Assembly: GCA_963825055.1 (NCBI GenBank)
Contig: CAWGSK010000012.1
Span: 96,001 to 160,000, forward strand
Reading direction: 5' to 3'
DNA: 64,000 nucleotides
Source of the DNA: an uncultured Gemmatimonadales bacterium
GTDB lineage: Bacteria > Gemmatimonadota > Gemmatimonadetes > Gemmatimonadales > GWC2-71-9
In this document: positions 1 through 64,000 of the stretch, piece after piece
How the letters are laid out: the number at the start of each line of letters is the position of its first letter
Position numbering within the stretch: the stretch's first letter is position 1
Made by a program: the position numbers and the translations under genes
The notes under the pieces: generated by a model
Told to the model about the DNA's origin: nothing
What the model saw: the letters and a program-made list of their open reading frames with translations, nothing else
Database searches by the model: none

Positions 1-7
1 AACCGGT

Positions 8-880
8 ATGCTTGAGGCTCCGCACTTTTCGCCGGCCGGCGCGCGCCGCGACGGGGCTTTTGCCCTGCCGGAGGAGTACTTCGACGGGACCGTCCACCGG
101 CCGGTGCTGCACCAGGCCGTGCGGGCGTACCTGAACAACCAGCGCCAGGGAACCGCCGCCACGAAGACCCGTTCCGAGGTCTCGGGCGGCAACCAGAAGC
201 CGTGGAAGCAGAAGGGCACCGGCCGCGCGCGGCAGGGCTCGATCCGCGCCCCCCACTGGCGGGGCGGCGGGACCGTGTTCGGGCCGCAGCCGCGGAGCTA
301 CCGGACCGACCTGCCGAAGAAGGTGCGCCAGCTCGCCCGCCGGAGTGCGCTGAACGCGCGCGCGAGCGAGGGGGGCCTCTTCGTGGTGGAGCGCCTCCGC
401 TTCGACGCGCCGCGCACCGCGCTCCTGCTCGAGCTGCTGCGCCGGCTGGAGATCGCGGACCGGAAGGTCCTGGTCCTCACGCGCGGCACCAGCGAGGCCG
501 TCTACCTGAGCGGGCGGAACCTGTCCCGCGTGAAGGTGATGGACTACCAGGAGGCCTCGGCCTATGACGTCCTCTGGTCGGAGGTCGTCGTGGTGGAGGA
601 GTCCGCGCTGACGGGCGAGGAGCCGGCGGCGGGCGACGAGGCCGCGCTCGAGGTTACGAAGGCGGCGCCCCGGGCCAAGGCGGCCCCGAAGGCCCCTGCG
701 GCGAAGACGGCCGCGAAGAAGCCGGCGGCGAAGAAGGCCGTGAAGAAGAAGGCCACGAAGAAGGCCGCGAAGAAGGCCGTGAAGAAGAAGGCCTCGCCGC
801 GGAAGGCCACGGCGACGGCCGCGAAGAAGAAGAAGTCCACCACCGCGAAGAAGTCCACGCGGAAGAAGGGGAGCAAGTAG
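8..880 (+). CDS. rplD: 50S ribosomal protein L4 with Lys/Ala-rich C-terminal tail
   Basis: TKTRSEVSGG..KPWKQKGTGRARQGSIR motif; first gene of the S10-order cluster in this window. Confidence 0.97.
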   Translation: MLEAPHFSPAGARRDGAFALPEEYFDGTVHRPVLHQAVRAYLNNQRQGTAATKTRSEVSGGNQKPWKQKGTGRARQGSIRAPHWRGGGTVFGPQPRSYRTDLPKKVRQLARRSALNARASEGGLFVVERLRFDAPRTALLLELLRRLEIADRKVLVLTRGTSEAVYLSGRNLSRVKVMDYQEASAYDVLWSEVVVVEESALTGEEPAAGDEAALEVTKAAPRAKAAPKAPAAKTAAKKPAAKKAVKKKATKKAAKKAVKKKASPRKATATAAKKKKSTTAKKSTRKKGSK

Positions 881-1168
881 ATGCCCGCCCTGCACGAGAT
901 CATCGTCCGCCCGGTCATGACGGAGAAGAGCTCCGCCGCGTTCCAGGCCCGTGGCGAATACACGTTCATGGTCCACCCGCAGGCGACCAAGCACCAGATC
1001 CGGGACGCGCTGGCCCGGCTCTTCGAGGTCACCGTCACGGACGTGCGCACCATGCAGGTCCGGCGGGAGACCGTCTACCGGGGTCGCACGCGGGGCCAGA
1101 CGTCCCGGTGGAAGAAGGCGATCGTCACCCTGAAGGAAGGGGATACCCTCCCCGTATTCGAGGGCTGA
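881..1168 (+). CDS. rplW: 50S ribosomal protein L23
   Basis: [11 protein letters not shown] and WKKAIVTL motifs; gene order. Confidence 0.97.
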
Positions 1169-1169
1169 G

Positions 1170-2009
1170 ATGAGCACGAGACAGTTCAGACCGATCACGC
1201 CGGGCACGCGCTTCCGGATGGTCTCCGGATTTGACGAGATCACCCGGGACACGCCGGAGAAGTCGCTGCTCGAGCCGATCCGCGCCAAAGGTGGCCGGAA
1301 CAACCATGGCCACATCACGGTGCGGCACCGGGGGGGCGGGCACAAGCGCCAGTACCGGAAGATCGACTTCCGGCGGGACAAGTTCGGCGTCCCGGGCCGC
1401 GTGGCCGAGATCGAGTACGATCCGAACCGGAGCGCGCGGATCGCCCTGATCGTCTATGCGGACGGCGAGAAGCGCTACATCCTGCACCCCAAGGGCCTGG
1501 CGCAGGGGGACACGGTGGTCTCGGGTCCTGGCTCGGACGCGCGGACGGGCAATGCTCTGCCGCTCTCGGAGATCCCGCTCGGCACCACGGTGCACAACAT
1601 CGAGCTCAAGGTCGGCAAGGGCGGGCAGATGGCCCGCGGCGCCGGCACCAGCGCGCAGGTGATGGCGAAGGAGGGCAAGTACGTCACCCTCCGGCTCAAG
1701 AGCACCGAGATGCGGATGGTGCTGGGCCAGTGCCTGGCGACCATCGGCGAAGTGGGCAACGGCGAGCACGAGCTGCTGTCGGTCGGCAAGGCCGGCAAGA
1801 AGCGGTGGCTCGGCCGGCGTCCGAAGGTCCGTGGCGTCGCCATGAACCCGGTGGACCACCCGCTGGGTGGTGGCGAGGGCAAGAGCTCCGGCGGCCGGCC
1901 GCCGACCTCGCCCTGGGGCAAGCGGGAGGGCATCAAGACCCGGGCCCCCAAGAAGAAGTCGAACCGGCTCATTGTCCGCGGGCGCAAGCGCGGCAAGGCG
2001 ACCAAGTAA
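1170..2009 (+). CDS. rplB: 50S ribosomal protein L2
   Basis: [30 protein letters not shown]. Confidence 0.98.
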
Positions 2010-2033
2010 GCCAGCTCTGACCGAGACGGGACT

Positions 2034-2324
2034 ATGTCGAGAAGTGTCAAGAAGGGACCGTTCGTGCAGGAGGCGCTGCTCCTCAAGGTGCAGAAGCTGA
2101 ACAGCCTGAACGACAAAAAAGTGGTGAAGACCTGGAGCCGTGCGAGCACTATCCTGCCCGAGTTCGTGGGGCACACGTTCGCGGTGCACAACGGCAACAA
2201 GTTCATCCCCGTCTACGTGACGGAAAACATGGTGGGTCACAAGCTCGGCGAGTTCGCCCCGACCCGGCTGTTCCGGGGGCACAGCGGCAGGCTCGTCGCC
2301 GACAAGAAGGCGAAGCCATCGTGA
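2034..2324 (+). CDS. rpsS: 30S ribosomal protein S19
   Basis: [28 protein letters not shown]. Confidence 0.98.
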
Positions 2325-2683
2325 GCACCGAAGCCAGAGCGATCCAGCGGCTGGTCCGCCAGTCGCCGCGGAAGATGCGCCTCGTGATCGACCAGATCAG
2401 GGGCAAGAACGTGAACGAGGCGTACGCCATCCTCCAGTTCAGCAAGAAGCTGGCGGCGAAGCAGATCGCGAAGACGCTCCGCTCCGCCGTGGCCAATGCC
2501 GAGCAGAAGGCGATGCAGAGCGGCGAGGCGTTTGACGTCGACGAGCTGGTGGTGACGCGGGCGGTGGTGGACATGGGTCAGCCGCTGAAGCGCTACACGA
2601 TGGCCGCCCAGGGTCGGGCGACCCCGATCCGCAAGCGGACCAGTCACGTGGAGATCCACGTGGCGGCGAGGGAGAGCGAGTAA
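2321..2683 (+). CDS. rplV: 50S ribosomal protein L22
   Basis: [33 protein letters not shown] start. Confidence 0.97.
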
Positions 2684-3343
2684 ATGGGCCAGAAAACGCA
2701 TCCGGTCGGGCTCCGGCTCGGCATCGTCAAGCCGTGGAAGTCGCGCTGGTTTGCGACCAAGGAGATGCCGGCGCTGCTCAAGGAAGACGAGCTGATCCGG
2801 AAGTACCTGAAGGCGCGGCTCGGCCACGCGGCCATCGCCGAGGTGCAGATCGACCGGCGGCCGGGCAAGGCCACGGTCACCATCCATACCGGGCGGCCCG
2901 GCGTGGTGATCGGCAAGCGGGGCGCGGAGGTGGACAAGCTGCGCGACGAGCTGGCCCAGCTCACCGGCAAGGAGACGGCGGTGAACGTCGAGGAGATCAA
3001 GCGGCCGGAGCTCTCGGCCCAGCTGGTCGCCGACAACATCGCCCACCAGATCCGGCAGCGGATCAGCTTCCGGCGCGCCATGAAGCGCGCACTCCAGAGC
3101 GCGATGCGGATGGGCGCCCAGGGCATCAAGGTCCGGGCGTCGGGCCGGCTCGGCGGCGCGGAAATCGCCCGGACCGAGGGGTACCACGAGGGCCGGGTGC
3201 CGCTGCACACGCTGCGGGCAGACATCGACTACGCTACGAGCACGGCCAAGACCACGTACGGCACGGTCGGCATCAAGGTGTGGATCTTCAAGGGTGAGAT
3301 CGTTGAGGACCTCAGCGGCCGCACTTACAGCACGGGAGCCTGA
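2684..3343 (+). CDS. rpsC: 30S ribosomal protein S3
   Basis: [27 protein letters not shown]. Confidence 0.98.
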
Positions 3344-3346
3344 GGC

Positions 3347-3760
3347 ATGCTGGCACCAAAGCGCGTCAAGTTCCGCAAGACCTTCAAGGGCCGGACGAAG
3401 GGCAAGGCCATCCGTGGCAGCTCGGTGTCGTTCGGCGAGTACGGGCTCATGACGCTCGATCCGGGCTGGATCACCAACCGGCAGATCGAGGCGGCCCGTG
3501 TCGCAATGACCCGCGAGATGAAGCGCGGCGGCAAGGTCTGGATCCGGATTTTCCCGGACAAGCCGATCACCAAGAAGCCCGCCGAGACCCGCATGGGGAA
3601 GGGCAAGGGCAACCCGGAGGGCTGGGTGGCCGTGGTGAAGCCGGGGCGGGTGATGTTCGAGGTCGAGGGTGTGGCCGTGGAACTCGCGCGGCGGGCCCTG
3701 GACCTGGCGGCGGCGAAGCTGCCGGTGCGCACGAAGATTATCCAGCGGACGGAGGTCTGA
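3347..3760 (+). CDS. rplP: 50S ribosomal protein L16
   Basis: [21 protein letters not shown]. Confidence 0.98.
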
Positions 3761-3764
3761 GCCG

Positions 3765-3977
3765 ATGACGACCACACAGGAACTCCGCGAGCAGTCGGAC
3801 GAGGATCTGGAGCAGAAGCTCGCCGAGCTGCAGGAAGAGCGGTTCCGCCTGCGGTTCCGCTCCGCGACTGAGGCGATCGAGAACCCCGTCCGCTTCCGGA
3901 CGCTGCGGCGGGAGATCGCCCGGGTGAAGACGCTGCTGCACGAACGCGCCGGCGAGGCGGAAGGGACGGAAGGATGA
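3765..3977 (+). CDS. rpmC: 50S ribosomal protein L29
   Basis: ATG at 3765; ELREQS..LRREIARVKTLL; lies between rplP and rpsQ. Confidence 0.95.
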   Translation: MTTTQELREQSDEDLEQKLAELQEERFRLRFRSATEAIENPVRFRTLRREIARVKTLLHERAGEAEGTEG

Positions 3978-4246
3978 GCGAGGAGCAGACGGTCGAGACG
4001 CGGGCCCGCCGGAAGGTCAGGACCGGGGTCGTGACGAGCGACAAGATGCAGAAGACCGTGACCGTGGCCCTGACCCGGCGGCTGGCGCACCCGGTCTACG
4101 GCAAGCGCGTGACCCGCACCAACACAGTCAAGGCCCGCAATGAGATGGATGCGAAGGCCGGCGACACCGTGCGCGTCATGGAAACCCGGCCCCTGGCGAA
4201 GACGGTGCGCTGGCGGGTGGTGGACATCGTCGAGCGCGCGCGCTAA
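3974..4246 (+). CDS. rpsQ: 30S ribosomal protein S17
   Basis: [22 protein letters not shown]. Confidence 0.97.
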
Positions 4247-4263
4247 GCGCGGCAGAGGCAGCC

Positions 4264-4632
4264 ATGATTCAACAGGAAACGGTGGTCAAGATCGCGGATA
4301 ATTCCGGCGCCCGGAAGGCGCTGATCATCCGCGTGCTCGGGGGCAGCAAGCGCCGCTACGCCGGCGTGGGCGACCGGGTCGTCGTGGCCATCAAGGACGC
4401 GATTCCCACGGGCCAGGTCAAGAAGGGGGACGTGGCCAAGGCGGTGATCGTCCGGACCGCGAAGGAGACCCGCCGCAAGGACGGGACCTACATCCGGTTT
4501 GACGAGAACGCTGCCGTGCTGATCACTGACGCGGGCGAGCCGCGCGCGACGCGCATCTTCGGGCCGGTGGCCCGGGAGCTGCGCGAGAAGCGCTACATGA
4601 AGATCGTCTCGCTGGCGCCGGAGGTGCTGTAA
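4264..4632 (+). CDS. rplN: 50S ribosomal protein L14
   Basis: [28 protein letters not shown]. Confidence 0.98.
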
Positions 4633-4633
4633 C

Positions 4634-5014
4634 ATGAAGCCGCTGGTGTACAAGAAGTCGCGCAAGAAGGCCCCGAAGCGGGCGCCGCGCATCCGGCTCC
4701 GGATCACCAAGGGTGACACGGTCCAGATCATCGCGGGCAACGACAAGGGCAAGCAGGGCACCGTCCTGCGCGCCGACCCGAAGACGGGCCGGATCACGGT
4801 GGAAGGCGTGAACCTGGTGAAGCGGCACCGCCGCGCCACGCAGAACAGCGAGGGCGGCATCATCGAGTTCGCGGCGCCGATCCACCACTCGAACGCAATG
4901 CTCATTGACCCGAAGTCGGGCGAACCCACGCGGGTGCGCCGGCGGAAGGACGACGACGGCACGGTCGAGCGGATCGCCGTCAGGTCGGGTGAACCGATTC
5001 CGAGGACGCGGTAG
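4634..5014 (+). CDS. rplX: 50S ribosomal protein L24 with basic N-terminal extension
   Basis: KGDTVQIIAGNDKGKQG KOW motif; APIHHSN. Confidence 0.96.
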   Translation: MKPLVYKKSRKKAPKRAPRIRLRITKGDTVQIIAGNDKGKQGTVLRADPKTGRITVEGVNLVKRHRRATQNSEGGIIEFAAPIHHSNAMLIDPKSGEPTRVRRRKDDDGTVERIAVRSGEPIPRTR

Positions 5015-5016
5015 GC

Positions 5017-5670
5017 ATGGCCAAGGTCAAGGAACAGCAGGCGGGCGGCGGCAAGGGCAAGGGTGCCGGCGCCTACGCCGCAGACGAGGCGCCACAGGCG
5101 CGCGCGGGCGTGCCCCGCCTCCAGCAGCACTACGAGCAGACGGTCCGGCCGGCCCTCGCGAGCCAGTTCGGCCTCGCCAACCCGCATGAAGTGCCGCGGC
5201 TGGTGAAAGTCACGCTCAACGTCGGGCTCGGCGAGGCCGCCAAGAACCCGAAGCTCCTGGACGTGGTCCAGGAGGAAATGTCGGTGATCGCCGGCCAGCG
5301 CGCCGTGGTCACCAAGGCCAAGAAGGCGATCTCGAACTTCAGCCTCCGTGCCGGCATGCCGGTCGGCGTCACCGTGACGCTCCGCGGCCCGCGGATGTAC
5401 GAGTTCCTGGACCGGTTCATCAACGTGGTGATCCCCCGGATGCGGGATTTCCGCGGGCTGCCGAACCGGAGCTTCGACGGGCGGGGCAACTACTCCTTCG
5501 GCGTGAAGGAGCAGATGATCTTCCCGGAGATCGATTACGACAAGGTGGACAAGATCCACGGTATGGATATCACGATCGTGACGAGTGCGGGGCGGGATGA
5601 CCTGGCCCTGGCGCTCCTGCGGGAATTCGGGTGGCCTTTCCGGGGTGAAACGCCGCGCGCGGTGGCGTAA
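5017..5670 (+). CDS. rplE: 50S ribosomal protein L5
   Basis: [24 protein letters not shown]. Confidence 0.98.
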
Positions 5671-5692
5671 CCGGGTCTCTAGAGGAGTTCTG

Positions 5693-5878
5693 ATGGCGAA
5701 GACGTGTTGGATCGAGCGGGCGAAGCGGCCCCCGAAGTTCAAGTCGCGGGTGGTGCGGCGCTGCCAGCGGTGCGGGCGGTCCCGCGCCTTCATCCGGAAG
5801 TTCGGCCTGTGTCGCATCTGCTTTCGTGAGCTCGCGCTGAAGGGCGAGATCCCGGGCGTGCGCAAGGCAAGCTGGTAA
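5693..5878 (+). CDS. rpsN: 30S ribosomal protein S14, short zinc-binding type
   Basis: 61 aa from ATG 5693 after an [23 protein letters not shown]. Confidence 0.96.
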
Positions 5879-5892
5879 GGGGACACGCGACT

Positions 5893-6288
5893 ATGAGCAT
5901 GACTGACCCGATTGCGGAAATGCTGACCCGGATCCGGAACGCCTGTGCGGCCGGACACCGGCGGGTGGACATCCCGGTCTCGCGGTTGAAGACCGAGCTG
6001 GCCCGCCTGCTGCGGGACAATCACTACATCGTCGACTACAAGGTGCTCGACGATGGGGCGCATGGCGTCCTCCGCGTGTACCTGAAGTACCACAACGAGA
6101 CCCCGGTCATCCGCGAACTGAAGCGGGTGTCCACCCCGGGCCTGCGGCGCTACGTCAAGAGCCGCGAGCTGCCCCGGGTCAAGAACGGCCTCGGGATGGC
6201 GATCGTCTCGACCCCGCGCGGGCTCATGACCGATCGCGACGCCCGCTCGGCCAACCTCGGCGGCGAACTGCTCGCCACGGTCTGGTAG
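5893..6288 (+). CDS. rpsH: 30S ribosomal protein S8
   Basis: [26 protein letters not shown]. Confidence 0.98.
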
Positions 6289-6296
6289 GAGTCGAC

Positions 6297-6836
6297 ATGT
6301 CGCGTATCGGAAAGAAGCCGGTTCCAGTGCCCAAGGGCGTGAGCACGACGCTCGATGGCCGGATCCTCACGGTGAAGGGCCCGAAGGGCGAGCTCAGGCG
6401 GACCCTGCACCCGGAGATGGTCCTCGCGGTCGAGGACGGGACCATCACGGTGACCCGCCCGTCGGACGAGAAGCGCCACAAGGCGCTCCACGGCCTGACC
6501 CGGAGCCTGGTCAACAACATGGTCGAGGGCGTCACGCGGGGCTTTTCCCGCACGCTCGAGATTCAGGGCGTCGGCTACAAGGCCGAGGCCAAACCCTACG
6601 GCGTAAACCTGCTGGTCGGGTATTCCCACCCGGTGCAGTACAAGGCGCCGGAGGGGGTCAAGATCTCGGTCGAGAACAACACGGTCGTCAGGATCGAGGG
6701 CGCCGACAAGGAAGCCGTCGGCCAGGTGGCCGCAGAGCTGCGCGGGTTCCGGCCCCCCGAGCCCTACAAGGGCAAGGGCATCCGGTACCAGGGCGAGCAG
6801 GTGCGCCGCAAGGCCGGCAAGACAGGAGCCAAGTAA
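6297..6836 (+). CDS. rplF: 50S ribosomal protein L6
   Basis: [21 protein letters not shown]. Confidence 0.98.
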
Positions 6837-7207
6837 TGCGTTCGATCCATGCCCCGAAGACCCGTCGCGACCTCCGGCGCCGCCGGCAGCTCCGCGTGCG
6901 CAAGAAGGTCGCCGGTACGCCCGAGCGGCCGCGCCTGACCGTGTTCCGCTCGCTGAGGCACATCTATGCCCAGCTGGTCGACGACCAGGCCGGGGTGGTG
7001 ATGCTCGGCGTGGGGGACTCCAGCGAGGGGGTCACTGCGGACGGCGCCGGGAAGGTCGGCCGCGGCAAGGCCGTGGGCAAGCTGCTGGCAGAGAAGGCGA
7101 AGGCCGCCGGGATCAGCAAGGTGGTCTTCGACCGCGCCGGCTACCGATATCATGGACGCGTCAAGGCCGTGGCCGAAGGCGCCCGCGAAGGCGGATTGGA
7201 GTTCTAG
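6836..7207 (+). CDS. rplR: 50S ribosomal protein L18
   Basis: [23 protein letters not shown]. Confidence 0.98.
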
Positions 7208-7208
7208 G

Positions 7209-7913
7209 ATGGCGAACGAACAGGATACACCGGCCGCCGAGGCCGCACAGCAGCCTCCCCAGCAGGCCGAGGGCACGGCAACCGCCGGACCGGGCGGCGG
7301 CCAGGGCGGACCAGGCGGTCGGGAGCGTGGTGGCCGGGGTCGCGGGCCTCGCCAGGGTGGCGGCGGTGGCCGGGGCGGACGCCGGGGCGACCGGGACCGC
7401 GATCACGCCAGTGACCTGGTGGAGAACGTGGTCGCCATCAACCGCGTCGCCAAGGTGGTCAAGGGCGGGCGCCGGTTCAGCTTCAACGCGCTCGTGGCGG
7501 TTGGCGACGGCAAGGGCAAGGTCGGCATCGCGACCGGCAAGGCGAATGAAGTCTCGGAAGCCGTCCGCAAGGCGGTCGAAGCCGCCAAGCGGGCCATGGT
7601 CGAGATGCCGCGGGTGGGCGCCACCATTCCCCACGAGATCGTCGGGGAACACGGTGCGGGGCGGGTGCTGCTGAAGCCCGCCGCCAGCGGTACCGGCGTC
7701 ATCGCGGGCGGGCCCGTCCGCGCGGTGCTGGAGTGCGCGGGGATCACCGACATCCTGACGAAGAGCCTGGGCTCGAACAACCCGCACAACATGGTGCGGG
7801 CGACGTTCGACGGCCTGTCCCGGCTGGTGACGGCCCGGCAGGTGGCCCGGGAGCGCGGAGTGGACGTGGACCAGATCCCCTTCAAGGGCCGACAGGAGAC
7901 GGTGAATGCCTAA
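7209..7913 (+). CDS. rpsE: 30S ribosomal protein S5 with Gly/Arg-rich N-terminal extension
   Basis: [27 protein letters not shown] at 7209. Confidence 0.97.
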
Positions 7914-8112
7914 GAAGACGACTGCCGCGCGGCTGCGGGTGACGCAGCGGCGCTCGGGCATCGGCCACGCGCAGACCTTCCGCCGCACGCTGGAAGCGCT
8001 TGGGCTGAGGCACCACCAGGCGACGGTCGAACTGCCCGACAACCCGTCGGTGCGTGGCATGCTGTACAAGGTGCGTCACCTCGTCGAGGTGACGCCGGTT
8101 GAGGAGGCGTGA
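7906..8112 (+). CDS. rpmD: 50S ribosomal protein L30
   Basis: [23 protein letters not shown]. Confidence 0.95.
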
Positions 8113-8573
8113 TGGCCGACGAGAAGCAGACTCCCAGTGTGACCCTGTCGAACCTGCGACCCGCCAAGGGTGCGACCCAGGTGCGCAAGCGCGTCGGCCG
8201 CGGGCCCGGCTCCGGCCTCGGCAAGACGTCAGGGCGGGGGCACAAGGGACACAAGGCACGCACCGGCGGGTCCACCAACCCGGGCTTCGAGGGCGGCCAG
8301 ATGCCGATGTACCGGCGGCTGCCCAAGCGCGGCTTCACCAACCCGTTCAAGGTGCGGGCCCAGCCCGTCAACCTGGCGGACCTGGAGCGCGTACAGGGCA
8401 CCGAGGTGACGCCCGAGACCCTCACGGCGGCCGGCCTGCTGAACAAGCCGTCTGACGCCGTGAAGCTCCTCGGCACCGGCGAGGTGTCGAAGGCCTACGC
8501 GGTCCGCGGCGTCCCCGCCTCCGCCAGCGCGAAGGCGAAGATTGAGGCGGCTGGCGGCACGGTCGAGGCGTAA
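8112..8573 (+). CDS. rplO: 50S ribosomal protein L15
   Basis: GRGPGSGLGKTSGRGHKG, FEGGQMP. Confidence 0.97.
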   Translation: MADEKQTPSVTLSNLRPAKGATQVRKRVGRGPGSGLGKTSGRGHKGHKARTGGSTNPGFEGGQMPMYRRLPKRGFTNPFKVRAQPVNLADLERVQGTEVTPETLTAAGLLNKPSDAVKLLGTGEVSKAYAVRGVPASASAKAKIEAAGGTVEA

Positions 8574-9884
8574 GTGACCTCTCCCCGTGTTCCGGCGCTT
8601 TCCATAGATCCGGAGCTGAAGCGCAAGATCTGGTTTACCCTGCTTGCGCTGGTGATCTACCGGGTCGGCGCCCACATCGCCGCGCCGGGCGTCAACGTCA
8701 CGGCGCTGTCGGACTACATCGCAAACTCCGCCGCCGGTGGCTTTTTCCAGCTGTATGATACGCTGGGCGGCGGCCTCTCCCGGGCCACCGTCTTCGCCCT
8801 CGGCATCATGCCGTACATCTCGGCCAGCATTCTGTTCCAGCTGGCCGGCGGCGTGATGCCGTCCATCGGCAAGCTGCAGCGGGACGAAGAGGGCAAGAAG
8901 AAGCTCACCCAGTGGACCCGGTACACCACCGTGGTCATCTCGGCGGGGCAGGCCTGGACCTTTGCTCTCTTCACCGAGTCCATTCCCGGCGCCATTGCCT
9001 CTCCCGGGCTGTTCAGCCGGCTCATGATGGTCGTGACGCTCACCACGGGTGCCGTCTTCGTCATGTGGCTGGGCGAGCAGATCACCGAGCGCGGCATCGG
9101 CAACGGCATGAGCCTGCTCATTACGTTCTCGATCCTCGAGCGGCTCTGGCCGGGCACGCTGAACTTCCTGCAGTTCCTGAAGGCCCAGGTCATCAGCCCG
9201 CTGGGCGCGGTGGCCTTTATCCTGGTCCTGGTCGCGGTGGTGGCCGCCACCACCGCCATGACGATCGCCGCGCGCCGGATCCCGATCCAGATCCCGCGGA
9301 AGGTGATGGGGCGGGGACGGGTGCGGGAATCGCAGAAGACCTTCATCCCGATCCGGCTGCTCACCGCGAGCGTGATGCCGATCATCTTCGCCCAGACGAT
9401 CATCATCGTCCCGGGCACGGTGGCCAGCTTCGCCCGGAGCGAGACCCTGCAGAGCCTGGCCGACTTCTTCACGCCCGGCGACCTGCCGTACATCATCGCC
9501 TTCACGGTGATGATCCTGCTCTTCACGTATTTCTACACGTCCATCATCTTCAACTCAGTGGACCTGGCGGAGAACCTGAAGAAGCAGGGCGGGTTCATCC
9601 CCGGCGTGAAGCCGGGCGCGAGCACCGCCGACTACATCGACGCGGTCCTCGGCCGGGTCACCCTGCCGGGCGCCATCTTCCTGGCCGTGGTCGCCCTGGT
9701 GCCGATCCTCATCACCCAGCAGATCGGGTTCCAGGCGGCGTTCGGCGGCACGTCGGTGCTGATCGTGGTCGGTACGCTACTGGATACCATCGCCCAGGTC
9801 GAACAGCACCGCACGCTCCGCAAGTACGACAGCCTGATGAAGACAGGCCGGGTCAAGTTCCGGGGCCGCCAGCGGTTCATGTAG
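8574..9884 (+). CDS. secY: Preprotein translocase subunit SecY
   Basis: FALGIMPYISASI, GEQITERGIGNG, GGFIPGVKPG, GGTSVLIVV. Confidence 0.98.
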   Translation: MTSPRVPALSIDPELKRKIWFTLLALVIYRVGAHIAAPGVNVTALSDYIANSAAGGFFQLYDTLGGGLSRATVFALGIMPYISASILFQLAGGVMPSIGKLQRDEEGKKKLTQWTRYTTVVISAGQAWTFALFTESIPGAIASPGLFSRLMMVVTLTTGAVFVMWLGEQITERGIGNGMSLLITFSILERLWPGTLNFLQFLKAQVISPLGAVAFILVLVAVVAATTAMTIAARRIPIQIPRKVMGRGRVRESQKTFIPIRLLTASVMPIIFAQTIIIVPGTVASFARSETLQSLADFFTPGDLPYIIAFTVMILLFTYFYTSIIFNSVDLAENLKKQGGFIPGVKPGASTADYIDAVLGRVTLPGAIFLAVVALVPILITQQIGFQAAFGGTSVLIVVGTLLDTIAQVEQHRTLRKYDSLMKTGRVKFRGRQRFM

Positions 9885-9889
9885 CCGGC

Positions 9890-9972
9890 GAGGGAAGAGG
9901 GAAGAGGCACGAGGGACCAGGAACGGTGGACGGGAGGCAACACCCGTTCACCGTTTACCGTTTACCGTTCAC
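9890..9972. repeat. Heptamer tandem repeats forming an imperfect inverted repeat
   Basis: GAGGGAA/GAGGCAC/GAGGGAC/GGTGGAC run, followed by (CCGTTYA)x4. Confidence 0.75.
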
Positions 9973-9988
9973 GCTGCTGGAGTGTTTC

Positions 9989-10555
9989 GTGGATATTCTG
10001 CTGTTGGGCCCGCCGGGGGCGGGGAAAGGCACCCAGGGCGCCATCCTGGGCGAACGGCTCGGCCTCCCCAGGTTCGCCACCGGAGACCTGCTGCGTGACG
10101 CGGTCCGCCGCGGCACCCCGGTGGGCCTCAAGGCGAAGGCCATCATGGAAGCCGGCCACCTGGTGAGTGACGACGTCATCATGGGCGTGGTCCGGGACGA
10201 ACTGGCGAAGCCCGGCGCGCGGGATGGCGTCATTTTCGACGGTGTCGTCCGGACCATCCCGCAGGCGGAAGGCGTGGCGGCGCTGCTGGCCGAGCGGGGA
10301 CGGACGATGGACCACGTGCTGTTCTTCGACGTGGCGGACGAGGAGATCCTGGGCCGGATCGCGAAACGGCGGGGCGTGGAGCAGCGGGCCGATGACGATC
10401 CCGACGCCGTCGCCGTCCGGCTCCGGGCCTACCGCGAGCAGACGGCGCCGGTGCTCGCCTGGTACCGGGAGCGCGGCGGGGTGGACGTGGTCGACGCGCT
10501 CGGTACGGTGGACGAAGTGGCGGAACGGGTCCGCCGGGTGATGGAGCCCGCGTGA
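9989..10555 (+). CDS. adk: Adenylate kinase, short-LID type
   Basis: GPPGAGKGTQ P-loop, TGDLLR, RADDD; GTG at 9989. Confidence 0.95.
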   Translation: MDILLLGPPGAGKGTQGAILGERLGLPRFATGDLLRDAVRRGTPVGLKAKAIMEAGHLVSDDVIMGVVRDELAKPGARDGVIFDGVVRTIPQAEGVAALLAERGRTMDHVLFFDVADEEILGRIAKRRGVEQRADDDPDAVAVRLRAYREQTAPVLAWYRERGGVDVVDALGTVDEVAERVRRVMEPA

Positions 10556-11313
10556 TCACGATCAAGTCCGCGCGCGAGCTTGAGGCGATGGCCCGGGCCG
10601 GGCAGATCGTGGGCGATACGCTCGCACTGATGCACCGGTCGGTCGAGCCCGGCATGTCCACCGAAGACCTGGATAACATCGCCGAGGCCTTCATCCGGAG
10701 CCATGACGGCGCGCGCCCCTCCTTCAAGGGGCTCTACGGCTTTCCCAAAACCCTCTGCACCTCGATCAACGAGGAGATCGTCCATGGGATCCCGAGCCCG
10801 AAGCGCGTGCTCCGGGAAGGGAGCACGGTAAGCGTGGACGTGGGTGTCTGCATCGACGGCCTCCACGCTGATTCCGCCACGACCATTCCCGTGGGCGAAA
10901 TCGCGCCAGAGCACGAGCGCCTGCTCCGGGTGACCCGCGCGTCGCTCGAGGCGGGCATTGCCCAGGCGAAGGTGGGGAACCACGTCGGCGACATCGGCCA
11001 TGCGGTCCAGCAGGTGGCCGAAGCGGCCGGCTTCGGCGTCGTCCGGGAACTGGTGGGCCACGGGATCGGGACCGCGTTTCACGAGGAGCCCCAGGTCCCC
11101 AACTTCGGAAGCCCGCGCCGGGGCCCGCGCCTGCTGGAAGGGATGACCCTCGCCATCGAGCCGATGATCACCCTGGGCAGCCCGGCTACCCGCACCCTGT
11201 CCGACAAGTGGACCGTGGTGACGGCGGACGGCTCGCTTTCAGCCCATTTTGAGCACACCGTGGCCATCCTGGCGGATGGGCCCCGTATCCTGACCCTGCC
11301 CGGCGGAAACTGA
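10552..11313 (+). CDS. map: Methionine aminopeptidase type I
   Basis: SINEEIVHGIP, GHGIG..FHEEP, AIEPM, SAHFEHT. Confidence 0.97.
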   Translation: MITIKSARELEAMARAGQIVGDTLALMHRSVEPGMSTEDLDNIAEAFIRSHDGARPSFKGLYGFPKTLCTSINEEIVHGIPSPKRVLREGSTVSVDVGVCIDGLHADSATTIPVGEIAPEHERLLRVTRASLEAGIAQAKVGNHVGDIGHAVQQVAEAAGFGVVRELVGHGIGTAFHEEPQVPNFGSPRRGPRLLEGMTLAIEPMITLGSPATRTLSDKWTVVTADGSLSAHFEHTVAILADGPRILTLPGGN

Positions 11314-11372
11314 CGCGCTCCTCGCCCCTCCGGACGGGCCAGGGGCACCGCAGACCGTGGCGCTGGCCGGCC

Positions 11373-12158
11373 TTATCTCTCTGACAGCACGCCCAGCAAC
11401 CATTCATGGATGGCGGGATTGCCCGCCACCACCGGGCCATGCTCCACGCCCAGGTCCCGGCCCTTCCAGTCCGTCACCCGTCCCCCCGCCTCGCTCACCA
11501 GCACGATACCTGCCGCGATATCCCATGCGGACAGCCGCTGTTCCCAGAACCCCTCGAACGCTCCCGAGGCGACCGACGCGAGATCCAGCGCGGCGGCGCC
11601 CGCGCGACGGACCCCGGTCGTTCCCCTGATGACCCGCCCGAGCTGGTCCAGATACGCGTCGAGGCTGTCAAGATTGGTGAAAGGAAAGCCGGTGCCGACG
11701 AGGGCGTCCGCGGGCGACCGGATGGCCGAGACGTGGATGCGCTGGTCGTCGGCCCAGGCCCCGCCGCCCCGGCTGGCCCGGTAGAGCGTCCCCGCCTCCA
11801 CATCCACGATGACCCCTGCCTCGAGCCGGCCGTCCAGTGCCGCCGCGATGGAAACAGCGTACGCCGGAAATCCGTGGAGGTAGTTGGTGGTGCCGTCCAG
11901 CGGATCCACCACCCACACCAGGCCCCTGGCGTCGATATCACTGGACAGTTCCTCCCCGATGACTCGGGAGCGGGGAACCTCCAGGAGGAGGCGCTCGGTG
12001 ATGAGCTCCTCGCACTCCCGGTCCACCCGGGTCACGAAATCGTTCGGACCCTTACGGTCCCACTGGCCCGGATCCGGCCGCGTAACCTGCCGGAGCCAGG
12101 CGGCCGCCTCGGTAGCCGCGACCGTGGCGACGCGCAGTAAGTCTAAGCTGGACGCCAT
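11373..12158 (-). CDS. suhB: Inositol monophosphatase family protein
   Basis: GEE, WVVDPLDGTTNY, WDIAAG. Confidence 0.9.
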   Translation of the reverse strand: MASSLDLLRVATVAATEAAAWLRQVTRPDPGQWDRKGPNDFVTRVDRECEELITERLLLEVPRSRVIGEELSSDIDARGLVWVVDPLDGTTNYLHGFPAYAVSIAAALDGRLEAGVIVDVEAGTLYRASRGGGAWADDQRIHVSAIRSPADALVGTGFPFTNLDSLDAYLDQLGRVIRGTTGVRRAGAAALDLASVASGAFEGFWEQRLSAWDIAAGIVLVSEAGGRVTDWKGRDLGVEHGPVVAGNPAIHEWLLGVLSER

Positions 12159-12159
12159 C

Positions 12160-12188
12160 TTGCGGCTCCCTTCCGGGGTGGGTAGCTT
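12160..12188 (+). promoter_or_regulatory. Putative sigma70 promoter giving a near-leaderless trpS mRNA
   Basis: TTGCGG-N17-TAGCTT, 6 nt before the ATG; no SD. Confidence 0.45.
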
Positions 12189-12194
12189 GGGCGC

Positions 12195-13199
12195 ATGTCA
12201 CGTGTCTTTTCAGGAATTCAGCCGTCAGGCGAACTCCACATCGGCAACTGGCTCGGGGCCGTCCAGAACTGGGTCCAGCTCCAGCACACGCACGACTGCC
12301 TCGTGTGCATTGTGGACCTGCACGCCGTCACGCAGGAGTACGACCACGCGACGCTCGCCGGGCGCACCCGCGACATGGCGATCGGCCTGCTCGCCTGCGG
12401 GCTCGATCCCGAGCTCCTGACGCTCTTTGTTCAGTCACACGTCCCCGAGCACTCGGAGCTCCAGTGGCTCCTCAACGCCGTGACGCCGCTGGGCGAGCTG
12501 GAACGGATGACGCAGTTCAAAGATAAGTCACAGCGCTACGAGAGCATTCCGGCGGGGCTGCTCAATTACCCGGTCCTGATGGCCGCGGACATCCTGCTCT
12601 ACCGGGCCGATCGCGTGCCGGTGGGCGAGGACCAGATTCAGCACCTCGAGCTCGCCCGCGAGGTAGCCCGGAAGTGGAACCAGGAGTTTGCCGGGGGCGA
12701 GCCGTTCTTCCCCGAGCCGCAGCCGCTGCTCACGACGGCCCGCCGCATCATGGGGCTGGACGGCCAGGCGAAGATGTCGAAGAGCCTGGGCAATACGATC
12801 GGCCTGCTGGACACCCCTGAGGAGATCTGGGCAAAGCTGCGGCCCGCCAGGACGGATCCGAAGCGGGTGAGGCGCACCGACCCCGGGACTCCCGAAGACT
12901 GTAACATCTACGCACTGCACCGGTACTTCTCTCCGCCGCAGACCGTGGAACATGTCGCGACGCAGTGCCGCACGGCCGGCTGGGGATGCCTCGACTGCAA
13001 GCGCGTGCTGGCGGACAACATGATTGCGGCACTGGCGCCGATCCGTGAGCGGGCCCTGGAGCTGCAGGCCCACCCCGGGCGCGTTCGGGATATCCTGGCC
13101 GCCGGCGCGGAACGCGCCCGCCACGTGGCCGGCGAAACGATGCGCGCGGTCCGAGAGCGCATGGGATTCCTTGCCCAGACGGTGCGGGCCGGCTCCTGA
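12195..13199 (+). CDS. trpS: Tryptophan--tRNA ligase
   Basis: SGIQPSGELHIGN, VPVGEDQ, KMSKS. Confidence 0.97.
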   Translation: MSRVFSGIQPSGELHIGNWLGAVQNWVQLQHTHDCLVCIVDLHAVTQEYDHATLAGRTRDMAIGLLACGLDPELLTLFVQSHVPEHSELQWLLNAVTPLGELERMTQFKDKSQRYESIPAGLLNYPVLMAADILLYRADRVPVGEDQIQHLELAREVARKWNQEFAGGEPFFPEPQPLLTTARRIMGLDGQAKMSKSLGNTIGLLDTPEEIWAKLRPARTDPKRVRRTDPGTPEDCNIYALHRYFSPPQTVEHVATQCRTAGWGCLDCKRVLADNMIAALAPIRERALELQAHPGRVRDILAAGAERARHVAGETMRAVRERMGFLAQTVRAGS

Positions 13200-13235
13200 T
13201 CCGTATCGCCTGCTTCCCCTGACCGGAACAACCGA

Positions 13236-14324
13236 ATGGCAACAGCGACGGTGGAACGGATTATCAAGGCTGCGGTGGCGCGCGGCGCCTCCGACCTGCT
13301 CATCAAGGCAGGGGATGTGTTCCGGGCCCGCATCAACGGCGTCCTCGAGCCCCTCACGAAGCAGCGGCTGACTCCCGACCAGACCCGGGCTATTGCCATG
13401 AAACTGGTCGGCTCCGATACCGACCGCGCCCGCCTGGACCGCACCCAGGATTTCGACTGCAGCTGGGGGCTGCCGGGAGTGGGCCGGTTCCGGGTGAACG
13501 TGAGCCGGCAGCGTTCCAGTTTCATGATCGTCATGCGGGTGATCCCGTTCGACGTGCCCACGCTCGAAGGGTTGCACCTTCCCGCGGCCCTCGCGTCCAT
13601 CGCGGAGGCGGAACGGGGGCTCGTCATCGTGAGTGGCGCCTCGGGTGGCGGCAAGACCTCGACCGTGGCCGCGATGCTGAACCATGTGAATCGCAATTTC
13701 CAGCGCCACATCGTCACGATCGAGGATCCCATCGAGTTCCTGCATCGTGATGTGAAGTCATCGGTGACCCAGCGCGAGGTGGGCGTGGATACCGCGTCCT
13801 ACCTGGTCGGTCTCGGGGCGGCGCTTCGCCAGGACCCCGACGTGATCGTCCTGGGCGAGCTGGTCGACAGCGAGACAATGGACCGGGCGATAAAGGCGGC
13901 GGAGATGGGCCACCTGGTCCTGGCGGCGATGACCACATACGACGTGACGCAGACCGTCGCACGGCTCCTGGCACTCTACCGTCGCGATGAGCGCCACGTC
14001 GGACGTCTCCGCCTCGCGAGTGTGCTTCGCGCGGTCATCAGCCAGCGCCTGGTACCGCGGGGTGACGACGGGGGCCGCGTGCCTGCGGTCGAGATTCTCA
14101 TGTCGAGCCCGGAAATCCGGGCGCGGATCGAGGAGCCGAACCGGCTGGGCGAGCTGCGCGAGGTGATGGAATCCGGGGGCGAAGCCGGGATGCAGACGCT
14201 GGAGCAGCACCTCTCCGCGCTCACGGCAGAGGGCACGATCTCCGCTGAGACGGCCCGGGCGGTGGCGGCCGATCCCGAAGCCCTCGACCTCCCCCGGGCA
14301 AAGGGTCGAAGGGCGAAGTCATGA
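13236..14324 (+). CDS. PilT/PilU family ATPase with degenerate motifs
   Basis: GRFRVN, Walker A GASGGGKTST, TIEDPIE, QREVG, LRQDPDVI. Confidence 0.85.
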   Translation: MATATVERIIKAAVARGASDLLIKAGDVFRARINGVLEPLTKQRLTPDQTRAIAMKLVGSDTDRARLDRTQDFDCSWGLPGVGRFRVNVSRQRSSFMIVMRVIPFDVPTLEGLHLPAALASIAEAERGLVIVSGASGGGKTSTVAAMLNHVNRNFQRHIVTIEDPIEFLHRDVKSSVTQREVGVDTASYLVGLGAALRQDPDVIVLGELVDSETMDRAIKAAEMGHLVLAAMTTYDVTQTVARLLALYRRDERHVGRLRLASVLRAVISQRLVPRGDDGGRVPAVEILMSSPEIRARIEEPNRLGELREVMESGGEAGMQTLEQHLSALTAEGTISAETARAVAADPEALDLPRAKGRRAKS

Positions 14325-15433
14325 AGGCCGCCCGCCCGCCGGAAGCCCGCGGGCTGGTGGAGAGTCTCCTGCGGTCCCCCAGGGAGGCCGGAACCGAGGG
14401 CGCAGACGCCGCCCGGGAGCGGGTGGCCGCCTTTCTCCGCGCCCATGGCTGGCAGGTGGAGGAACAGCGCTTCAGCTTTTCCGGGGGCGCACTGCTTGCC
14501 TTTCCGCTCTTCGGTGCGGGACTCGGCTGGCTCACCCTGATCGCGATCCCGCTCCTGCTCCTGCCCGCCGTGCCCCGCTGGGCTGCCCTGGTGGCCTGGC
14601 TCATCGGGCTGGCCGCGCTCGCCGTCCTCACGGCGGGACTGGGACTGGGCTGGTCGCGGTGGGGGGACGACCGCGAGGACGCCAACCTGGTGGCGACCCG
14701 TCCCGGCGGTATGGTGCGGGGCTGGTTCGTGGCCCACCTGGACACCAAGGCCCAGGGCCACTCGATGGCCGGACGGCTGGTGGCGGTCTGGGCCTGCGTC
14801 GCCGTGGTGCCCCTGTTCCTGGCCCTCTGCCTCTGGCGCCTGGTGGGGCCGCTCTCCCCAATGGTCGTGGCTGCCGGGGCCGGGGCAGCGCTGGCGGCCG
14901 GTGTCCTGGCCGGCCGGGGCCGCCTTCGCGGGGAGTCCCCGGGGGCACGGGACAACGGAACGGGCCTCTGCGCGCTTCTGGAGCTGGCGACCACTCTCCG
15001 GGACCCGGGAGCGGGCCTCCTGGTGACGGGTGCCGAGGAATTCGGGCTGGTCGGCGCCCGGATCATGGGCCGGGTGTCCCCCGAACGGGTACGCGGCACG
15101 ACGGTGATCAACTTCGACACGATCGACGAGACCGGACCGCTCCGGATCGTGGCGCACGACGGGCCGGGCCGCGCCCTGGCGGAGCGCCTCCGCCCGGTCC
15201 TGGGGAACGCGCGGACGCCGGTCCGCCTGCATCGCCTGCCCGCCGGCATCTTCGTCGACAGCCTCCCCATGGCCCGGACCGGCGCACGGGCGGTCACCAT
15301 CGCCCGGCTCGACTGGTCCACGCTCCGGAAAATCCACACCCCCCGGGATACGCTCGATGCCCTCTCACTGGAGACACCGAGGCGTCTCGCAGGGGTGCTG
15401 GCAGGGTTTGACCTTTCCGGGGCCGACGGCTAG
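14321..15433 (+). CDS. Membrane-associated M28 family peptidase
   Basis: AHLDT, GARDNGTG, GAEE, NFD and IHTPRD motifs with inserted hydrophobic segments. Confidence 0.8.
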   Translation: MKAARPPEARGLVESLLRSPREAGTEGADAARERVAAFLRAHGWQVEEQRFSFSGGALLAFPLFGAGLGWLTLIAIPLLLLPAVPRWAALVAWLIGLAALAVLTAGLGLGWSRWGDDREDANLVATRPGGMVRGWFVAHLDTKAQGHSMAGRLVAVWACVAVVPLFLALCLWRLVGPLSPMVVAAGAGAALAAGVLAGRGRLRGESPGARDNGTGLCALLELATTLRDPGAGLLVTGAEEFGLVGARIMGRVSPERVRGTTVINFDTIDETGPLRIVAHDGPGRALAERLRPVLGNARTPVRLHRLPAGIFVDSLPMARTGARAVTIARLDWSTLRKIHTPRDTLDALSLETPRRLAGVLAGFDLSGADG

Positions 15434-15436
15434 GAT
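15408..15436 (+). promoter_or_regulatory. Putative sigma70 promoter of purA
   Basis: TTGACC-N17-TAGGAT. Confidence 0.55.
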
Positions 15437-15452
15437 TGCTGGAGGATTCAGG

Positions 15453-15474
15453 AGCCCCGCCACGGGGCTTTTTC
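15453..15474 (+). terminator. Intrinsic terminator-like hairpin upstream of purA
   Basis: AGCCCCG-CCA-CGGGGCT followed by TTTT. Confidence 0.65.
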
Positions 15475-15524
15475 GTTGCCGGTACCCCGCGGTACCACAC
15501 CGACGTTCCGTCCGGAGCCTGCTG

Positions 15525-16806
15525 ATGTTCGATCCAAAGACCTACTGTGTCGTCGTGGTGGGCGCGCAGTGGGGGGATGAGGGGAAGGGAAAGCTGGTCG
15601 ACGTCCTGGCCGAACGGGCCGACCTCGTGGTGCGCTACCAGGGCGGGGCGAACGCGGGGCACACGGTCGTCACGGGCGACAGCCAGTTTGTCCTGCACCA
15701 GATCCCCTCGGGGATCCTGCACCAGGGGGCTACCTGCGTGGTCGGGAACGGTGTCGTGCTCGACCCGGATACCTTCTTCACGGAACTGGACGAGCTGACC
15801 GCGCGCGGGATCGACACGGCCGGGCGGCTCTTCGTGAGCGACCGGGCGCACCTGGTCCTGCCGCTCCACAAGCTGCTCGACAGCGCCAGCGAGAAGAGCC
15901 AGAAGATCGGGACGACGGGACGCGGTATCGGGCCGACCTATGAGGACAAGTATGGTCGGCGCGGCATCCGCGTGGCGGATCTCCGGAACCTCCCCGCCGC
16001 ACTGGAACTGGTGCGCGAGCGGGTCGAGCGGGCGAACCTGCTGCTGGAGTTGATGGGCTCCGCCGGGCGGGCCGACATGGCGGCGCACGAGGCGCTGCTC
16101 ACGCGGCTGGCGCCGCGCATCCTCCCGCTTGCCGCGGACAGCGGCCACCTGGTGGACCTCGCGCTGCGGCAGGGCCGGCGCGTGCTGCTGGAGGGTGCGC
16201 AGGGCGCCCTCCTCGATGTGGACCACGGCACCTACCCCTTCGTCACCTCCTCCAACACGACCGCCGGCGGTGCGGCCACCGGCGCCGGCATCGGGCCGAC
16301 CGCGATCGACGGCGTGCTCGGCGTGGTCAAGGCCTATACCACGCGAGTGGGCAACGGTCCCCTTCCGACCGAAGTTGAAGGGGGAACTGGGTGACAGGCT
16401 CCGTGAGGCGGGGGCCGAGTTCGGGGCGACCACCGGCCGCCCGCGGCGGTGCGGCTGGTTCGATGCCAACGTGGTGCGCTACGCGGTCCGAGTGAACGGC
16501 CTGACCGGGCTGGCGGTTACGAAACTCGATGTCCTGGACGGGATGGAGGAGCTCCCGGTCGGGACCGGCTATCGCCTGGACGGCGAGGTCTGCGAGGAGA
16601 TTCCGGCGGACGTGGAGCGGCTGTCCCGCGTGGAACCGGTGTATGAGGTGCTGCCTGGCTGGAACCGCCCCACCGGGGCGGCGCGGCGACTGGCCGACCT
16701 TCCGCCTGCGGCGCGTGCCTACCTGGACCGGCTGGAGGATCTGGCCGGGGCGCCCATCCGCTACGTCAGTGTCGGGACCCGCCGGGACCAGATCATCGAG
16801 GTGTAG
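15525..16806 (+). CDS. purA: Adenylosuccinate synthetase, frameshifted at about 16380
   Basis: GAQWGDEGKGK, EGAQG, GTYPFVTSS in one frame; EFGATTGRPRRCGWFD and TKLDVL in the next frame; one extra G in the G5 run. Confidence 0.93.
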
Positions 16807-16808
16807 GC

Positions 16809-17828
16809 ATGGCCGACCCGACTGAACCCGTCATGCGTGAGGAGTTCCGCTCCGAGATCACGAGCCTGCTCGTGGTCGGCGCGGGGCCGGCGGGGCTGGC
16901 GGTGGGCATCGAGGCCGAGCGCCATGCGGTGCCCTGCATCCTGGTGGACCGCGGGACTGTCGTCAGCACCATCGAGCGGTATCCCCTCGGCATGACCTTC
17001 TTTTCCACCCCGGAGCGGCTCGAGATCGGCGACGTGCCCTTCATCGCGAGCCACGAGAAACCGACGCGCCGCGACGGCCTGCTGTATTACCGGCGGGTGG
17101 CGGAGCATTTCGAGCTGGATGTGCGCCCAGGGGAGAACGTCGTGGCCGTCGCGCGCGATTCCCATTCCCACTACCGGGTCACGGTGGAGCGGCGGGACGG
17201 CCGGCAGGTGTACCTGGCCGAGGCCGTGGTCTTCGCGACGGGGTACTACGACTGGCCCAACCTCCTTGGGGTGCCCGGCGAGGACCTTCCGCACGTCCAC
17301 CACTACTTCCGGGAGGGGCATGCGTACTGGAAGCAGAACGTGGTCGTGGTCGGGGCGGGGAACAGCAGCGTGGATGCGGCGCTCGAGTGCTACCGGGCCG
17401 GCGCGCAGGTGACCATCGTGCATTTCGGGCACGAGTTTGACCGGACCGTGAAGGCCTGGGTCATGCCCGACATCACCAACCGGGTGAGGGAGGAGAGCAT
17501 CGCCGTCCGCTGGGGCGCCCGGCTCTCCGTCATCATGCCCACCGAAGTGGAGATCGTCCTGGCGGATGGTGGGACCGAACGGTTCCCCTGTGATGCCGTC
17601 CTCGCCATGACGGGCTATCACGCCGACACCACCCTGCTTCGTGAGCTGGGTGTCCCGGTGGAGCCGGACACCGGCGTTCCGGCGCACGACCCCGGGACCA
17701 TGGCCACGCCGGTCCGCGGCATCTACGTCGCGGGCGTCCTGGCGGCGGGGAATGACGCCAACCGGCTGTTTATCGAGAACACGCGGCATCACGGGGAGGC
17801 GATTGTGGGAGATTTTCTCGGTCGCTGA
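16809..17828 (+). CDS. ypdA: YpdA family putative bacillithiol disulfide reductase (FAD/NADPH)
   Basis: VVGAGPAG, YPLGMTFFST, ATGYYD..LGVPGEDL, GAGNSS, FIENTRHHG. Confidence 0.8.
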   Translation: MADPTEPVMREEFRSEITSLLVVGAGPAGLAVGIEAERHAVPCILVDRGTVVSTIERYPLGMTFFSTPERLEIGDVPFIASHEKPTRRDGLLYYRRVAEHFELDVRPGENVVAVARDSHSHYRVTVERRDGRQVYLAEAVVFATGYYDWPNLLGVPGEDLPHVHHYFREGHAYWKQNVVVVGAGNSSVDAALECYRAGAQVTIVHFGHEFDRTVKAWVMPDITNRVREESIAVRWGARLSVIMPTEVEIVLADGGTERFPCDAVLAMTGYHADTTLLRELGVPVEPDTGVPAHDPGTMATPVRGIYVAGVLAAGNDANRLFIENTRHHGEAIVGDFLGR

Positions 17829-17927
17829 CGGTGAATGGTGAAGAGTGAAAGGAAAAGAGAAGGGTCGCGGGGATGACTTCCCTGACCTCTCTTGTTTACC
17901 CTTCTTTTTACCTCTCACCTTTCACCG
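17829..17927. repeat. Heptamer-periodic imperfect palindrome between convergent genes
   Basis: Left arm CGGTGAA TGGTGAA GAGTGAA AGGAAAA; right arm ACCTCTC ACCTTTC ACCG. Confidence 0.7.
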
Positions 17928-18422
17928 CTGGTTCTGCTGGAACCAGGTTGCCACGTCGAACCCGACCGGGTCGATCTCGTAATACCGGTTCTTGGTGAAC
18001 CGTCCAGTCGTCGGATAGTACGGCGGCGGCTGGTCCACGCCGCAGTGGTCGTAGGTGTCCTGTTCGGCCGGTGGAGACCAGCGTGGCCCGGCCGCGGATG
18101 GTACCGCTGACGCAGACGGAGCGGTCACGTAGATGTCGCCCTTGAAGTCCGGGTTCATCGCGCGGCTCAGCGGGATCATGGTGAGGGCCACGGCGCCGGC
18201 ATTGGTGGCGTCGGTGAAACCCTGCGTGACCAGCGGCAGAGATCGTCGCGTTGGGCGTGCCGCCCCATCCGGCCCAGGCCTGCCAGGAGCCGTACGGCGG
18301 GCTCACCCGCGCGATCGAGCCCGGCTCCAGGAACCGGTCACCCCCCAGGTAGCAGCGGCGCCCACCAGGAGCGCGACCAGCGTGAAGGCTGCTATGGCGC
18401 GGGTGCGGGAAGTCGGCGTCAT
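17922..18422 (-). pseudogene. Fragmented pilus-associated gene remnant
   Basis: Starts MTPTSRTRAIAAFTLVALLVG (pilin-like), overlapping the upstream pilin stop; continues in two other frames and ends PPPYYPTTGRFTKNRYYEIDPVGFDV. Confidence 0.45.
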
Positions 18423-18805
18423 GGGGCCGCCACCACGATGGTGATGTTGACAGGGACCCCCATGGTGGGCTCCGAGACCGTCACGGTGATGGTCGTGTAG
18501 TCCCGCCGCGGGTTGTTGCCGGTGGTGCGGACTACGCGGGTCGTACGGGTCATGGCCGGGTAGCCCGGAAAGCCGGTGACGGTGTTGTTGTTGTAGGTCG
18601 CCACGAGCGTCGGGTAACCCGTGTCAGCCCGGATGAGTTCCGCCTGTTCCTGCGCCACGGCCGTGGCAACGGTCTTGGTGTTCGACGTCCCGACCGTGTG
18701 GAGGAATGAGCCCACAAACCGGCCAAGGCCCAGCGCCACCACGGACAGGATGACGAGGGCGACCAGGACTTCGACCAGGGTGAATCCGCGGCGCTTCGTG
18801 CCCAT
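18419..18805 (-). CDS. Minor type IV pilin (PilV-like)
   Basis: Prepilin motif KRRG|FTLVEVLVAL. Confidence 0.85.
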   Translation of the reverse strand: MGTKRRGFTLVEVLVALVILSVVALGLGRFVGSFLHTVGTSNTKTVATAVAQEQAELIRADTGYPTLVATYNNNTVTGFPGYPAMTRTTRVVRTTGNNPRRDYTTITVTVSEPTMGVPVNITIVVAAP

Positions 18806-19416
18806 CAGTTGTCTCGCTTCCAGGTGCTCGACGCGTACGTGTACCACACGACCCGCCCGCTGGACCGGATGATCTCGCCGGCGCGGACACCGTTCGTGGA
18901 GCCGCTCGCGAGCCCCTTGACCGTATTCAGGTAGAAGCCACCCGCCTCGCTGGCCGTGCCGTCGCGACGGAAGACGACCACGGGGAGCCCGGCCTGCGTC
19001 TGGGTGAAGTTGACCGTGGCCAGCCCCTGGGTGCCGTTGGTGTAGGTGACCGGGGGGGCGGCGCCGATGCCGAACGTCACGCCCTCTTCCAGGTTCGTGT
19101 AGGTAACGCGCTCGCCGGCGTCGATCACGCCGTTGTTGTTCCGGTCCTCGTGTACCCGGAGCCGGCGGTTGGGCTGGTCGATCGCCACCCGGACGTCATG
19201 CTGGAGGGTGACGGCGAGTCGCTGGGAATAGCTCAGGGTCGCGGTGATCCCCCGGACGGCGGAGTTCACGCGATACCCTTCCAGGTTGAGGCGGGGAATG
19301 GCGATCGCGCTGACCAGGCCGATGACGGCCACGACGGTCATGAGTTCGATGACCGTGAACCCCGCGCGGCGCGCGGCGCGGCTGGTGCGCCGGATTGCGT
19401 ATGAGGTCTGCATCAT
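18805..19416 (-). CDS. Minor type IV pilin (FimT/GspH-like)
   Basis: Prepilin motif RRAG|FTVIELMTVV; F..DG and SGRV C-terminal pattern; GGGAG SD. Confidence 0.85.
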   Translation of the reverse strand: MMQTSYAIRRTSRAARRAGFTVIELMTVVAVIGLVSAIAIPRLNLEGYRVNSAVRGITATLSYSQRLAVTLQHDVRVAIDQPNRRLRVHEDRNNNGVIDAGERVTYTNLEEGVTFGIGAAPPVTYTNGTQGLATVNFTQTQAGLPVVVFRRDGTASEAGGFYLNTVKGLASGSTNGVRAGEIIRSSGRVVWYTYASSTWKRDN

Positions 19417-19427
19417 GTCTGCTCCCA

Positions 19428-19490
19428 GGCAGCCGGGCAATCTCGGGGAGACCCCTGGCTTTGCGCCCCGCCGTCGCCGGGACGCCCGGT
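19428..19490 (-). ncRNA. Candidate c-di-GMP-I (GEMM)-like riboswitch
   Basis: Minus strand reads GGGC..CCG-GCGA-CGG..GGGCGCAAAGCC..GGGTCT..AGATTGCCCGGCTGCC directly before the pilin SD. Confidence 0.5.
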
Positions 19491-19777
19491 CCGTCCCGAG
19501 GGTGAACGACCGGGCAAGCGCCACCCCTGGCCGGGGCCGGGTGACGCTGCGATCAACCTCTCGAAGCGGCAAGTTCCAAGCCCGACCTTGGACACCGGGA
19601 CAAACCACAGAAAGTCAATGAGTTGGCGGCGCCCCGGGACGGGCCCGGGCGCCCGATGCCATCGCAGCCCGCCGGGGAGGCGGCGGCCCGCTATGCCGTT
19701 CCTTGCAGTGGTATTGACCCCCCTCTATGTTCCGCCCCGAGCCACTTCCGACCCTTACTCCGGGACACCGGCACGGC

Positions 19778-21112
19778 ATGACCGATACCAAGCGCATGGA
19801 GAAGCTCGTGTCGCTCGCCAAGCGACGCGGATTCGTCTTCCAGTCCTCCGAGATCTACGGCGGGCTCGGTTCGGTCTGGGACTACGGCCCTCTCGGCGTC
19901 GAACTCAAGCGGAACGTGAAAGAGCGCTGGTGGCAGGCGATGGTCCATGCCCGTGATGACATCGAAGGCCTCGATGCCGCCATCCTGATGCACCCGAAGG
20001 TCTGGGAGGCCTCCGGGCACGTCTCCGGCTTCACCGACCCTCTGGTGGACTGCCGCCAGTGCAAGAACCGTTTCCGTGCGGACAACCCCCGGATCAAGGG
20101 CACCCCGGGCGAGCCCGATGCGCAATGCCCCGTCTGCGGCAGCCGGGGCACGCTGACCGCGCCCCGGCTCTTCAACCTGATGTTCAAGACCTTCATGGGG
20201 CCGGTGGAGGAGGACGCCGCGGTGGTGTACCTGCGGCCGGAGACGGCGCAGGGCATCTACGTGAATTACCTGAACGTGCTGCAGGCCAGCCGCCAGCGCG
20301 TGCCGTTCGGGATCGCGCAGATCGGGAAGGCGTTCCGCAACGAGATCACGCCCGGGAACTTCATCTTCCGCACCCGCGAATTCGAGCAGATGGAGATGCA
20401 GTTCTTCGTCAAGCCCGGCGAAGACATGGCGTGGTTCGAGCGCTGGCGGGAATGGCGCATGGCGTGGCACCACGGCCTCGGCCTGTCGCCCGAACGCCTC
20501 CGCTGGCACGAGCACGGCCCCGACGAACTCGCCCACTACGCCCGCGCGGCCTACGATATCGAATATGAGTTTCCCTTCGGCTGGAACGAGATCGAAGGCA
20601 TTCACAACCGGGGGGACTTCGACCTCTCCCGCCACCAGGAGCACTCCGGGAAGAAGCTGGAGTACTTCGACCAGGCGGCCAACGAGCGGTATCTCCCGTT
20701 CGTCGTGGAGACCTCGGCGGGTGCGGATCGCGTCACCCTCACCGTGCTGGTGGATGCGTATCGCGAGGAGGAAGTGGCGGGCGAGACCCGCGTGGTCATG
20801 GGCTTCCATCCCGTCCTGGCCCCCATCAAGGCCGGCGTCTTCCCCCTGGTAAAGAAAGACGGCATGCCCGAGCGGGCCGACCGGGTCTACCAGGCCCTCC
20901 GCCGCCGGATGCCCGTGTTCTACGACGACAGCGGCGCCATCGGCCGCCGATACCGGCGGATGGACGAGGCCGGCACCCCGTTTTGCATCACTATCGACGG
21001 TGACACCCTCGCCGGCGGCGAGGTCACCGTGCGCGAGCGCGACTCGATGGCCCAGGTCCGGGTCAGCGAGGACGCGCTGGCGGCCTACCTGCAGGAGCGG
21101 CTCGCCGACTGA
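19778..21112 (+). CDS. glyQS: Glycine--tRNA ligase, homodimeric type
   Basis: SSEIYGG..DYGPLG, YLRPETAQG, FRNEITPGNFIFRTREFEQME, IGRRYRR. Confidence 0.95.
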   Translation: MTDTKRMEKLVSLAKRRGFVFQSSEIYGGLGSVWDYGPLGVELKRNVKERWWQAMVHARDDIEGLDAAILMHPKVWEASGHVSGFTDPLVDCRQCKNRFRADNPRIKGTPGEPDAQCPVCGSRGTLTAPRLFNLMFKTFMGPVEEDAAVVYLRPETAQGIYVNYLNVLQASRQRVPFGIAQIGKAFRNEITPGNFIFRTREFEQMEMQFFVKPGEDMAWFERWREWRMAWHHGLGLSPERLRWHEHGPDELAHYARAAYDIEYEFPFGWNEIEGIHNRGDFDLSRHQEHSGKKLEYFDQAANERYLPFVVETSAGADRVTLTVLVDAYREEEVAGETRVVMGFHPVLAPIKAGVFPLVKKDGMPERADRVYQALRRRMPVFYDDSGAIGRRYRRMDEAGTPFCITIDGDTLAGGEVTVRERDSMAQVRVSEDALAAYLQERLAD

Positions 21113-21147
21113 CACCGCCGGCGGGCGCCCTGCATCCGGGACACCAC

Positions 21148-22446
21148 ATGTCACGCCAGAAACCCAAGAGTACGCGCATCGGCCGACGGGAACTCCACCC
21201 GGAAAGCCTGATGATGAGCTACGGCTTCGATCCGCGGCTTTCCGAAGGCGCCCTCAAGTGCCCCATCTTCCAGACCTCCACGTTCGTCTTCGAGTCGGCT
21301 GAAGCCGGGAAGGCATTCTTCGAGGTCGCCTATGGCCTGCGCGACGCCGCCCCCGACGAGCAGCCGGGCCTCATCTACAGCCGCCTCAACAACCCGGACC
21401 TGGAGGTGCTGGAGGACCGGCTCTCCCTCTGGGACCGCGCGGAGGGGTGCGCGGTGTTCGAGAGCGGGATGGCGGCCATCACCACCAGCCTCCTCTCCTT
21501 CATCCGGCCCGGCGATGTGGTGCTTCACAGCGAGCCGGTATACGGCGGAAGCGACCACTTCATCAATCATGTCCTGCCGCGCTTCGGGGTGACACCCGTG
21601 GGCTTCCAGGCAGGCCAGCCCCTCGCGGCCCTGGAGCCGGGCCTGCTCTCCGCGATTGACCGGCGCCCGGTCGCTGCCATCCTGGTGGAGACACCGGCCA
21701 ACCCGACCAACGACCTGGTCGACATCGCCGGCGTGGCGGCGTTCCGGGACCGGCTCGCTGTCGGCGACCGTGTCCCGGTCCTGATGGTGGACAACACGTT
21801 TCTCGGCCCGCTCTGGCAAAGCCCGCTGGCCCACGGCGCCGACCTGGTGATCTACTCCGCCACCAAGTTCATCGGGGGCCACAGCGACGTGATCGCCGGC
21901 GCCGTCCTCGGCCGGCACGAAGTGCTCCAGCCGGTGCGGGTGATGCGCACCTTCATGGGCACCATGGCCGGGCCCTGGACCGGCTGGCTTCTGCTCCGGA
22001 GCCTCGAGACGCTGAAGATGCGGATGACCGCGGCCATGAAGAACGCGCGCTACGTCGCCGACTTCCTGGGCGACCATCCGCTGGTCGAGCGCGTGCACTA
22101 CCTGGGCAACCTCACGGAGGAGCATCCGATGTACGAGGTCTACCGCCGCCAGTGCCGGGCACCCGGGTCATTGATCTCGTTCGAGGTTCGGGGCGGCCAG
22201 CCCGCCGCCTTCCGGCTGCTGAACGCCCTCCAGATGGTGAAGCTGGCCGTGAGCCTGGGGGGGACCGAGTCCCTCGCGGAACACCCGGCCTCGATGACCC
22301 ACGCGGACGTTCCCCCGGAGGACCAGGCGCGGATGGGGATTTCCGCCGGCATGGTGCGCCTCTCGGTGGGCGTCGAGCATTTCGATGACATCATCCTCGA
22401 CCTGGCCCAGGCCCTCGATGCGGCCGGGGGCACGGGCACCGGCTGA
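21148..22446 (+). CDS. PLP-dependent Cys/Met metabolism enzyme (cystathionine gamma-synthase / methionine gamma-lyase family)
   Basis: YSRLNNP, SGMAAI, ETPANP, DNTF, SATKFIGGHSD, SLGGTESL. Confidence 0.9.
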   Translation: MSRQKPKSTRIGRRELHPESLMMSYGFDPRLSEGALKCPIFQTSTFVFESAEAGKAFFEVAYGLRDAAPDEQPGLIYSRLNNPDLEVLEDRLSLWDRAEGCAVFESGMAAITTSLLSFIRPGDVVLHSEPVYGGSDHFINHVLPRFGVTPVGFQAGQPLAALEPGLLSAIDRRPVAAILVETPANPTNDLVDIAGVAAFRDRLAVGDRVPVLMVDNTFLGPLWQSPLAHGADLVIYSATKFIGGHSDVIAGAVLGRHEVLQPVRVMRTFMGTMAGPWTGWLLLRSLETLKMRMTAAMKNARYVADFLGDHPLVERVHYLGNLTEEHPMYEVYRRQCRAPGSLISFEVRGGQPAAFRLLNALQMVKLAVSLGGTESLAEHPASMTHADVPPEDQARMGISAGMVRLSVGVEHFDDIILDLAQALDAAGGTGTG

Positions 22447-22454
22447 GCCGCCCC

Positions 22455-23165
22455 ATGCGCCTCCGCGACTTCGACCGGATGGTCCAGACGATGGTCCGGG
22501 AGATTCCCGGCGAGTTCCTGAGGGACGTCAGCGAGGTCACGGTCTCGCCTGCATCCCGGCCGCATCCATCCCGGGAAGGCGTCTACACGCTGGGAGAATG
22601 CGAGACCATCGCGGTGGGCAATGTCGCCGTGGAGGGTGCGGGCGGGGAGATGCCCGCCCGCATCATTCTTTACCACGGCAGCTTCGAGGCGCTGGCGCGC
22701 GGCCGTGGCCACTTCGACTGGGAAGCGGAAGCGTGGGAAACACTGACCCACGAGATCCGGCACCACCTCGAATGGAATGCGGGTGAGGCCGGGCTCGAGG
22801 AATTCGACATGGCCGCGGAGGAGAACTTTGCGCGCCATGACGGCGAGGGAAGGGACCCCGCCTTCTTCCTGGGTGGCGAGCCGGTCGGGGAGGGCGCATG
22901 GCGCATCGACGACGACGTCTTCCTCGACCACGTGGTGCGCCGGGTTCCCCGGTCGGCCAGGTTCCACTGGGCTGGCGCCACGTGGACGATGCCCCTTCCG
23001 GAGGGGACGAGGCTGCCCGCCTGGGTATCGGTCCAGGGTATGGATGATCCCCCGCCGGGCGAGCTGGTGCTGGTCTTCCGGCGGCGTCCCGGGTGGCGCG
23101 ATCTGCTTTTTCCCCCCTCGATCACGCGGCTGACAGGCAAGGCCCGCCGGGTTGAAGGTCCGTAA
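22455..23165 (+). CDS. Zincin-like metallopeptidase family protein
   Basis: HEIRH (HExxH) in a TLGE..IILY..TLTHEIRHH context. Confidence 0.7.
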   Translation: MRLRDFDRMVQTMVREIPGEFLRDVSEVTVSPASRPHPSREGVYTLGECETIAVGNVAVEGAGGEMPARIILYHGSFEALARGRGHFDWEAEAWETLTHEIRHHLEWNAGEAGLEEFDMAAEENFARHDGEGRDPAFFLGGEPVGEGAWRIDDDVFLDHVVRRVPRSARFHWAGATWTMPLPEGTRLPAWVSVQGMDDPPPGELVLVFRRRPGWRDLLFPPSITRLTGKARRVEGP

Positions 23166-23245
23166 GAGACTGGGGCTGGCAGTCGCGGTATATTTCGTCG
23201 CAACCCCGGCCCTGTATGACCGGGTTCCCGTTGAGGAGAGAGTTC

Positions 23246-23518
23246 ATGAAGGTCCAGGAATGCCGCACCACCATGTCCGGGGATGAGGTCCTGTCCCGCG
23301 TCAAGTCCTTCTTCGCCGAACGGGTCCCGCATATGGCGGCCTTCCCCGAGCGCGAGGGGCCGACGTGGCTCACCCTCCGCGGACAGGGAGGGGAAGAGGT
23401 CGCCCTGTCGGTCCATCCGGGGGAGGGCGAGACGGTAGTCCGCGCCAGTTCGCTGCTCTTCGGCCAGCAGATCTCGCGGTTCTTTTCTACCCTGCCGTCG
23501 CCTGCGGGGGTCGCATGA
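23246..23518 (+). CDS. Small hypothetical protein
   Basis: GAGGAG SD before ATG 23246; stop overlaps the next start (ATGA). Confidence 0.7.
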   Translation: MKVQECRTTMSGDEVLSRVKSFFAERVPHMAAFPEREGPTWLTLRGQGGEEVALSVHPGEGETVVRASSLLFGQQISRFFSTLPSPAGVA

Positions 23519-23775
23519 GCGGCACGCTTCCCCTTCGCGTCATGGTGCAGGATGCCTGGGAAGAGGTCGACCTCGAGGTGCCGGATACCACCACGGTGCA
23601 GGACTTGAAGCGGCAGGCCCTCGCCGGAGTCCGGATCCTGCGCGACCCCTCGCAGTACGTGGTCAAGTACCGCGGGGCCCAGCTGATCGAGGAGGATCGC
23701 ACTCTTGCCCAGCACCAGCTGGTGCCGAACGCGAATCTCATCGTGCTGGGGCGCTGGCGCCGTCCCGTTCGCTAG
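23515..23775 (+). CDS. Ubiquitin-like (YukD/EsaB-like beta-grasp) protein
   Basis: 86 aa; LEV..TTVQDLK..Y.VKYRG..L.E.RTL...L..NANLIV matches the ubiquitin-fold pattern. Confidence 0.65.
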   Translation: MSGTLPLRVMVQDAWEEVDLEVPDTTTVQDLKRQALAGVRILRDPSQYVVKYRGAQLIEEDRTLAQHQLVPNANLIVLGRWRRPVR

Positions 23776-23780
23776 AACCT

Positions 23781-24041
23781 GTGGCCGCGCCCTCCACCTT
23801 CAGCCGGGCGTTTACCGCCGTAGCTGCCGCCTTCCTCGCGCTCGATGGCCTGCTGCTGCTCGCCGCCGGTATCTGGACCGGGCGGCCGTGGCTCCTGGTC
23901 TGGGGCAGCCTCTGCCTGCTGGCCGTCGGAGGGGTGGCCCTGGGCTGGCGCCGCTACCGGCGCATGCTCGATGAACTCGACGCCCACCGTGCCGCCCTGC
24001 GCCGGGACATCAAGGATCTCCGCAATTCCCTCCGGCAGTGA
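23781..24041 (+). CDS. Small two-TM membrane protein with coiled-coil tail
   Basis: Two hydrophobic segments; stop overlaps the next GTG. Confidence 0.6.
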   Translation: MAAPSTFSRAFTAVAAAFLALDGLLLLAAGIWTGRPWLLVWGSLCLLAVGGVALGWRRYRRMLDELDAHRAALRRDIKDLRNSLRQ

Positions 24042-24925
24042 CCGCCGTCTATACTCACCCCGCCTGTCTCCGGCACGACCCCGGCCCCTTTGAAGTTCCC
24101 GAGCGTCTCGCAGTGCTCCTGTCCGGGCTCCGCGACCATCCCCGACACACGGTAAGCCACGCCGCCCCCGCGCCGCTGGCGATGCTGGCCGAGGTGCACA
24201 CCGCCGGGCATCTCGATCTGCTGCGGGACACCGCGACCGCCGGTGGTGGCGCGGTTGGTCCGGAGGCGGTGCTTTCCCCGGAGAGCTGGGAGGCCGTGCT
24301 CGGCGCCGCGGGTTCCATGGCCTCGGCCATCGACCACGCCCTCGCGGGGCGTGGGCATGCCTTCGCCGCCGTTCGCCCCCCGGGGCATCACGCCCTCCGC
24401 GATCGTGCGATGGGGTTCTGCCTCGTCAACAACGCGGTAGCCGGCGCCCTGCACGCCCGTCGGCGCGGGGCGGCACGGACGCTCATTGTCGACTGGGATG
24501 TGCACCATGGAAACGGCACCCAGGCCCTGGTGGAGCGGGACCCCTCCGTCCGGTTTGTTTCCATGCACCAGTATCCGTGGTATCCGGGAACGGGTGCGGC
24601 GGGAGAGCACGGGGTGGGTAACGTTTTCAACGTCCCGGCGCCCCCGTCGCTTCCTCCTGAACGCTACGTGGCCATGCTCGAGGCGGCATTCAGGCGCGCG
24701 GTGGATGGCTGGCGGCCCGATCTCATACTCGTCTCCGCCGGTTACGACTGCCTCCTCGGCGATCCGCTGGGCGGTTTCACGCTCGAGCCGGTGCACCTGG
24801 GGGGCTGGATCACCTTCTTCAGGGAGCAATTGCCCGACGTCCCCATCGCGGGTGTCCTGGAGGGGGGATACATCCCGTCCCGGCTCGCCGATGGCGTGCT
24901 GGCGACGCTCGATGCACTGGACTGA
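24038..24925 (+). CDS. Histone deacetylase / acetoin utilization family deacetylase
   Basis: RPPGHHA, GFC, DWDVHHGNGTQ, SAGYD, LEGGY. Confidence 0.93.
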   Translation: MTAVYTHPACLRHDPGPFEVPERLAVLLSGLRDHPRHTVSHAAPAPLAMLAEVHTAGHLDLLRDTATAGGGAVGPEAVLSPESWEAVLGAAGSMASAIDHALAGRGHAFAAVRPPGHHALRDRAMGFCLVNNAVAGALHARRRGAARTLIVDWDVHHGNGTQALVERDPSVRFVSMHQYPWYPGTGAAGEHGVGNVFNVPAPPSLPPERYVAMLEAAFRRAVDGWRPDLILVSAGYDCLLGDPLGGFTLEPVHLGGWITFFREQLPDVPIAGVLEGGYIPSRLADGVLATLDALD

Positions 24926-24980
24926 CGCCTCCTGCCCGTTCCGCTAGATTTCCCCTTCACCATCCCCGAGGAGACCGTCC

Positions 24981-26006
24981 GTGGCCGCACCCCTGCACCT
25001 CTCCGCCGAGGTCCTGTCCCTTACCACGCGCCATCCGTTCATCATTGCGCGCGGGGGGCGCAGCGAGTTTCAGACCGTTCGCGTCACACTGACCGACGCC
25101 GACGGCATGGAGGGGTGGGGGGAGGCCGCGCCACAGAAATACTATGGCGAGACGGTGGAAACCGTGCTGGCGTCCCTGGACGTCTACGCCACCGTCATGC
25201 CGGAGGAGCCCTTCGCCATCGAAGCAGCCGAGCGCCGATGGGATCTCGCCCTGCGCGGCAACGCCTCGGCGCGGGTCGCGCTGTCCGCCGCTCTCCATGA
25301 CCTCTGCGGAAAGAAGCTCGGTGTCCCGGTTTACCGGCTGTGGGGACTGGACCCGGCGGATGCGCCGCTCTCGACGTTCACCATCGGGATCGACACGGCG
25401 GAGCGGATCCGGGCCAAGGTCGCGGAAGCCTCCGAGTATCCGGTCCTCAAGATCAAGCTCGGGACCGACCGAGATATCGAGATCCTGGAAACCATACGTG
25501 ACGCAACCAGCCAGGAGCTCCGGGTGGACGCCAACGCCGGCTGGACCGTGCGGCAGGCGATCCGGATGCTTCCCGTCCTTGAGGAGTACGGCGTCACCGT
25601 GCTGGAGCAGCCTCTTCCCGCCAGCGATATCGGCGGGCTCGCCGAGATCCGGCGTCATGCGCGCATTCCGCTCATCGCGGACGAGAGCTGCCGCACGCTC
25701 GCGGACATCCCGCCGCTGGTGGGCGCCGTGGACGGGATCAACATCAAGCTGGCCAAGTGCGGCAGCCTCCGCGAGGCGCTGCGGATGATCGCGACCGCGC
25801 GCGCCCATCACATGACGGTGATGGTCGGCTGCATGATCGAGAGTTCCATCGGCATCACTGCTGCCGCCCACCTGACCCCCCTGGTCGATATCGTGGACCT
25901 CGACGGCGCGGCACTGCTCGCGAAGGACCCGTACGCAGGCGCCACCATCGCGGGCGGGCAGGTCCGGCTCCCGGACGGTCCGGGCCTGGGCGTTACGGCG
26001 CGATGA
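24981..26006 (+). CDS. L-Ala-D/L-Glu dipeptide epimerase (enolase superfamily)
   Basis: KIKLG, VDANAGW, EQP, ADES, NIKLAK, GCMIES, DLD. Confidence 0.9.
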   Translation: MAAPLHLSAEVLSLTTRHPFIIARGGRSEFQTVRVTLTDADGMEGWGEAAPQKYYGETVETVLASLDVYATVMPEEPFAIEAAERRWDLALRGNASARVALSAALHDLCGKKLGVPVYRLWGLDPADAPLSTFTIGIDTAERIRAKVAEASEYPVLKIKLGTDRDIEILETIRDATSQELRVDANAGWTVRQAIRMLPVLEEYGVTVLEQPLPASDIGGLAEIRRHARIPLIADESCRTLADIPPLVGAVDGINIKLAKCGSLREALRMIATARAHHMTVMVGCMIESSIGITAAAHLTPLVDIVDLDGAALLAKDPYAGATIAGGQVRLPDGPGLGVTAR

Positions 26007-28420
26007 GCGCCGGTTTCGGCCGGGTGGCACTGCCGCTGCCCCTGGCCGAGCCCTATACCTACCGGGTCCCGCCCGGGCTCGCCGATCGCATTGTCCCTGG
26101 TGCGCGCGTGATTGTCCCGGTCCGCCGCCAGGAGATGGTCGGCATCGTGGTCGGCCTCGATCCCGGGGCCCCCGACCGCGAAGTCCGCGACATTCTCGCT
26201 GCCCCCGACCCCGAGCCCGCGCTTCCCCCTGCGCTCCTGGAGACTGCCGAATGGATGGCGGGCTACTACGGGGCTCCGCTCGGCCTGGCACTCCGCGCCA
26301 TGCTCCCCGCCGCCCTCTGGGGGCGGTCCCACGTGCGGGTGTACCTGGAACGCCCGGGCGCGGCGCCCGGCGGATTCTCGGCCGAGATTGTCCGGTGGCT
26401 TGAGCGGAAGGGCGGGGAGGCCACCTCGACTGCCATCGCGCGGGCGCTCCGGAAACCGGTCTGGGACGCCCTGGCGCGACTCGACCGCGTGGGGGCGGTC
26501 CGTCTCGAGGTCACGGGGGTGGACGCCGGGGCGCCCGGCGTGACCGAGCGCGTGCTGGCGCTGGTCGAACCGCGACCGTCCCTGGCCGAGCGGGAAGAAC
26601 TGTTCCGGCGCACGCGATCGCAGCGGCGCCTGTTCGAGACCCTGGAGGATCTCGGGGGCGGTGCACCCGTTCGCCACCTCCGTGACCAGCTCGGCTTTTC
26701 TGACCATCCTGTCCGGGCGCTCGTCGGCCGGGGGCTGGCTCGTCTCGAGGATGTCGAGCGCATTCGCGATCCTTTTGCGGACCTGCCCGGCAGCCCTCCC
26801 CCCGGCGCTCCCTCGCCCGCGCAACAGGAGGCGCTCACTTCGCTCGCGGCGGTGCCGCCGGGCGAGGCTGCGCTCCTGTTCGGCGTGACGGGGAGCGGCA
26901 AGACGTTTGTCTATCTGGAGGCGATCCGGGCCGCGCTGGCCCGGGGTCGTGGCGCCATCCTGCTGGTGCCGGAGATCAGCCTCACGCCACAGATCGTCGC
27001 CCGGGTTCGCGGCGCCTTCGGGGACGAGGTGGCGGTACTGCACAGCGGCCTGTCGGATGGCGAGCGCGCCGATGCGTGGCGCGTGCTGCGGCGGGGCGAG
27101 CGACGGGTCGCGGTTGGAGCGCGTTCCGCGATCTTCGCCCCCGTCCAGGACCTCGGCGTCATCGTGATCGACGAGGAGCACGAGGCCGGATACAAGAACG
27201 GGGAGACGCCGCGCTATCATGCGCGGGAGGTGGCCGGTGTGCGCGCCAGCCTGGAACACGCTTCCCTGATCCTGGGGAGCGCCACCCCATCGGCGGAAAC
27301 GATGGCGCGAGTGGATACCGGGGTGCCGGCCATTCGCCTCCCCGACCGGATCGGCGCCCGCCCGATGCCGGAAGTGGAGCTGGTGGACCTCCGTCACGCC
27401 GAACGGGTGGAGGGGACCCGCGCCGTGCCCTGGACTCGATCCCTGGACGAGGCCGTGACCACAACGCTCGCGCGCGGGGAGCAGGCACTCCTCCTGCTCA
27501 ACCGGCGCGGCTTCGCGACCTACCTCCAGTGCGAGGCTTGTGGTGAGGTCCGGGAATGTCCGCACTGCAGTATCTCGCTCACGGTGCATGACAGCCCTGC
27601 ACTCCTGCGTTGCCACTACTGCGGGTACACCGAGCGGATCCCGGATGCCTGCCTGGCGTGCGGCCATGCCGTGCAGCGGCACCGTGGCGTAGGCACACAG
27701 CAACTCGAGCGGGTGCTTGCCGAGCGATTCCCGTCGGCCCGACTCGCGCGGATGGACCTGGACACGACCAGCACGCGATGGTCGCACCACCGGATCCTGT
27801 CAGCGGTGGAACGGGGTGAGGTCGACCTGCTGCTCGGAACGCAGATGATTGCCAAGGGGCTCGATTTTCCGAACGTGACACTCGTGGGGGTCGTGGACGC
27901 CGATACGGGGCTTCACCTGCCCGATTTCCGGAGCGCGGAGCGTACCTTCCAGCTGCTGGCGCAGGTTGCCGGGCGCACCGGGCGCGGACCGAAGGGCGGA
28001 CGGGTGCTGATCCAGACCCGTACGCCGGGGCACCATGCCCTCCGCTGGGCGGCGCAGCATGATGTCGAGCGGTTCCTCGAGGACGAACTGGCCAGCCGGC
28101 GGGAGCCGCCATATCCGCCGTATCTCTCGCTCGTCAACGTCCTTGTGTCGGGCGTGGATGAGGGCGATGTCGGACGGGAGGCCGCGGAGGTCGCCGACTG
28201 GTTCCACGCGCTGGTGGCGGCGCGGGAACTGCCGGTGCAGGTTCTCGGTCCGGCCCCGTGCCCGATTGCCCGGATCAAGACCCGCTGGCGCTGGCACGTC
28301 CTGCTCAAGGGACCCTCCGAGGAGCTGGGCCGCGTCGTGCGGTACGCGGCATCACGAATCACGAAAGCGGGCCGGGACGTGCGGGTCGTTCTCGACCGCG
28401 ACCCGGTCTCGCTTCTCTAG
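26003..28420 (+). CDS. priA: Primosomal protein N' (replication restart helicase)
   Basis: GVTGSGKT, DEEH, four CxxC zinc motifs, GTQMIAKGLDFP. Confidence 0.96.
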   Translation: MSAGFGRVALPLPLAEPYTYRVPPGLADRIVPGARVIVPVRRQEMVGIVVGLDPGAPDREVRDILAAPDPEPALPPALLETAEWMAGYYGAPLGLALRAMLPAALWGRSHVRVYLERPGAAPGGFSAEIVRWLERKGGEATSTAIARALRKPVWDALARLDRVGAVRLEVTGVDAGAPGVTERVLALVEPRPSLAEREELFRRTRSQRRLFETLEDLGGGAPVRHLRDQLGFSDHPVRALVGRGLARLEDVERIRDPFADLPGSPPPGAPSPAQQEALTSLAAVPPGEAALLFGVTGSGKTFVYLEAIRAALARGRGAILLVPEISLTPQIVARVRGAFGDEVAVLHSGLSDGERADAWRVLRRGERRVAVGARSAIFAPVQDLGVIVIDEEHEAGYKNGETPRYHAREVAGVRASLEHASLILGSATPSAETMARVDTGVPAIRLPDRIGARPMPEVELVDLRHAERVEGTRAVPWTRSLDEAVTTTLARGEQALLLLNRRGFATYLQCEACGEVRECPHCSISLTVHDSPALLRCHYCGYTERIPDACLACGHAVQRHRGVGTQQLERVLAERFPSARLARMDLDTTSTRWSHHRILSAVERGEVDLLLGTQMIAKGLDFPNVTLVGVVDADTGLHLPDFRSAERTFQLLAQVAGRTGRGPKGGRVLIQTRTPGHHALRWAAQHDVERFLEDELASRREPPYPPYLSLVNVLVSGVDEGDVGREAAEVADWFHALVAARELPVQVLGPAPCPIARIKTRWRWHVLLKGPSEELGRVVRYAASRITKAGRDVRVVLDRDPVSLL

Positions 28421-28431
28421 CGGAAGGCGTC

Positions 28432-29412
28432 ATGGCGACTGGCAGGGACGAGCTCCTGGAGCAGGCGCGCGCGGCGCGGCAGCGCACCTCGGACCGCCTG
28501 CGGCATACCCCGCTCGAAGCGAGCCCGGGGCTCAGCGAACACTGCGGCGTCCCGGTCTATCTCAAGCTGGAGAACCTGCAGGTGACCGGGGCGTTCAAGG
28601 CCAGGGGCCCACTCAACCTCCTGCTGCGCCTGCCGCCGGGCGAGCGCGGGCGCGGGAGTCGTAGCGCCGACCGCAGGAAACCATGGACTCGGCCTGGCGT
28701 GGGCCGCCGCTCAGGTGGGAACGACGGCGCACATCTTCCTGCCGCGGAGCGCGGATCCCGACAAGGTACGCCGCCTGCGCGAGCTCGGGGCACGGCTCAC
28801 GTTCTGCGACGACTACGAAGCCGCGCACCATGCCGCCGTCGCGGCGGCTGCTTCCACGGGCGCCCGGTACGTATCCCCCTACAACGATCCCGACGTGATC
28901 GCCGCGGACGGCGTGGTCGGGCTCGAGATCCATGACGACCTGCCGGAGGTCCGCTGCGTCATTTCCTGCCTGGGCGGTGGCGGTCTTGTCGTCGGGCATC
29001 GCCGCCGTCCTCAAGGCGCTGGATCCAGCCATCGTGGTGAAGGCGGTAGAAGCGTCGGCGAGCCCGACGTTCTCGACCTGGCGCCGGGAGGGTGCGCCGT
29101 GCCACGTGGAACTCGGTCCGACCATCGCGGAAGGGCTTGGGGGGTACGTGGAGCCGGACAGCGCTGACATGGCCCCTCATCGCGCGGGATGTGGATGAGG
29201 TCCTGGCCGTTTCCGACGGGGAACTGGTCTCCGCCATGCGCTGGCTCGCGGAGCGGCACCGGCTGATTGTCGAGCCCTCCGGCGCGGCCGCGGTGGCGGC
29301 CCTCCTCCGGGCCCCCTCGCCGGCGGCCGGCCCCACCGTCGCGACGGTCACCGGTGGCAATGTCGGCTGGCCCCGTTTCCTGGGCCTGGTTGCCTCTGAC
29401 GCAGTATCGTAG
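28432..29412 (+). pseudogene. Threonine/serine dehydratase family (PLP) gene split by three +1 frameshifts
   Basis: KLENLQVTGAFK.RG, AGNHG, GGGGL, TIAEGL and EPSGAA lie in successive frames; true pseudogene or sequencing error. Confidence 0.8.
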
Positions 29413-29582
29413 ATCGCTATCGGGACCCGCAAACCGCCATTCATAAAGCCTTTACGTGTCGGCCCTCATGATCGGCAATGCCACCCCGGTAGCAACGGTT
29501 CGATCCAGCCTGTAACACCACGATACAGCGTTTGCCGGGGTAACCGGCCGTTCTCCATAGGGGAGAGGCGGGAGGCGTCATC

Positions 29583-29598
29583 TGGCCTCTGGCTTGCA
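29583..29598 (+). promoter_or_regulatory. Putative sigma54 (-24/-12) promoter of the cytochrome operon
   Basis: TGGC-N7-TTGCA with exact spacing, about 54 nt upstream of ATG 29652. Confidence 0.6.
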
Positions 29599-29651
29599 CG
29601 TTTCGGGGCCGGATATCCGCTCCTCAACTGTGAATCTCCCCTGGAGCCTCC

Positions 29652-30602
29652 ATGGCCTCAACCGTCTCCGGCGCTGCGGAGTCACGGGCATTTGTCCTTC
29701 AGAGCCCCTCTCAGGCCCGCATTGCCTTCGAGGCGCCGGCTGGCTGGGGCGAACGGCTCTTCCGGGCCCTTCTGCTGCTCGCCTGGATCGGCATCGCGTC
29801 CACCTGCCTGCTCTACGGTCTCGATTACTACCGCCTGCCCCTCGCGGCGCGGGCGGCGGCTCCGCTGCACGACCTGCTCAAGCCCTCGGGCCTGATCGGG
29901 CAGGGGTACGGTATCGTCGGCACCCTGTTCATCATCGCCGGCGTCGGCAGCTACTCGATTCGCAAGCGCATCCCCTGGCTCCGCAATCTGGGGACGCTGC
30001 ACCACTGGCTCCAGGTGCACGTGTTCCTGTGCACCATCGGTCCGTTCCTGGTCCTGCTGCACACGACCTTCCGTTTCGGCGGCATCGTGTCCATCGCGTT
30101 CTGGAGCATGACGGCGGTCGCCATCAGCGGTCTGTTCGGCCGCTTCGTGTACGCGCACATCCCCCGCACGATCCATGGCCAGTCCGTTACGCTGGACGCG
30201 GTCCGGGCGGCGCAGGAGGACCTTCAGCGCCGTATACGCGAGGCCTGGTCTGGCGAGGCCGATGTGCTCGCACTGCTCAAGCGCCCTCGCCGGGCGCCGC
30301 CGCGGAGCGTGCTCGTGGCCCTGGTGCTGGCCATGCGCTATGATCTGTCCCGCCGCTTCACGTTACGGCGGTTGCGGCACCGGCTCGACCGGAGCCGCCT
30401 GCCGGCCAATATGCAGAGCGAACTCCTGACGGCCGTGCGGGCGGAACTCGCGGTTGAGCAACAGATGCTGCTCCTGCAGCCGTTCCAGCGCCTGTTCCAC
30501 TGGTGGCACGTGTTCCACCTCCCGCTGACCGGGGTGATGTTCGTCGTCCTCACGGTGCATGTCGCGGTGGCGATCATGTTCGGGTACACCTGGATCTTCT
30601 AG
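29652..30602 (+). CDS. Inner-membrane protein with His-containing TM segments (putative heme b / quinone interaction)
   Basis: Multiple TM helices; WLQVHVFL, LLHTT, WWHVFHLPL, VHVAV. Confidence 0.7.
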   Translation: MASTVSGAAESRAFVLQSPSQARIAFEAPAGWGERLFRALLLLAWIGIASTCLLYGLDYYRLPLAARAAAPLHDLLKPSGLIGQGYGIVGTLFIIAGVGSYSIRKRIPWLRNLGTLHHWLQVHVFLCTIGPFLVLLHTTFRFGGIVSIAFWSMTAVAISGLFGRFVYAHIPRTIHGQSVTLDAVRAAQEDLQRRIREAWSGEADVLALLKRPRRAPPRSVLVALVLAMRYDLSRRFTLRRLRHRLDRSRLPANMQSELLTAVRAELAVEQQMLLLQPFQRLFHWWHVFHLPLTGVMFVVLTVHVAVAIMFGYTWIF

Positions 30603-32099
30603 GTGAACTCTCCGCTGCGCGGCCCCGGTGTCGTCCGGCTCCTGGTCGTCCTCCTCTGCTTTGTGGCGCTCCTGCCGCGGGGCGCGACGGCACAGATCAT
30701 CTCGCCCGGCAAGCTTGCGCAGGACCATGCGGCGCTGGAGGGGATCCGGAACTGCACGCAGTGTCACCAGCTCCGGCAGCGGGGGATCGACAATGCGAAG
30801 TGCCTCGAGTGCCACGCTCCGCTGAAGCGACGGATCGCCGAGCGGAAGGGGCTGCACGCCAGGTCGAGCGAGCGGAACTGTGCCGACTGCCACCGCGACC
30901 ACTTCGGGCAGGAGTTCGCCCTGGTCACCTTCGACACGGCCAAGTTCGACCACACCGATGCCGGATTCGAACTGGAAGGAGCGCACCATGATCTCGGCTG
31001 CCGGGACTGCCACGAACCGGGCCTGGTGCATGCGCCTGACGTCCGGGCATTTGCCTCTCGCCACGGCGGGCTCGACCGCACCTTCCTCGGCCTCGGGACG
31101 ACCTGCCGGACCTGCCACGAGTCGGATGACCCGCACGACGACCAGTTCGGCGACCGTGCCTGCACCGCCTGCCACACCCAGCAGGACTGGACTCCCGCAT
31201 CAGGCTTCGACCACGACCGCGCGAAGTACCGCCTCACCGGCGCTCACCGGAAGGTGGATTGCGCCGGCTGCCACCGCGACCAGGGCCGTGATCCCAGGCA
31301 TCCACGCGTGCGCTACACCGGCCTGGCCTCTGGTGCCTGCAGCGACTGCCACACCGACCCGCATGGCGGAGCGATGAGGGGCGCGTGCGCCACCTGTCAC
31401 GCCACCACCGGCTGGCGGCAGCTCGATCGCTCGGGGTTCGAGGGCCGGTTTGACCACAGCAGGACGGGCTTCATCCTGCGGGGCGCGCATGCGGGAGCCG
31501 ACTGCCGGGCGTGTCACACTCCCGCACGGGCGCCCCGGCCGGGCGTGCGGATCCGCTTCGTGGCCGGGGGTCGCTCGTCAACGTACCCGAAGCCTGTGGC
31601 GCGGGACTGCCTGAGCTGCCACGTGGACCGTCACCAGGGTGCCTTCAAGGATGTGGAGGGCGGGGCGGTGTGCACCAACTGCCATGGCGAGCGGAGCTGG
31701 CTGCCGTCGTCCTTCGATCTCGAGCGCCACAACCGGCCCGGTGGCTACGCCCTCACGGGCGCGCATCGCGCGGTCGCCTGCCAGGATTGCCACGTCCGGT
31801 CCGCGGACTCCACGGCGTGGACATGGCACATCACGGGGCAGGCGTGCGAGGACTGTCACGGCGCCCGTGAGCCGCATGCCGGCCAGTTTGCCGGACAGGC
31901 GTGCGCCGACTGCCACACGACAGCCACGTTCGCCATCGCCGGCTTCGACCACTCGAAGACGCGATATCCGCTCGACGGCGCGCACGTGAAGCTGCCCTGC
32001 GCCGACTGCCACCGGCAGGAGACGACGGCGGATGGGAAGACGTTCCGCCGCTACACGCCCCTCGGCACGGCCTGCCGGGACTGTCATGGAGGGACCTGA
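30603..32099 (+). CDS. Multiheme c-type cytochrome (17 CxxCH)
   Basis: Signal peptide (ATA|Q); 17 CxxCH counted; repeated FDH..F.L.GAH segments. Confidence 0.92.
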   Translation: MNSPLRGPGVVRLLVVLLCFVALLPRGATAQIISPGKLAQDHAALEGIRNCTQCHQLRQRGIDNAKCLECHAPLKRRIAERKGLHARSSERNCADCHRDHFGQEFALVTFDTAKFDHTDAGFELEGAHHDLGCRDCHEPGLVHAPDVRAFASRHGGLDRTFLGLGTTCRTCHESDDPHDDQFGDRACTACHTQQDWTPASGFDHDRAKYRLTGAHRKVDCAGCHRDQGRDPRHPRVRYTGLASGACSDCHTDPHGGAMRGACATCHATTGWRQLDRSGFEGRFDHSRTGFILRGAHAGADCRACHTPARAPRPGVRIRFVAGGRSSTYPKPVARDCLSCHVDRHQGAFKDVEGGAVCTNCHGERSWLPSSFDLERHNRPGGYALTGAHRAVACQDCHVRSADSTAWTWHITGQACEDCHGAREPHAGQFAGQACADCHTTATFAIAGFDHSKTRYPLDGAHVKLPCADCHRQETTADGKTFRRYTPLGTACRDCHGGT

Positions 32100-32100
32100 G

Positions 32101-33627
32101 ATGCGTCGAGCCCTGCTGTCGGTCCTTCTCGCGCTGCCGCTCGCGGCCGGCGCCCTCATGGCCCAGGCCGGTACGCCGAGCCCGCACGGCGACATGCGCG
32201 CGAACATCGACTGCAGTGCCTGTCACACACCACTGGTGTGGAAGCCGGTCAAGGCGGCCATGGAGTTCGACCATGCGCGTCAGGCTCAGTTCCCATTGAC
32301 CGGCCGGCATGCGGCGGTTCCCTGTGCCCGATGCCACCTGGACGCGCGTTTCGACGAGCCGAAGATCGCGCCGGACCAGTGTCGGGACTGCCACCTGGAC
32401 GTGCATCGCGGCCGCCTGCCCGACTGCGCCTCCTGCCACACCACGACGACCTTCCAGAGCGTGCCTGCCATCCAGGTGCACGCCCGCACGAGTTTCCCCC
32501 TCACCGGTGCACATCTCCAGGTGCCCTGCGAAAGTTGCCACACGGATGAGCGGCACGGGGCATACGCCCCGGTGGACGGGGATTGCGTCAGCTGCCACCT
32601 GCCCGATTACCAGGGGGCGCAGACGGTCGACCACGTCGCCGCCGGCTTCCCGACCACCTGCCGCCAGTGCCACTCGACGGTGGCCTGGACCGGCGGGGTG
32701 CCGTTTGACCACGTGTCGGTCTCGGGCGGATTCGTCCTGGCGGGCGCCCACGGCCAGCTCCGCTGCGCAAGCTGCCACGTCCCGCCGTCAGGCATGCTCA
32801 AGTTCGTGCCCCCGCCATCCAGTGCGAATGACTGCGTCGCCTGTCACCAGCAGGACTACAACCGACAGCACGCCGGCAGCGGGTTCCCCACGACCTGCGC
32901 CGACTGCCACAACGTGAATGCTTGGGACGATGCCCACTTCGACCACACGGCGGTCAGCGGCGGCTTTGCGCTGCTTGGTGCCCACCAGCGCACCAGCTGC
33001 GATGGCTGTCACATCCCGCCGTCGAATCAGCTCCGGTTCACGCCCTCGGGGCCGAATGACTGTATCGCCTGCCACCAGCAGGACTTCACCAATCAGCACG
33101 GCACGAGCGGCATTCCAACCACGTGCCTTGATTGTCATACCGTGGATACCTGGTCGGGCGCCACGTTCGATCACGCAGCCGTCGCGAACGGCTATGCCCT
33201 GGTCGGGGCCCACCAGCAGACCCCGTGCTCGGGTTGCCACATTCCCCCCGACAACCAGCTGCGGTTCACGCCGAGCAGCCAGAATGACTGCGCCGCGTGC
33301 CACCAGTCCGACTACGATGCCCAGCACGCCGGCAGCGGTTTCCCGCTGACCTGCCTCACCTGTCACACGGTGGACAGCTGGACCGGCGGGACGTTCACGA
33401 ATCATGACGCCCAGTTCTTCCCGATCTACTCCGGGAAACACAACGGGCAATGGGGCAACGACTGCTCGACCTGCCACAACGTCGCGGGCAACTACACCGC
33501 ATTTACGTGTCTCCAGTGCCACACGCACAACCAGACCGAGACGGATGGTCATCACAGCGGAATCTCGGGGTATGCCTATACCAGCACGGCCTGCTACTCG
33601 TGCCATGCGAACGGGAGGGTCAATTGA
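32101..33627 (+). CDS. Multiheme c-type cytochrome (19 CxxCH)
   Basis: Signal peptide from ATG 32101; 19 CxxCH counted; three-heme repeats. Confidence 0.92.
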   Translation: MRRALLSVLLALPLAAGALMAQAGTPSPHGDMRANIDCSACHTPLVWKPVKAAMEFDHARQAQFPLTGRHAAVPCARCHLDARFDEPKIAPDQCRDCHLDVHRGRLPDCASCHTTTTFQSVPAIQVHARTSFPLTGAHLQVPCESCHTDERHGAYAPVDGDCVSCHLPDYQGAQTVDHVAAGFPTTCRQCHSTVAWTGGVPFDHVSVSGGFVLAGAHGQLRCASCHVPPSGMLKFVPPPSSANDCVACHQQDYNRQHAGSGFPTTCADCHNVNAWDDAHFDHTAVSGGFALLGAHQRTSCDGCHIPPSNQLRFTPSGPNDCIACHQQDFTNQHGTSGIPTTCLDCHTVDTWSGATFDHAAVANGYALVGAHQQTPCSGCHIPPDNQLRFTPSSQNDCAACHQSDYDAQHAGSGFPLTCLTCHTVDSWTGGTFTNHDAQFFPIYSGKHNGQWGNDCSTCHNVAGNYTAFTCLQCHTHNQTETDGHHSGISGYAYTSTACYSCHANGRVN

Positions 33628-35177
33628 GGCGACCCCTCATTCCGGCGCTGCTGCTCGCCCTGCTGCCCGCGTCGCTCGGGGCCCAGGACAGTACCGTGAC
33701 GGCGACCGTCACGCAGATTGCCGGACAGGACGTCTACATCAACGCGGGAAGTGATGCCGGCCTTCACGTGAGTGACACCGTGACCGTGCGACGCGCGGCC
33801 GCCGGTCCTGTCCTGGGGCGGATGACGGTCTCCGCCGCAACCGGCAGCAGGGCGCTGCTCGGCTTTCTCGACGCACCGTTCCCGCTCACCCGTGGCGATG
33901 GGCTGTTCCTCGGGATTCACGGCGGGGTGGCCCCGGCGACCACGCCGGCCCCGGCACCTCCGCGAGTCGCGGCCACGTCTCGGCCCCGGACGGTGGCTCC
34001 GGGCGGGACCGTGGTTCACGGCCGTCTGCTGCTGGACGTCGATGGGAACCGCTCGACCACGCGCGGGTTCGGGTCGGACCCCGAGACCACGAGTCGGGAC
34101 TATGCGACCCCCTCGGCCGGGCTCCGGCTCCAGGTCACCCGGCTGCCGGGTAACATGGAGTTCAGCACGGACGTCCGTGCCCGCTACCGCTACACCAGCA
34201 ACGACATCATCACACCCGCCACCGCCGTCCGGGTGTACGAGGCCAGCCTGACCCGGCGGCTCCCCGGGTCGGGATTCCTCGTGCGTGCCGGCCGGTTCTA
34301 TGACCCGTACGAGTATTTCAGCGGCTACTGGGACGGCCTGATGGTGCACGCCGGCGATGAGGGCTTCGGCGTCGCCGCGCTGGCGGGCTTCGAGCCCGAC
34401 CGCGGCAACGAGGGGTTCAGCACCGACTACCCGAAGGCCAGCCTGGTGGCCCATGCGAGCCGGATCCGCGGGCGCTCCGGGATCCGGACCGATGTGTCGG
34501 TGCACCGCGTCATGCCGCGGGATTCCTCTCCCGACCATACATTCGCCGGCTGGTCGCAGGTCGCATGGACCGGCCGGCTTTCCTTCAGCCACAACCTGCA
34601 GGTGGACCGGAACCCGGCGAGCGGGAAATGGAACGTCACCCGCCTGCTGACCCGCCTGACCCTCCCGGTGGGCTCCTCGCTCACGCTGCGCGGCGGCTAT
34701 TCCATCCAGCAGCCCTACCGGCTGGGCACGACGTTCGGCGCCATCCCCTTCCGTCGGGATCGCGCCACGGCCGGGTTCGACGTCCGCCTGCCGGGAGCGA
34801 GCATCGGGGCAGACGTGAGCAAGGGCCACCAGGAGGGACTGGACGATACCTGGAGCTACTCTGGATCGGTGTACCGGTCACCGCGGGGCCAGCACGGCGT
34901 CGGGATCGGACTCACCGGTACCCGCTGGACGGAGACGGGGAGCAACGGCGTGCTGCTCGCACCGTCCTTGGACCGGCAGTTTGGACACTTCACGGTCCGG
35001 GGAGGGTACCAGTATTCCCGCACCGAGTTCGGCTCCCTCGTCCTCACTACCCATGCCGCCGACCTGGGCGGCACCGTTCCCCTGGGTGGGCGAACCGGGC
35101 TGACCCTCCGGGCCCGGTGGCAGAGCGGACAGCTCTCGAGCACCGGAGTGTACGCCGGCTTCTGGTACGGGTTCTGA
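33624..35177 (+). CDS. Outer-membrane beta-barrel (porin-like) protein
   Basis: TTG start after GGGAGGG; signal peptide SLGA|Q; alternating amphipathic strands; C-terminal YAGFWYGF. Confidence 0.75.
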   Translation: MRRPLIPALLLALLPASLGAQDSTVTATVTQIAGQDVYINAGSDAGLHVSDTVTVRRAAAGPVLGRMTVSAATGSRALLGFLDAPFPLTRGDGLFLGIHGGVAPATTPAPAPPRVAATSRPRTVAPGGTVVHGRLLLDVDGNRSTTRGFGSDPETTSRDYATPSAGLRLQVTRLPGNMEFSTDVRARYRYTSNDIITPATAVRVYEASLTRRLPGSGFLVRAGRFYDPYEYFSGYWDGLMVHAGDEGFGVAALAGFEPDRGNEGFSTDYPKASLVAHASRIRGRSGIRTDVSVHRVMPRDSSPDHTFAGWSQVAWTGRLSFSHNLQVDRNPASGKWNVTRLLTRLTLPVGSSLTLRGGYSIQQPYRLGTTFGAIPFRRDRATAGFDVRLPGASIGADVSKGHQEGLDDTWSYSGSVYRSPRGQHGVGIGLTGTRWTETGSNGVLLAPSLDRQFGHFTVRGGYQYSRTEFGSLVLTTHAADLGGTVPLGGRTGLTLRARWQSGQLSSTGVYAGFWYGF

Positions 35178-36490
35178 TGGACCAGGATACCCTGATTATC
35201 GGCGGTACGGCTGCGGGCCTCGTGCTCGTGGCCATCGCGCCGTTCTACCTCCGTACCCGGCGGCTCGAGCGTCGGGCGACACGCGCGGCCGTGGAGGCCG
35301 AACGCTACGGCCTGCACGAACCGGTGAGCCTGCATCCCGTGGTGCATGCCGGCGCGTGTATCGGTACCGGCGCCTGCATCGATGTCTGCCCGGAAGGGGA
35401 TGTCCTTGGACTGGTGCATGGGCAGGCGCGCCCCATTGCGCCGGCACGCTGCGTGGGACACGGTCTCTGCGAACGGGCCTGTCCCGTCGAGGCAATCCAG
35501 CTCGTGTTCGGGACCGCCACGCGCGGCGTCGAACTGCCACGGGTGCGGGCCGATTTCCAGACCAACGTGCCGGGTCTCTATGTGATCGGTGAGCTGGGGG
35601 GCATGGGCCTCATCCGCAATGCCTTCGAACAGGGGCGGCAGTGCGTCGACGGCATCGCGCGCGCGCCAAGGCCCGGCGGGGAGGACCTTGAAGTCCTGAT
35701 CGTGGGAGCGGGTCCCGCCGGACTCTCCGCCTCCCTCGCGTGCCGGGAACGGGGGCTGCGCTTTGCCACCATCGAGCGGGAGGATATCGGCGGGACCGTG
35801 CGCTCCTATCCCCGAAAGAAGGTCGTCATGACCCGGCCCTTCGACATCCCGGGCTGGGGGAAGATCCCCGCCTCCGAGGTGCCCAAGGAGCGCCTGATGG
35901 AGATCTGGAGCGAGGTGGTGGAGCGCACGGGCCTCAGCGTTACGACAGGGACGACCGTTCAGTCAGTGACCCGCCAGGATGACGGGCGGTTCACGGTGGA
36001 GACCTCGGGCGGCACCTGGCGGGCGCACCGGGTGGTGCTGGCGATCGGCCGGCGCGGCATTCCGCGCAAGCTCGGCGTACCCGGCGAGGAGCTGCCGAAG
36101 GTTTCCTACTCCCTCCTGGAGCCCGAAGCGTGGCAGGGCGACCGCATTGTCGTGGTCGGGGGCGGTGATTCCGCGGTGGAGGCGGCCCTGGCCCTGGCGG
36201 ACCAGCCGGGGAACCAGGTGACGGTCTCCTACCGGCGCGACCGCTTCAACCGGCTCAAGCCGGGCAACCTCGACCGCGTGGAGCACGCCATCAGCGATGG
36301 CACGGTCACGGTGCTCTGGGAAAGCCGGCTCGAGGCCATCGCCGCGGACCGGGTGACGTGGCAGGACAAGGCCGGTGCCCGGCACGAACTCCCGAACGAC
36401 CGCGTGTTCATATTTGCCGGCGGCGAACTCCCCAGCGGGTTCCTGAAGGACTGCGGAATCATCGTGGATACGAAGTTCGGGGAGGCGTGA
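35177..36490 (+). CDS. Membrane-anchored Fe-S / FAD-NAD(P)H oxidoreductase (thioredoxin-reductase-like)
   Basis: N-terminal TM; two ferredoxin-like motifs; VGAGPAG, AIGRRG, VVGGGDSA, SYRR. Confidence 0.85.
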   Translation: MDQDTLIIGGTAAGLVLVAIAPFYLRTRRLERRATRAAVEAERYGLHEPVSLHPVVHAGACIGTGACIDVCPEGDVLGLVHGQARPIAPARCVGHGLCERACPVEAIQLVFGTATRGVELPRVRADFQTNVPGLYVIGELGGMGLIRNAFEQGRQCVDGIARAPRPGGEDLEVLIVGAGPAGLSASLACRERGLRFATIEREDIGGTVRSYPRKKVVMTRPFDIPGWGKIPASEVPKERLMEIWSEVVERTGLSVTTGTTVQSVTRQDDGRFTVETSGGTWRAHRVVLAIGRRGIPRKLGVPGEELPKVSYSLLEPEAWQGDRIVVVGGGDSAVEAALALADQPGNQVTVSYRRDRFNRLKPGNLDRVEHAISDGTVTVLWESRLEAIAADRVTWQDKAGARHELPNDRVFIFAGGELPSGFLKDCGIIVDTKFGEA

Positions 36491-36494
36491 AGGC

Positions 36495-36547
36495 AGTCAC
36501 TAGCCACCAGCCACTAGTCACTAGTCACTAATCACTAGTCACTAATC
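36495..36547. repeat. Heptamer tandem repeat (AGTCACT)n
   Basis: About 7 degenerate copies between convergent genes. Confidence 0.85.
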
Positions 36548-38617
36548 CCGTACCCCACCTCCACCCCCACCCACACCGTCCGCCCCGGCCCGGGCTCGAA
36601 CACCCGGCCGCCAAAACCGTTTGGCGCGATCGAGGCGACGTAGTCCCGGTCAAAGAGGTTGTGCACTCCGGCAAAGGGCATCACCCGGGCTCCGCGCGAG
36701 TCGAGGCGCCAGGACATGCGGACGCCCGTGATGCCGGCGCCCCACCCATCGGAGGCAAGTGTGTTGTCGTCGTCGGCCGCCAGGCCGGACTGCATGGCGT
36801 GCGTGACGCCCAGCTCGAGGCGCTTCGAGCGGCCGCACGGTGAGGTCGAGCGTCAGGGCGTGCGTCGGCACACCCGGCAGGGTATTCCCGTCCAGCGTGT
36901 CGACCACACCGCCGATGTCCAGGCGATAGCGGGCGAACCGCGCCCGGTTCCAGCTGTAGGAGGCCCGCGCCTCCCAGCGCGGCCGCGCCGCGACCATCCC
37001 CAGTTCCACTCCGTCGGCATGCAGCGATCCGGCGTTGGTGAAGTACGCCCGTCCACCGGATTCCTCGAACGGCACCAGCGCGTCCCTGGTCCGGCCGAGG
37101 TAGCCGGTCGCCTCGTAGCTGAGCCAGCGCAGGGGGCGCCCCCGGACGCCGGCCTCCCACGTGACCGAGCGCTCGGGGCCCAGCTCCCCATTGAATCCGC
37201 CCGCGCCGCCCGGCTGGTTGGCAAGTTCCGTGGTGGTGGGCGTCTCGAAGGCGGTACCTGCCCGGACCCACGGCACCAGGGCGCGCGCGAGGTCCAGGCT
37301 CGCCCCGAGGCTCGCGCTCAGCGCGCCAAGGGTTCGGTGACCGCCGTCGTCGCCGTCGTCCAGGAAATGGTCCGTCACGCCGAAGGCGGTGCGGTCGTAT
37401 CGGAGCACGGCGTCCACCCTCCAGCCCGTCCACGGGTGAAGGTCCAGGGTGGTGAAGATGCCGAGGGCGGAGGTGGTCTCCCGCTGGTCGACCAGGAGAC
37501 TGTCGGTGGGAACGCCGCCGGTGCTCGCGTGATTGGTACGGTCGTCCCGCTGTCGCTGCCAGTCCACGCCGCCACCGAGGACGGTTCCCGCGCCGAGGAC
37601 GCGGTGGCCGGCCACCCGCACGCCGCCCACGAGTCGCGAAATCCCGACCAGCACATTGATGGGCAGCGGGTTGGCGAGGTCGCGGTGGAGGCCGAACACG
37701 GTGACGTCCGCCACGGCCTGATGCCGGTCGTTCCAGGACAGGGTGAATGCCGCCTGCTGCTGCGTCACGTCCTTGCCGGCATTGGTCGCGATGTTGCGCG
37801 CGGCCGCGGAATCACGGTTGAGGGCGAGTTCCCCGGTGGTGAGCGCCCCCGGGTTGTCGCCGCGCGGAGCGTCCACTACCGCCACCAGCGCGCGCAGACT
37901 TACCCGCGGCGACGCCTGCCACGCCGCGGAGGCCTGGAGCCTGGTCGCCTCCGACCTGCTGTGCTGCCGGAAGCCCCGGCTCGTAGCGCGTGATACGCCC
38001 AGTGCCACCTCCCCCTGCGCTCCCCTCGCGCCGACGAACAGTTGTGATCGCCAGAGGTCACCCGACCCGTACTGGCTGCGGAGCGAGGCCTCGTCGGGCG
38101 CCGCCGGCCTCCTGGTGGAGAGATTGATCACGCCGCCCGCCGCGTTGCCATAGAGGCCGCCGGTCCCGCCGCGGAGTACCTCGACGTTGCCGAGGAGGCC
38201 CCAGTCGATGTTGTTGAGCTGGCTCTGGCCATCGGGAAGGGTCTGGGGGACGCCGTCGAGCAGGATGGTCACGCCGCGAACGCCGAAGGTGGCCCGGGCA
38301 CCCGCGCCGCGAATCACTATGCGCTGGTCCAGGGAGGGGTTGAAGCGGTTGGAGACGATGATGCCGGGCAGCAGGGGCAGGACTTCGTCCGGACCCAGGC
38401 CGGGCCGGGACCGCATCGCCGCGGCGGCATCGAGCGTGGAGGCGGCCTGTGGGACGCGAAGCAGCGGGGCGGGCGTTCGGGTGATGGCGATGGAGTCCAG
38501 CATGATCGCCATGCTGTCACCCGGGACCTGGGCGACGGTCGCCGGGGGCCGGCCCGCGATGAGTGCCACCAGGAGGCAGGCAGGTCGCCAGGAGCGCAAT
38601 GCCCGTATGGGATTCAT
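36535..38617 (-). CDS. TonB-dependent receptor, frameshifted at about 36825
   Basis: IRG..LLDGVP, VEVLRG..LYGNAAGGVINL plug; NLFDRDY..PGPGRT C-terminus in a shifted frame. Confidence 0.88.
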
Positions 38618-38693
38618 GGTGCCGTAAGGTAGTATGACGCTGCCCGGTTCCAGCTTGAACCACCTCTGGCACCCGGGTACCTTTCGCCCCGCC

Positions 38694-39788
38694 ATGACCC
38701 CTGCTTCACGCTACGCCGCTCCCGACTTCACCGCGCCGCCGTTCGGCGGCGCGCCCGAGGCCCGGTTCGAGCCCGCCCCCGCCGACGGGGTGATGCCCGA
38801 GGGCTTCTTCTCCACCTCCAATCTTCCGACCTACGCGCAGGTGGACGGGGCGTGGGTCATGCCGGGTCGGCCCCGGATGGACTGCGTGCTGGTGCGGCGT
38901 CCCGCCGGTCTGGAGACGGTCGAACCGCGCCGGGTGCGAGCCGGCGAGCCGGTCGCCATGGGACTCGCCGAGGATGGCTCGGAGGGGATCTTCGTCCATG
39001 CGGCGGCGTTCCTGGCCGGCGCGAAGGGCCATGCAGAGTTCCAGTTCATGTCCACGGAGGTGAGCCGCGAGCGGCCCGTGAACTACGAGGAACTCGCCCG
39101 GCGCCTCGTGGAGGAGCGCGATGCCGGCGGCAATCTCGTGTGGGTCATCGGGCCGGCCCTGGTGCACAGCCGGGCCCGGCGGGACATGGAGTGGTTCATC
39201 GCCAATGGCTTCGTGCAGGCCGTGCTCGCGGGCAATGCCGTCGCCGTGCACGACATCGAAGCGGCCATCTTCGGCACGACCCTGGGCATGAGCAATACCG
39301 GACAGCCCACTTCGGGCGGCCACGGGCTCCACATGCGCGCGATCAACCAGGTGCGGGCTGCCGGTTCCATCGAGGCCGCCGTCGCGTCCGGGCTGGTCTC
39401 GAGCGGGATCATGCATGCGCTCGTGACGCACGAGGTGCCCTTCGTGCTCGCCGGATCGATCCGGGACGATGGTCCGCTGCCTGGTGTCATCCGGGACGTG
39501 CTCGAGGCACAGGACGCCATGCGGGAGTATACCGTGCAGGCCACGGGCGCCGTGCTCGTGGCCAGCGCGCTCCACGCGATCGCGGTGGGCAACATGCTGC
39601 CCGCGTTTCACACGCGGCGGGGGACGCCGGAGCCGCTGATGACCATCTGCGTCGACCAGACCGAGTTCGTGGTGAACAAGCTCAAGGACCGGGGCACCCA
39701 CCAGGCCTATGGGGTTGTCACCAACGCGCAGGACTTCATGCACGTGCTCCGCTCCTACGTGTCGCAGTGTTCCGGCGCGACGCGGTGA
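38694..39788 (+). CDS. LOR/SDH-domain (TIGR00300-like) protein, putative ornithine cyclodeaminase
   Basis: APADGV.PEGFFSTSN, GNAVAVHDIE, LAGSIRDDGPLP, LHAIAVGN, KLKDRG. Confidence 0.75.
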   Translation: MTPASRYAAPDFTAPPFGGAPEARFEPAPADGVMPEGFFSTSNLPTYAQVDGAWVMPGRPRMDCVLVRRPAGLETVEPRRVRAGEPVAMGLAEDGSEGIFVHAAAFLAGAKGHAEFQFMSTEVSRERPVNYEELARRLVEERDAGGNLVWVIGPALVHSRARRDMEWFIANGFVQAVLAGNAVAVHDIEAAIFGTTLGMSNTGQPTSGGHGLHMRAINQVRAAGSIEAAVASGLVSSGIMHALVTHEVPFVLAGSIRDDGPLPGVIRDVLEAQDAMREYTVQATGAVLVASALHAIAVGNMLPAFHTRRGTPEPLMTICVDQTEFVVNKLKDRGTHQAYGVVTNAQDFMHVLRSYVSQCSGATR

Positions 39789-40162
39789 AGGTCCTTCCGG
39801 GCGAGGGCTGGCGGGAGCTGGCCGTCACGGTCCGCGAGGCGCTGCCGGTGGATGAGCTCGACGGGATCTGGACGTTCCAGGCGGTCCGGCAGGACCTCAA
39901 GGAGTGGGGGACAGCGATCCTGAGCCGGGTGGACGGCGCCCGCCGGCGGATCTACACCGCGCGCTACGTGCATACCATCAAGGGTCGCGAGCGCGGCGCG
40001 TTCGCCGCGACCGTGGAGGAAGTGGGGAGCGGTCCGGTGGAGACGCTGGACGAACTCATCCGCGGCGTCGAGCGCCGCGCCGACGAGGAGCCACCCGTGC
40101 CGGTGCCGGTGGCTGACTGGTTCCCCCCGGAAGAGGACAATGGCGCGCCTGACACCGGATGA
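39785..40162 (+). CDS. Hypothetical protein
   Basis: GTG overlaps the upstream stop; typical codon usage; overlaps the fur start. Confidence 0.65.
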   Translation: MKVLPGEGWRELAVTVREALPVDELDGIWTFQAVRQDLKEWGTAILSRVDGARRRIYTARYVHTIKGRERGAFAATVEEVGSGPVETLDELIRGVERRADEEPPVPVPVADWFPPEEDNGAPDTG

Positions 40163-40625
40163 GCGGGCGGCACTGCTCGAGCGGTTCCGCCGCCACCTGC
40201 GCGACCACCGGCAGCCGGTCACGCGACAGCGGGACATCATCGCCGATATCGTGGTGACGTCCGAGGAGCACCTCTCCGTCGATGCCATCGAGCGCAAGCT
40301 CAAGGAGCGCCGTGAGCGGGTCGGAACCGCGACCGTCTACCGTACACTCGACCTGCTCCGGCAGGCGGGCCTCATCAAGGCACACGATTTCGGCGAGGGG
40401 TTCCGGCGGTTCGAGCCCGTGGGCGGCCCGGTTCACCACGAGCACCTCATCTGCGAGCGCTGCGGGTCGGTGACCGAATTCGCCAACGAACAACTCGAGC
40501 GGCTGCTCCCCATCATCGCCGACGAGCACGACTTTGAGCACCGGCACCACCGCGTCGAGATTTACGGGATCTGCCGTGCCTGCCAGGGCAGGGCACTGGG
40601 GACACTCCAGGCGGAGCACCGCTGA
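40140..40625 (+). CDS. Fur family transcriptional regulator
   Basis: TRQR, ATVYRTL, HHEHLICERCG, GICRAC. Confidence 0.93.
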   Translation: MARLTPDERAALLERFRRHLRDHRQPVTRQRDIIADIVVTSEEHLSVDAIERKLKERRERVGTATVYRTLDLLRQAGLIKAHDFGEGFRRFEPVGGPVHHEHLICERCGSVTEFANEQLERLLPIIADEHDFEHRHHRVEIYGICRACQGRALGTLQAEHR

Positions 40626-41353
40626 TGGATGACGCCACCGGCCTCGGCTTTGCCGTAGCCTTCGCCAGCGGACTGCTGAGCTTCCTGTCGCCCTGCGTCC
40701 TGCCCCTGGTACCGTCCTACATCGGCTTTCTCACGGGCATGAGCGCCGGCGAGGTCACACGGAGGCGGCGCCTGGCGGTCCTCCACGCGCTGGCGTTCGT
40801 GGTGGGCTTCTCGCTCGTCTTCGTCCTGGCCGGGGCGACCGCCACCGCTCTGGGCCGGGCCATCCGGTACAACGATGTCTGGATCCAGCGGATCGGCGGC
40901 GGGCTGCTGATCCTCTTCGGGATCCTGATGCTCAACATTATCCCGCTGCCGTTCCTGAACCGGGAAGCGCGCTGGCACCTGCAGGACAAACCCGTGGGGT
41001 TCTTCGGGTCCCTGGTGGTCGGAATCACCTTCGGGGCTGGATGGACGCCCTGTATCGGTCCGATCCTCGGCGGCATCCTGAGCCTGGCCGCGACCGAAAC
41101 CAGCGTGGGCCGGGGGATGCTGCTCCTGACGGTCTACTCCGCCGGGCTCGCCGTGCCGTTCCTGCTCGCGGCGCTGGCGCTCGACCGGTTCCTGCAATGG
41201 TTTCAGCGCTTCAGGCGCTACATGCCGTGGGTGCAGCGGATCGGGGGAATCCTGCTGATTCTGGTGGGTCTGCTGCTGCTGACGGGGGCATTCACCCGGC
41301 TCGCCGGCTGGCTCCAGGGGCTCACACCGGGATTCCTGCAGGAGCAGTTGTAG
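40625..41353 (+). CDS. ccdA: Cytochrome c biogenesis protein CcdA
   Basis: SFLSPCVLPL, WTPCIGPIL. Confidence 0.9.
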   Translation: MDDATGLGFAVAFASGLLSFLSPCVLPLVPSYIGFLTGMSAGEVTRRRRLAVLHALAFVVGFSLVFVLAGATATALGRAIRYNDVWIQRIGGGLLILFGILMLNIIPLPFLNREARWHLQDKPVGFFGSLVVGITFGAGWTPCIGPILGGILSLAATETSVGRGMLLLTVYSAGLAVPFLLAALALDRFLQWFQRFRRYMPWVQRIGGILLILVGLLLLTGAFTRLAGWLQGLTPGFLQEQL

Positions 41354-41373
41354 CAGGCGGGCAGGGCGGTCTC

Positions 41374-41412
41374 ACGACTCAACGACTCAACGACCAACGA
41401 CCCCCGACCTCA
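41374..41412. repeat. Short 7-8 bp tandem repeat (ACGACTCA/ACGACCA)
   Basis: About 5 degenerate copies between convergent ccdA and ABC genes. Confidence 0.65.
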
Positions 41413-43176
41413 ATCACTCCCCTCTTCACCACCCCCGCCCAGCTCCTCCTCCAGCGCCTGACGCCGCAGCAACTGCCAGTACCGGCCCTCCCGCGCCAGC
41501 AGCCCGGCGTGCGTTCCTCTCTCCACCACGCGGCCGCCATCCAGCACCAGGATCTCGTTCGCGAGCCGCACCGCCGCCATGCGATGGCTCACGATCAGGC
41601 TGGTGCGCCGGGCAAGGGCGTCCCGCAGCCCGCGCAGAATCCGCGTCTCGGTATTGGCGTCCACGGCGCTCAGAGCGTCGTCCAGGATGAATACCGGCGG
41701 ATCCTTCGCGAGCGCGCGGGCGATGCTCGCGCGCTGTTTCTGGCCCCCGGAGAGGTTGATGCCGCGCTCACCCAGCATCGTGTCTACGCCGTGCGGCAGG
41801 GACGGGATCGCCTCCGCCAGTTGCGCGGTTTCGAGCGCGGCCTCCAGGCGCCCGTCGTCCGGATTCCCGAAGAGGATGTTCCCGCGGAGCGTGTCACTGA
41901 ACAGGAACGTCTCCTGCGGGACGAAGCCCACTTCCTCTCGCAACTCGGCCAGGGACAGGTCCCGGATATCCACACCGTCGAGCAGGATCCGGCCGCGATC
42001 GGGATCGTAGGTGCGCACCAGGAGGTCCGCGAGGGTCGACTTACCCGATCCGGTCGGCCCGACCACCGCCAGCGAGGCGCCGGCCGGGAGGTCGAAGCTC
42101 ACGTCCTGCAGGACCCAGCCCCGGTCCCGGGCGTTGGGATACTGGAACCAGACCCCCTCGCAGGTGAGCCGCCGGCCGCCCGGGGCGGACGGCAGCCGTG
42201 CGGGCTGCGCCGGGCTCACGATGGCGGGCACCTCCTCCAGCAGGGCGTTGACGCGCCCCATGCTGGCCGCCCCGCGCTGCACCAGGTTCACCACCCAGCC
42301 CAGCGCGATCATGGGCCAGACCAGCGTCATGAGGTACACCCCGAACGCCACGAACTGGCCCGGCGTGACCGTGCCGGCGATCACCAGCCTGCCGCCCACG
42401 TACAGCACGGTGACGGCGCCCAGGCCGCCAAGGAACGCCATGATCGGATGGAAAGAGCCGGCGACCCGCGCCAGTGCCATGTTGCGAGTGGCATACCCTT
42501 CGTTCAGGCGGCTAAATTCTTCGAGTTCGGCCCGTTCCTGCCGGTAGGCGCGGACTACGCGCACCCCGGACAGGTTTTCGTGGACAAAGTCGCTGAGGGT
42601 GCTGAACTGGTTCTGGATGTCCAGCGTCCGGTGGTGGATGGCACTGCCGAACCACGTCATCGCCACGGGGAGGCCGATGAGCGGCAGGAGGCTCAGGCCG
42701 GTCAGGCGCGGACTGATGCCGAGCATGTACGGCAGGACGAGCATGGTCCGGGTGATCGTATCCACGAGGTACATGACCGCGGGCCCGACCACCATCCGCA
42801 CCGCGAGCAGGTCGTTGGTGCTGCGGGCCATGAGGTCGCCGGTCGTGGACCGGTCGTAGAATGAGGCCGAGAGGCCCTGCAGGTGGCGGTACAGCGTATT
42901 GCGAAGGTCGAACTCGATCCGGCGGCTGCCGCCGTTCAGGAGCTCGCGCATGCCGAACCGGGCGAATCCGCCCAGGAGGGCTACGCCGAGCAGCAGGCCG
43001 ATGGCTCGCAGGACCACGGCAAAGGGCTCGTGGCGGTCCAGGGCGTCAATGCCCTGCTGGATGAACCGCGGGCCGAGTGTCAGGAAGGTGTTGGAGACCA
43101 CGATCAGCGCAATGCCGGCGGCATAGATGCCGCGGTAGGCGCGAAGGCAGGGCAGCAGAGTACGCAGGGATCGCAT
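41410..43176 (-). CDS. ABC transporter, fused permease/ATPase (MdlA-like exporter)
   Basis: TM domain plus GPTGSGKST, LSGGQKQR, ILDD, SHR. Confidence 0.93.
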   Translation of the reverse strand: MRSLRTLLPCLRAYRGIYAAGIALIVVSNTFLTLGPRFIQQGIDALDRHEPFAVVLRAIGLLLGVALLGGFARFGMRELLNGGSRRIEFDLRNTLYRHLQGLSASFYDRSTTGDLMARSTNDLLAVRMVVGPAVMYLVDTITRTMLVLPYMLGISPRLTGLSLLPLIGLPVAMTWFGSAIHHRTLDIQNQFSTLSDFVHENLSGVRVVRAYRQERAELEEFSRLNEGYATRNMALARVAGSFHPIMAFLGGLGAVTVLYVGGRLVIAGTVTPGQFVAFGVYLMTLVWPMIALGWVVNLVQRGAASMGRVNALLEEVPAIVSPAQPARLPSAPGGRRLTCEGVWFQYPNARDRGWVLQDVSFDLPAGASLAVVGPTGSGKSTLADLLVRTYDPDRGRILLDGVDIRDLSLAELREEVGFVPQETFLFSDTLRGNILFGNPDDGRLEAALETAQLAEAIPSLPHGVDTMLGERGINLSGGQKQRASIARALAKDPPVFILDDALSAVDANTETRILRGLRDALARRTSLIVSHRMAAVRLANEILVLDGGRVVERGTHAGLLAREGRYWQLLRRQALEEELGGGGEEGSD

Positions 43177-43236
43177 GGCCGACACAATGTCATCGCGTCG
43201 GCGCGGTCCGGCAAGTTCACTTCATGGGAGGACTCG

Positions 43237-44061
43237 ATGTCCAGAACGATTCTGATGACCGTGGCCCTCGTGGCCGCCCTGGGCTGTGGAGGGGGTGACC
43301 GCACGGACACCGCCGTGGCGGACAGCCTCAATCGCGACCTGCAGCTGGCCCCGGTCGACACAACGGCCGTCATGAATGACCAGCCGTCGACCGAGCCGGC
43401 GCCGGCGGAGACGCCGGTGGCGCAGAAGCCGGCCCCGCGCCAGGTAACCCCGACGCAGCAACCGCCTGCGGCAAAGCCGGCGCCGGCGAAGCAGACTCCT
43501 GCGCCCGTCCCGACCCCGGCCGTAGCGCCGGCACCGCTGACACTCCCGTCAGGTACGGTGATCCGGGCAAGCGTGGACGACAGCCTCAACTCACGGACCG
43601 ACCAGCCGGGCCAGACGCTGACCGCCACGATCGGCGCCGACGTGAAGGACGGCAACGGCCGCACCATCATCCCGGCCGGAAGCACCATCAACCTCGCCGT
43701 CAGCGAACTCAAGGCGGCGCCGAACAAGAGTTCCGAAGGCACGCTCGTCCTGACGGTGTCCAGCATTACCGCCAACGGACAGACCTACCCGGTGAGCGCG
43801 TCCATCGACTCGGTGGAGCATTACCTGAAAGGCCGTGGAGTCGGGACGAGCGAGGCGGCCAAGGTGGGGGCCGGGGCCGTGGCCGGCGCGATCGCCGGGC
43901 GGATCATCGGCGGGAAGAAGGGAACCGTCATCGGCGGCGTCGTCGGTGCCGCCGCGGGGACCGGCGTCGCTGTCGAGACGGCAGACCGGGACGTGGTCGT
44001 CCCTGCTGGAGCCAGGCTGGTAATCCGGCTCGACCGGGAGATGAGCGTCAGTGACAGTTGA
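43237..44061 (+). CDS. Lipoprotein with Pro-rich linker and glycine zipper
   Basis: GGAGG SD; lipobox ALGC; GAGAVAGAIAG..GGVVGAAAG. Confidence 0.8.
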   Translation: MSRTILMTVALVAALGCGGGDRTDTAVADSLNRDLQLAPVDTTAVMNDQPSTEPAPAETPVAQKPAPRQVTPTQQPPAAKPAPAKQTPAPVPTPAVAPAPLTLPSGTVIRASVDDSLNSRTDQPGQTLTATIGADVKDGNGRTIIPAGSTINLAVSELKAAPNKSSEGTLVLTVSSITANGQTYPVSASIDSVEHYLKGRGVGTSEAAKVGAGAVAGAIAGRIIGGKKGTVIGGVVGAAAGTGVAVETADRDVVVPAGARLVIRLDREMSVSDS

Positions 44062-44097
44062 ACCAGGGCTGGTGCGCGTTGCAAGTCGGAACGCCAC

Positions 44098-44113
44098 TGT
44101 GCGCGGGATCACA
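44098..44113. promoter_or_regulatory. Possible CRP/FNR-family binding site
   Basis: TGTGC-N6-TCACA, one mismatch to TGTGA-N6-TCACA, intergenic. Confidence 0.3.
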
Positions 44114-44258
44114 TGCTGGGAGGCGTCCCGCGGGCCATATTGAGAGTGACTTGATTTCCCCGGCCGGTGAGCGGCGGACGTGATGGCGGACCATGCTGTA
44201 CCAGCCGTCACGATGTCGCGCGCCGGGCGGGGCTCGTTCACCTACAGGAGGCAACTGG

Positions 44259-44993
44259 ATGTCCAGAACACTGATGGTACTACTCGCCGGAGTCCTGGCG
44301 GTAGGATGTGGAAAAGGGGATGCCGCCGATCAGGCCGCGGCGGACAGCCTTGATCGTGACCTGCAGATGGCCCCGGTTGACACGAGCGCAACCCTGAGCG
44401 ACCAGGCGACGGCACAGACGCCGGCGCAGAGCAGTCCGCGCGCCGCCACCAGCACGCCGCGTGCGAGTGGCGCGACCCTCTCGGCCGGAACCGCGTTCGC
44501 CGTGACGGCGGCCGAGGAGATTTCCTCCGGGCAGAACAAGGCGGGCGAGACCTTCACCACCACGGTCACCTCCGATGTGAAAAACAGCAAGGGCGTGGTG
44601 GTGATTCCGGCGGGCTCCACGGTCAACCTCACCATCTCGCAGATCGAGGGCGCAAGCAACAAGAGCTCCGTCGGCAAGATCGTGCTGATCCCTTCGACCG
44701 TGATGGTCGGCGGCAAGAGCTACACGCTCGGCGCGTCCATCGACTCGGTGGACCACCAGCTCAAGAGCGGTGGCGTGAGCGCGGGTGATGCCGCCAAGGT
44801 CGGCGCCGGCGCGGCCGCCGGCGCGATCGCCGGCCGCGTGATCAGCGGCAACAGCAAGGGCGCCATCATCGGTGGCGTCGTAGGCGCCGCGGTCGGTACG
44901 GGCGTGGCCATCGAGACGAAGAACCGCGAAGTCGTGGTTCCCGTCGGCTCCCGCATCGTCCTCACGCTGACCCAGGACCTGACGGTCACCTGA
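44259..44993 (+). CDS. Lipoprotein with glycine zipper, paralog of the upstream gene
   Basis: AGGAGG SD; lipobox AVGC; shares DSL.RDLQ.APVDT and ASIDSV motifs. Confidence 0.8.
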   Translation: MSRTLMVLLAGVLAVGCGKGDAADQAAADSLDRDLQMAPVDTSATLSDQATAQTPAQSSPRAATSTPRASGATLSAGTAFAVTAAEEISSGQNKAGETFTTTVTSDVKNSKGVVVIPAGSTVNLTISQIEGASNKSSVGKIVLIPSTVMVGGKSYTLGASIDSVDHQLKSGGVSAGDAAKVGAGAAAGAIAGRVISGNSKGAIIGGVVGAAVGTGVAIETKNREVVVPVGSRIVLTLTQDLTVT

Positions 44994-45011
44994 CCGATCC
45001 CTGGTTCCGGC

Positions 45012-45052
45012 AGAAAACGGCGGGGAGACCATCGGTCTCCCCGCCGTTTTCT
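45012..45052. terminator. Bidirectional intrinsic terminator
   Basis: Perfect 19-bp stem AGAAAACGGCGGGGAGACC-atc-GGTCTCCCCGCCGTTTTCT between convergent genes. Confidence 0.9.
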
Positions 45053-45069
45053 CATGGCCGCGAACGCCC

Positions 45070-46797
45070 TCAGTACCCCGCGCCGCCCCCGCCGTAGCGC
45101 GGGTCCGTCACGCCCTCCCAGCCGGATGGGGTACGGATGATCGCTTCCACATCGCCCCACCCGGAGCGGAATGTCAATTCGTGCCCCATCGTCCGGAGTG
45201 CCGCCAGCACACCAGGCTTGAATCCGCTGCGTTCCAGCCGGTACTCGTCCGGCAGCCCCTGATGATGTGTGCGGGGGGCCGCGACCGCGTCAGGCAGGGA
45301 CATCCCGTGGTCGATCACATTGGAGATCACATGATAGACCTGGGTGATGATAGTCGGGCCGCCGGGTGTGCCCAGGACGAGAAACAGCTGGTGCTGCGGG
45401 TCCATCACGATGCTGGGGGTCATCGCGGAGAGCATCCGCTTACCCGGGGCGATCGCATTGGCCTCGCCCTGGACCAGTCCGTAGATATTGGGCTTGCCCG
45501 GCGCCGAGGCGAAGTCGTCCATTTCATCGTTCAACAGAAAGCCCGCCCCGGACACGGTCACCGCGCTGCCGTAGCTGTTGTTCAGCGTCGTCGTGCAGCT
45601 CACGGCGTTGCCCTCGGCGTCCACCACCGAGTAGTGCGTGGTCGAGTTGCCGTCCCGCAGCGAGGGATCGAACACCGGCGTGCGGGTGGCATGATTGGGG
45701 TCGATGGTCGTGCGCAGGGAGTCGGCGTGCGCCTTCGACAGCAGCCACTCGATCGGCATGTCGACGAAGTCCGGGTCGCCAAGGTACACGTTGCGGTCGG
45801 TGAAGGCCCGGCGCATCGCTTCCGCTTCGCGGTGCAGCAGCGCGGCCGAACCGAACGGGGGCAGGGGATCGTAGCCTTGCATGATGTTCAGGATTTCGCC
45901 GAGCGTCACGCCGCCGCTCGACGCCGGCGGCATGCTGTAGACCGTGTAGCCCCGGTAGTCGATCCGGACAGGCGTGCGCCACAGGGCCTGGTAGGCCTCG
46001 AGGTCCGCGTGCGAAATCAGCCCCCCCGAGCGTTCCATCTCCGCGACGATCAGGTCGGCCACCCGGCCCCGGTAGAACCCGTCCCGGCCGTGGTCACGGA
46101 TGTCCTCCAGGGTGTGTCCCAGGTCCCGCTGCACGAACCGGCTGCCGACCTCCGGCGGCCGGCCGTTCGGGAGGAACGCCTCCCGGCTGCCCTGGAACAG
46201 GTAGAGCCTGTCCCAGTGGTTGCCGATCGAGCGGCTCCGGTGGCGGTCCACGATGAACCCCTCGTTCGCGAGCCGGATGGCGGGGGCCATGACGTCGGTG
46301 AGCGGAAGCCGCCCGAACCGGCGGTGGGCCTCGAGCATCCCGGCCACCGAGCCCGGCACGCCGGCCGCCAGCGCGCCGGTCTGGCTCAGTTCGCTTGGAT
46401 CGCCGTCCTGGTCGAGGTACATGTCACGCGTCGCCCGGCCGGCTGCCTTCTCCCGGTAGTCGAGGGCATGGACGGAATCATCGCCCATCCGGATGATCAT
46501 GAATCCGCCGCCCCCGATGTTGCCGGCTTCGGGATGGACCACCGCGAGCGCCATCCCGACCGCCACGGCCGCGTCCACCGCATTCCCGCCCTGCTGGAGG
46601 ATGTCGCGTCCGACCGCGCTGGCGATCGGGCTGCCCGAGACCACCATGGCCCGGCGGCCCTCGGCGACCCTGGCCTTGCCGAGCATGGGCCATTCGGAAT
46701 TGACGCCGGCAGGTGTAGCCGGGGCCGGAGACCCGGCCGGGGCGCCGCATGCCGCGAGGATGGCGGCCAGCAGCAGTGGAAGGGCGGGACGATGCAT
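45070..46797 (-). CDS. ggt: Gamma-glutamyltransferase (lipoprotein)
   Basis: GGNAVDAAVA, DYRE, TTHYSVVD nucleophile, LNDEMDDF, LSAMTP; lipobox LAAC. Confidence 0.95.
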   Translation of the reverse strand: MHRPALPLLLAAILAACGAPAGSPAPATPAGVNSEWPMLGKARVAEGRRAMVVSGSPIASAVGRDILQQGGNAVDAAVAVGMALAVVHPEAGNIGGGGFMIIRMGDDSVHALDYREKAAGRATRDMYLDQDGDPSELSQTGALAAGVPGSVAGMLEAHRRFGRLPLTDVMAPAIRLANEGFIVDRHRSRSIGNHWDRLYLFQGSREAFLPNGRPPEVGSRFVQRDLGHTLEDIRDHGRDGFYRGRVADLIVAEMERSGGLISHADLEAYQALWRTPVRIDYRGYTVYSMPPASSGGVTLGEILNIMQGYDPLPPFGSAALLHREAEAMRRAFTDRNVYLGDPDFVDMPIEWLLSKAHADSLRTTIDPNHATRTPVFDPSLRDGNSTTHYSVVDAEGNAVSCTTTLNNSYGSAVTVSGAGFLLNDEMDDFASAPGKPNIYGLVQGEANAIAPGKRMLSAMTPSIVMDPQHQLFLVLGTPGGPTIITQVYHVISNVIDHGMSLPDAVAAPRTHHQGLPDEYRLERSGFKPGVLAALRTMGHELTFRSGWGDVEAIIRTPSGWEGVTDPRYGGGGAGY

Positions 46798-46933
46798 CAG
46801 CACCTCGCAGGCTGGGAACGAAGGGATCCGCGGCGGTTGCCCCCCGCGCGCGACCGGCCCTAATTTAGCCCGGTCACGCGGGGGACGCAGTCTGGTTCCC
46901 CGCCGTCTCGCCGCATCTCGATTCCCGGACAGC

Positions 46934-47854
46934 ATGAACGACTTCCACGATGCCCGCCTGACGGAACAGCGTAATCCCCGTACGCGCGACATCGACCGCG
47001 CGGAGGCCCTGGAGATCGTGGACCTCCTGAACGCCGAGGATGCCACCGTCCCGGCCGCCGTGGCCGGGGCCAGGGAGGCACTTGCCCGCGCGATCACGCT
47101 CATCGAGCAGGCGCTCAGCTCCGGCGGCCGGCTGCTCTATGTCGGTGCCGGCACGAGCGGCCGGCTGGGCGTACTGGACGCGTCGGAGTGCCCCCCGACC
47201 TTCCGCACCGATCCTTCCCAGGTGGTGGGCATCATCGCCGGGGGGTATCCCGCGCTGGTGAGGCCTGCTGAGGGCGCGGAGGATGACCTGAACGCAGGCA
47301 TTGCGGCCATGGACGGCCATCACGTTGCCGGGACGGACGTCGTGGTCGGGATCGCCGCGAGCGGCACCACGCCGTACGTCCGCGCGGCACTGGGCCGGGC
47401 GCAGGCGCTCGGCGCCCGCACGGTCATCGTGTCATGCAGTCCACCGCCGGCCACGCTGCTGGAGACGTGCGACGTTGCCATCACGGTGCCGGTTGGTCCC
47501 GAGGCGGTCACGGGGTCCACGCGAATGAAGGCGGGCACGGCCACCAAGCTGGTCCTGAACACGCTGACCACCGGCGCCATGATCCGCCTGGGCAAGGTGT
47601 ATGGCAACCTGATGGTGGACCTGCAGGCCTGGAGCGAGAAACTGGTGGACCGCGGCGAGCGCATCGTGATGGAGACCGCCGGTGTCTCCCGCGAGAGGGC
47701 TCGGGCGGTAATCGGGGAGGCAGGCGGGGCGGTGAAGGTCGCCATCGTCATGGCGCGGCTGGACGTGAGCCGGGCCGAGGCGGAAGGCCGGCTGTCGGCG
47801 TACGGGGGCCGCCTGCGTCCCGTGATCGGTGACCCGCCGCCGGTGCGTGAATGA
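46934..47854 (+). CDS. murQ: N-acetylmuramic acid 6-phosphate etherase
   Basis: TEQRNP, GAGTSGRLGVLDASECPPTF, GSTRMKAGTA. Confidence 0.95.
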   Translation: MNDFHDARLTEQRNPRTRDIDRAEALEIVDLLNAEDATVPAAVAGAREALARAITLIEQALSSGGRLLYVGAGTSGRLGVLDASECPPTFRTDPSQVVGIIAGGYPALVRPAEGAEDDLNAGIAAMDGHHVAGTDVVVGIAASGTTPYVRAALGRAQALGARTVIVSCSPPPATLLETCDVAITVPVGPEAVTGSTRMKAGTATKLVLNTLTTGAMIRLGKVYGNLMVDLQAWSEKLVDRGERIVMETAGVSRERARAVIGEAGGAVKVAIVMARLDVSRAEAEGRLSAYGGRLRPVIGDPPPVRE

Positions 47855-48957
47855 CTCCGCAGCCCACGCTCGGCATCGGCCTCATGTCCGGCACTTCGCT
47901 CGACGGGGTGGACGCGGCGCTGGTGCGGATCACGGGAACCGCCGGGGTGGAACTTGCCCGGTTCGCGTTCCGCCCCTACGCCCATACGGAGCGGGACGAG
48001 ATCCTGCGCGCGATCGCCGGTGGGCCTGCGCCTGAGCTGGCCCGGCTGCACGTGCACCTCGCCGAGTGGGCGGCGCAGGCGGTGGACATCGTCCTCGCCG
48101 AGGCGAAGGTGCGGCCCACCCAGCTCGGGTTCATCGCCTTCCCCGGGCAGACGGTCTGGCACGAGCCGCCGCGGGTGACGTGGCAGCTGGGGGAGCCGGC
48201 AGTGCTCGCCGAACGGTTTGGGGTGCGGATCGTGAGCGGCTTCCGCGCGCGGGACGTGGCGGCGGGGGGGCAGGGTGCTCCACTCGTCCCGATGGCGGAC
48301 GTGCTGCTGTTCGGCGCGGAGGACCATCCACGGGTCCTCCTCAACCTCGGCGGGATGAGCAACCTCACCTACGTCGAGCGGCGAGGCCGGCTCGAGCACG
48401 CGCTTGCATTCGACGCGGGGCCCGGGGTGGCGGTCATCGACGAGGTCGCCCGCCTGGTCGATCCTGAGCTTCCCTATGACCGGGATGGCCGGCTCGCCCG
48501 CCAGGGGAGCGTGGCGGAGGATGTCCTCGAACAGCTCCTGGCCGATCCGTTCTTCCGCGCTCCGCCTCCCAAGAGCACCGGTCGGGAACGCTTCGGGCAC
48601 TACTATGCCCGCCAGCTGCATGAGCGGGTGCCCGGGCCCGACGGGGTCGCCACTGCGGTCGAGCTGACCGCACGAAGCGTGACCGCCGCCGCGCAGCAGT
48701 GGCTTCCCGAGGCCCCCGAGCTTGTCGTCAGCGGCGGGGGCCGGCACCATCCCGTCCTGATGGAAGCCATCGCCGCCGGGCTGGGAGCGGGAATGCGCCT
48801 CCGCCGGTTCGACGACCTCTTTTTCGACGGGGACGCGAAGGAAGCGGTGGCCTTCGCCTTCCTCGCGCACCTCATGCTGACCGGCCAGCCCGGCAACCTG
48901 CCGGCGGCCACTGGCGCGCGCGGCTTCCGCATCCTGGGCTCGGTGACGCCGCCGTGA
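47851..48957 (+). CDS. anmK: Anhydro-N-acetylmuramic acid kinase
   Basis: GLMSGTSLDGVD, GGQGAPLVP, KSTGRE, KEAVAFA. Confidence 0.95.
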   Translation: MTPQPTLGIGLMSGTSLDGVDAALVRITGTAGVELARFAFRPYAHTERDEILRAIAGGPAPELARLHVHLAEWAAQAVDIVLAEAKVRPTQLGFIAFPGQTVWHEPPRVTWQLGEPAVLAERFGVRIVSGFRARDVAAGGQGAPLVPMADVLLFGAEDHPRVLLNLGGMSNLTYVERRGRLEHALAFDAGPGVAVIDEVARLVDPELPYDRDGRLARQGSVAEDVLEQLLADPFFRAPPPKSTGRERFGHYYARQLHERVPGPDGVATAVELTARSVTAAAQQWLPEAPELVVSGGGRHHPVLMEAIAAGLGAGMRLRRFDDLFFDGDAKEAVAFAFLAHLMLTGQPGNLPAATGARGFRILGSVTPP

Positions 48958-50378
48958 ATCCCGCCAGGCTGGTTCTCCCGCCGCTCCGCTGGCGCGCCGA
49001 GGGCGGCTTCACGCACGAGACCGGCACGATCAGCACCGGCCTCCGGCTCGGGGTCGGCGGTTTCATCATCTTCGGCGGGACCGTCGAAGAGGTTTCGGCG
49101 CTCACCGCAGACCTCCGCGAGCGGGCCGGTCGCGGACTGCTGATCGCCGCCGACCTGGAACGTGGCGCAGGCCAGCAGGTGCGTGGCCTGACCGAGATCC
49201 CGCCACCTGGCGCGCTTGCCACGCTCGACGACGCCGAGACGGTCTCGACTGCGGCCGGAGCCCTCACCGCGGCGGAGGCGCGGAAAGTCGGGATCAACTG
49301 GGTGCTGGCCCCCGTAGCCGACCTGGACATCGAGCCCGCCAACCCCATCGTGCAGTCGCGTTCGTTCGGCGGGGACCCTGCGCCCGTTGCCGGCCTGGTG
49401 GCCGCATGGGTGCGGGGGTGCCAGGGGAACGGCGCCCTCGCCTGCGTGAAACATTATCCGGGTCACGGCCGCACCCGGACCGATTCCCATGCGGGACTTC
49501 CCGTGGTTGACGCACCGGCAGCGGCACTGCACCAGGCCGACCTCACCCCCTTCACCGCGGCATTGCGGGCCCAGGTGGGCGCCGTCATGAGCGCGCACGT
49601 CGCATACCCCGCGCTGGACCCGTCCGGCCTCCCGGCCACGATGTCCCCGGCCATCCTCGGCGAGCTGCGCCACGCGCACGGTTTCGACGGCCTCATCGTC
49701 ACCGACGCGATGAACATGGCGGGCGCCACGCGCGAGGGCGGTCCGGGGGCGGCCGCGGTGGCCGCCATCCGCGCCGGATGCGACATCCTGCTCTATCCGG
49801 GCGACCAGGAGGAGACGGTGGACGCCCTCAACCGCGCGCTCGCCTCGGGCGATCTGGATGAGCGACTGGTCTGGAGTGCCGTGCAGCGCGTCGAACGGAC
49901 GGTGGCCCGGATTGCGCGAATGGCGCCTCCCCTCCCCGGCAACGCGGACCTTCCTCGCACGTGGGCTGACCAGCTGGTGGATAGCGGCGTCGTCCGGGGG
50001 CCGCTTCCGTCGCTCCGTGGCGATCGGCCACTCGGCCTCGACATCGTGGATGACGACATCGGCGGGCCGTTCCCTCCCGGTCCGTCGGACTGGGTGAGCC
50101 GGACCCTGGCGGGGCGGGGCGCCAGCCTCGGGGAGGGTGGTGATCGCGTTCTCCTTGCCTTCGCCGAGCCCCGCGGGTGGAAGGGGCGTCCGGGCTTCTC
50201 TTCCGCCAGCCGCGCCCGGCTGGCAACGCTCGCGCCCGAGAGTCGGTTGATCGTCCTGTTCGGCCATCCGCGGCTGGTGGATGAACTGCCAGGGGACGTG
50301 CCGGTCCTGGTGGCGTGGCACCGGCAGCGGCTCATGCAGGAAGCCGTCGCCCGGCGCCTGGAGCAGCTGGGCGCGTGA
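48954..50378 (+). CDS. nagZ: GH3 beta-N-acetylhexosaminidase (NagZ-like)
   Basis: DLERG, APVAD, RSFG, KHYPGHG..DSH, TDAMNM. Confidence 0.85.
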   Translation: MNPARLVLPPLRWRAEGGFTHETGTISTGLRLGVGGFIIFGGTVEEVSALTADLRERAGRGLLIAADLERGAGQQVRGLTEIPPPGALATLDDAETVSTAAGALTAAEARKVGINWVLAPVADLDIEPANPIVQSRSFGGDPAPVAGLVAAWVRGCQGNGALACVKHYPGHGRTRTDSHAGLPVVDAPAAALHQADLTPFTAALRAQVGAVMSAHVAYPALDPSGLPATMSPAILGELRHAHGFDGLIVTDAMNMAGATREGGPGAAAVAAIRAGCDILLYPGDQEETVDALNRALASGDLDERLVWSAVQRVERTVARIARMAPPLPGNADLPRTWADQLVDSGVVRGPLPSLRGDRPLGLDIVDDDIGGPFPPGPSDWVSRTLAGRGASLGEGGDRVLLAFAEPRGWKGRPGFSSASRARLATLAPESRLIVLFGHPRLVDELPGDVPVLVAWHRQRLMQEAVARRLEQLGA

Positions 50379-52003
50379 CGGCGCTCGACTGGGGCATCGT
50401 CGCCCTCTACCTGGCGGGGACGCTCGTGCTCGGGCTGGTGGTGGCGCGCCGGGGGGCGGGCAGCCTGGTCGAGTTCTTCGTGGGTGGCCGCGCCATCCCG
50501 TGGTGGCTCGCCGCCACCTCGATGGCCGCCACGACCTTCAACGTCGACACGCCGCTGTACGTGGCGGGCCGCGTTGCGCGGGCGGGAGTTGCGGGCAACT
50601 GGGAGTGGTGGTGTTTCGCGTTCGCGCATGTCCTGCTTGCCGTACTGCTGGCCAAGCTCTGGCGGCGCGCAGAAGTCGTGACGGACATGGAACTCACGGA
50701 GCTGCGCTACGCCGGACGCCCCGCTGCGGCGCTCCGGGCGACCCGCGCATTCCTGTTCGCGGTCCCCATCAACTGCATCAGCATCGGGTACGGCATGCTC
50801 GCGATGCGCAAGGTCATCGTTGCGCTGGGCCTGCTGGATGGCCTGCCGGCGCTGCCGGGCGACGCGAGGCTCTGGGCCCTGATGCCGATCGTGCTCGTGG
50901 TCCTCCTCTACACCGCGCTCTCCGGCCTGTGGGGCGTGGTCGCGACCGACTTCATCCAGTACTTTCTCGCCCTCACCGGCGCCGTGGTGGTCATGGGGTA
51001 CGCGTTGCACGAAGTGGGAGGGCTCGGCGGCCTGACCGACGCCATCCGGGCCTCGGGACAGGGCGACAAGCTGCGCCTGCTCCCGTCAGGGGATGACGCC
51101 CTGATGCCGCTGTCCACATTCTTCGGATACCTGCTGGTCCAGTGGTGGGCCTTCCGGAACAGCGACGGCGGAGGGATGTTCGTCCAGCGCCTGAGTTCCA
51201 CCGCGAACGAGCGCGAAGCGCGCAAGGCGGCCCATGCGTTCAACATCCTGAATTACGTGGTCCGGACCTGGCCCTGGGTGCTGGTGGGGCTGGCGGCGCT
51301 CGTGATCTTTCCCGGGCTCGACGATCCCGAACTCGCCTATCCCATGATGATGGCGCGGTACCTGCCGGCGGGTCTGCTTGGCCTGGTGCTCGCGAGCCTG
51401 GTCGCCGCGTTCATGTCCACGGTCTCGACCCAGGTGAACTGGGGCGCGAGCTACCTCGTCAACGACCTCTACGCCCGGTTCGCCCCCCCGCAGGACGATG
51501 CGACCCTGCTCCGTGCGGCGCGCTGGGCTACCGTGGGGCTGACGCTCCTCGCCGCCACGGTCTCCTTCTTCATGGACGACGTGGGCACGGTCTTCCGCCT
51601 GCTGATCCTCATCGGGACCGGCCCGGGACTGGTGCTCCTGCTGCGCTGGTTCTGGTGGCGGATCAATGCCTGGGCTGAGATCGCGGCGATGGTCGCAGGG
51701 CTGGTGGTGGCCCTGGTGACCCTGCGCTACGAGCTCACCTTCGGCTGGCGGATCATCCTCACGGCATTCGGGTCGATGGCGGTATGGGTGCCGGTCATGT
51801 TCGCAACCGCGCCGGAGCCCGACGCCAGGCTGGATGAGTTCTACCGGCGGGTCCGGCCCGCGGGATTCTGGGGTCCGGTGCGCCGGCGGACGGGGCTCAC
51901 TCCGCTTGACGACCTGCGGCAGGACGCGGGCCGGTGGCTGTTGTGGGTCGTGGCGATTCTGGGAAGCGTACTCGGGATCGGCTGGCTGCTGCTGGCGGTC
52001 TGA
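50375..52003 (+). CDS. Sodium:solute symporter family protein
   Basis: DW.IV, GGRAIPWW, SMAATTF, TDFIQ, AAFMST; many TM helices. Confidence 0.9.
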   Translation: MTALDWGIVALYLAGTLVLGLVVARRGAGSLVEFFVGGRAIPWWLAATSMAATTFNVDTPLYVAGRVARAGVAGNWEWWCFAFAHVLLAVLLAKLWRRAEVVTDMELTELRYAGRPAAALRATRAFLFAVPINCISIGYGMLAMRKVIVALGLLDGLPALPGDARLWALMPIVLVVLLYTALSGLWGVVATDFIQYFLALTGAVVVMGYALHEVGGLGGLTDAIRASGQGDKLRLLPSGDDALMPLSTFFGYLLVQWWAFRNSDGGGMFVQRLSSTANEREARKAAHAFNILNYVVRTWPWVLVGLAALVIFPGLDDPELAYPMMMARYLPAGLLGLVLASLVAAFMSTVSTQVNWGASYLVNDLYARFAPPQDDATLLRAARWATVGLTLLAATVSFFMDDVGTVFRLLILIGTGPGLVLLLRWFWWRINAWAEIAAMVAGLVVALVTLRYELTFGWRIILTAFGSMAVWVPVMFATAPEPDARLDEFYRRVRPAGFWGPVRRRTGLTPLDDLRQDAGRWLLWVVAILGSVLGIGWLLLAV

Positions 52004-52010
52004 GCGTCCG

Positions 52011-53435
52011 TCAGGGCTCACGTCCGGCCTGGGCGAGCAGCTCCAGGCCGTACCGGATCGGGACGGCGTAGACCACCCGCCCCCGGCTTTCCTTCTCCCC
52101 TCCAAATACGACACCGGCCACCGCGCCGTCCGCATCGAAGACCGGGCTGCCGCTCGAGCCCTGTGCGCCGTAGCCGTCCAGCTGGATGAGGCGTGGTACC
52201 GCCTTGCTGACGGTGCCGGCGATCAGCGTGGTCGCGACGCCCACCGCACGCCACCGTCCGCCCATGTCGATGTCGAGCCCGAGGGGAAATCCGATCACGA
52301 CCACCGGGTCGCCGGCGGCGACCGTAGTGCCGGAGGCGGGAAGGCGGACCGTGGGCACGCCCCCGGCCACGTCAACCCGGAGCAGGGCGATGTCCACGTC
52401 CGGATGGAGGGCCACCACCCGGGCGCGAAAATTCTGTCGCGAGCCGTTGAAGATGGCGCCGAGTCGCGCGGGGACCGATCCGGTCCCTTCCTGTACGACA
52501 TGCCGGTTGGTGATGAGGTATCCCCCGCCGCCGTCGCTGGCGATCGCGAAACCGGTCCCGGTCCAGGACTGCCCGTCGGGGAACTGCACGGCGATCACCG
52601 CAACCCCGTCCGCATTGTCCCGTCCGATCGCGGCGGCGTCGAGCGACGCGGCGGAGACGAGCCGTTCGCGGAGGGCCAGCGCGGTGTCGAGGACCCGGCG
52701 CAACTCGGTGATCTCCGTGCCGTCGCCACCATCAGCGATACGTGTCCGCAGCGCGATGGCATCGCGCCGGGCCGCATCCAGCGAACCCTGGAGGGACGCA
52801 ATGTCGGCCTGCACGCCACCAAGGGCCGTGGTGAGGCTGTCGACCCGGTCCAGCAGGTGGGCCCGCTCCGCCTCGACCCGGTCCGCGGCGCGCTTGCTCT
52901 GCCACACGAAGGCGGCCCCGAGCAGGGCGAGGAGCGCGAGAAGGCCCCAGACGGTCCGGTGGCCGGGCGACGCGGCGGGTGGCGGATCGTCATCCATCCG
53001 CATGCCGATGCCGTCCGGCGGAGTCCGTCTGGGTGGCCGCGGTGTTCCTGCCGGAGGGATCGGCATCGGCTCGGGCAGGCCGGGCGGCTCCGGGCCGCCG
53101 CTGAACCCTCCCGGGCCGCGCGGGTCCGGGATGACCTCGAACTCGACCTGCGGGCCGGTGGGGCCGAAGCGCACGAGGTCGCGATGGGCGACGACGTGCT
53201 CACCCCTGAGCGGCCGGCCGTTGACCAGCGTGCCGTTGGTGCTCCCCAGATCACGGAGGATGTAGACGCCGCCCTGCAGAGTGACCGAGGCGTGGCGGCT
53301 CGAGACCTCGAGGTCCCGGTCGGGGTCGAACCGGAGGTCGCATTCCGGGTGCCGTCCCGCCAGCACGAACGGCTGCTCGAATACCGTCACCTGGTTGCGG
53401 CGGGCGCCGGAGCGGAAGGTGCACTGCAGCTGCAT
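52011..53435 (-). CDS. FHA-domain / TM / coiled-coil / trypsin-like serine protease
   Basis: FHA: GR..SSRHA..DLGSTNGT; protease triad: TNRHV, DIALL, GSSGSP. Confidence 0.85.
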   Translation of the reverse strand: MQLQCTFRSGARRNQVTVFEQPFVLAGRHPECDLRFDPDRDLEVSSRHASVTLQGGVYILRDLGSTNGTLVNGRPLRGEHVVAHRDLVRFGPTGPQVEFEVIPDPRGPGGFSGGPEPPGLPEPMPIPPAGTPRPPRRTPPDGIGMRMDDDPPPAASPGHRTVWGLLALLALLGAAFVWQSKRAADRVEAERAHLLDRVDSLTTALGGVQADIASLQGSLDAARRDAIALRTRIADGGDGTEITELRRVLDTALALRERLVSAASLDAAAIGRDNADGVAVIAVQFPDGQSWTGTGFAIASDGGGGYLITNRHVVQEGTGSVPARLGAIFNGSRQNFRARVVALHPDVDIALLRVDVAGGVPTVRLPASGTTVAAGDPVVVIGFPLGLDIDMGGRWRAVGVATTLIAGTVSKAVPRLIQLDGYGAQGSSGSPVFDADGAVAGVVFGGEKESRGRVVYAVPIRYGLELLAQAGREP

Positions 53436-53441
53436 GGCGAC

Positions 53442-54458
53442 CTAGAGCGACAGGAGGAGGAATCCCAGCGCGACGAGGATCAGCCCGATCAGGCCGATCG
53501 CCATCATCCGGCTGGAACTGCCCGGGCTCCTGACCGCCTGGACGACGGGGACCTCTTCCGTCGCCAGGCCCGGCGGCTCCCGGTCGTTCTCGCCCTCCAG
53601 CGGGTGATAGCCTGCCTCGTGGCTGGCGTCCGGGTGGGAGAGGCCCTCCCCTTCGAAGCGCGCGATGACGGCGGTGATGTTATCCGGGCCGCCGCGGGTG
53701 TTGGCGAGCTCGATGAGGCGCGCGGCCAGCTCCACCAGGTCCGGGTGCCGGACGACGAGCGGCCCCAGTTCATCCCGGCGCAACTGCCCGGAAAGGCCAT
53801 CGGAGCAGAGGATGATCGTGTCCCCGGGGCTGAGCCGCTGGAAGGTCAGGTCCACCTTCACTTCGGATTCGGGCCCGAGCGCCTGCAGGATAATATTCCT
53901 CCGCTCGCTCTGCTCCGCTTCTTCTTCGGTGATTTCCCCCGCATCCACCAGGCGCTGCATCAGCGACTGGTCACGGGTGAGCTGGGTCGCGACACCGTCC
54001 CGCACAAGGTACCCGCGCGAGTCGCCGATCTGGGCGAGGTAGAGCACGTCCCCGATGACGCCGGCCACGGTCGCCGTGGTTCCCATCCCCCGGACCTCGG
54101 GGTGCTCAAGGGCATACGTATGGATGCGATGGTTTGCTTCCTCCACCGCCTCGCGGAGACGGGCGGCGAAGCGCTGGGGCGTGAGCTCCGTGTCGGTGCC
54201 CCAGGTGCTGGAGAGGTGTGAGTAGATAACGTCGGTGGCCATCGCGCTGGCGATCTCGCCGGCGGCGGCGCCGCCCATGCCGTCCGCGACCATGAGCAGG
54301 GACCCGCGCGGCCCGAGGACGTGCTCCTTCACCTCGGGATGCAGCGTGGCCCGGCCCGCCGTCAGGTCAGCGACCAGAAAGGTGTCCTCATTGTGGTCGC
54401 GGGTGCGGCCGAGGTCCGTCTTCCCGAAGACCGTGACATGAACGGTTCCCGTAGCCAC
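53442..54458 (-). CDS. PP2C-family Ser/Thr phosphatase (Stp1-like)
   Basis: NEDT, VADGMGG, GDSR, CSDGL, GGPDNIT; C-terminal TM. Confidence 0.93.
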   Translation of the reverse strand: MATGTVHVTVFGKTDLGRTRDHNEDTFLVADLTAGRATLHPEVKEHVLGPRGSLLMVADGMGGAAAGEIASAMATDVIYSHLSSTWGTDTELTPQRFAARLREAVEEANHRIHTYALEHPEVRGMGTTATVAGVIGDVLYLAQIGDSRGYLVRDGVATQLTRDQSLMQRLVDAGEITEEEAEQSERRNIILQALGPESEVKVDLTFQRLSPGDTIILCSDGLSGQLRRDELGPLVVRHPDLVELAARLIELANTRGGPDNITAVIARFEGEGLSHPDASHEAGYHPLEGENDREPPGLATEEVPVVQAVRSPGSSSRMMAIGLIGLILVALGFLLLSL

Positions 54459-54462
54459 GACG

Positions 54463-56031
54463 CTAGTTCGCTGCCTGCCGCATGGTGCTGTCGATCATCG
54501 CGCGAATCTCCCGGTACGTCTCGCGGGGATAGAGCCGATACGCAGTGTCGGCCCAGGCCCGGGCCCGGGCCCATTCCTTGTCCTCGATCCAGGCCTGGCT
54601 CACCAGGCGCGCCGCCTCGGCGCGCACGCTGTCGCTGACGTCGCTCCGGCGGTAGATGACCTCGGCGCGCCGGCGGGCCCGGCTTCGGCTCGCCGGACTG
54701 AAGATACTGTCTGGATCGGGCAGAGTCACAGGGACGGCCGAAGTTGCCCCGGAACGGGGCCGGCCCACGGACTGGTCCGCCGGCTCCGTGATCGGGGGAG
54801 TGCTGTTCCCGGCATCCGGCCCCGGCGTGGTATCCGGGGTCGCCGTATCAGGGGCCCCGGTCGCGCCCGAGAGGGCAGGCACTGAGATCCCCGTGGTGTC
54901 TGCCACCGGGTCCGCCGGGGAGGGCGCCAGCAGGGCGCGCCCGGCAAGGAGCGCGACGATCACGATCGCCGCGCCGAGGACCAGGGGCGCGACACCGCGT
55001 GCGCGGCGCGGGGGCCGTGACACCCGGGTAGGCGGCGGGCTCCCGACGGTTTCCAGCGGCATCGTCGGCGCCTCGCGCGCGGCGGACCCGGGAGCGGCCA
55101 GGGCGGCGACGAAGGCCTGGACGGTGGGGAACCGATCCTCCGGGCGGCGGGCCAGCGCCCGGCCAATGGCGTCCTGCACCTGCGGAGGGAAGTTCATCCC
55201 GGGCCGGGCCTCGTCCAGGCGGAGCGGTGCCTCCGTCAGCCGCTTCACCATCACCTCCTGTGGTGATTCCGCACGGAAGGGCAGGGTGCCGGTCAGCATG
55301 CGAAAGGCGATCAGCCCGAGGGCGTACTGGTCGGAACGCGCATCGACCACCGCGCCCGCGAGCTGCTCGGGACTCATGTACTCCGGAGTGCCCACCACGA
55401 GGCCGGTTCGCGTGACCTGCTGCGCGGCCTCGGCGCCAGCCTTCGCGATGCCGAAGTCCACCACCTTCACGACCGGCCGGTCTCCCGGACCGACCAGCAT
55501 GATATTGTCCGGCTTCAGGTCACGATGCACGATGCCGAGGTCATGGGCCGCCGCGAGCCCGGCAGCGCACTGCTCCAGGACGGGCAGTGCCTGCTCCATG
55601 GACATCGGGCCACCCGCGAGCGCCTCGGTCAGGGTGCCGCCATCGAGGTACTCCATCGCGAGGTAGATCAGGCCGTCGCCGGTTTCGCCGAAATCGTACA
55701 CCAGGCAGACGTTGGGGTGGCTGATGCGGCTGGCGTTGGCGGCCTCACGGTTAAACCGCGCGATCGCGTCAGCATCCCGTGTGAGGGACCGGCTCAGCAC
55801 CTTGATGGCACAGGTACGTCCCATCCGCAGGTGTTCGGCTTCGTATACCACTCCCATCCCGCCTTCCCCGAGCCTCCGGCTGACGTGATAGCGGTCGGCG
55901 ATGACCGCATCGACCAGGTCGCCCTGCGGATCGTCCGCGCGGAGCGCGCTCCCGTCTGCCGGGCAGAATTTCTGGGCGGCACCGTACCGCGCGCCGCAGG
56001 ATGGGCACGTCTTCATGCGGGGCTCGGACAC
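54463..56031 (-). CDS. Hanks-type Ser/Thr protein kinase (zinc ribbon, TM)
   Basis: LGEGGMG, AIK, HRDLKPDN, DFG, GTPEYMSPE. Confidence 0.93.
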   Translation of the reverse strand: MSEPRMKTCPSCGARYGAAQKFCPADGSALRADDPQGDLVDAVIADRYHVSRRLGEGGMGVVYEAEHLRMGRTCAIKVLSRSLTRDADAIARFNREAANASRISHPNVCLVYDFGETGDGLIYLAMEYLDGGTLTEALAGGPMSMEQALPVLEQCAAGLAAAHDLGIVHRDLKPDNIMLVGPGDRPVVKVVDFGIAKAGAEAAQQVTRTGLVVGTPEYMSPEQLAGAVVDARSDQYALGLIAFRMLTGTLPFRAESPQEVMVKRLTEAPLRLDEARPGMNFPPQVQDAIGRALARRPEDRFPTVQAFVAALAAPGSAAREAPTMPLETVGSPPPTRVSRPPRRARGVAPLVLGAAIVIVALLAGRALLAPSPADPVADTTGISVPALSGATGAPDTATPDTTPGPDAGNSTPPITEPADQSVGRPRSGATSAVPVTLPDPDSIFSPASRSRARRRAEVIYRRSDVSDSVRAEAARLVSQAWIEDKEWARARAWADTAYRLYPRETYREIRAMIDSTMRQAAN

Positions 56032-56178
56032 TGCATGGTGTCGGGGCAGGGGGGCGTGGGTGCCTCCGGGGGAACGGAAGGTCCAGCGGCGGGCCGTCCG
56101 GGGGACCGGGGAGCGTCCCCGGGACGTGGGCGCAATCTACCGGCCGGAAAAATAGGCGTCAACGCGGGCGTGCGAGTG

Positions 56179-56634
56179 CTACGGGCAGGTGGGTGGCTGC
56201 CCTGCCGCGGTTCGTGCGGCGCTCGGGTATGGGATGATGTGTTCCCATTCCGATGCGTCGGAGCGCGCCACGACTGCGACGACGGGCTCCGCATCGCTCA
56301 GGTTGCGCACCTCGTGGGGGATGCCGGGCTCGATGAAAATGAAGTCTCCTGCCGCGTTCTCGACATGCTCCACCAGTCCTTCCCCGTAATCGTGGCGCAC
56401 GCGGCCCTCGAGGATGTACAGCATGACCTCGAAATCGACATGGATGTGGGCGAAGGCCACCGCGCCCGGCGGGATGGTTGCCACGTTCATGGAGAGCTGC
56501 CCGGCCCCGACGTTCCGACCGGACATGCCGGCCTTGTACCGGATGCCGTTCCAGTCCCGGCACAGGCCGGAGCCGCGGATCACGCTGATGCCGGCCTTGC
56601 CCTCCACGACGGGGGGCTGTGGGTCCTCGGACAT
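56179..56634 (-). CDS. Cupin domain protein
   Basis: AHIH..E..YILEG, GDFIFIEPGIPH; GGAGGAG SD. Confidence 0.85.
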   Translation of the reverse strand: MSEDPQPPVVEGKAGISVIRGSGLCRDWNGIRYKAGMSGRNVGAGQLSMNVATIPPGAVAFAHIHVDFEVMLYILEGRVRHDYGEGLVEHVENAAGDFIFIEPGIPHEVRNLSDAEPVVAVVARSDASEWEHIIPYPSAARTAAGQPPTCP

Positions 56635-56883
56635 GGATGGCTCCTCCCGTCAGGGGTCGACCGGTGCCAGGGCAGGTGTTCCTGTTGATGGAAGCGGATA
56701 AGGCTGCTCAATGGTACGTAGAGGAAGGTGAACACCGCCTGTGTGCCGGCTCCCTGGTAACGTATCACGGAGGTGGCCGTCTCGGCGACCGTCCCCTCCT
56801 CGACTGCCAGCGCCGTGTGCTGTTCCGGGCCCGGGGGCTTTTCCCGCATGGACCGGCCGAAACGCCGCGCTTACCTTGCACCA

Positions 56884-58914
56884 ATGACACGATCCGCCGT
56901 CCCCCTCCTGCTGTTCGCCGCGGCGTGCGGCACTCCGTCCCTCCCGGCCCCGACCCCGGTTCCCGTCCCCGACACCGAATCCGGTGGCGCATCGGGTACC
57001 CGGCTGCCCCCGGTCACGCCCCGATCGGGCCCGCCCGCCATCCGCGTGGTGTATCCCCCTGAGGGGTCGGTCGTGGCGGTTGATTCCAGCTTCATTTTCG
57101 GCTCCGTCGGCACGGGTGACGCGACGCTGGCCATCAACGGGCGCCCGGTGCACGTCTGGCCGAACGGCGCATGGCTGGCATGGGTGGCGTTCCCCGCCGA
57201 AAGTCTCATGCGGCTCCAGCTCGTCGCCAGGACAGCCACCGAGACCGTCATAGATACGCTGGAACTCCGCCGGCCGGTCACGTCGCGCGCCCGTGACGCG
57301 TTGTGGATCGACGCGGCGTCCGCGACACCGTCCGGACGCGTGTGGTGGCCGGCGGGGGAGTATCTCCCGCTCGCGGTTAGAGCCACCGCCGGGGCGGAGG
57401 TGCGGCTGGTGCTGCCCGACTCCACCGTCATCCCCCTGGTCGCGCGGCCGACCCTCTCCGACGTCTCGTGGGGAACCCGCGCGTTTGATCGCGATACGGG
57501 CAACCTTGCGCGCAGTGTCACGAGTGACCGATACGTGGGTGTGCTCCGCGGGCGCGCCCTGGGTCCGTCTCCCGGCCCGTTCCTGGGCGACACCGCACGG
57601 TCTGCTCCCATCCCCGCCGCGGGATGCGCGGTCACGGACTCTCTGGCGGAACCTCCCGCCGGGTGCGCCGGGGCCGCGCCCGCGCTGCCGGTGATCGAGG
57701 CGATACTCGGCGCCGACACGGTGCGCGCGGAATGGCCGCTGCGACTGGCGCTGCTCGACTCGCTCCCCTACGTGGTGGAGCTGGATGACGATCCGGAAGG
57801 CACGGGTACGACCGACGGCATCACCGTCGGGCGTGCCCGTCCGGGCGCGACCTACAACTGGTTCTTCCCCCGCGGGACACGGACCGAGGCGACGGGACAG
57901 GTGAACGGCAATGTCCGGCTGCGGCTCTCCACCGGGGCGGAGGCCTGGGTCGCGGCGGGAGACGTGAGACCGCTGCCCGCCCGGGTTCCGCTCGATCGTG
58001 CGACGGTCGGGTCGGTTGCCCTCACTGCTGCCGCCGACCGGTTCATCCTGCGTATCCCGGTCAGCCGCCGGGTGCCGTTCGCGGTGAACGAAGAGGCTGC
58101 GTCAATAACCCTCCGTCTCTACCACGCGGCGGGGGACGTGAACTGGATCCGGTACGGCGGGACAGTGCCGGGCATCCGCGCAATCACCTGGTCGCAGGAA
58201 GGACGCGACGAGGTCACCCTCACGGTCTCGCTGGACGAGCGTACCTGGGGCTATCGCACGCGATGGGCGCAGGACGACCTCATGCTCGAGGTCCGCCGTC
58301 CGCCGGCACTGGACGCGGGACATCCGCTCCGGGGCGTGCTGGTGGTGGTTGATCCTGGCCATCCGCCCGCGGGCGCGACGGGGCCGACGGGCCTGCGCGA
58401 GGCCGAGGCCAACCTGGCCGTGGGCCTGCGTCTGCGCGATTTGCTCGCCGCCGAGGGCGCCCGGGTCATCATGACCCGGACCACCGACCGGGACGTGGGG
58501 CTGACCGAGCGCACGCAGCTGGCTGACAGCGTGGGCGCCGATCTGCTCGTCAGCATCCACAACAACGCCCTGCCGGACGGCGTGAACCCGTTCACCAACA
58601 ACGGGGCGAGCGTCTACTACAACCACGTCCACAGCATCCCGCTCGCCCGCGCCGTCCAGGGTGAGCTGGTCCGGGCGTTCGGGACGCGCGACCTCGGCTT
58701 CGGCCGGGGAGACCTGGCCCTGGTGCGCCCCACCTGGATGCCGGCGATTCTCACCGAAGGCCTTTTCATGATGCTTCCCGACCAGGAGGCGGCGCTGCGG
58801 AGCGTGGCGGGGCAGGAAGCATATGCCCGGGCCGTGCGGAACGGGATCGTCTCCTTCCTGCGCTGGCGGGCCGGGGGGGGCACGTCGAGTCCTGCCTCCG
58901 GGGACCTCGATTAG
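56884..58914 (+). CDS. N-acetylmuramoyl-L-alanine amidase (Amidase_3), lipoprotein
   Basis: VDPGH, EA..NL, SIHNNA, ILTE; lipobox AAAC. Confidence 0.88.
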   Translation: MTRSAVPLLLFAAACGTPSLPAPTPVPVPDTESGGASGTRLPPVTPRSGPPAIRVVYPPEGSVVAVDSSFIFGSVGTGDATLAINGRPVHVWPNGAWLAWVAFPAESLMRLQLVARTATETVIDTLELRRPVTSRARDALWIDAASATPSGRVWWPAGEYLPLAVRATAGAEVRLVLPDSTVIPLVARPTLSDVSWGTRAFDRDTGNLARSVTSDRYVGVLRGRALGPSPGPFLGDTARSAPIPAAGCAVTDSLAEPPAGCAGAAPALPVIEAILGADTVRAEWPLRLALLDSLPYVVELDDDPEGTGTTDGITVGRARPGATYNWFFPRGTRTEATGQVNGNVRLRLSTGAEAWVAAGDVRPLPARVPLDRATVGSVALTAAADRFILRIPVSRRVPFAVNEEAASITLRLYHAAGDVNWIRYGGTVPGIRAITWSQEGRDEVTLTVSLDERTWGYRTRWAQDDLMLEVRRPPALDAGHPLRGVLVVVDPGHPPAGATGPTGLREAEANLAVGLRLRDLLAAEGARVIMTRTTDRDVGLTERTQLADSVGADLLVSIHNNALPDGVNPFTNNGASVYYNHVHSIPLARAVQGELVRAFGTRDLGFGRGDLALVRPTWMPAILTEGLFMMLPDQEAALRSVAGQEAYARAVRNGIVSFLRWRAGGGTSSPASGDLD

Positions 58915-59031
58915 GTTATGAATGTGGGGCCGGCGCGTGAAACCTTTCGGGGCTCGTTCGTCATAGTGTAGAGGCCCCCTTTGGCCACCCCCTGTTGCCC
59001 ACGGGGCGTTGCCCGGTTCACCGAGGTTCCG

Positions 59032-61287
59032 ATGGTCCAGAGCAGACTGCTTTCCCGCTCCATTCTCCTGTGCATGACCGCCCTGGCGCTCCTCGTGCCG
59101 CGGTCGGGGCACGCCCAGGCGCCCGCCGGGCGGGCGTCACTCGAGTCGTTCCGCGATTCCATCGGCACGGTGCGCGACACGACGGCGCTGCTCGAACTGG
59201 AGAAGCGCCTCATCAACGTGGCCCGGGTGGACCGGGACAGCGTCATGCTGCACCTGAAGCTCGGGTTCCTGGCGCTTCGGGTGGGTGACCTCGGCGGGCA
59301 GTCGCACTACGAAGACGCGGCCAGCGAATTCACGTGGGCCACCGACCTCCAGCCCGACTGGCCCTACGGCTGGTACGGGCTGGGCCTTGCCGAGACCGGC
59401 GTCGGCGCGCCCCAGATCTCGTTCATCGCCGGACTACAGCAGATGTTCGGCAAGGATCACCTGACCCGCGCTGCCATGGCCTTTGCCCGCGCGGCCACCG
59501 TCGACCCGTCGTTCGTCAAGGGACTTGTGGAGCTGTCGAACACGGCGCTGCGCCAGCGGGTCAACATCAAGCTTGAGCTGGCGCTGGGCGCGCTCAGGCT
59601 CGCCGCGGGAACGAAGGCGGCCGACGATCCTTCCTTCCAGCTTGTGCGCGGCCAGGTCGAGCGCGAGATCGGCAACCCGGACAGCGCGATCGTCGCCTTC
59701 CGCCGCTATCTCGAGGTCGGAGGGACACGTTCCCTTGGCCTGCTGGAACTGGCCCGCTCGGAGTTCGTGAAGGGGGACCTGGCCGGCGTGAAGCCTTACT
59801 ACGAGGGCGCCGCCATCGATGACACGGCCACCGTCGCGGAGTATCGCCACGACCTCTCGCTCATCGCGGCTGACAGCATGCTCCGGCGCTTCGACGCGAC
59901 GGCAGGGGAGGGACGCGCGGCCTTCCTGCGCTCGTTCTGGTCGGACCGGGCGTGGCGACAGCTCCGCACGCCCGACGAGCGACTCCGTGAGCACTACCGC
60001 CGGATCCATTATGCCAAGCGGAACTTCGCGCTGGTCAGCCCGAACCGGCACTACGACATCATCGAGCGCTATCGTTCCGGCAGTACCGATTTTGACGATC
60101 GCGGGATCATCTACATCCGGCACGGTGAGCCCGATGCCCGCGCGACGCTGACCGGCCATGACCTCGAAGCGAACGAGACCTGGCGGTTCGACCGGGCAGA
60201 CGGGAACCTCGTGTTCCACTTTGTCGCGCGCGAGGATGTGCAGGACTACAAGCTGGTGGAGAGTGTCCAGGATCTCCTGGGGTTTGCGGAATCCGTCCGC
60301 CTTCGCAGCGACCAGGAGGGCGTGACCCGGCGCGGCGTCTATGACGACCTGCTGCAGAGCCGGGAGCAGATCGCGCCGATCTACGGCCGGCTCCAGGCGG
60401 CGGGCCTGACCTCCGTCAACCTGCAGGGCGAGGAACGGCGGCTCGGCCAGCGCAGCATCGAGATCGGCACCACGACGGACAGTTACGAACTGGACTACGA
60501 TGTCGCGCTGCCCCTGCGCAGCAACGTCATTGCACTCGGTGGCGGGGAAGAGGCGAACCGGGTCTTCGTCACCTATGCCATTCCCGGCTCCGAACTGGTG
60601 CCGGTCCGGACGGCGCAGGGCAATGTGTATCCCATCCGGGTGCGAGTGGCCTTCCAGGATCGCTCGGGACACACCGTGTCCACCCTGGACACCACCTCGT
60701 ACTTCCTGAACCAGGGCACCATTCCGCCGGGCGAGCATCTCGTCGGCAAGGTCGTGCTCCCCGTGCCCCCCGGACACCTCACGTACCGCCTTGCGCTGCA
60801 GGAAGGCGATAGCCGGGGCATGGTCTTCGCGACCGATTCCCTCACGGTCGCCCCGCTCAACGGGACCACCTTTGCCGTGAGTGACCTGGTGCTCGGCTGG
60901 CGAAGTGCCAACCTCCGCTGGGTCTCCAGCCGGGGCGATACGGTCTTCTTCAACCCGACCAACGCCTACCGGCCCGGGACCGACATGGAGGTATACTATG
61001 AGGTGTACGGCCTCCCGTCCGGCACGGAGTACCGCACGCAGCTGGTGGTGGAGAAGCAGGGCAGTGGAGGTCTCTTCGGACTCTTCGGCAAGTCAAAGCC
61101 GATCAGCCTGAGTTTCACCGATCGCGCCGACGGCGCCGCCACGGAGGTGCGCCGGAGCATTGCCCTGGACAAGCTCAAACCCGGACGCTACGAACTCCAG
61201 CTCATCATTACCTCACCCGGGGGCCAGAAGGAAACGCGCAAGCGTCCCTTCACCGTGGCGCCCGACGGGAGCACCGCCTCACGATGA
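59032..61287 (+). CDS. GWxTD domain-containing secreted protein
   Basis: Signal peptide; TPR-like helices; FW..EHYRRIHYA..DDRGIIYIRHGEPD..ETW. Confidence 0.75.
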   Translation: MVQSRLLSRSILLCMTALALLVPRSGHAQAPAGRASLESFRDSIGTVRDTTALLELEKRLINVARVDRDSVMLHLKLGFLALRVGDLGGQSHYEDAASEFTWATDLQPDWPYGWYGLGLAETGVGAPQISFIAGLQQMFGKDHLTRAAMAFARAATVDPSFVKGLVELSNTALRQRVNIKLELALGALRLAAGTKAADDPSFQLVRGQVEREIGNPDSAIVAFRRYLEVGGTRSLGLLELARSEFVKGDLAGVKPYYEGAAIDDTATVAEYRHDLSLIAADSMLRRFDATAGEGRAAFLRSFWSDRAWRQLRTPDERLREHYRRIHYAKRNFALVSPNRHYDIIERYRSGSTDFDDRGIIYIRHGEPDARATLTGHDLEANETWRFDRADGNLVFHFVAREDVQDYKLVESVQDLLGFAESVRLRSDQEGVTRRGVYDDLLQSREQIAPIYGRLQAAGLTSVNLQGEERRLGQRSIEIGTTTDSYELDYDVALPLRSNVIALGGGEEANRVFVTYAIPGSELVPVRTAQGNVYPIRVRVAFQDRSGHTVSTLDTTSYFLNQGTIPPGEHLVGKVVLPVPPGHLTYRLALQEGDSRGMVFATDSLTVAPLNGTTFAVSDLVLGWRSANLRWVSSRGDTVFFNPTNAYRPGTDMEVYYEVYGLPSGTEYRTQLVVEKQGSGGLFGLFGKSKPISLSFTDRADGAATEVRRSIALDKLKPGRYELQLIITSPGGQKETRKRPFTVAPDGSTASR

Positions 61288-61387
61288 CCTTCCGGCTGGA
61301 GCAGGGCCCGGGGCGGGTCTTCGTTGTTCTCTCGCCGGGGCTGACTGGTTCTTGACGCCGGCCTCCGCGGCGGCGTAGCTTCGGCCG

Positions 61388-63037
61388 ATGTTCTGCTCCC
61401 GCTGCGGCTCGGAAGTCCCCTCCGACGCCAGGCACTGCACTGCCTGCGGCCACAGCCTGCGTACCACCGCTCCCGCTGACGTTCCACCCTCTGATCTCGA
61501 GCAGGTTCGCGCCGCGCTGGCCGCGGAGTACGACGTGCGCGTCGAACTGGGCCGCGGCGGCATGGCCATCGTCTACCGCGCGCGGGAGGTCGCCCTCGAG
61601 CGGGACGTGGCCATCAAGGTGCTGCCGACGGTGCTCGCGTTCGATGCCGAGTTCATCGAGCGGTTCCAGCGCGAGGCCAGGACGGCGGCTGGCCTCGAGC
61701 ATCCCCACATCATTCCGGTGTACCGGGTGGGTCGCGCGGGTGCCGTGACCTACTTCGTGATGAAGTATCTGCGGGGCGGGTCCCTCAGCGACCTGCTTGG
61801 CCGGCGCGGCCGCCTGTCGCCGCCCGAGGTGCGCCGGCTGCTGATCGATACCGCCTCCGCTCTCGGGCACGCGGCGCGGCGCGGCGTGGTGCACCGGGAC
61901 ATCAAGCCGGATAACATCCTCTTCGACGAAAACGGTTCACCGACCGTCACCGACTTCGGCATCGCCAAGGCGGCCCGGGGCCGGCGATTGACCAGCACCG
62001 GCATGTCCATCGGGACGCCGCACTACATGAGCCCCGAACAGGCCCGTGCCCAGGAAACCGATGGTCGGAGTGATCTCTACAGCCTTGGCGTCGTCGCCTA
62101 TCAGTGCCTGACGGGACGGGTGCCGTTCGACGGGGCCGATGCGTACGCCATCGGCCTGCAGCACATTACCGACCCACTGCCCGAGCCCCTGCTCGGAGAC
62201 CCGGATGAGCGCCGCCTCTTCGCCACCATCCGCCGCCTGCTGGCCAAGCAGCCGGAGGATCGCTTTCCCCATGCGGATGCGCTGGTCGAGGCGCTCTCCG
62301 GGGGCGAGCTCGCGCCGGCCCGGCTCGAGGGGGAGCGGCGCGAGCCGCTCCACCTCCCGCGCGACGCGACGATGCCGGTCAATCCGGCCGCGCCAACGAC
62401 GCCAGCCCCCGCCGTCGCACTCGGAGTGGGCACCCCACGTCCCGCCTTGACGCCGCGGAGCGGAAGGCGCCCGGTGGCGCGCCGTCCCCGTCCGCCGCGC
62501 CGCTCCCGCACGCCCTGGTTGCTGATCACGGTGCTGTTGCTGGCCGCGGCCGGTGGCTGGTACTACGCCAGGTACCGGACCCTGGATCCAGGGGCCTTCA
62601 CGCGGGCAGGCACGGCGCCGGCGCCGGTGGATTCACTCGCGGCCGTGGATTCCCCCGCCCCGGACACGATGCCCTCGGCGCCGCCCGTCGTGGATATTCC
62701 AGCGGCGACACAGGGTCGTCAGGGCCCGCCCCCCGCGGCGGTCATTGCCCCCGCAGCACCGCCTTCCAGCCCCACGACCGATGCCGCCCCGCCCGACTCC
62801 GGAGCCCTCCGCGTGGTCGGTGTGCCACGGGGAACGACGGTCCTGCTCGACGGCCGTCCCGTGCTGACCGCCGTGACCCGCGTACGCACCGGCCGGCACG
62901 TGCTCGCGATCTCGGCGCCACGCCATGAATTCTGGACCGACACCGTTACCATTGTGGTGGGCGAGGTGAGCGAGGTCCGGCCGCAGCTGGTCCCGTTCGG
63001 GACGCCGCGACCGTCGAGTCGCCGCGCCGTCCCCTGA
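61388..63037 (+). CDS. Hanks-type Ser/Thr protein kinase (zinc ribbon, TM, PEGA-like C-terminus)
   Basis: LGRGGMA, AIK, HRDIKPDN, DFG, GTPHYMSPE. Confidence 0.93.
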   Translation: MFCSRCGSEVPSDARHCTACGHSLRTTAPADVPPSDLEQVRAALAAEYDVRVELGRGGMAIVYRAREVALERDVAIKVLPTVLAFDAEFIERFQREARTAAGLEHPHIIPVYRVGRAGAVTYFVMKYLRGGSLSDLLGRRGRLSPPEVRRLLIDTASALGHAARRGVVHRDIKPDNILFDENGSPTVTDFGIAKAARGRRLTSTGMSIGTPHYMSPEQARAQETDGRSDLYSLGVVAYQCLTGRVPFDGADAYAIGLQHITDPLPEPLLGDPDERRLFATIRRLLAKQPEDRFPHADALVEALSGGELAPARLEGERREPLHLPRDATMPVNPAAPTTPAPAVALGVGTPRPALTPRSGRRPVARRPRPPRRSRTPWLLITVLLLAAAGGWYYARYRTLDPGAFTRAGTAPAPVDSLAAVDSPAPDTMPSAPPVVDIPAATQGRQGPPPAAVIAPAAPPSSPTTDAAPPDSGALRVVGVPRGTTVLLDGRPVLTAVTRVRTGRHVLAISAPRHEFWTDTVTIVVGEVSEVRPQLVPFGTPRPSSRRAVP

Positions 63038-63065
63038 CGACCGTTTCCTCCAGACTGGAATCCGC

Positions 63066-63569
63066 ATGCCGACGATCCACGCCACCGCCTTCGTTGCGCC
63101 CACCGCCGCTGTCATGGGGGATGTGACGCTGGGCGAGGAATCGAGCGTATGGTACCAGGCGGTCCTGCGGGGGGACATGGCGCCGATCCGGATCGGGGCG
63201 CAGACCAACCTCCAGGACGGTACCATCGTTCATGTGGACGAGGATGTGCCCTGCACGATCGGCCAGCGGGTCGGGGTGGGGCACCGGGCGATCCTCCACG
63301 GGTGCACGGTGGAGGACGACTGCCTGATCGGGATGGGCAGCATACTCCTCAATAACGTGCATGTAGGGACGGGGAGCGTGGTGGCGGCCGGGGCGGTCCT
63401 GCCGGAAGGCATGCGTGTGCCCCCCGGTTCGCTCGTCATCGGCGTTCCCGGCCGGATTGTCCGCCAGGTGGACGAGACCCTGACCGCGCGAATCCGCGGG
63501 ACCTGGGAGCATTACGTGGCCCAGGCGCGCGCGCACCGGGAAGGCCGGTATCCGCTGGCCGGGGGGTGA
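63066..63569 (+). CDS. Gamma carbonic anhydrase family (hexapeptide repeat) protein
   Basis: VLRGD, NLQDG.IVH, GHRAILHGC. Confidence 0.92.
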   Translation: MPTIHATAFVAPTAAVMGDVTLGEESSVWYQAVLRGDMAPIRIGAQTNLQDGTIVHVDEDVPCTIGQRVGVGHRAILHGCTVEDDCLIGMGSILLNNVHVGTGSVVAAGAVLPEGMRVPPGSLVIGVPGRIVRQVDETLTARIRGTWEHYVAQARAHREGRYPLAGG

Positions 63570-63814
63570 GGAAAGCTGCACCCCCCGTTAGATTTCCACT
63601 CACATAACTTTGTGATGTGAAGAGTAAAAACCGGCGTCGTCCCGGGACTTCTGGCCGTATTGTGCCGGCCTGACTTCTGACCTAGCTTACCCCTCCGCCT
63701 GTTGACCTGGCCGCGTTGTCGAACAGGATGACAGTTGGAAGGAGACGGCTTGATCAGCCCCGACCAGGCCGGCAGTGTGACCCCACGGAACACTTCAGAC
63801 AAAGCGAGTATGCC

Positions 63815-64000
63815 ATGACCCAGTCGTCCACGCCGCGGGACGGAGTTCGGCTTTCGGCCAACGCGATCACGGTGCTGCAGAAGCGATACCTGATCAAGGA
63901 TGAAAGCGGCGAGCCCGTGGAGCAGCCGGAAGACCTGTTCTGGCGCGTGGCGAGGACGATTGCGCAGGCCGACCAGAAGTACGGCGCCTCCGAGGGAGCC
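63815..64000 (+). CDS. nrdJ: Ribonucleotide reductase N-terminus, probably class II (B12-dependent), partial
   Basis: LSANAITVLQKRYLIKD..E.PEDLFWRVA; runs off the window end. Confidence 0.8.
   Translation, partial: MTQSSTPRDGVRLSANAITVLQKRYLIKDESGEPVEQPEDLFWRVARTIAQADQKYGASEGA

Follow-up and report, generated by a model that had tools for sequence, protein, structure and literature searches.

A candidate electron conduit from NADPH to the cell exterior, encoded by five adjacent genes in Gemmatimonadota and Bacteroidota

The porin-cytochrome conduits of Gram-negative bacteria are quinol-fed in the papers cited here, and those of the MtrCAB type are supplied by separate quinol oxidases (PMC6295460). 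A five-gene locus of an uncultured Gemmatimonadales bacterium, located in a 64,000-nucleotide stretch of contig CAWGSK010000012.1 (the window), raises the question of whether such a conduit could be fed directly with cytoplasmic NADPH. If so, this would be a different bioenergetic design, which costs membrane potential and yields a stronger reductant, and extracellular electron transfer would extend to a sizeable share of Gemmatimonadota and Bacteroidota. On balance, we consider it probable that the five products make up a self-contained wire across the envelope, through which NADPH electrons leave the cell without entering the quinone pool.

The locus and its relatives

The five genes, A to E, stand in tandem on the forward strand at positions 29652..36490 of the window, and their coordinates and junctions agree with the earlier note, which had described neighbours as abutting or overlapping:

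29652-30602, + strand: gene A, ATG start, 316 aa, 12 His, no CxxCH
30603-32099, + strand: gene B, GTG start abutting the A stop, 17 CxxCH
32101-33627, + strand: gene C, ATG start 1 nt past the B stop, GGAGG upstream, 19 CxxCH
33624-35177, + strand: gene D, TTG start overlapping the C stop, GGGAGG upstream, 517 aa, C-terminal Phe
35177-36490, + strand: gene E, TGATG overlap with D, 437 aa, N-terminal transmembrane (TM) segment, Fer4 and Pyr_redox_3 domains
36495..36544, no strand: seven copies of AGTCACT, a 7-bp tandem repeat directly past the E stop, linked to the system by position only

Contig C24 of the same assembly carries a second, strain-like copy of A to E, and the excess of synonymous over non-synonymous codon differences between the copies in all five genes (A 41/17, B 47/33, C 118/33, D 55/23, E 9/0) indicates that these are not chance reading frames. 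The copy is 95.6-99.4% identical over 29 kb, housekeeping flanks included, and is unlikely to be a true gene duplication, as similar redundancy occurs on other contigs and contamination stands at 6%. The GC content of the region resembles that of its flanks, a scan of the locus for promoters and terminators gave nothing above chance, and fragments on contigs of two soil DNA runs together account for most of the operon; the sequencing runs listed include no RNA dataset. The flanking genes for PriA, an epimerase, a dehydratase, a TonB receptor and Fur were considered as parts of the system and rejected, being absent among the recurrent neighbours.

The co-occurrence of the five genes elsewhere, on which the earlier note had made its proposal depend, is seen across phyla, in Gemmatimonadota and Bacteroidota and in at least five gene orders, including some with a divergent E. 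At the 66 informative loci (those of 101 with at least 7 kb downstream of A, three distant porin-less plasmid loci being excluded), the neighbourhood of A contains E at 65, D at 63 and the full set of B, D and E at 61, counts that are not independent since the loci share descent. At two loci A and E stand by themselves, homologues of B and D being encoded at other sites of the genome, and one (L025) has A and cytochromes with no D or E nearby; all 35 A-positive genomes among G001-G150 are also D-positive. In the loci surveyed, gene D comes after a C-type or unclassified multiheme gene, the exception being a locus (L068) where the order assigned here places E in between, and in another (L093) D and C are co-duplicated. 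Carriers make up 63 of 301 sampled Gemmatimonadota genomes and 31 of 301 Bacteroidota genomes at E<1e-60 (38 with any match). In a tree of the A protein, built by a quick method only from 41 of 69 rows, Bacteroidota and Ignavibacteria cluster together and Gemmatimonadota fall into two subfamilies.

The flavoenzyme and the inner-membrane protein

The product of E begins with a TM anchor followed by basic residues and continues into a ferredoxin domain with the motifs of two clusters, CxxTxxC and CxxHxxC. Conservation among 69 homologues (His95 in 68, Cys64 in 14) goes with one of the two Fe-S clusters probably being His-ligated. Residues 171-435 align with positions 4-270 of YpdA/FNR, whereas the FAD segment from the C-terminus of lipoamide dehydrogenase has its counterpart ahead of them, at residues 123-162; as judged from these alignments, the FAD/NADP(H) module of E has a TrxR/FNR fold in circularly permuted form and is placed in the cytoplasm. 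Its best sequence matches are YpdA/Bdr and TrxR-type ferredoxin-NADP+ reductases (E 1.6e-23 to 6e-19), with which it shares the absence of a redox CxxC (0 of 69 homologues) and from which it differs in being permuted, membrane-anchored and ferredoxin-fused; against the YpdA model it scores 158.7, with a cut-off of 339.9. The missing CxxC between the FAD and NADPH domains likewise separates the family from thioredoxin reductases. Together with the TrxR fold and basic residues suited to the 2'-phosphate of NADP (R353 in 68, R359 in 67 and K361 in 63 of the 69), it would place E among TrxR-type ferredoxin-NADP+ reductases. E also contains SYR..R.K and GGGDSA, which we take to be NADP-type motifs.

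The AF2 model of A (pLDDT 81) has five helices and an Arg-rich cytoplasmic helical insert of ~120 aa. The sequence carries W119x3H123x13H137, S159GxxG163 and W285x3H289x13H303; the motif histidines are invariant in 45 close homologues, and of 69 wider homologues 68 have two WX3HX13H and all 69 have SGxxG. The two HX13H heme-ligand pairs sit on TM3 and TM5, and the loops follow a positive-inside bias. In this model, A is predicted to be a trans-membrane diheme b protein, with H123/H289 on the cytoplasmic and H137/H303 on the periplasmic side. The profile PF01794 matches none of the 69 members, and weak matches were obtained to DUF4405 (16/69) and Ni_hydr_CYTB (7/69). Foldseek against the PDB gave no match to A at E<=0.001, profile and sequence searches of solved structures returned nothing significant for A, C or D, and an ESM Atlas search with A and D retrieved unnamed clusters only. 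Structural comparison matched A at medium scores, none of them diagnostic, to CybB (Z 8.7), FdnI (7.2) and SpNOX (7.1); the first two are quinone-linked, an observation that counts against an NADPH wire.

Several arrangements suggest that E feeds A. In a natural fusion, P0279, an E sequence (44% identity, 433 aa aligned) runs in frame into an A homologue that retains both HX13H motifs, although its three short loci display no B, C or D context, a point against the wire. Independently, on contig L111, E reads on into an apparent first helix of A, and in P0280-P0282 A is fused to Fer4 domains. On plasmids of Methylophaga and Alteromonas, distant homologues of A are preceded by a FAD_binding_6/NAD_binding_1/Fer2 reductase unrelated to E and followed by a 7-heme cytochrome. 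A complex prediction for E and A, with paired alignments, two hemes and two Fe-S clusters, scored 0.12 against a mark of 0.32 and gives no answer either way.

These data bear on an unlikely alternative, a quinone-coupled conduit of the PCC3 type, a porin-cytochrome c cluster described by He et al. in 2017 (PMC5566968), in a Gallionellaceae pangenome (PMC9900912) and in bioRxiv 2025.02.27.639646. In such a conduit A would be a quinol oxidase or quinone reductase, E an accessory NAD(P)H dehydrogenase with a parallel feed into A or the quinone pool, and the wire respiratory or bidirectional. He et al. model the inner-membrane protein (IMP) of PCC3 as quinone-active, and the available descriptions of the four-gene clusters include no flavoprotein ('flavo' and 'FAD' have 0 occurrences in the main text of that paper), which suggests that the core is able to work without E. 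The quinone-linked folds nearest to the A diheme point the same way, as does the binding of ubiquinone by MsrQ of the NOX/STEAP superfamily. MsrQ is also a precedent for the proposed feed: its electrons come from a cytosolic NADH oxidoreductase, and its describers argue against ubiquinone as the donor (PMC12525009). Against a quinone feed stand the tight linkage of E to A through varied gene orders, their fusion, and the convergent pairing of distant A homologues with a second reductase family, all of which speak for a feed from E to A.

The cytochromes and the barrel

Both cytochromes are of the c type: B carries 17 hemes and a Sec-type signal, and C carries 19 hemes and varies in length across homologues. 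The three-heme repeats delimited by FDH..L.GAH, which the earlier note had pointed out, hold up on counting: four of five segments in B and four of five in C contain exactly three hemes, the last segment holding two in B and six in C. Seventeen non-motif histidines are conserved in an alignment of 31 17-heme B homologues, 19 in all six 19-heme C homologues and 13 in the 13-heme ones. One conserved distal His per heme argues against an open catalytic heme and, with the three-heme repeats, makes B and C look like pure wires.

The two proteins differ in composition and in evolutionary behaviour. Homologues of B mostly have 17, 20 or 23 hemes, constant within lineages, and the N-terminal ~250 aa of B, half of the protein, match the 7-heme cytochromes of the porin-less plasmid IMP modules; B is predicted to be the periplasm-spanning wire. 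Homologues of C range from about 10 to 52 hemes. Lys plus Arg make up 5.0% of C vs 11.5% of B, T/S/A/G 35% vs 31% and T/S/N 23% vs 16%, and C is Thr/Ser/Asn-rich past heme 6, with 26.7 aa per heme (29.3 in B). Composition and gene order are the pointers by which C is predicted to be barrel-associated and to project outward. Neither cytochrome has a lipobox, an absence that counts against retention of C at the surface.

D comprises a signal peptide, a beta domain of ~78 aa, a Pro/Ala linker and a predicted barrel ending in Phe (a C-terminal Phe is found in 111 of 128 family members). Its AF2 model (pLDDT 91) is a closed barrel of 22 strands, counted by DSSP with two broken strands joined, and of about 40 A C-alpha diameter by barrel geometry; the earlier proposal, which would have fallen had D not been a beta-barrel able to house a cytochrome, is not refuted by this model. 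The fold matches are large outer-membrane barrels: TonB-dependent transporters (Z 21.6), an usher (18.1) and MtrB (16.6; rmsd 4.5 A over 329 residues). That D is structurally closest to transporter barrels, and smaller than MtrB, counts against a conduit. No Pfam or NCBIfam family, including the TonB-receptor and plug families, matches D or its 11 homologues searched, so that D shares the 22-strand barrel of the transporters and not their sequence families. The N-terminal domain gives a weak FlgT_C-like signal only; AMIN or duplicated N-domains in homologues suggest that it is periplasmic and not an obligatory plug.

The transporter-like barrel with its small N-domain is also what one would expect if E, A and B supplied reductant inside the periplasm, for repairing or activating enzymes or for reducing metal imported via D, with D serving as a secretion pore or gated transporter and C as a periplasmic capacitor. 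The absence of a lipobox from B and C and the existence of porin-less modules of reductase, IMP and 7-heme cytochrome fit that scheme, which we nonetheless judge improbable: D follows and co-duplicates with C-type genes, C ranges over about 10-52 hemes with charge falling in its repeats, and D matches no TonB-receptor or plug family.

Known conduits and the direction of electron flow

The porin-cytochrome core, judged from its sequences, resembles the published PCC3 cluster, whose own function is predicted. A is, like the PCC3 IMP, a ~300-aa five-TM protein with two WX3HX13H and SGxxG, and it adjoins a gene for an outer-membrane beta-barrel, predicted to have 22 strands in D and reported with 22 TM in Leptothrix cholodnii. 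Both systems combine a periplasmic multiheme cytochrome (MHC) of near-fixed heme number (PCC3 median 21; B 17) with a highly variable second one (C 19), and B and C show the PCC3 features of 22-39 aa per heme, internal repeats and a small-residue-rich second MHC. The published clusters are Proteobacterial, with four genes and a quinone-active IMP, and differ in this from the present ones, where E is a near-constant fifth gene. The earlier suggestion of a relation to PCC3/PCC4 thus stands for motifs and architecture, as a likeness by description and not by direct sequence comparison. PCC4 has an HX13H IMP next to a redox protein and a cytochrome (He et al. 2017), but three periplasmic cytochromes (4, 5 and 10 hemes) and none extracellular, in contrast to the two here (17 and 19 hemes). 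The MHC-IMP-redox clusters in Supplementary Table 6 of the same paper are mostly porin-less, unlike A to E; the plasmid modules whose 7-heme cytochromes match the N-terminal half of B share their build.

MtrCAB/MtoAB and the OmbB-OmaB-OmcB system of Geobacter likewise combine a barrel with multiheme cytochromes across the outer membrane. They differ in that our cluster has no lipoprotein cytochrome; MtrB_PioB (PF11854) has no match anywhere in the genome, and B scores 57.6 bits against the DmsE/MtrA model TIGR03508 (cut-off 192.2), which sets it apart from decaheme MtrA/DmsE. On the inner-membrane side, MsrQ and SpNOX resemble A as membrane b-heme proteins through which a cytosolic NAD(P)H flavoenzyme sends electrons outward, except that A is missed by PF01794, its donor would be a TrxR-fold Fe-S flavoprotein and its acceptor a long c-heme chain. 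A Lentimicrobium porin cluster with 61 and 20 hemes (PMC13013709) fits, by description, the pattern of a 20-heme B and a giant C. Karst genomes have an FNR gene near 7 of 11 porin-cytochrome clusters with ~20-strand porins (PMC13264449), and the large decaheme cytochrome described there suggests that this may be another family; the available text of both papers describes no path from an IMP and flavoprotein. The porin-cytochrome core is therefore already in print and the FNR association mentioned once; what sets the present clusters apart is E as a near-constant fifth gene beside a PCC3-like core in Gemmatimonadota and Bacteroidota. Our literature search found nothing on porin-cytochrome conduits fed by an NADPH flavoprotein or ferric reductase, on Bacteroidota conduits of this kind, or on Emticicia multiheme cytochromes.

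Besides the observed genes, motifs, conservation, co-occurrence and fusion, the proposed path involves predicted folds and topology, and contacts, cofactors, a direction and an acceptor that we infer. NADPH would reduce the FAD of E, whose two Fe-S clusters would pass electrons one at a time to the heme b on the cytoplasmic face of A; as a NOX/ferric-reductase-type diheme, A would take them through the inner membrane to the N-terminal 7-heme part of B, docked on A, while the remainder of B crosses the periplasm. C, held in or at the barrel D, could extend outward by its expandable three-heme repeats and deliver electrons to Fe/Mn oxides, humics, conductive particles or partner cells. Transfer from cytoplasm to periplasm is aided by the membrane potential and spends it, which points to an overflow valve or reductant source and not to energy-conserving respiration. 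In favour of the wire, the host genome encodes cytochrome maturation families of the Ccm type and the beta subunit of a transhydrogenase; against it, several heme-copper oxidases leave the host without an obvious need for an external sink.

On thermodynamic grounds the direction is very likely outward. The reverse, a reduction of NADP+ via the wire with electrons taken up from Fe(II), a cathode or another external donor, we hold to be very improbable. FNR-fold enzymes are reversible, and PCC3 was defined in iron oxidisers and is drawn as an uptake route in the available text; by standard bioenergetics, inward flow would run uphill against the membrane potential, and only donors with a potential far below that of the NADP+/NADPH couple could drive it. 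The named hosts belong mostly to heterotroph lineages.

A broader generalization of the outward NADPH wire seems plausible to us but falls a little short of probable: a quinone-independent extracellular electron transfer widespread among FCB bacteria that joins a two-component NADPH-oxidase-like module (permuted FNR-ferredoxin plus diheme b) to an extendable chain of covalently bound hemes, some 70 at most, and a barrel nameless in databases, in which the membrane potential would drive very low-potential electrons out and heterotrophs or fermenters would dump NADPH on minerals, conductive particles or partner cells. In a cultured strain, Emticicia oligotrophica DSM 17448, plasmid pEMTOL02 bears the complete cluster (EMTOL_RS21090-21110) behind ccsA, which makes the PCC3 class testable.

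The five genes and their predicted products

The cluster is a run of five genes that are translationally coupled at their junctions in the window. The earlier note had described such a run, with a 17-heme and a 19-heme cytochrome, and the reading frames and CxxCH counts bear it out.

29652-30602, + strand: gene A, membrane protein (ORF reading of the window)
30603-32099, + strand: gene B, multiheme cytochrome, 17 CxxCH
32101-33627, + strand: gene C, multiheme cytochrome, 19 CxxCH
33624-35177, + strand: gene D, predicted barrel, TTG start
35177-36490, + strand: gene E, anchored Fe-S/FAD enzyme (ORF reading of the window)

Sequence searches of Pfam, NCBIfam and PDB gave no family name for A, and fold searches with its AlphaFold model returned non-diagnostic matches. 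The protein carries the motifs W119x3H123x13H137, S159GxxG163 and W285x3H289x13H303; two WX3HX13H motifs occur in 68 of 69 homologues and SGxxG in all 69. In excerpts of He et al. 2017 (PMC5566968), the same signature is given for the inner-membrane proteins (IMPs) of the porin-cytochrome classes PCC3 and PCC4 and likened to the ferric-reductase/NOX domain. In the model, five long helices cross the membrane, the fourth and fifth being separated by a helical insert. By charge bias the insert lies in the cytoplasm, as do loop 2 and the N-terminus, so that each face of the membrane has one pair of His, the predicted geometry of a trans-membrane diheme.

The earlier note's TM-anchored Fe-S/FAD oxidoreductase is confirmed by the domain matches of E, which consists of a TM helix, a basic stretch from which a cytoplasmic C-terminal part is predicted, a two-cluster ferredoxin and a flavin module. 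The second ligand positions of the ferredoxin are occupied by Thr64 (Cys in 14 of 69 homologues) and His95 (68 of 69). Residues 171-435 match residues 4-270 of YpdA/FNR and residues 123-162 the C-terminal FAD segment of lipoamide dehydrogenase, so that the module is circularly permuted. The TrxR CxxC is absent from all 69 homologues and R353, R359 and K361 are conserved, which we take to be the expected pattern for an NADP(H):ferredoxin-type enzyme.

Both cytochromes are composed of three-heme repeats starting FDH..L.G.H, as had been noticed earlier (FDH..L.GAH). Exactly 17 non-motif histidines are conserved in 31 17-heme B proteins; C has 19 invariant histidines in six 19-heme proteins and 13 that are at least 90% conserved in 13 13-heme proteins. 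Because this supplies one distal His per heme, all hemes of B and C would be bis-His transfer hemes, without a catalytic site. Heme number is lineage-fixed in B (17, 20 or 23 in 75 of 84 complete ORFs) and runs from about 10 to 52 among C homologues, mostly in steps of three. Since residues 1-250 of B match 7-heme cytochromes downstream of distant A homologues on plasmids, its N-terminal end may dock on A. C is poor in Lys/Arg and, past heme 6, rich in Thr/Ser/Asn; across loci it is the usual gene immediately before D. The window's B and C proteins have no lipobox.

Mature D, modelled from a 128-sequence alignment (pLDDT 91), has a 78-residue beta domain joined through a disordered linker to a barrel with 22 strands counted, which upholds its earlier designation as a beta-barrel. 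Structure comparison places D among large outer-membrane barrels, with a best Z of 21.6 for TonB-dependent transporters, 18.1 for ushers and 16.6 for MtrB, a ranking that mirrors barrel size rather than function. MtrB has 26 strands; by barrel geometry the C-alpha diameter of D is about 40 A, versus 47 A for 26 strands, and the modelled lumen is plausibly wide enough to take hemes one after another in a row. An additional N-terminal AMIN domain in four homologues and a duplicated small domain in another argue that the N-terminal small domain would be periplasmic. In one locus (L093:9169-18449) the C-D pair occurs twice, and one of the two D proteins has its N-domain in duplicate; another (L102:8170-15025) has a second C gene downstream of E. 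The D homologue P0235 continues into a TM and Fer4 segment like the N-terminal part of E; this is probably read-through at a frameshift and not a true fusion.

Conservation, gene order and partners

A scan of GTDB contigs found at least 576 A relatives. The best 80 of these were used as loci, with 20 long-contig loci from 63 A-positive among 301 Gemmatimonadota genomes and four plasmid loci. Three of the plasmid loci, distant and porin-less, were left out; of the remaining 101, linkage was counted in the 66 whose sequence extends 7 kb or more past A. E lies near A in 65 of the 66 and D in 63, and 61 have all three of B, D and E; these counts, like those by genome, are non-independent because the genomes are kin. 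The co-occurrence of the five genes elsewhere, on which the earlier note had depended, is thus borne out, and the feature is real and conserved. Gene orders include A-B-C-D-E, A-E-B-C-D, E-A-B-C-D and divergent E/A-B-C-D. Among the exceptions, the genomes of two loci (L070, L076) carry B and D homologues at other sites, and two loci (L073, L097) have fragmented cytochrome genes; in L025, D and E are not near A, and an Ignavibacteria query found no D in its genome. With a stricter first-look survey of A, all 35 A-positive genomes among 150 (G001-G150) were D-positive, one genome had a full D without detected A and three had weak D N-domain matches. In Bacteroidota, A matches occur in 38 of 301 genomes (31 at E<1e-60); the Emticicia oligotrophica DSM 17448 plasmid has the order ccsA-A-E-23 heme-40 heme-D. 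A conserved membrane-anchored TPR-like gene of about 200 aa, which may help cytochrome maturation or assembly, was flagged in 26 of the 66 loci, a few of these being more distant other TPR genes; it often follows A in both phyla (e.g. L011:10915-11559, L030:10837-11463) and is missing from the window's cluster.

A search for longer proteins returned four. In one (P0279), E and an A homologue form a single protein, and on an independent contig (L111) E reads on into the apparent first helix of A. In the others (P0280-P0282) an A homologue follows a large N-terminal part that contains Fer4/PF13247 domains; they lack the FAD module, and their Fe-S-plus-IMP make-up resembles that of PCC4 subgroup II. 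In Methylophaga and Alteromonas, distant homologues of A are preceded by an unrelated FAD/NAD/2Fe-2S reductase, matching the IMP-cytochrome-redox triplets in Table S6 of PMC5566968. Given P0279, the Fer4 fusions and this second reductase family, the A superfamily recruits cytoplasmic flavin/Fe-S partners repeatedly; MsrQ, in excerpts of PMC12525009, likewise pairs with a cytoplasmic flavin partner. On an Alteromonas macleodii plasmid (L084:6132-18663), a porin-less reductase-IMP-7-heme triplet lies directly upstream of NiFe hydrogenase genes, hinting at an H2-to-NAD(P) link.

Proposed electron path, likely direction and class

In the proposed path, electrons would pass within E from NADPH to FAD, to the first Fe-S cluster and to the His-ligated one, then to the inner and outer hemes b of A, to B, to C within D and to an external acceptor. 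On these gene products we consider such an NADPH-to-exterior path rather probable, and a quinone-coupled conduit in place of the direct NADPH feed unlikely. By standard bioenergetics, outward transfer takes electrons from the negative to the positive side of the membrane, so that the membrane potential draws them along and is discharged by their passage, and inward transfer would call for donors of far lower potential than the NADP couple; electrons therefore probably leave the cell by this route. Export from NADPH would conserve no energy directly; the cell would gain by balancing its redox state or by supplying a strong reductant. The host genome encodes heme-copper oxidases, Ccm-type proteins and PntB, a gene set that would fit an aerobic or facultative heterotroph. 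According to excerpts of PMC13013709, a Lentimicrobium genome that carries a porin cluster of 61+20 hemes came only from cultures with conductive particles, and the authors report a close relative in particle-free controls; as an analogy, the case is only suggestive for the function of A-E.

Compared by described features and not by direct homology, the cluster shows all PCC3 features examined and may work like a PCC3-type conduit; it is neither MtrCAB, a known porin-cytochrome conduit, nor PCC4. What sets it apart is the NADP-type flavoprotein E, which is tightly linked and in one case fused. The comparison with published systems drew on PMC5566968, PMC9900912, bioRxiv 2025.02.27.639646, PMC7399161, PMC6344600, PMC5317091, PMC6295460, PMC13264449, PMC13013709 and PMC12525009. 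Literature searches, in a base with most subscription journals outside its coverage, gave no match for an NADPH-fed porin-cytochrome path besides a one-line remark on FNR with porin-cytochrome clusters in a karst study (PMC13264449); Fig. S4 of PMC5566968, on PCC4 redox-gene domain architecture, may already include a flavoprotein.

Strain copy and surroundings

Among the matches listed, the nearest homologues with a name come from Gemmatimonadota. Nine contigs of the assembly (C21, C24-C28, C31-C33) duplicate long stretches of C12 (the window's contig), C13 or C9, to which they are mostly 94-99.6% identical; the assembly therefore contains co-binned strain variants, and the cluster copy on C24 is most simply a co-binned strain. 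Between the two copies, synonymous exceed non-synonymous codon differences in all five genes, and A-E have no internal stops.

Upstream, a threonine/serine dehydratase-like gene (28258-29412, + strand) is broken across reading frames, probably by assembly error, since contigs of the soil DNA run X1 differ there by single-base indels (28653 and 28991/28994). Outside the window, at C12:22195-28565 (- strand), lies another multiheme cluster, unrelated to this one (7-heme, 18-heme, barrel-like ORF, 16-heme); a similar one directly adjoins the five-gene module in L085, L086 and L088. Downstream, a TonB-dependent receptor gene (36535-38695, - strand) converges with the cluster, its C-terminal part seemingly a separate ORF (36535-36795) through a probable frameshift. 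Between the converging stops, a 7-bp tandem repeat (AGTCACT x7, 36495-36544) has very high local depth in X1, suggesting many similar copies within the sample.
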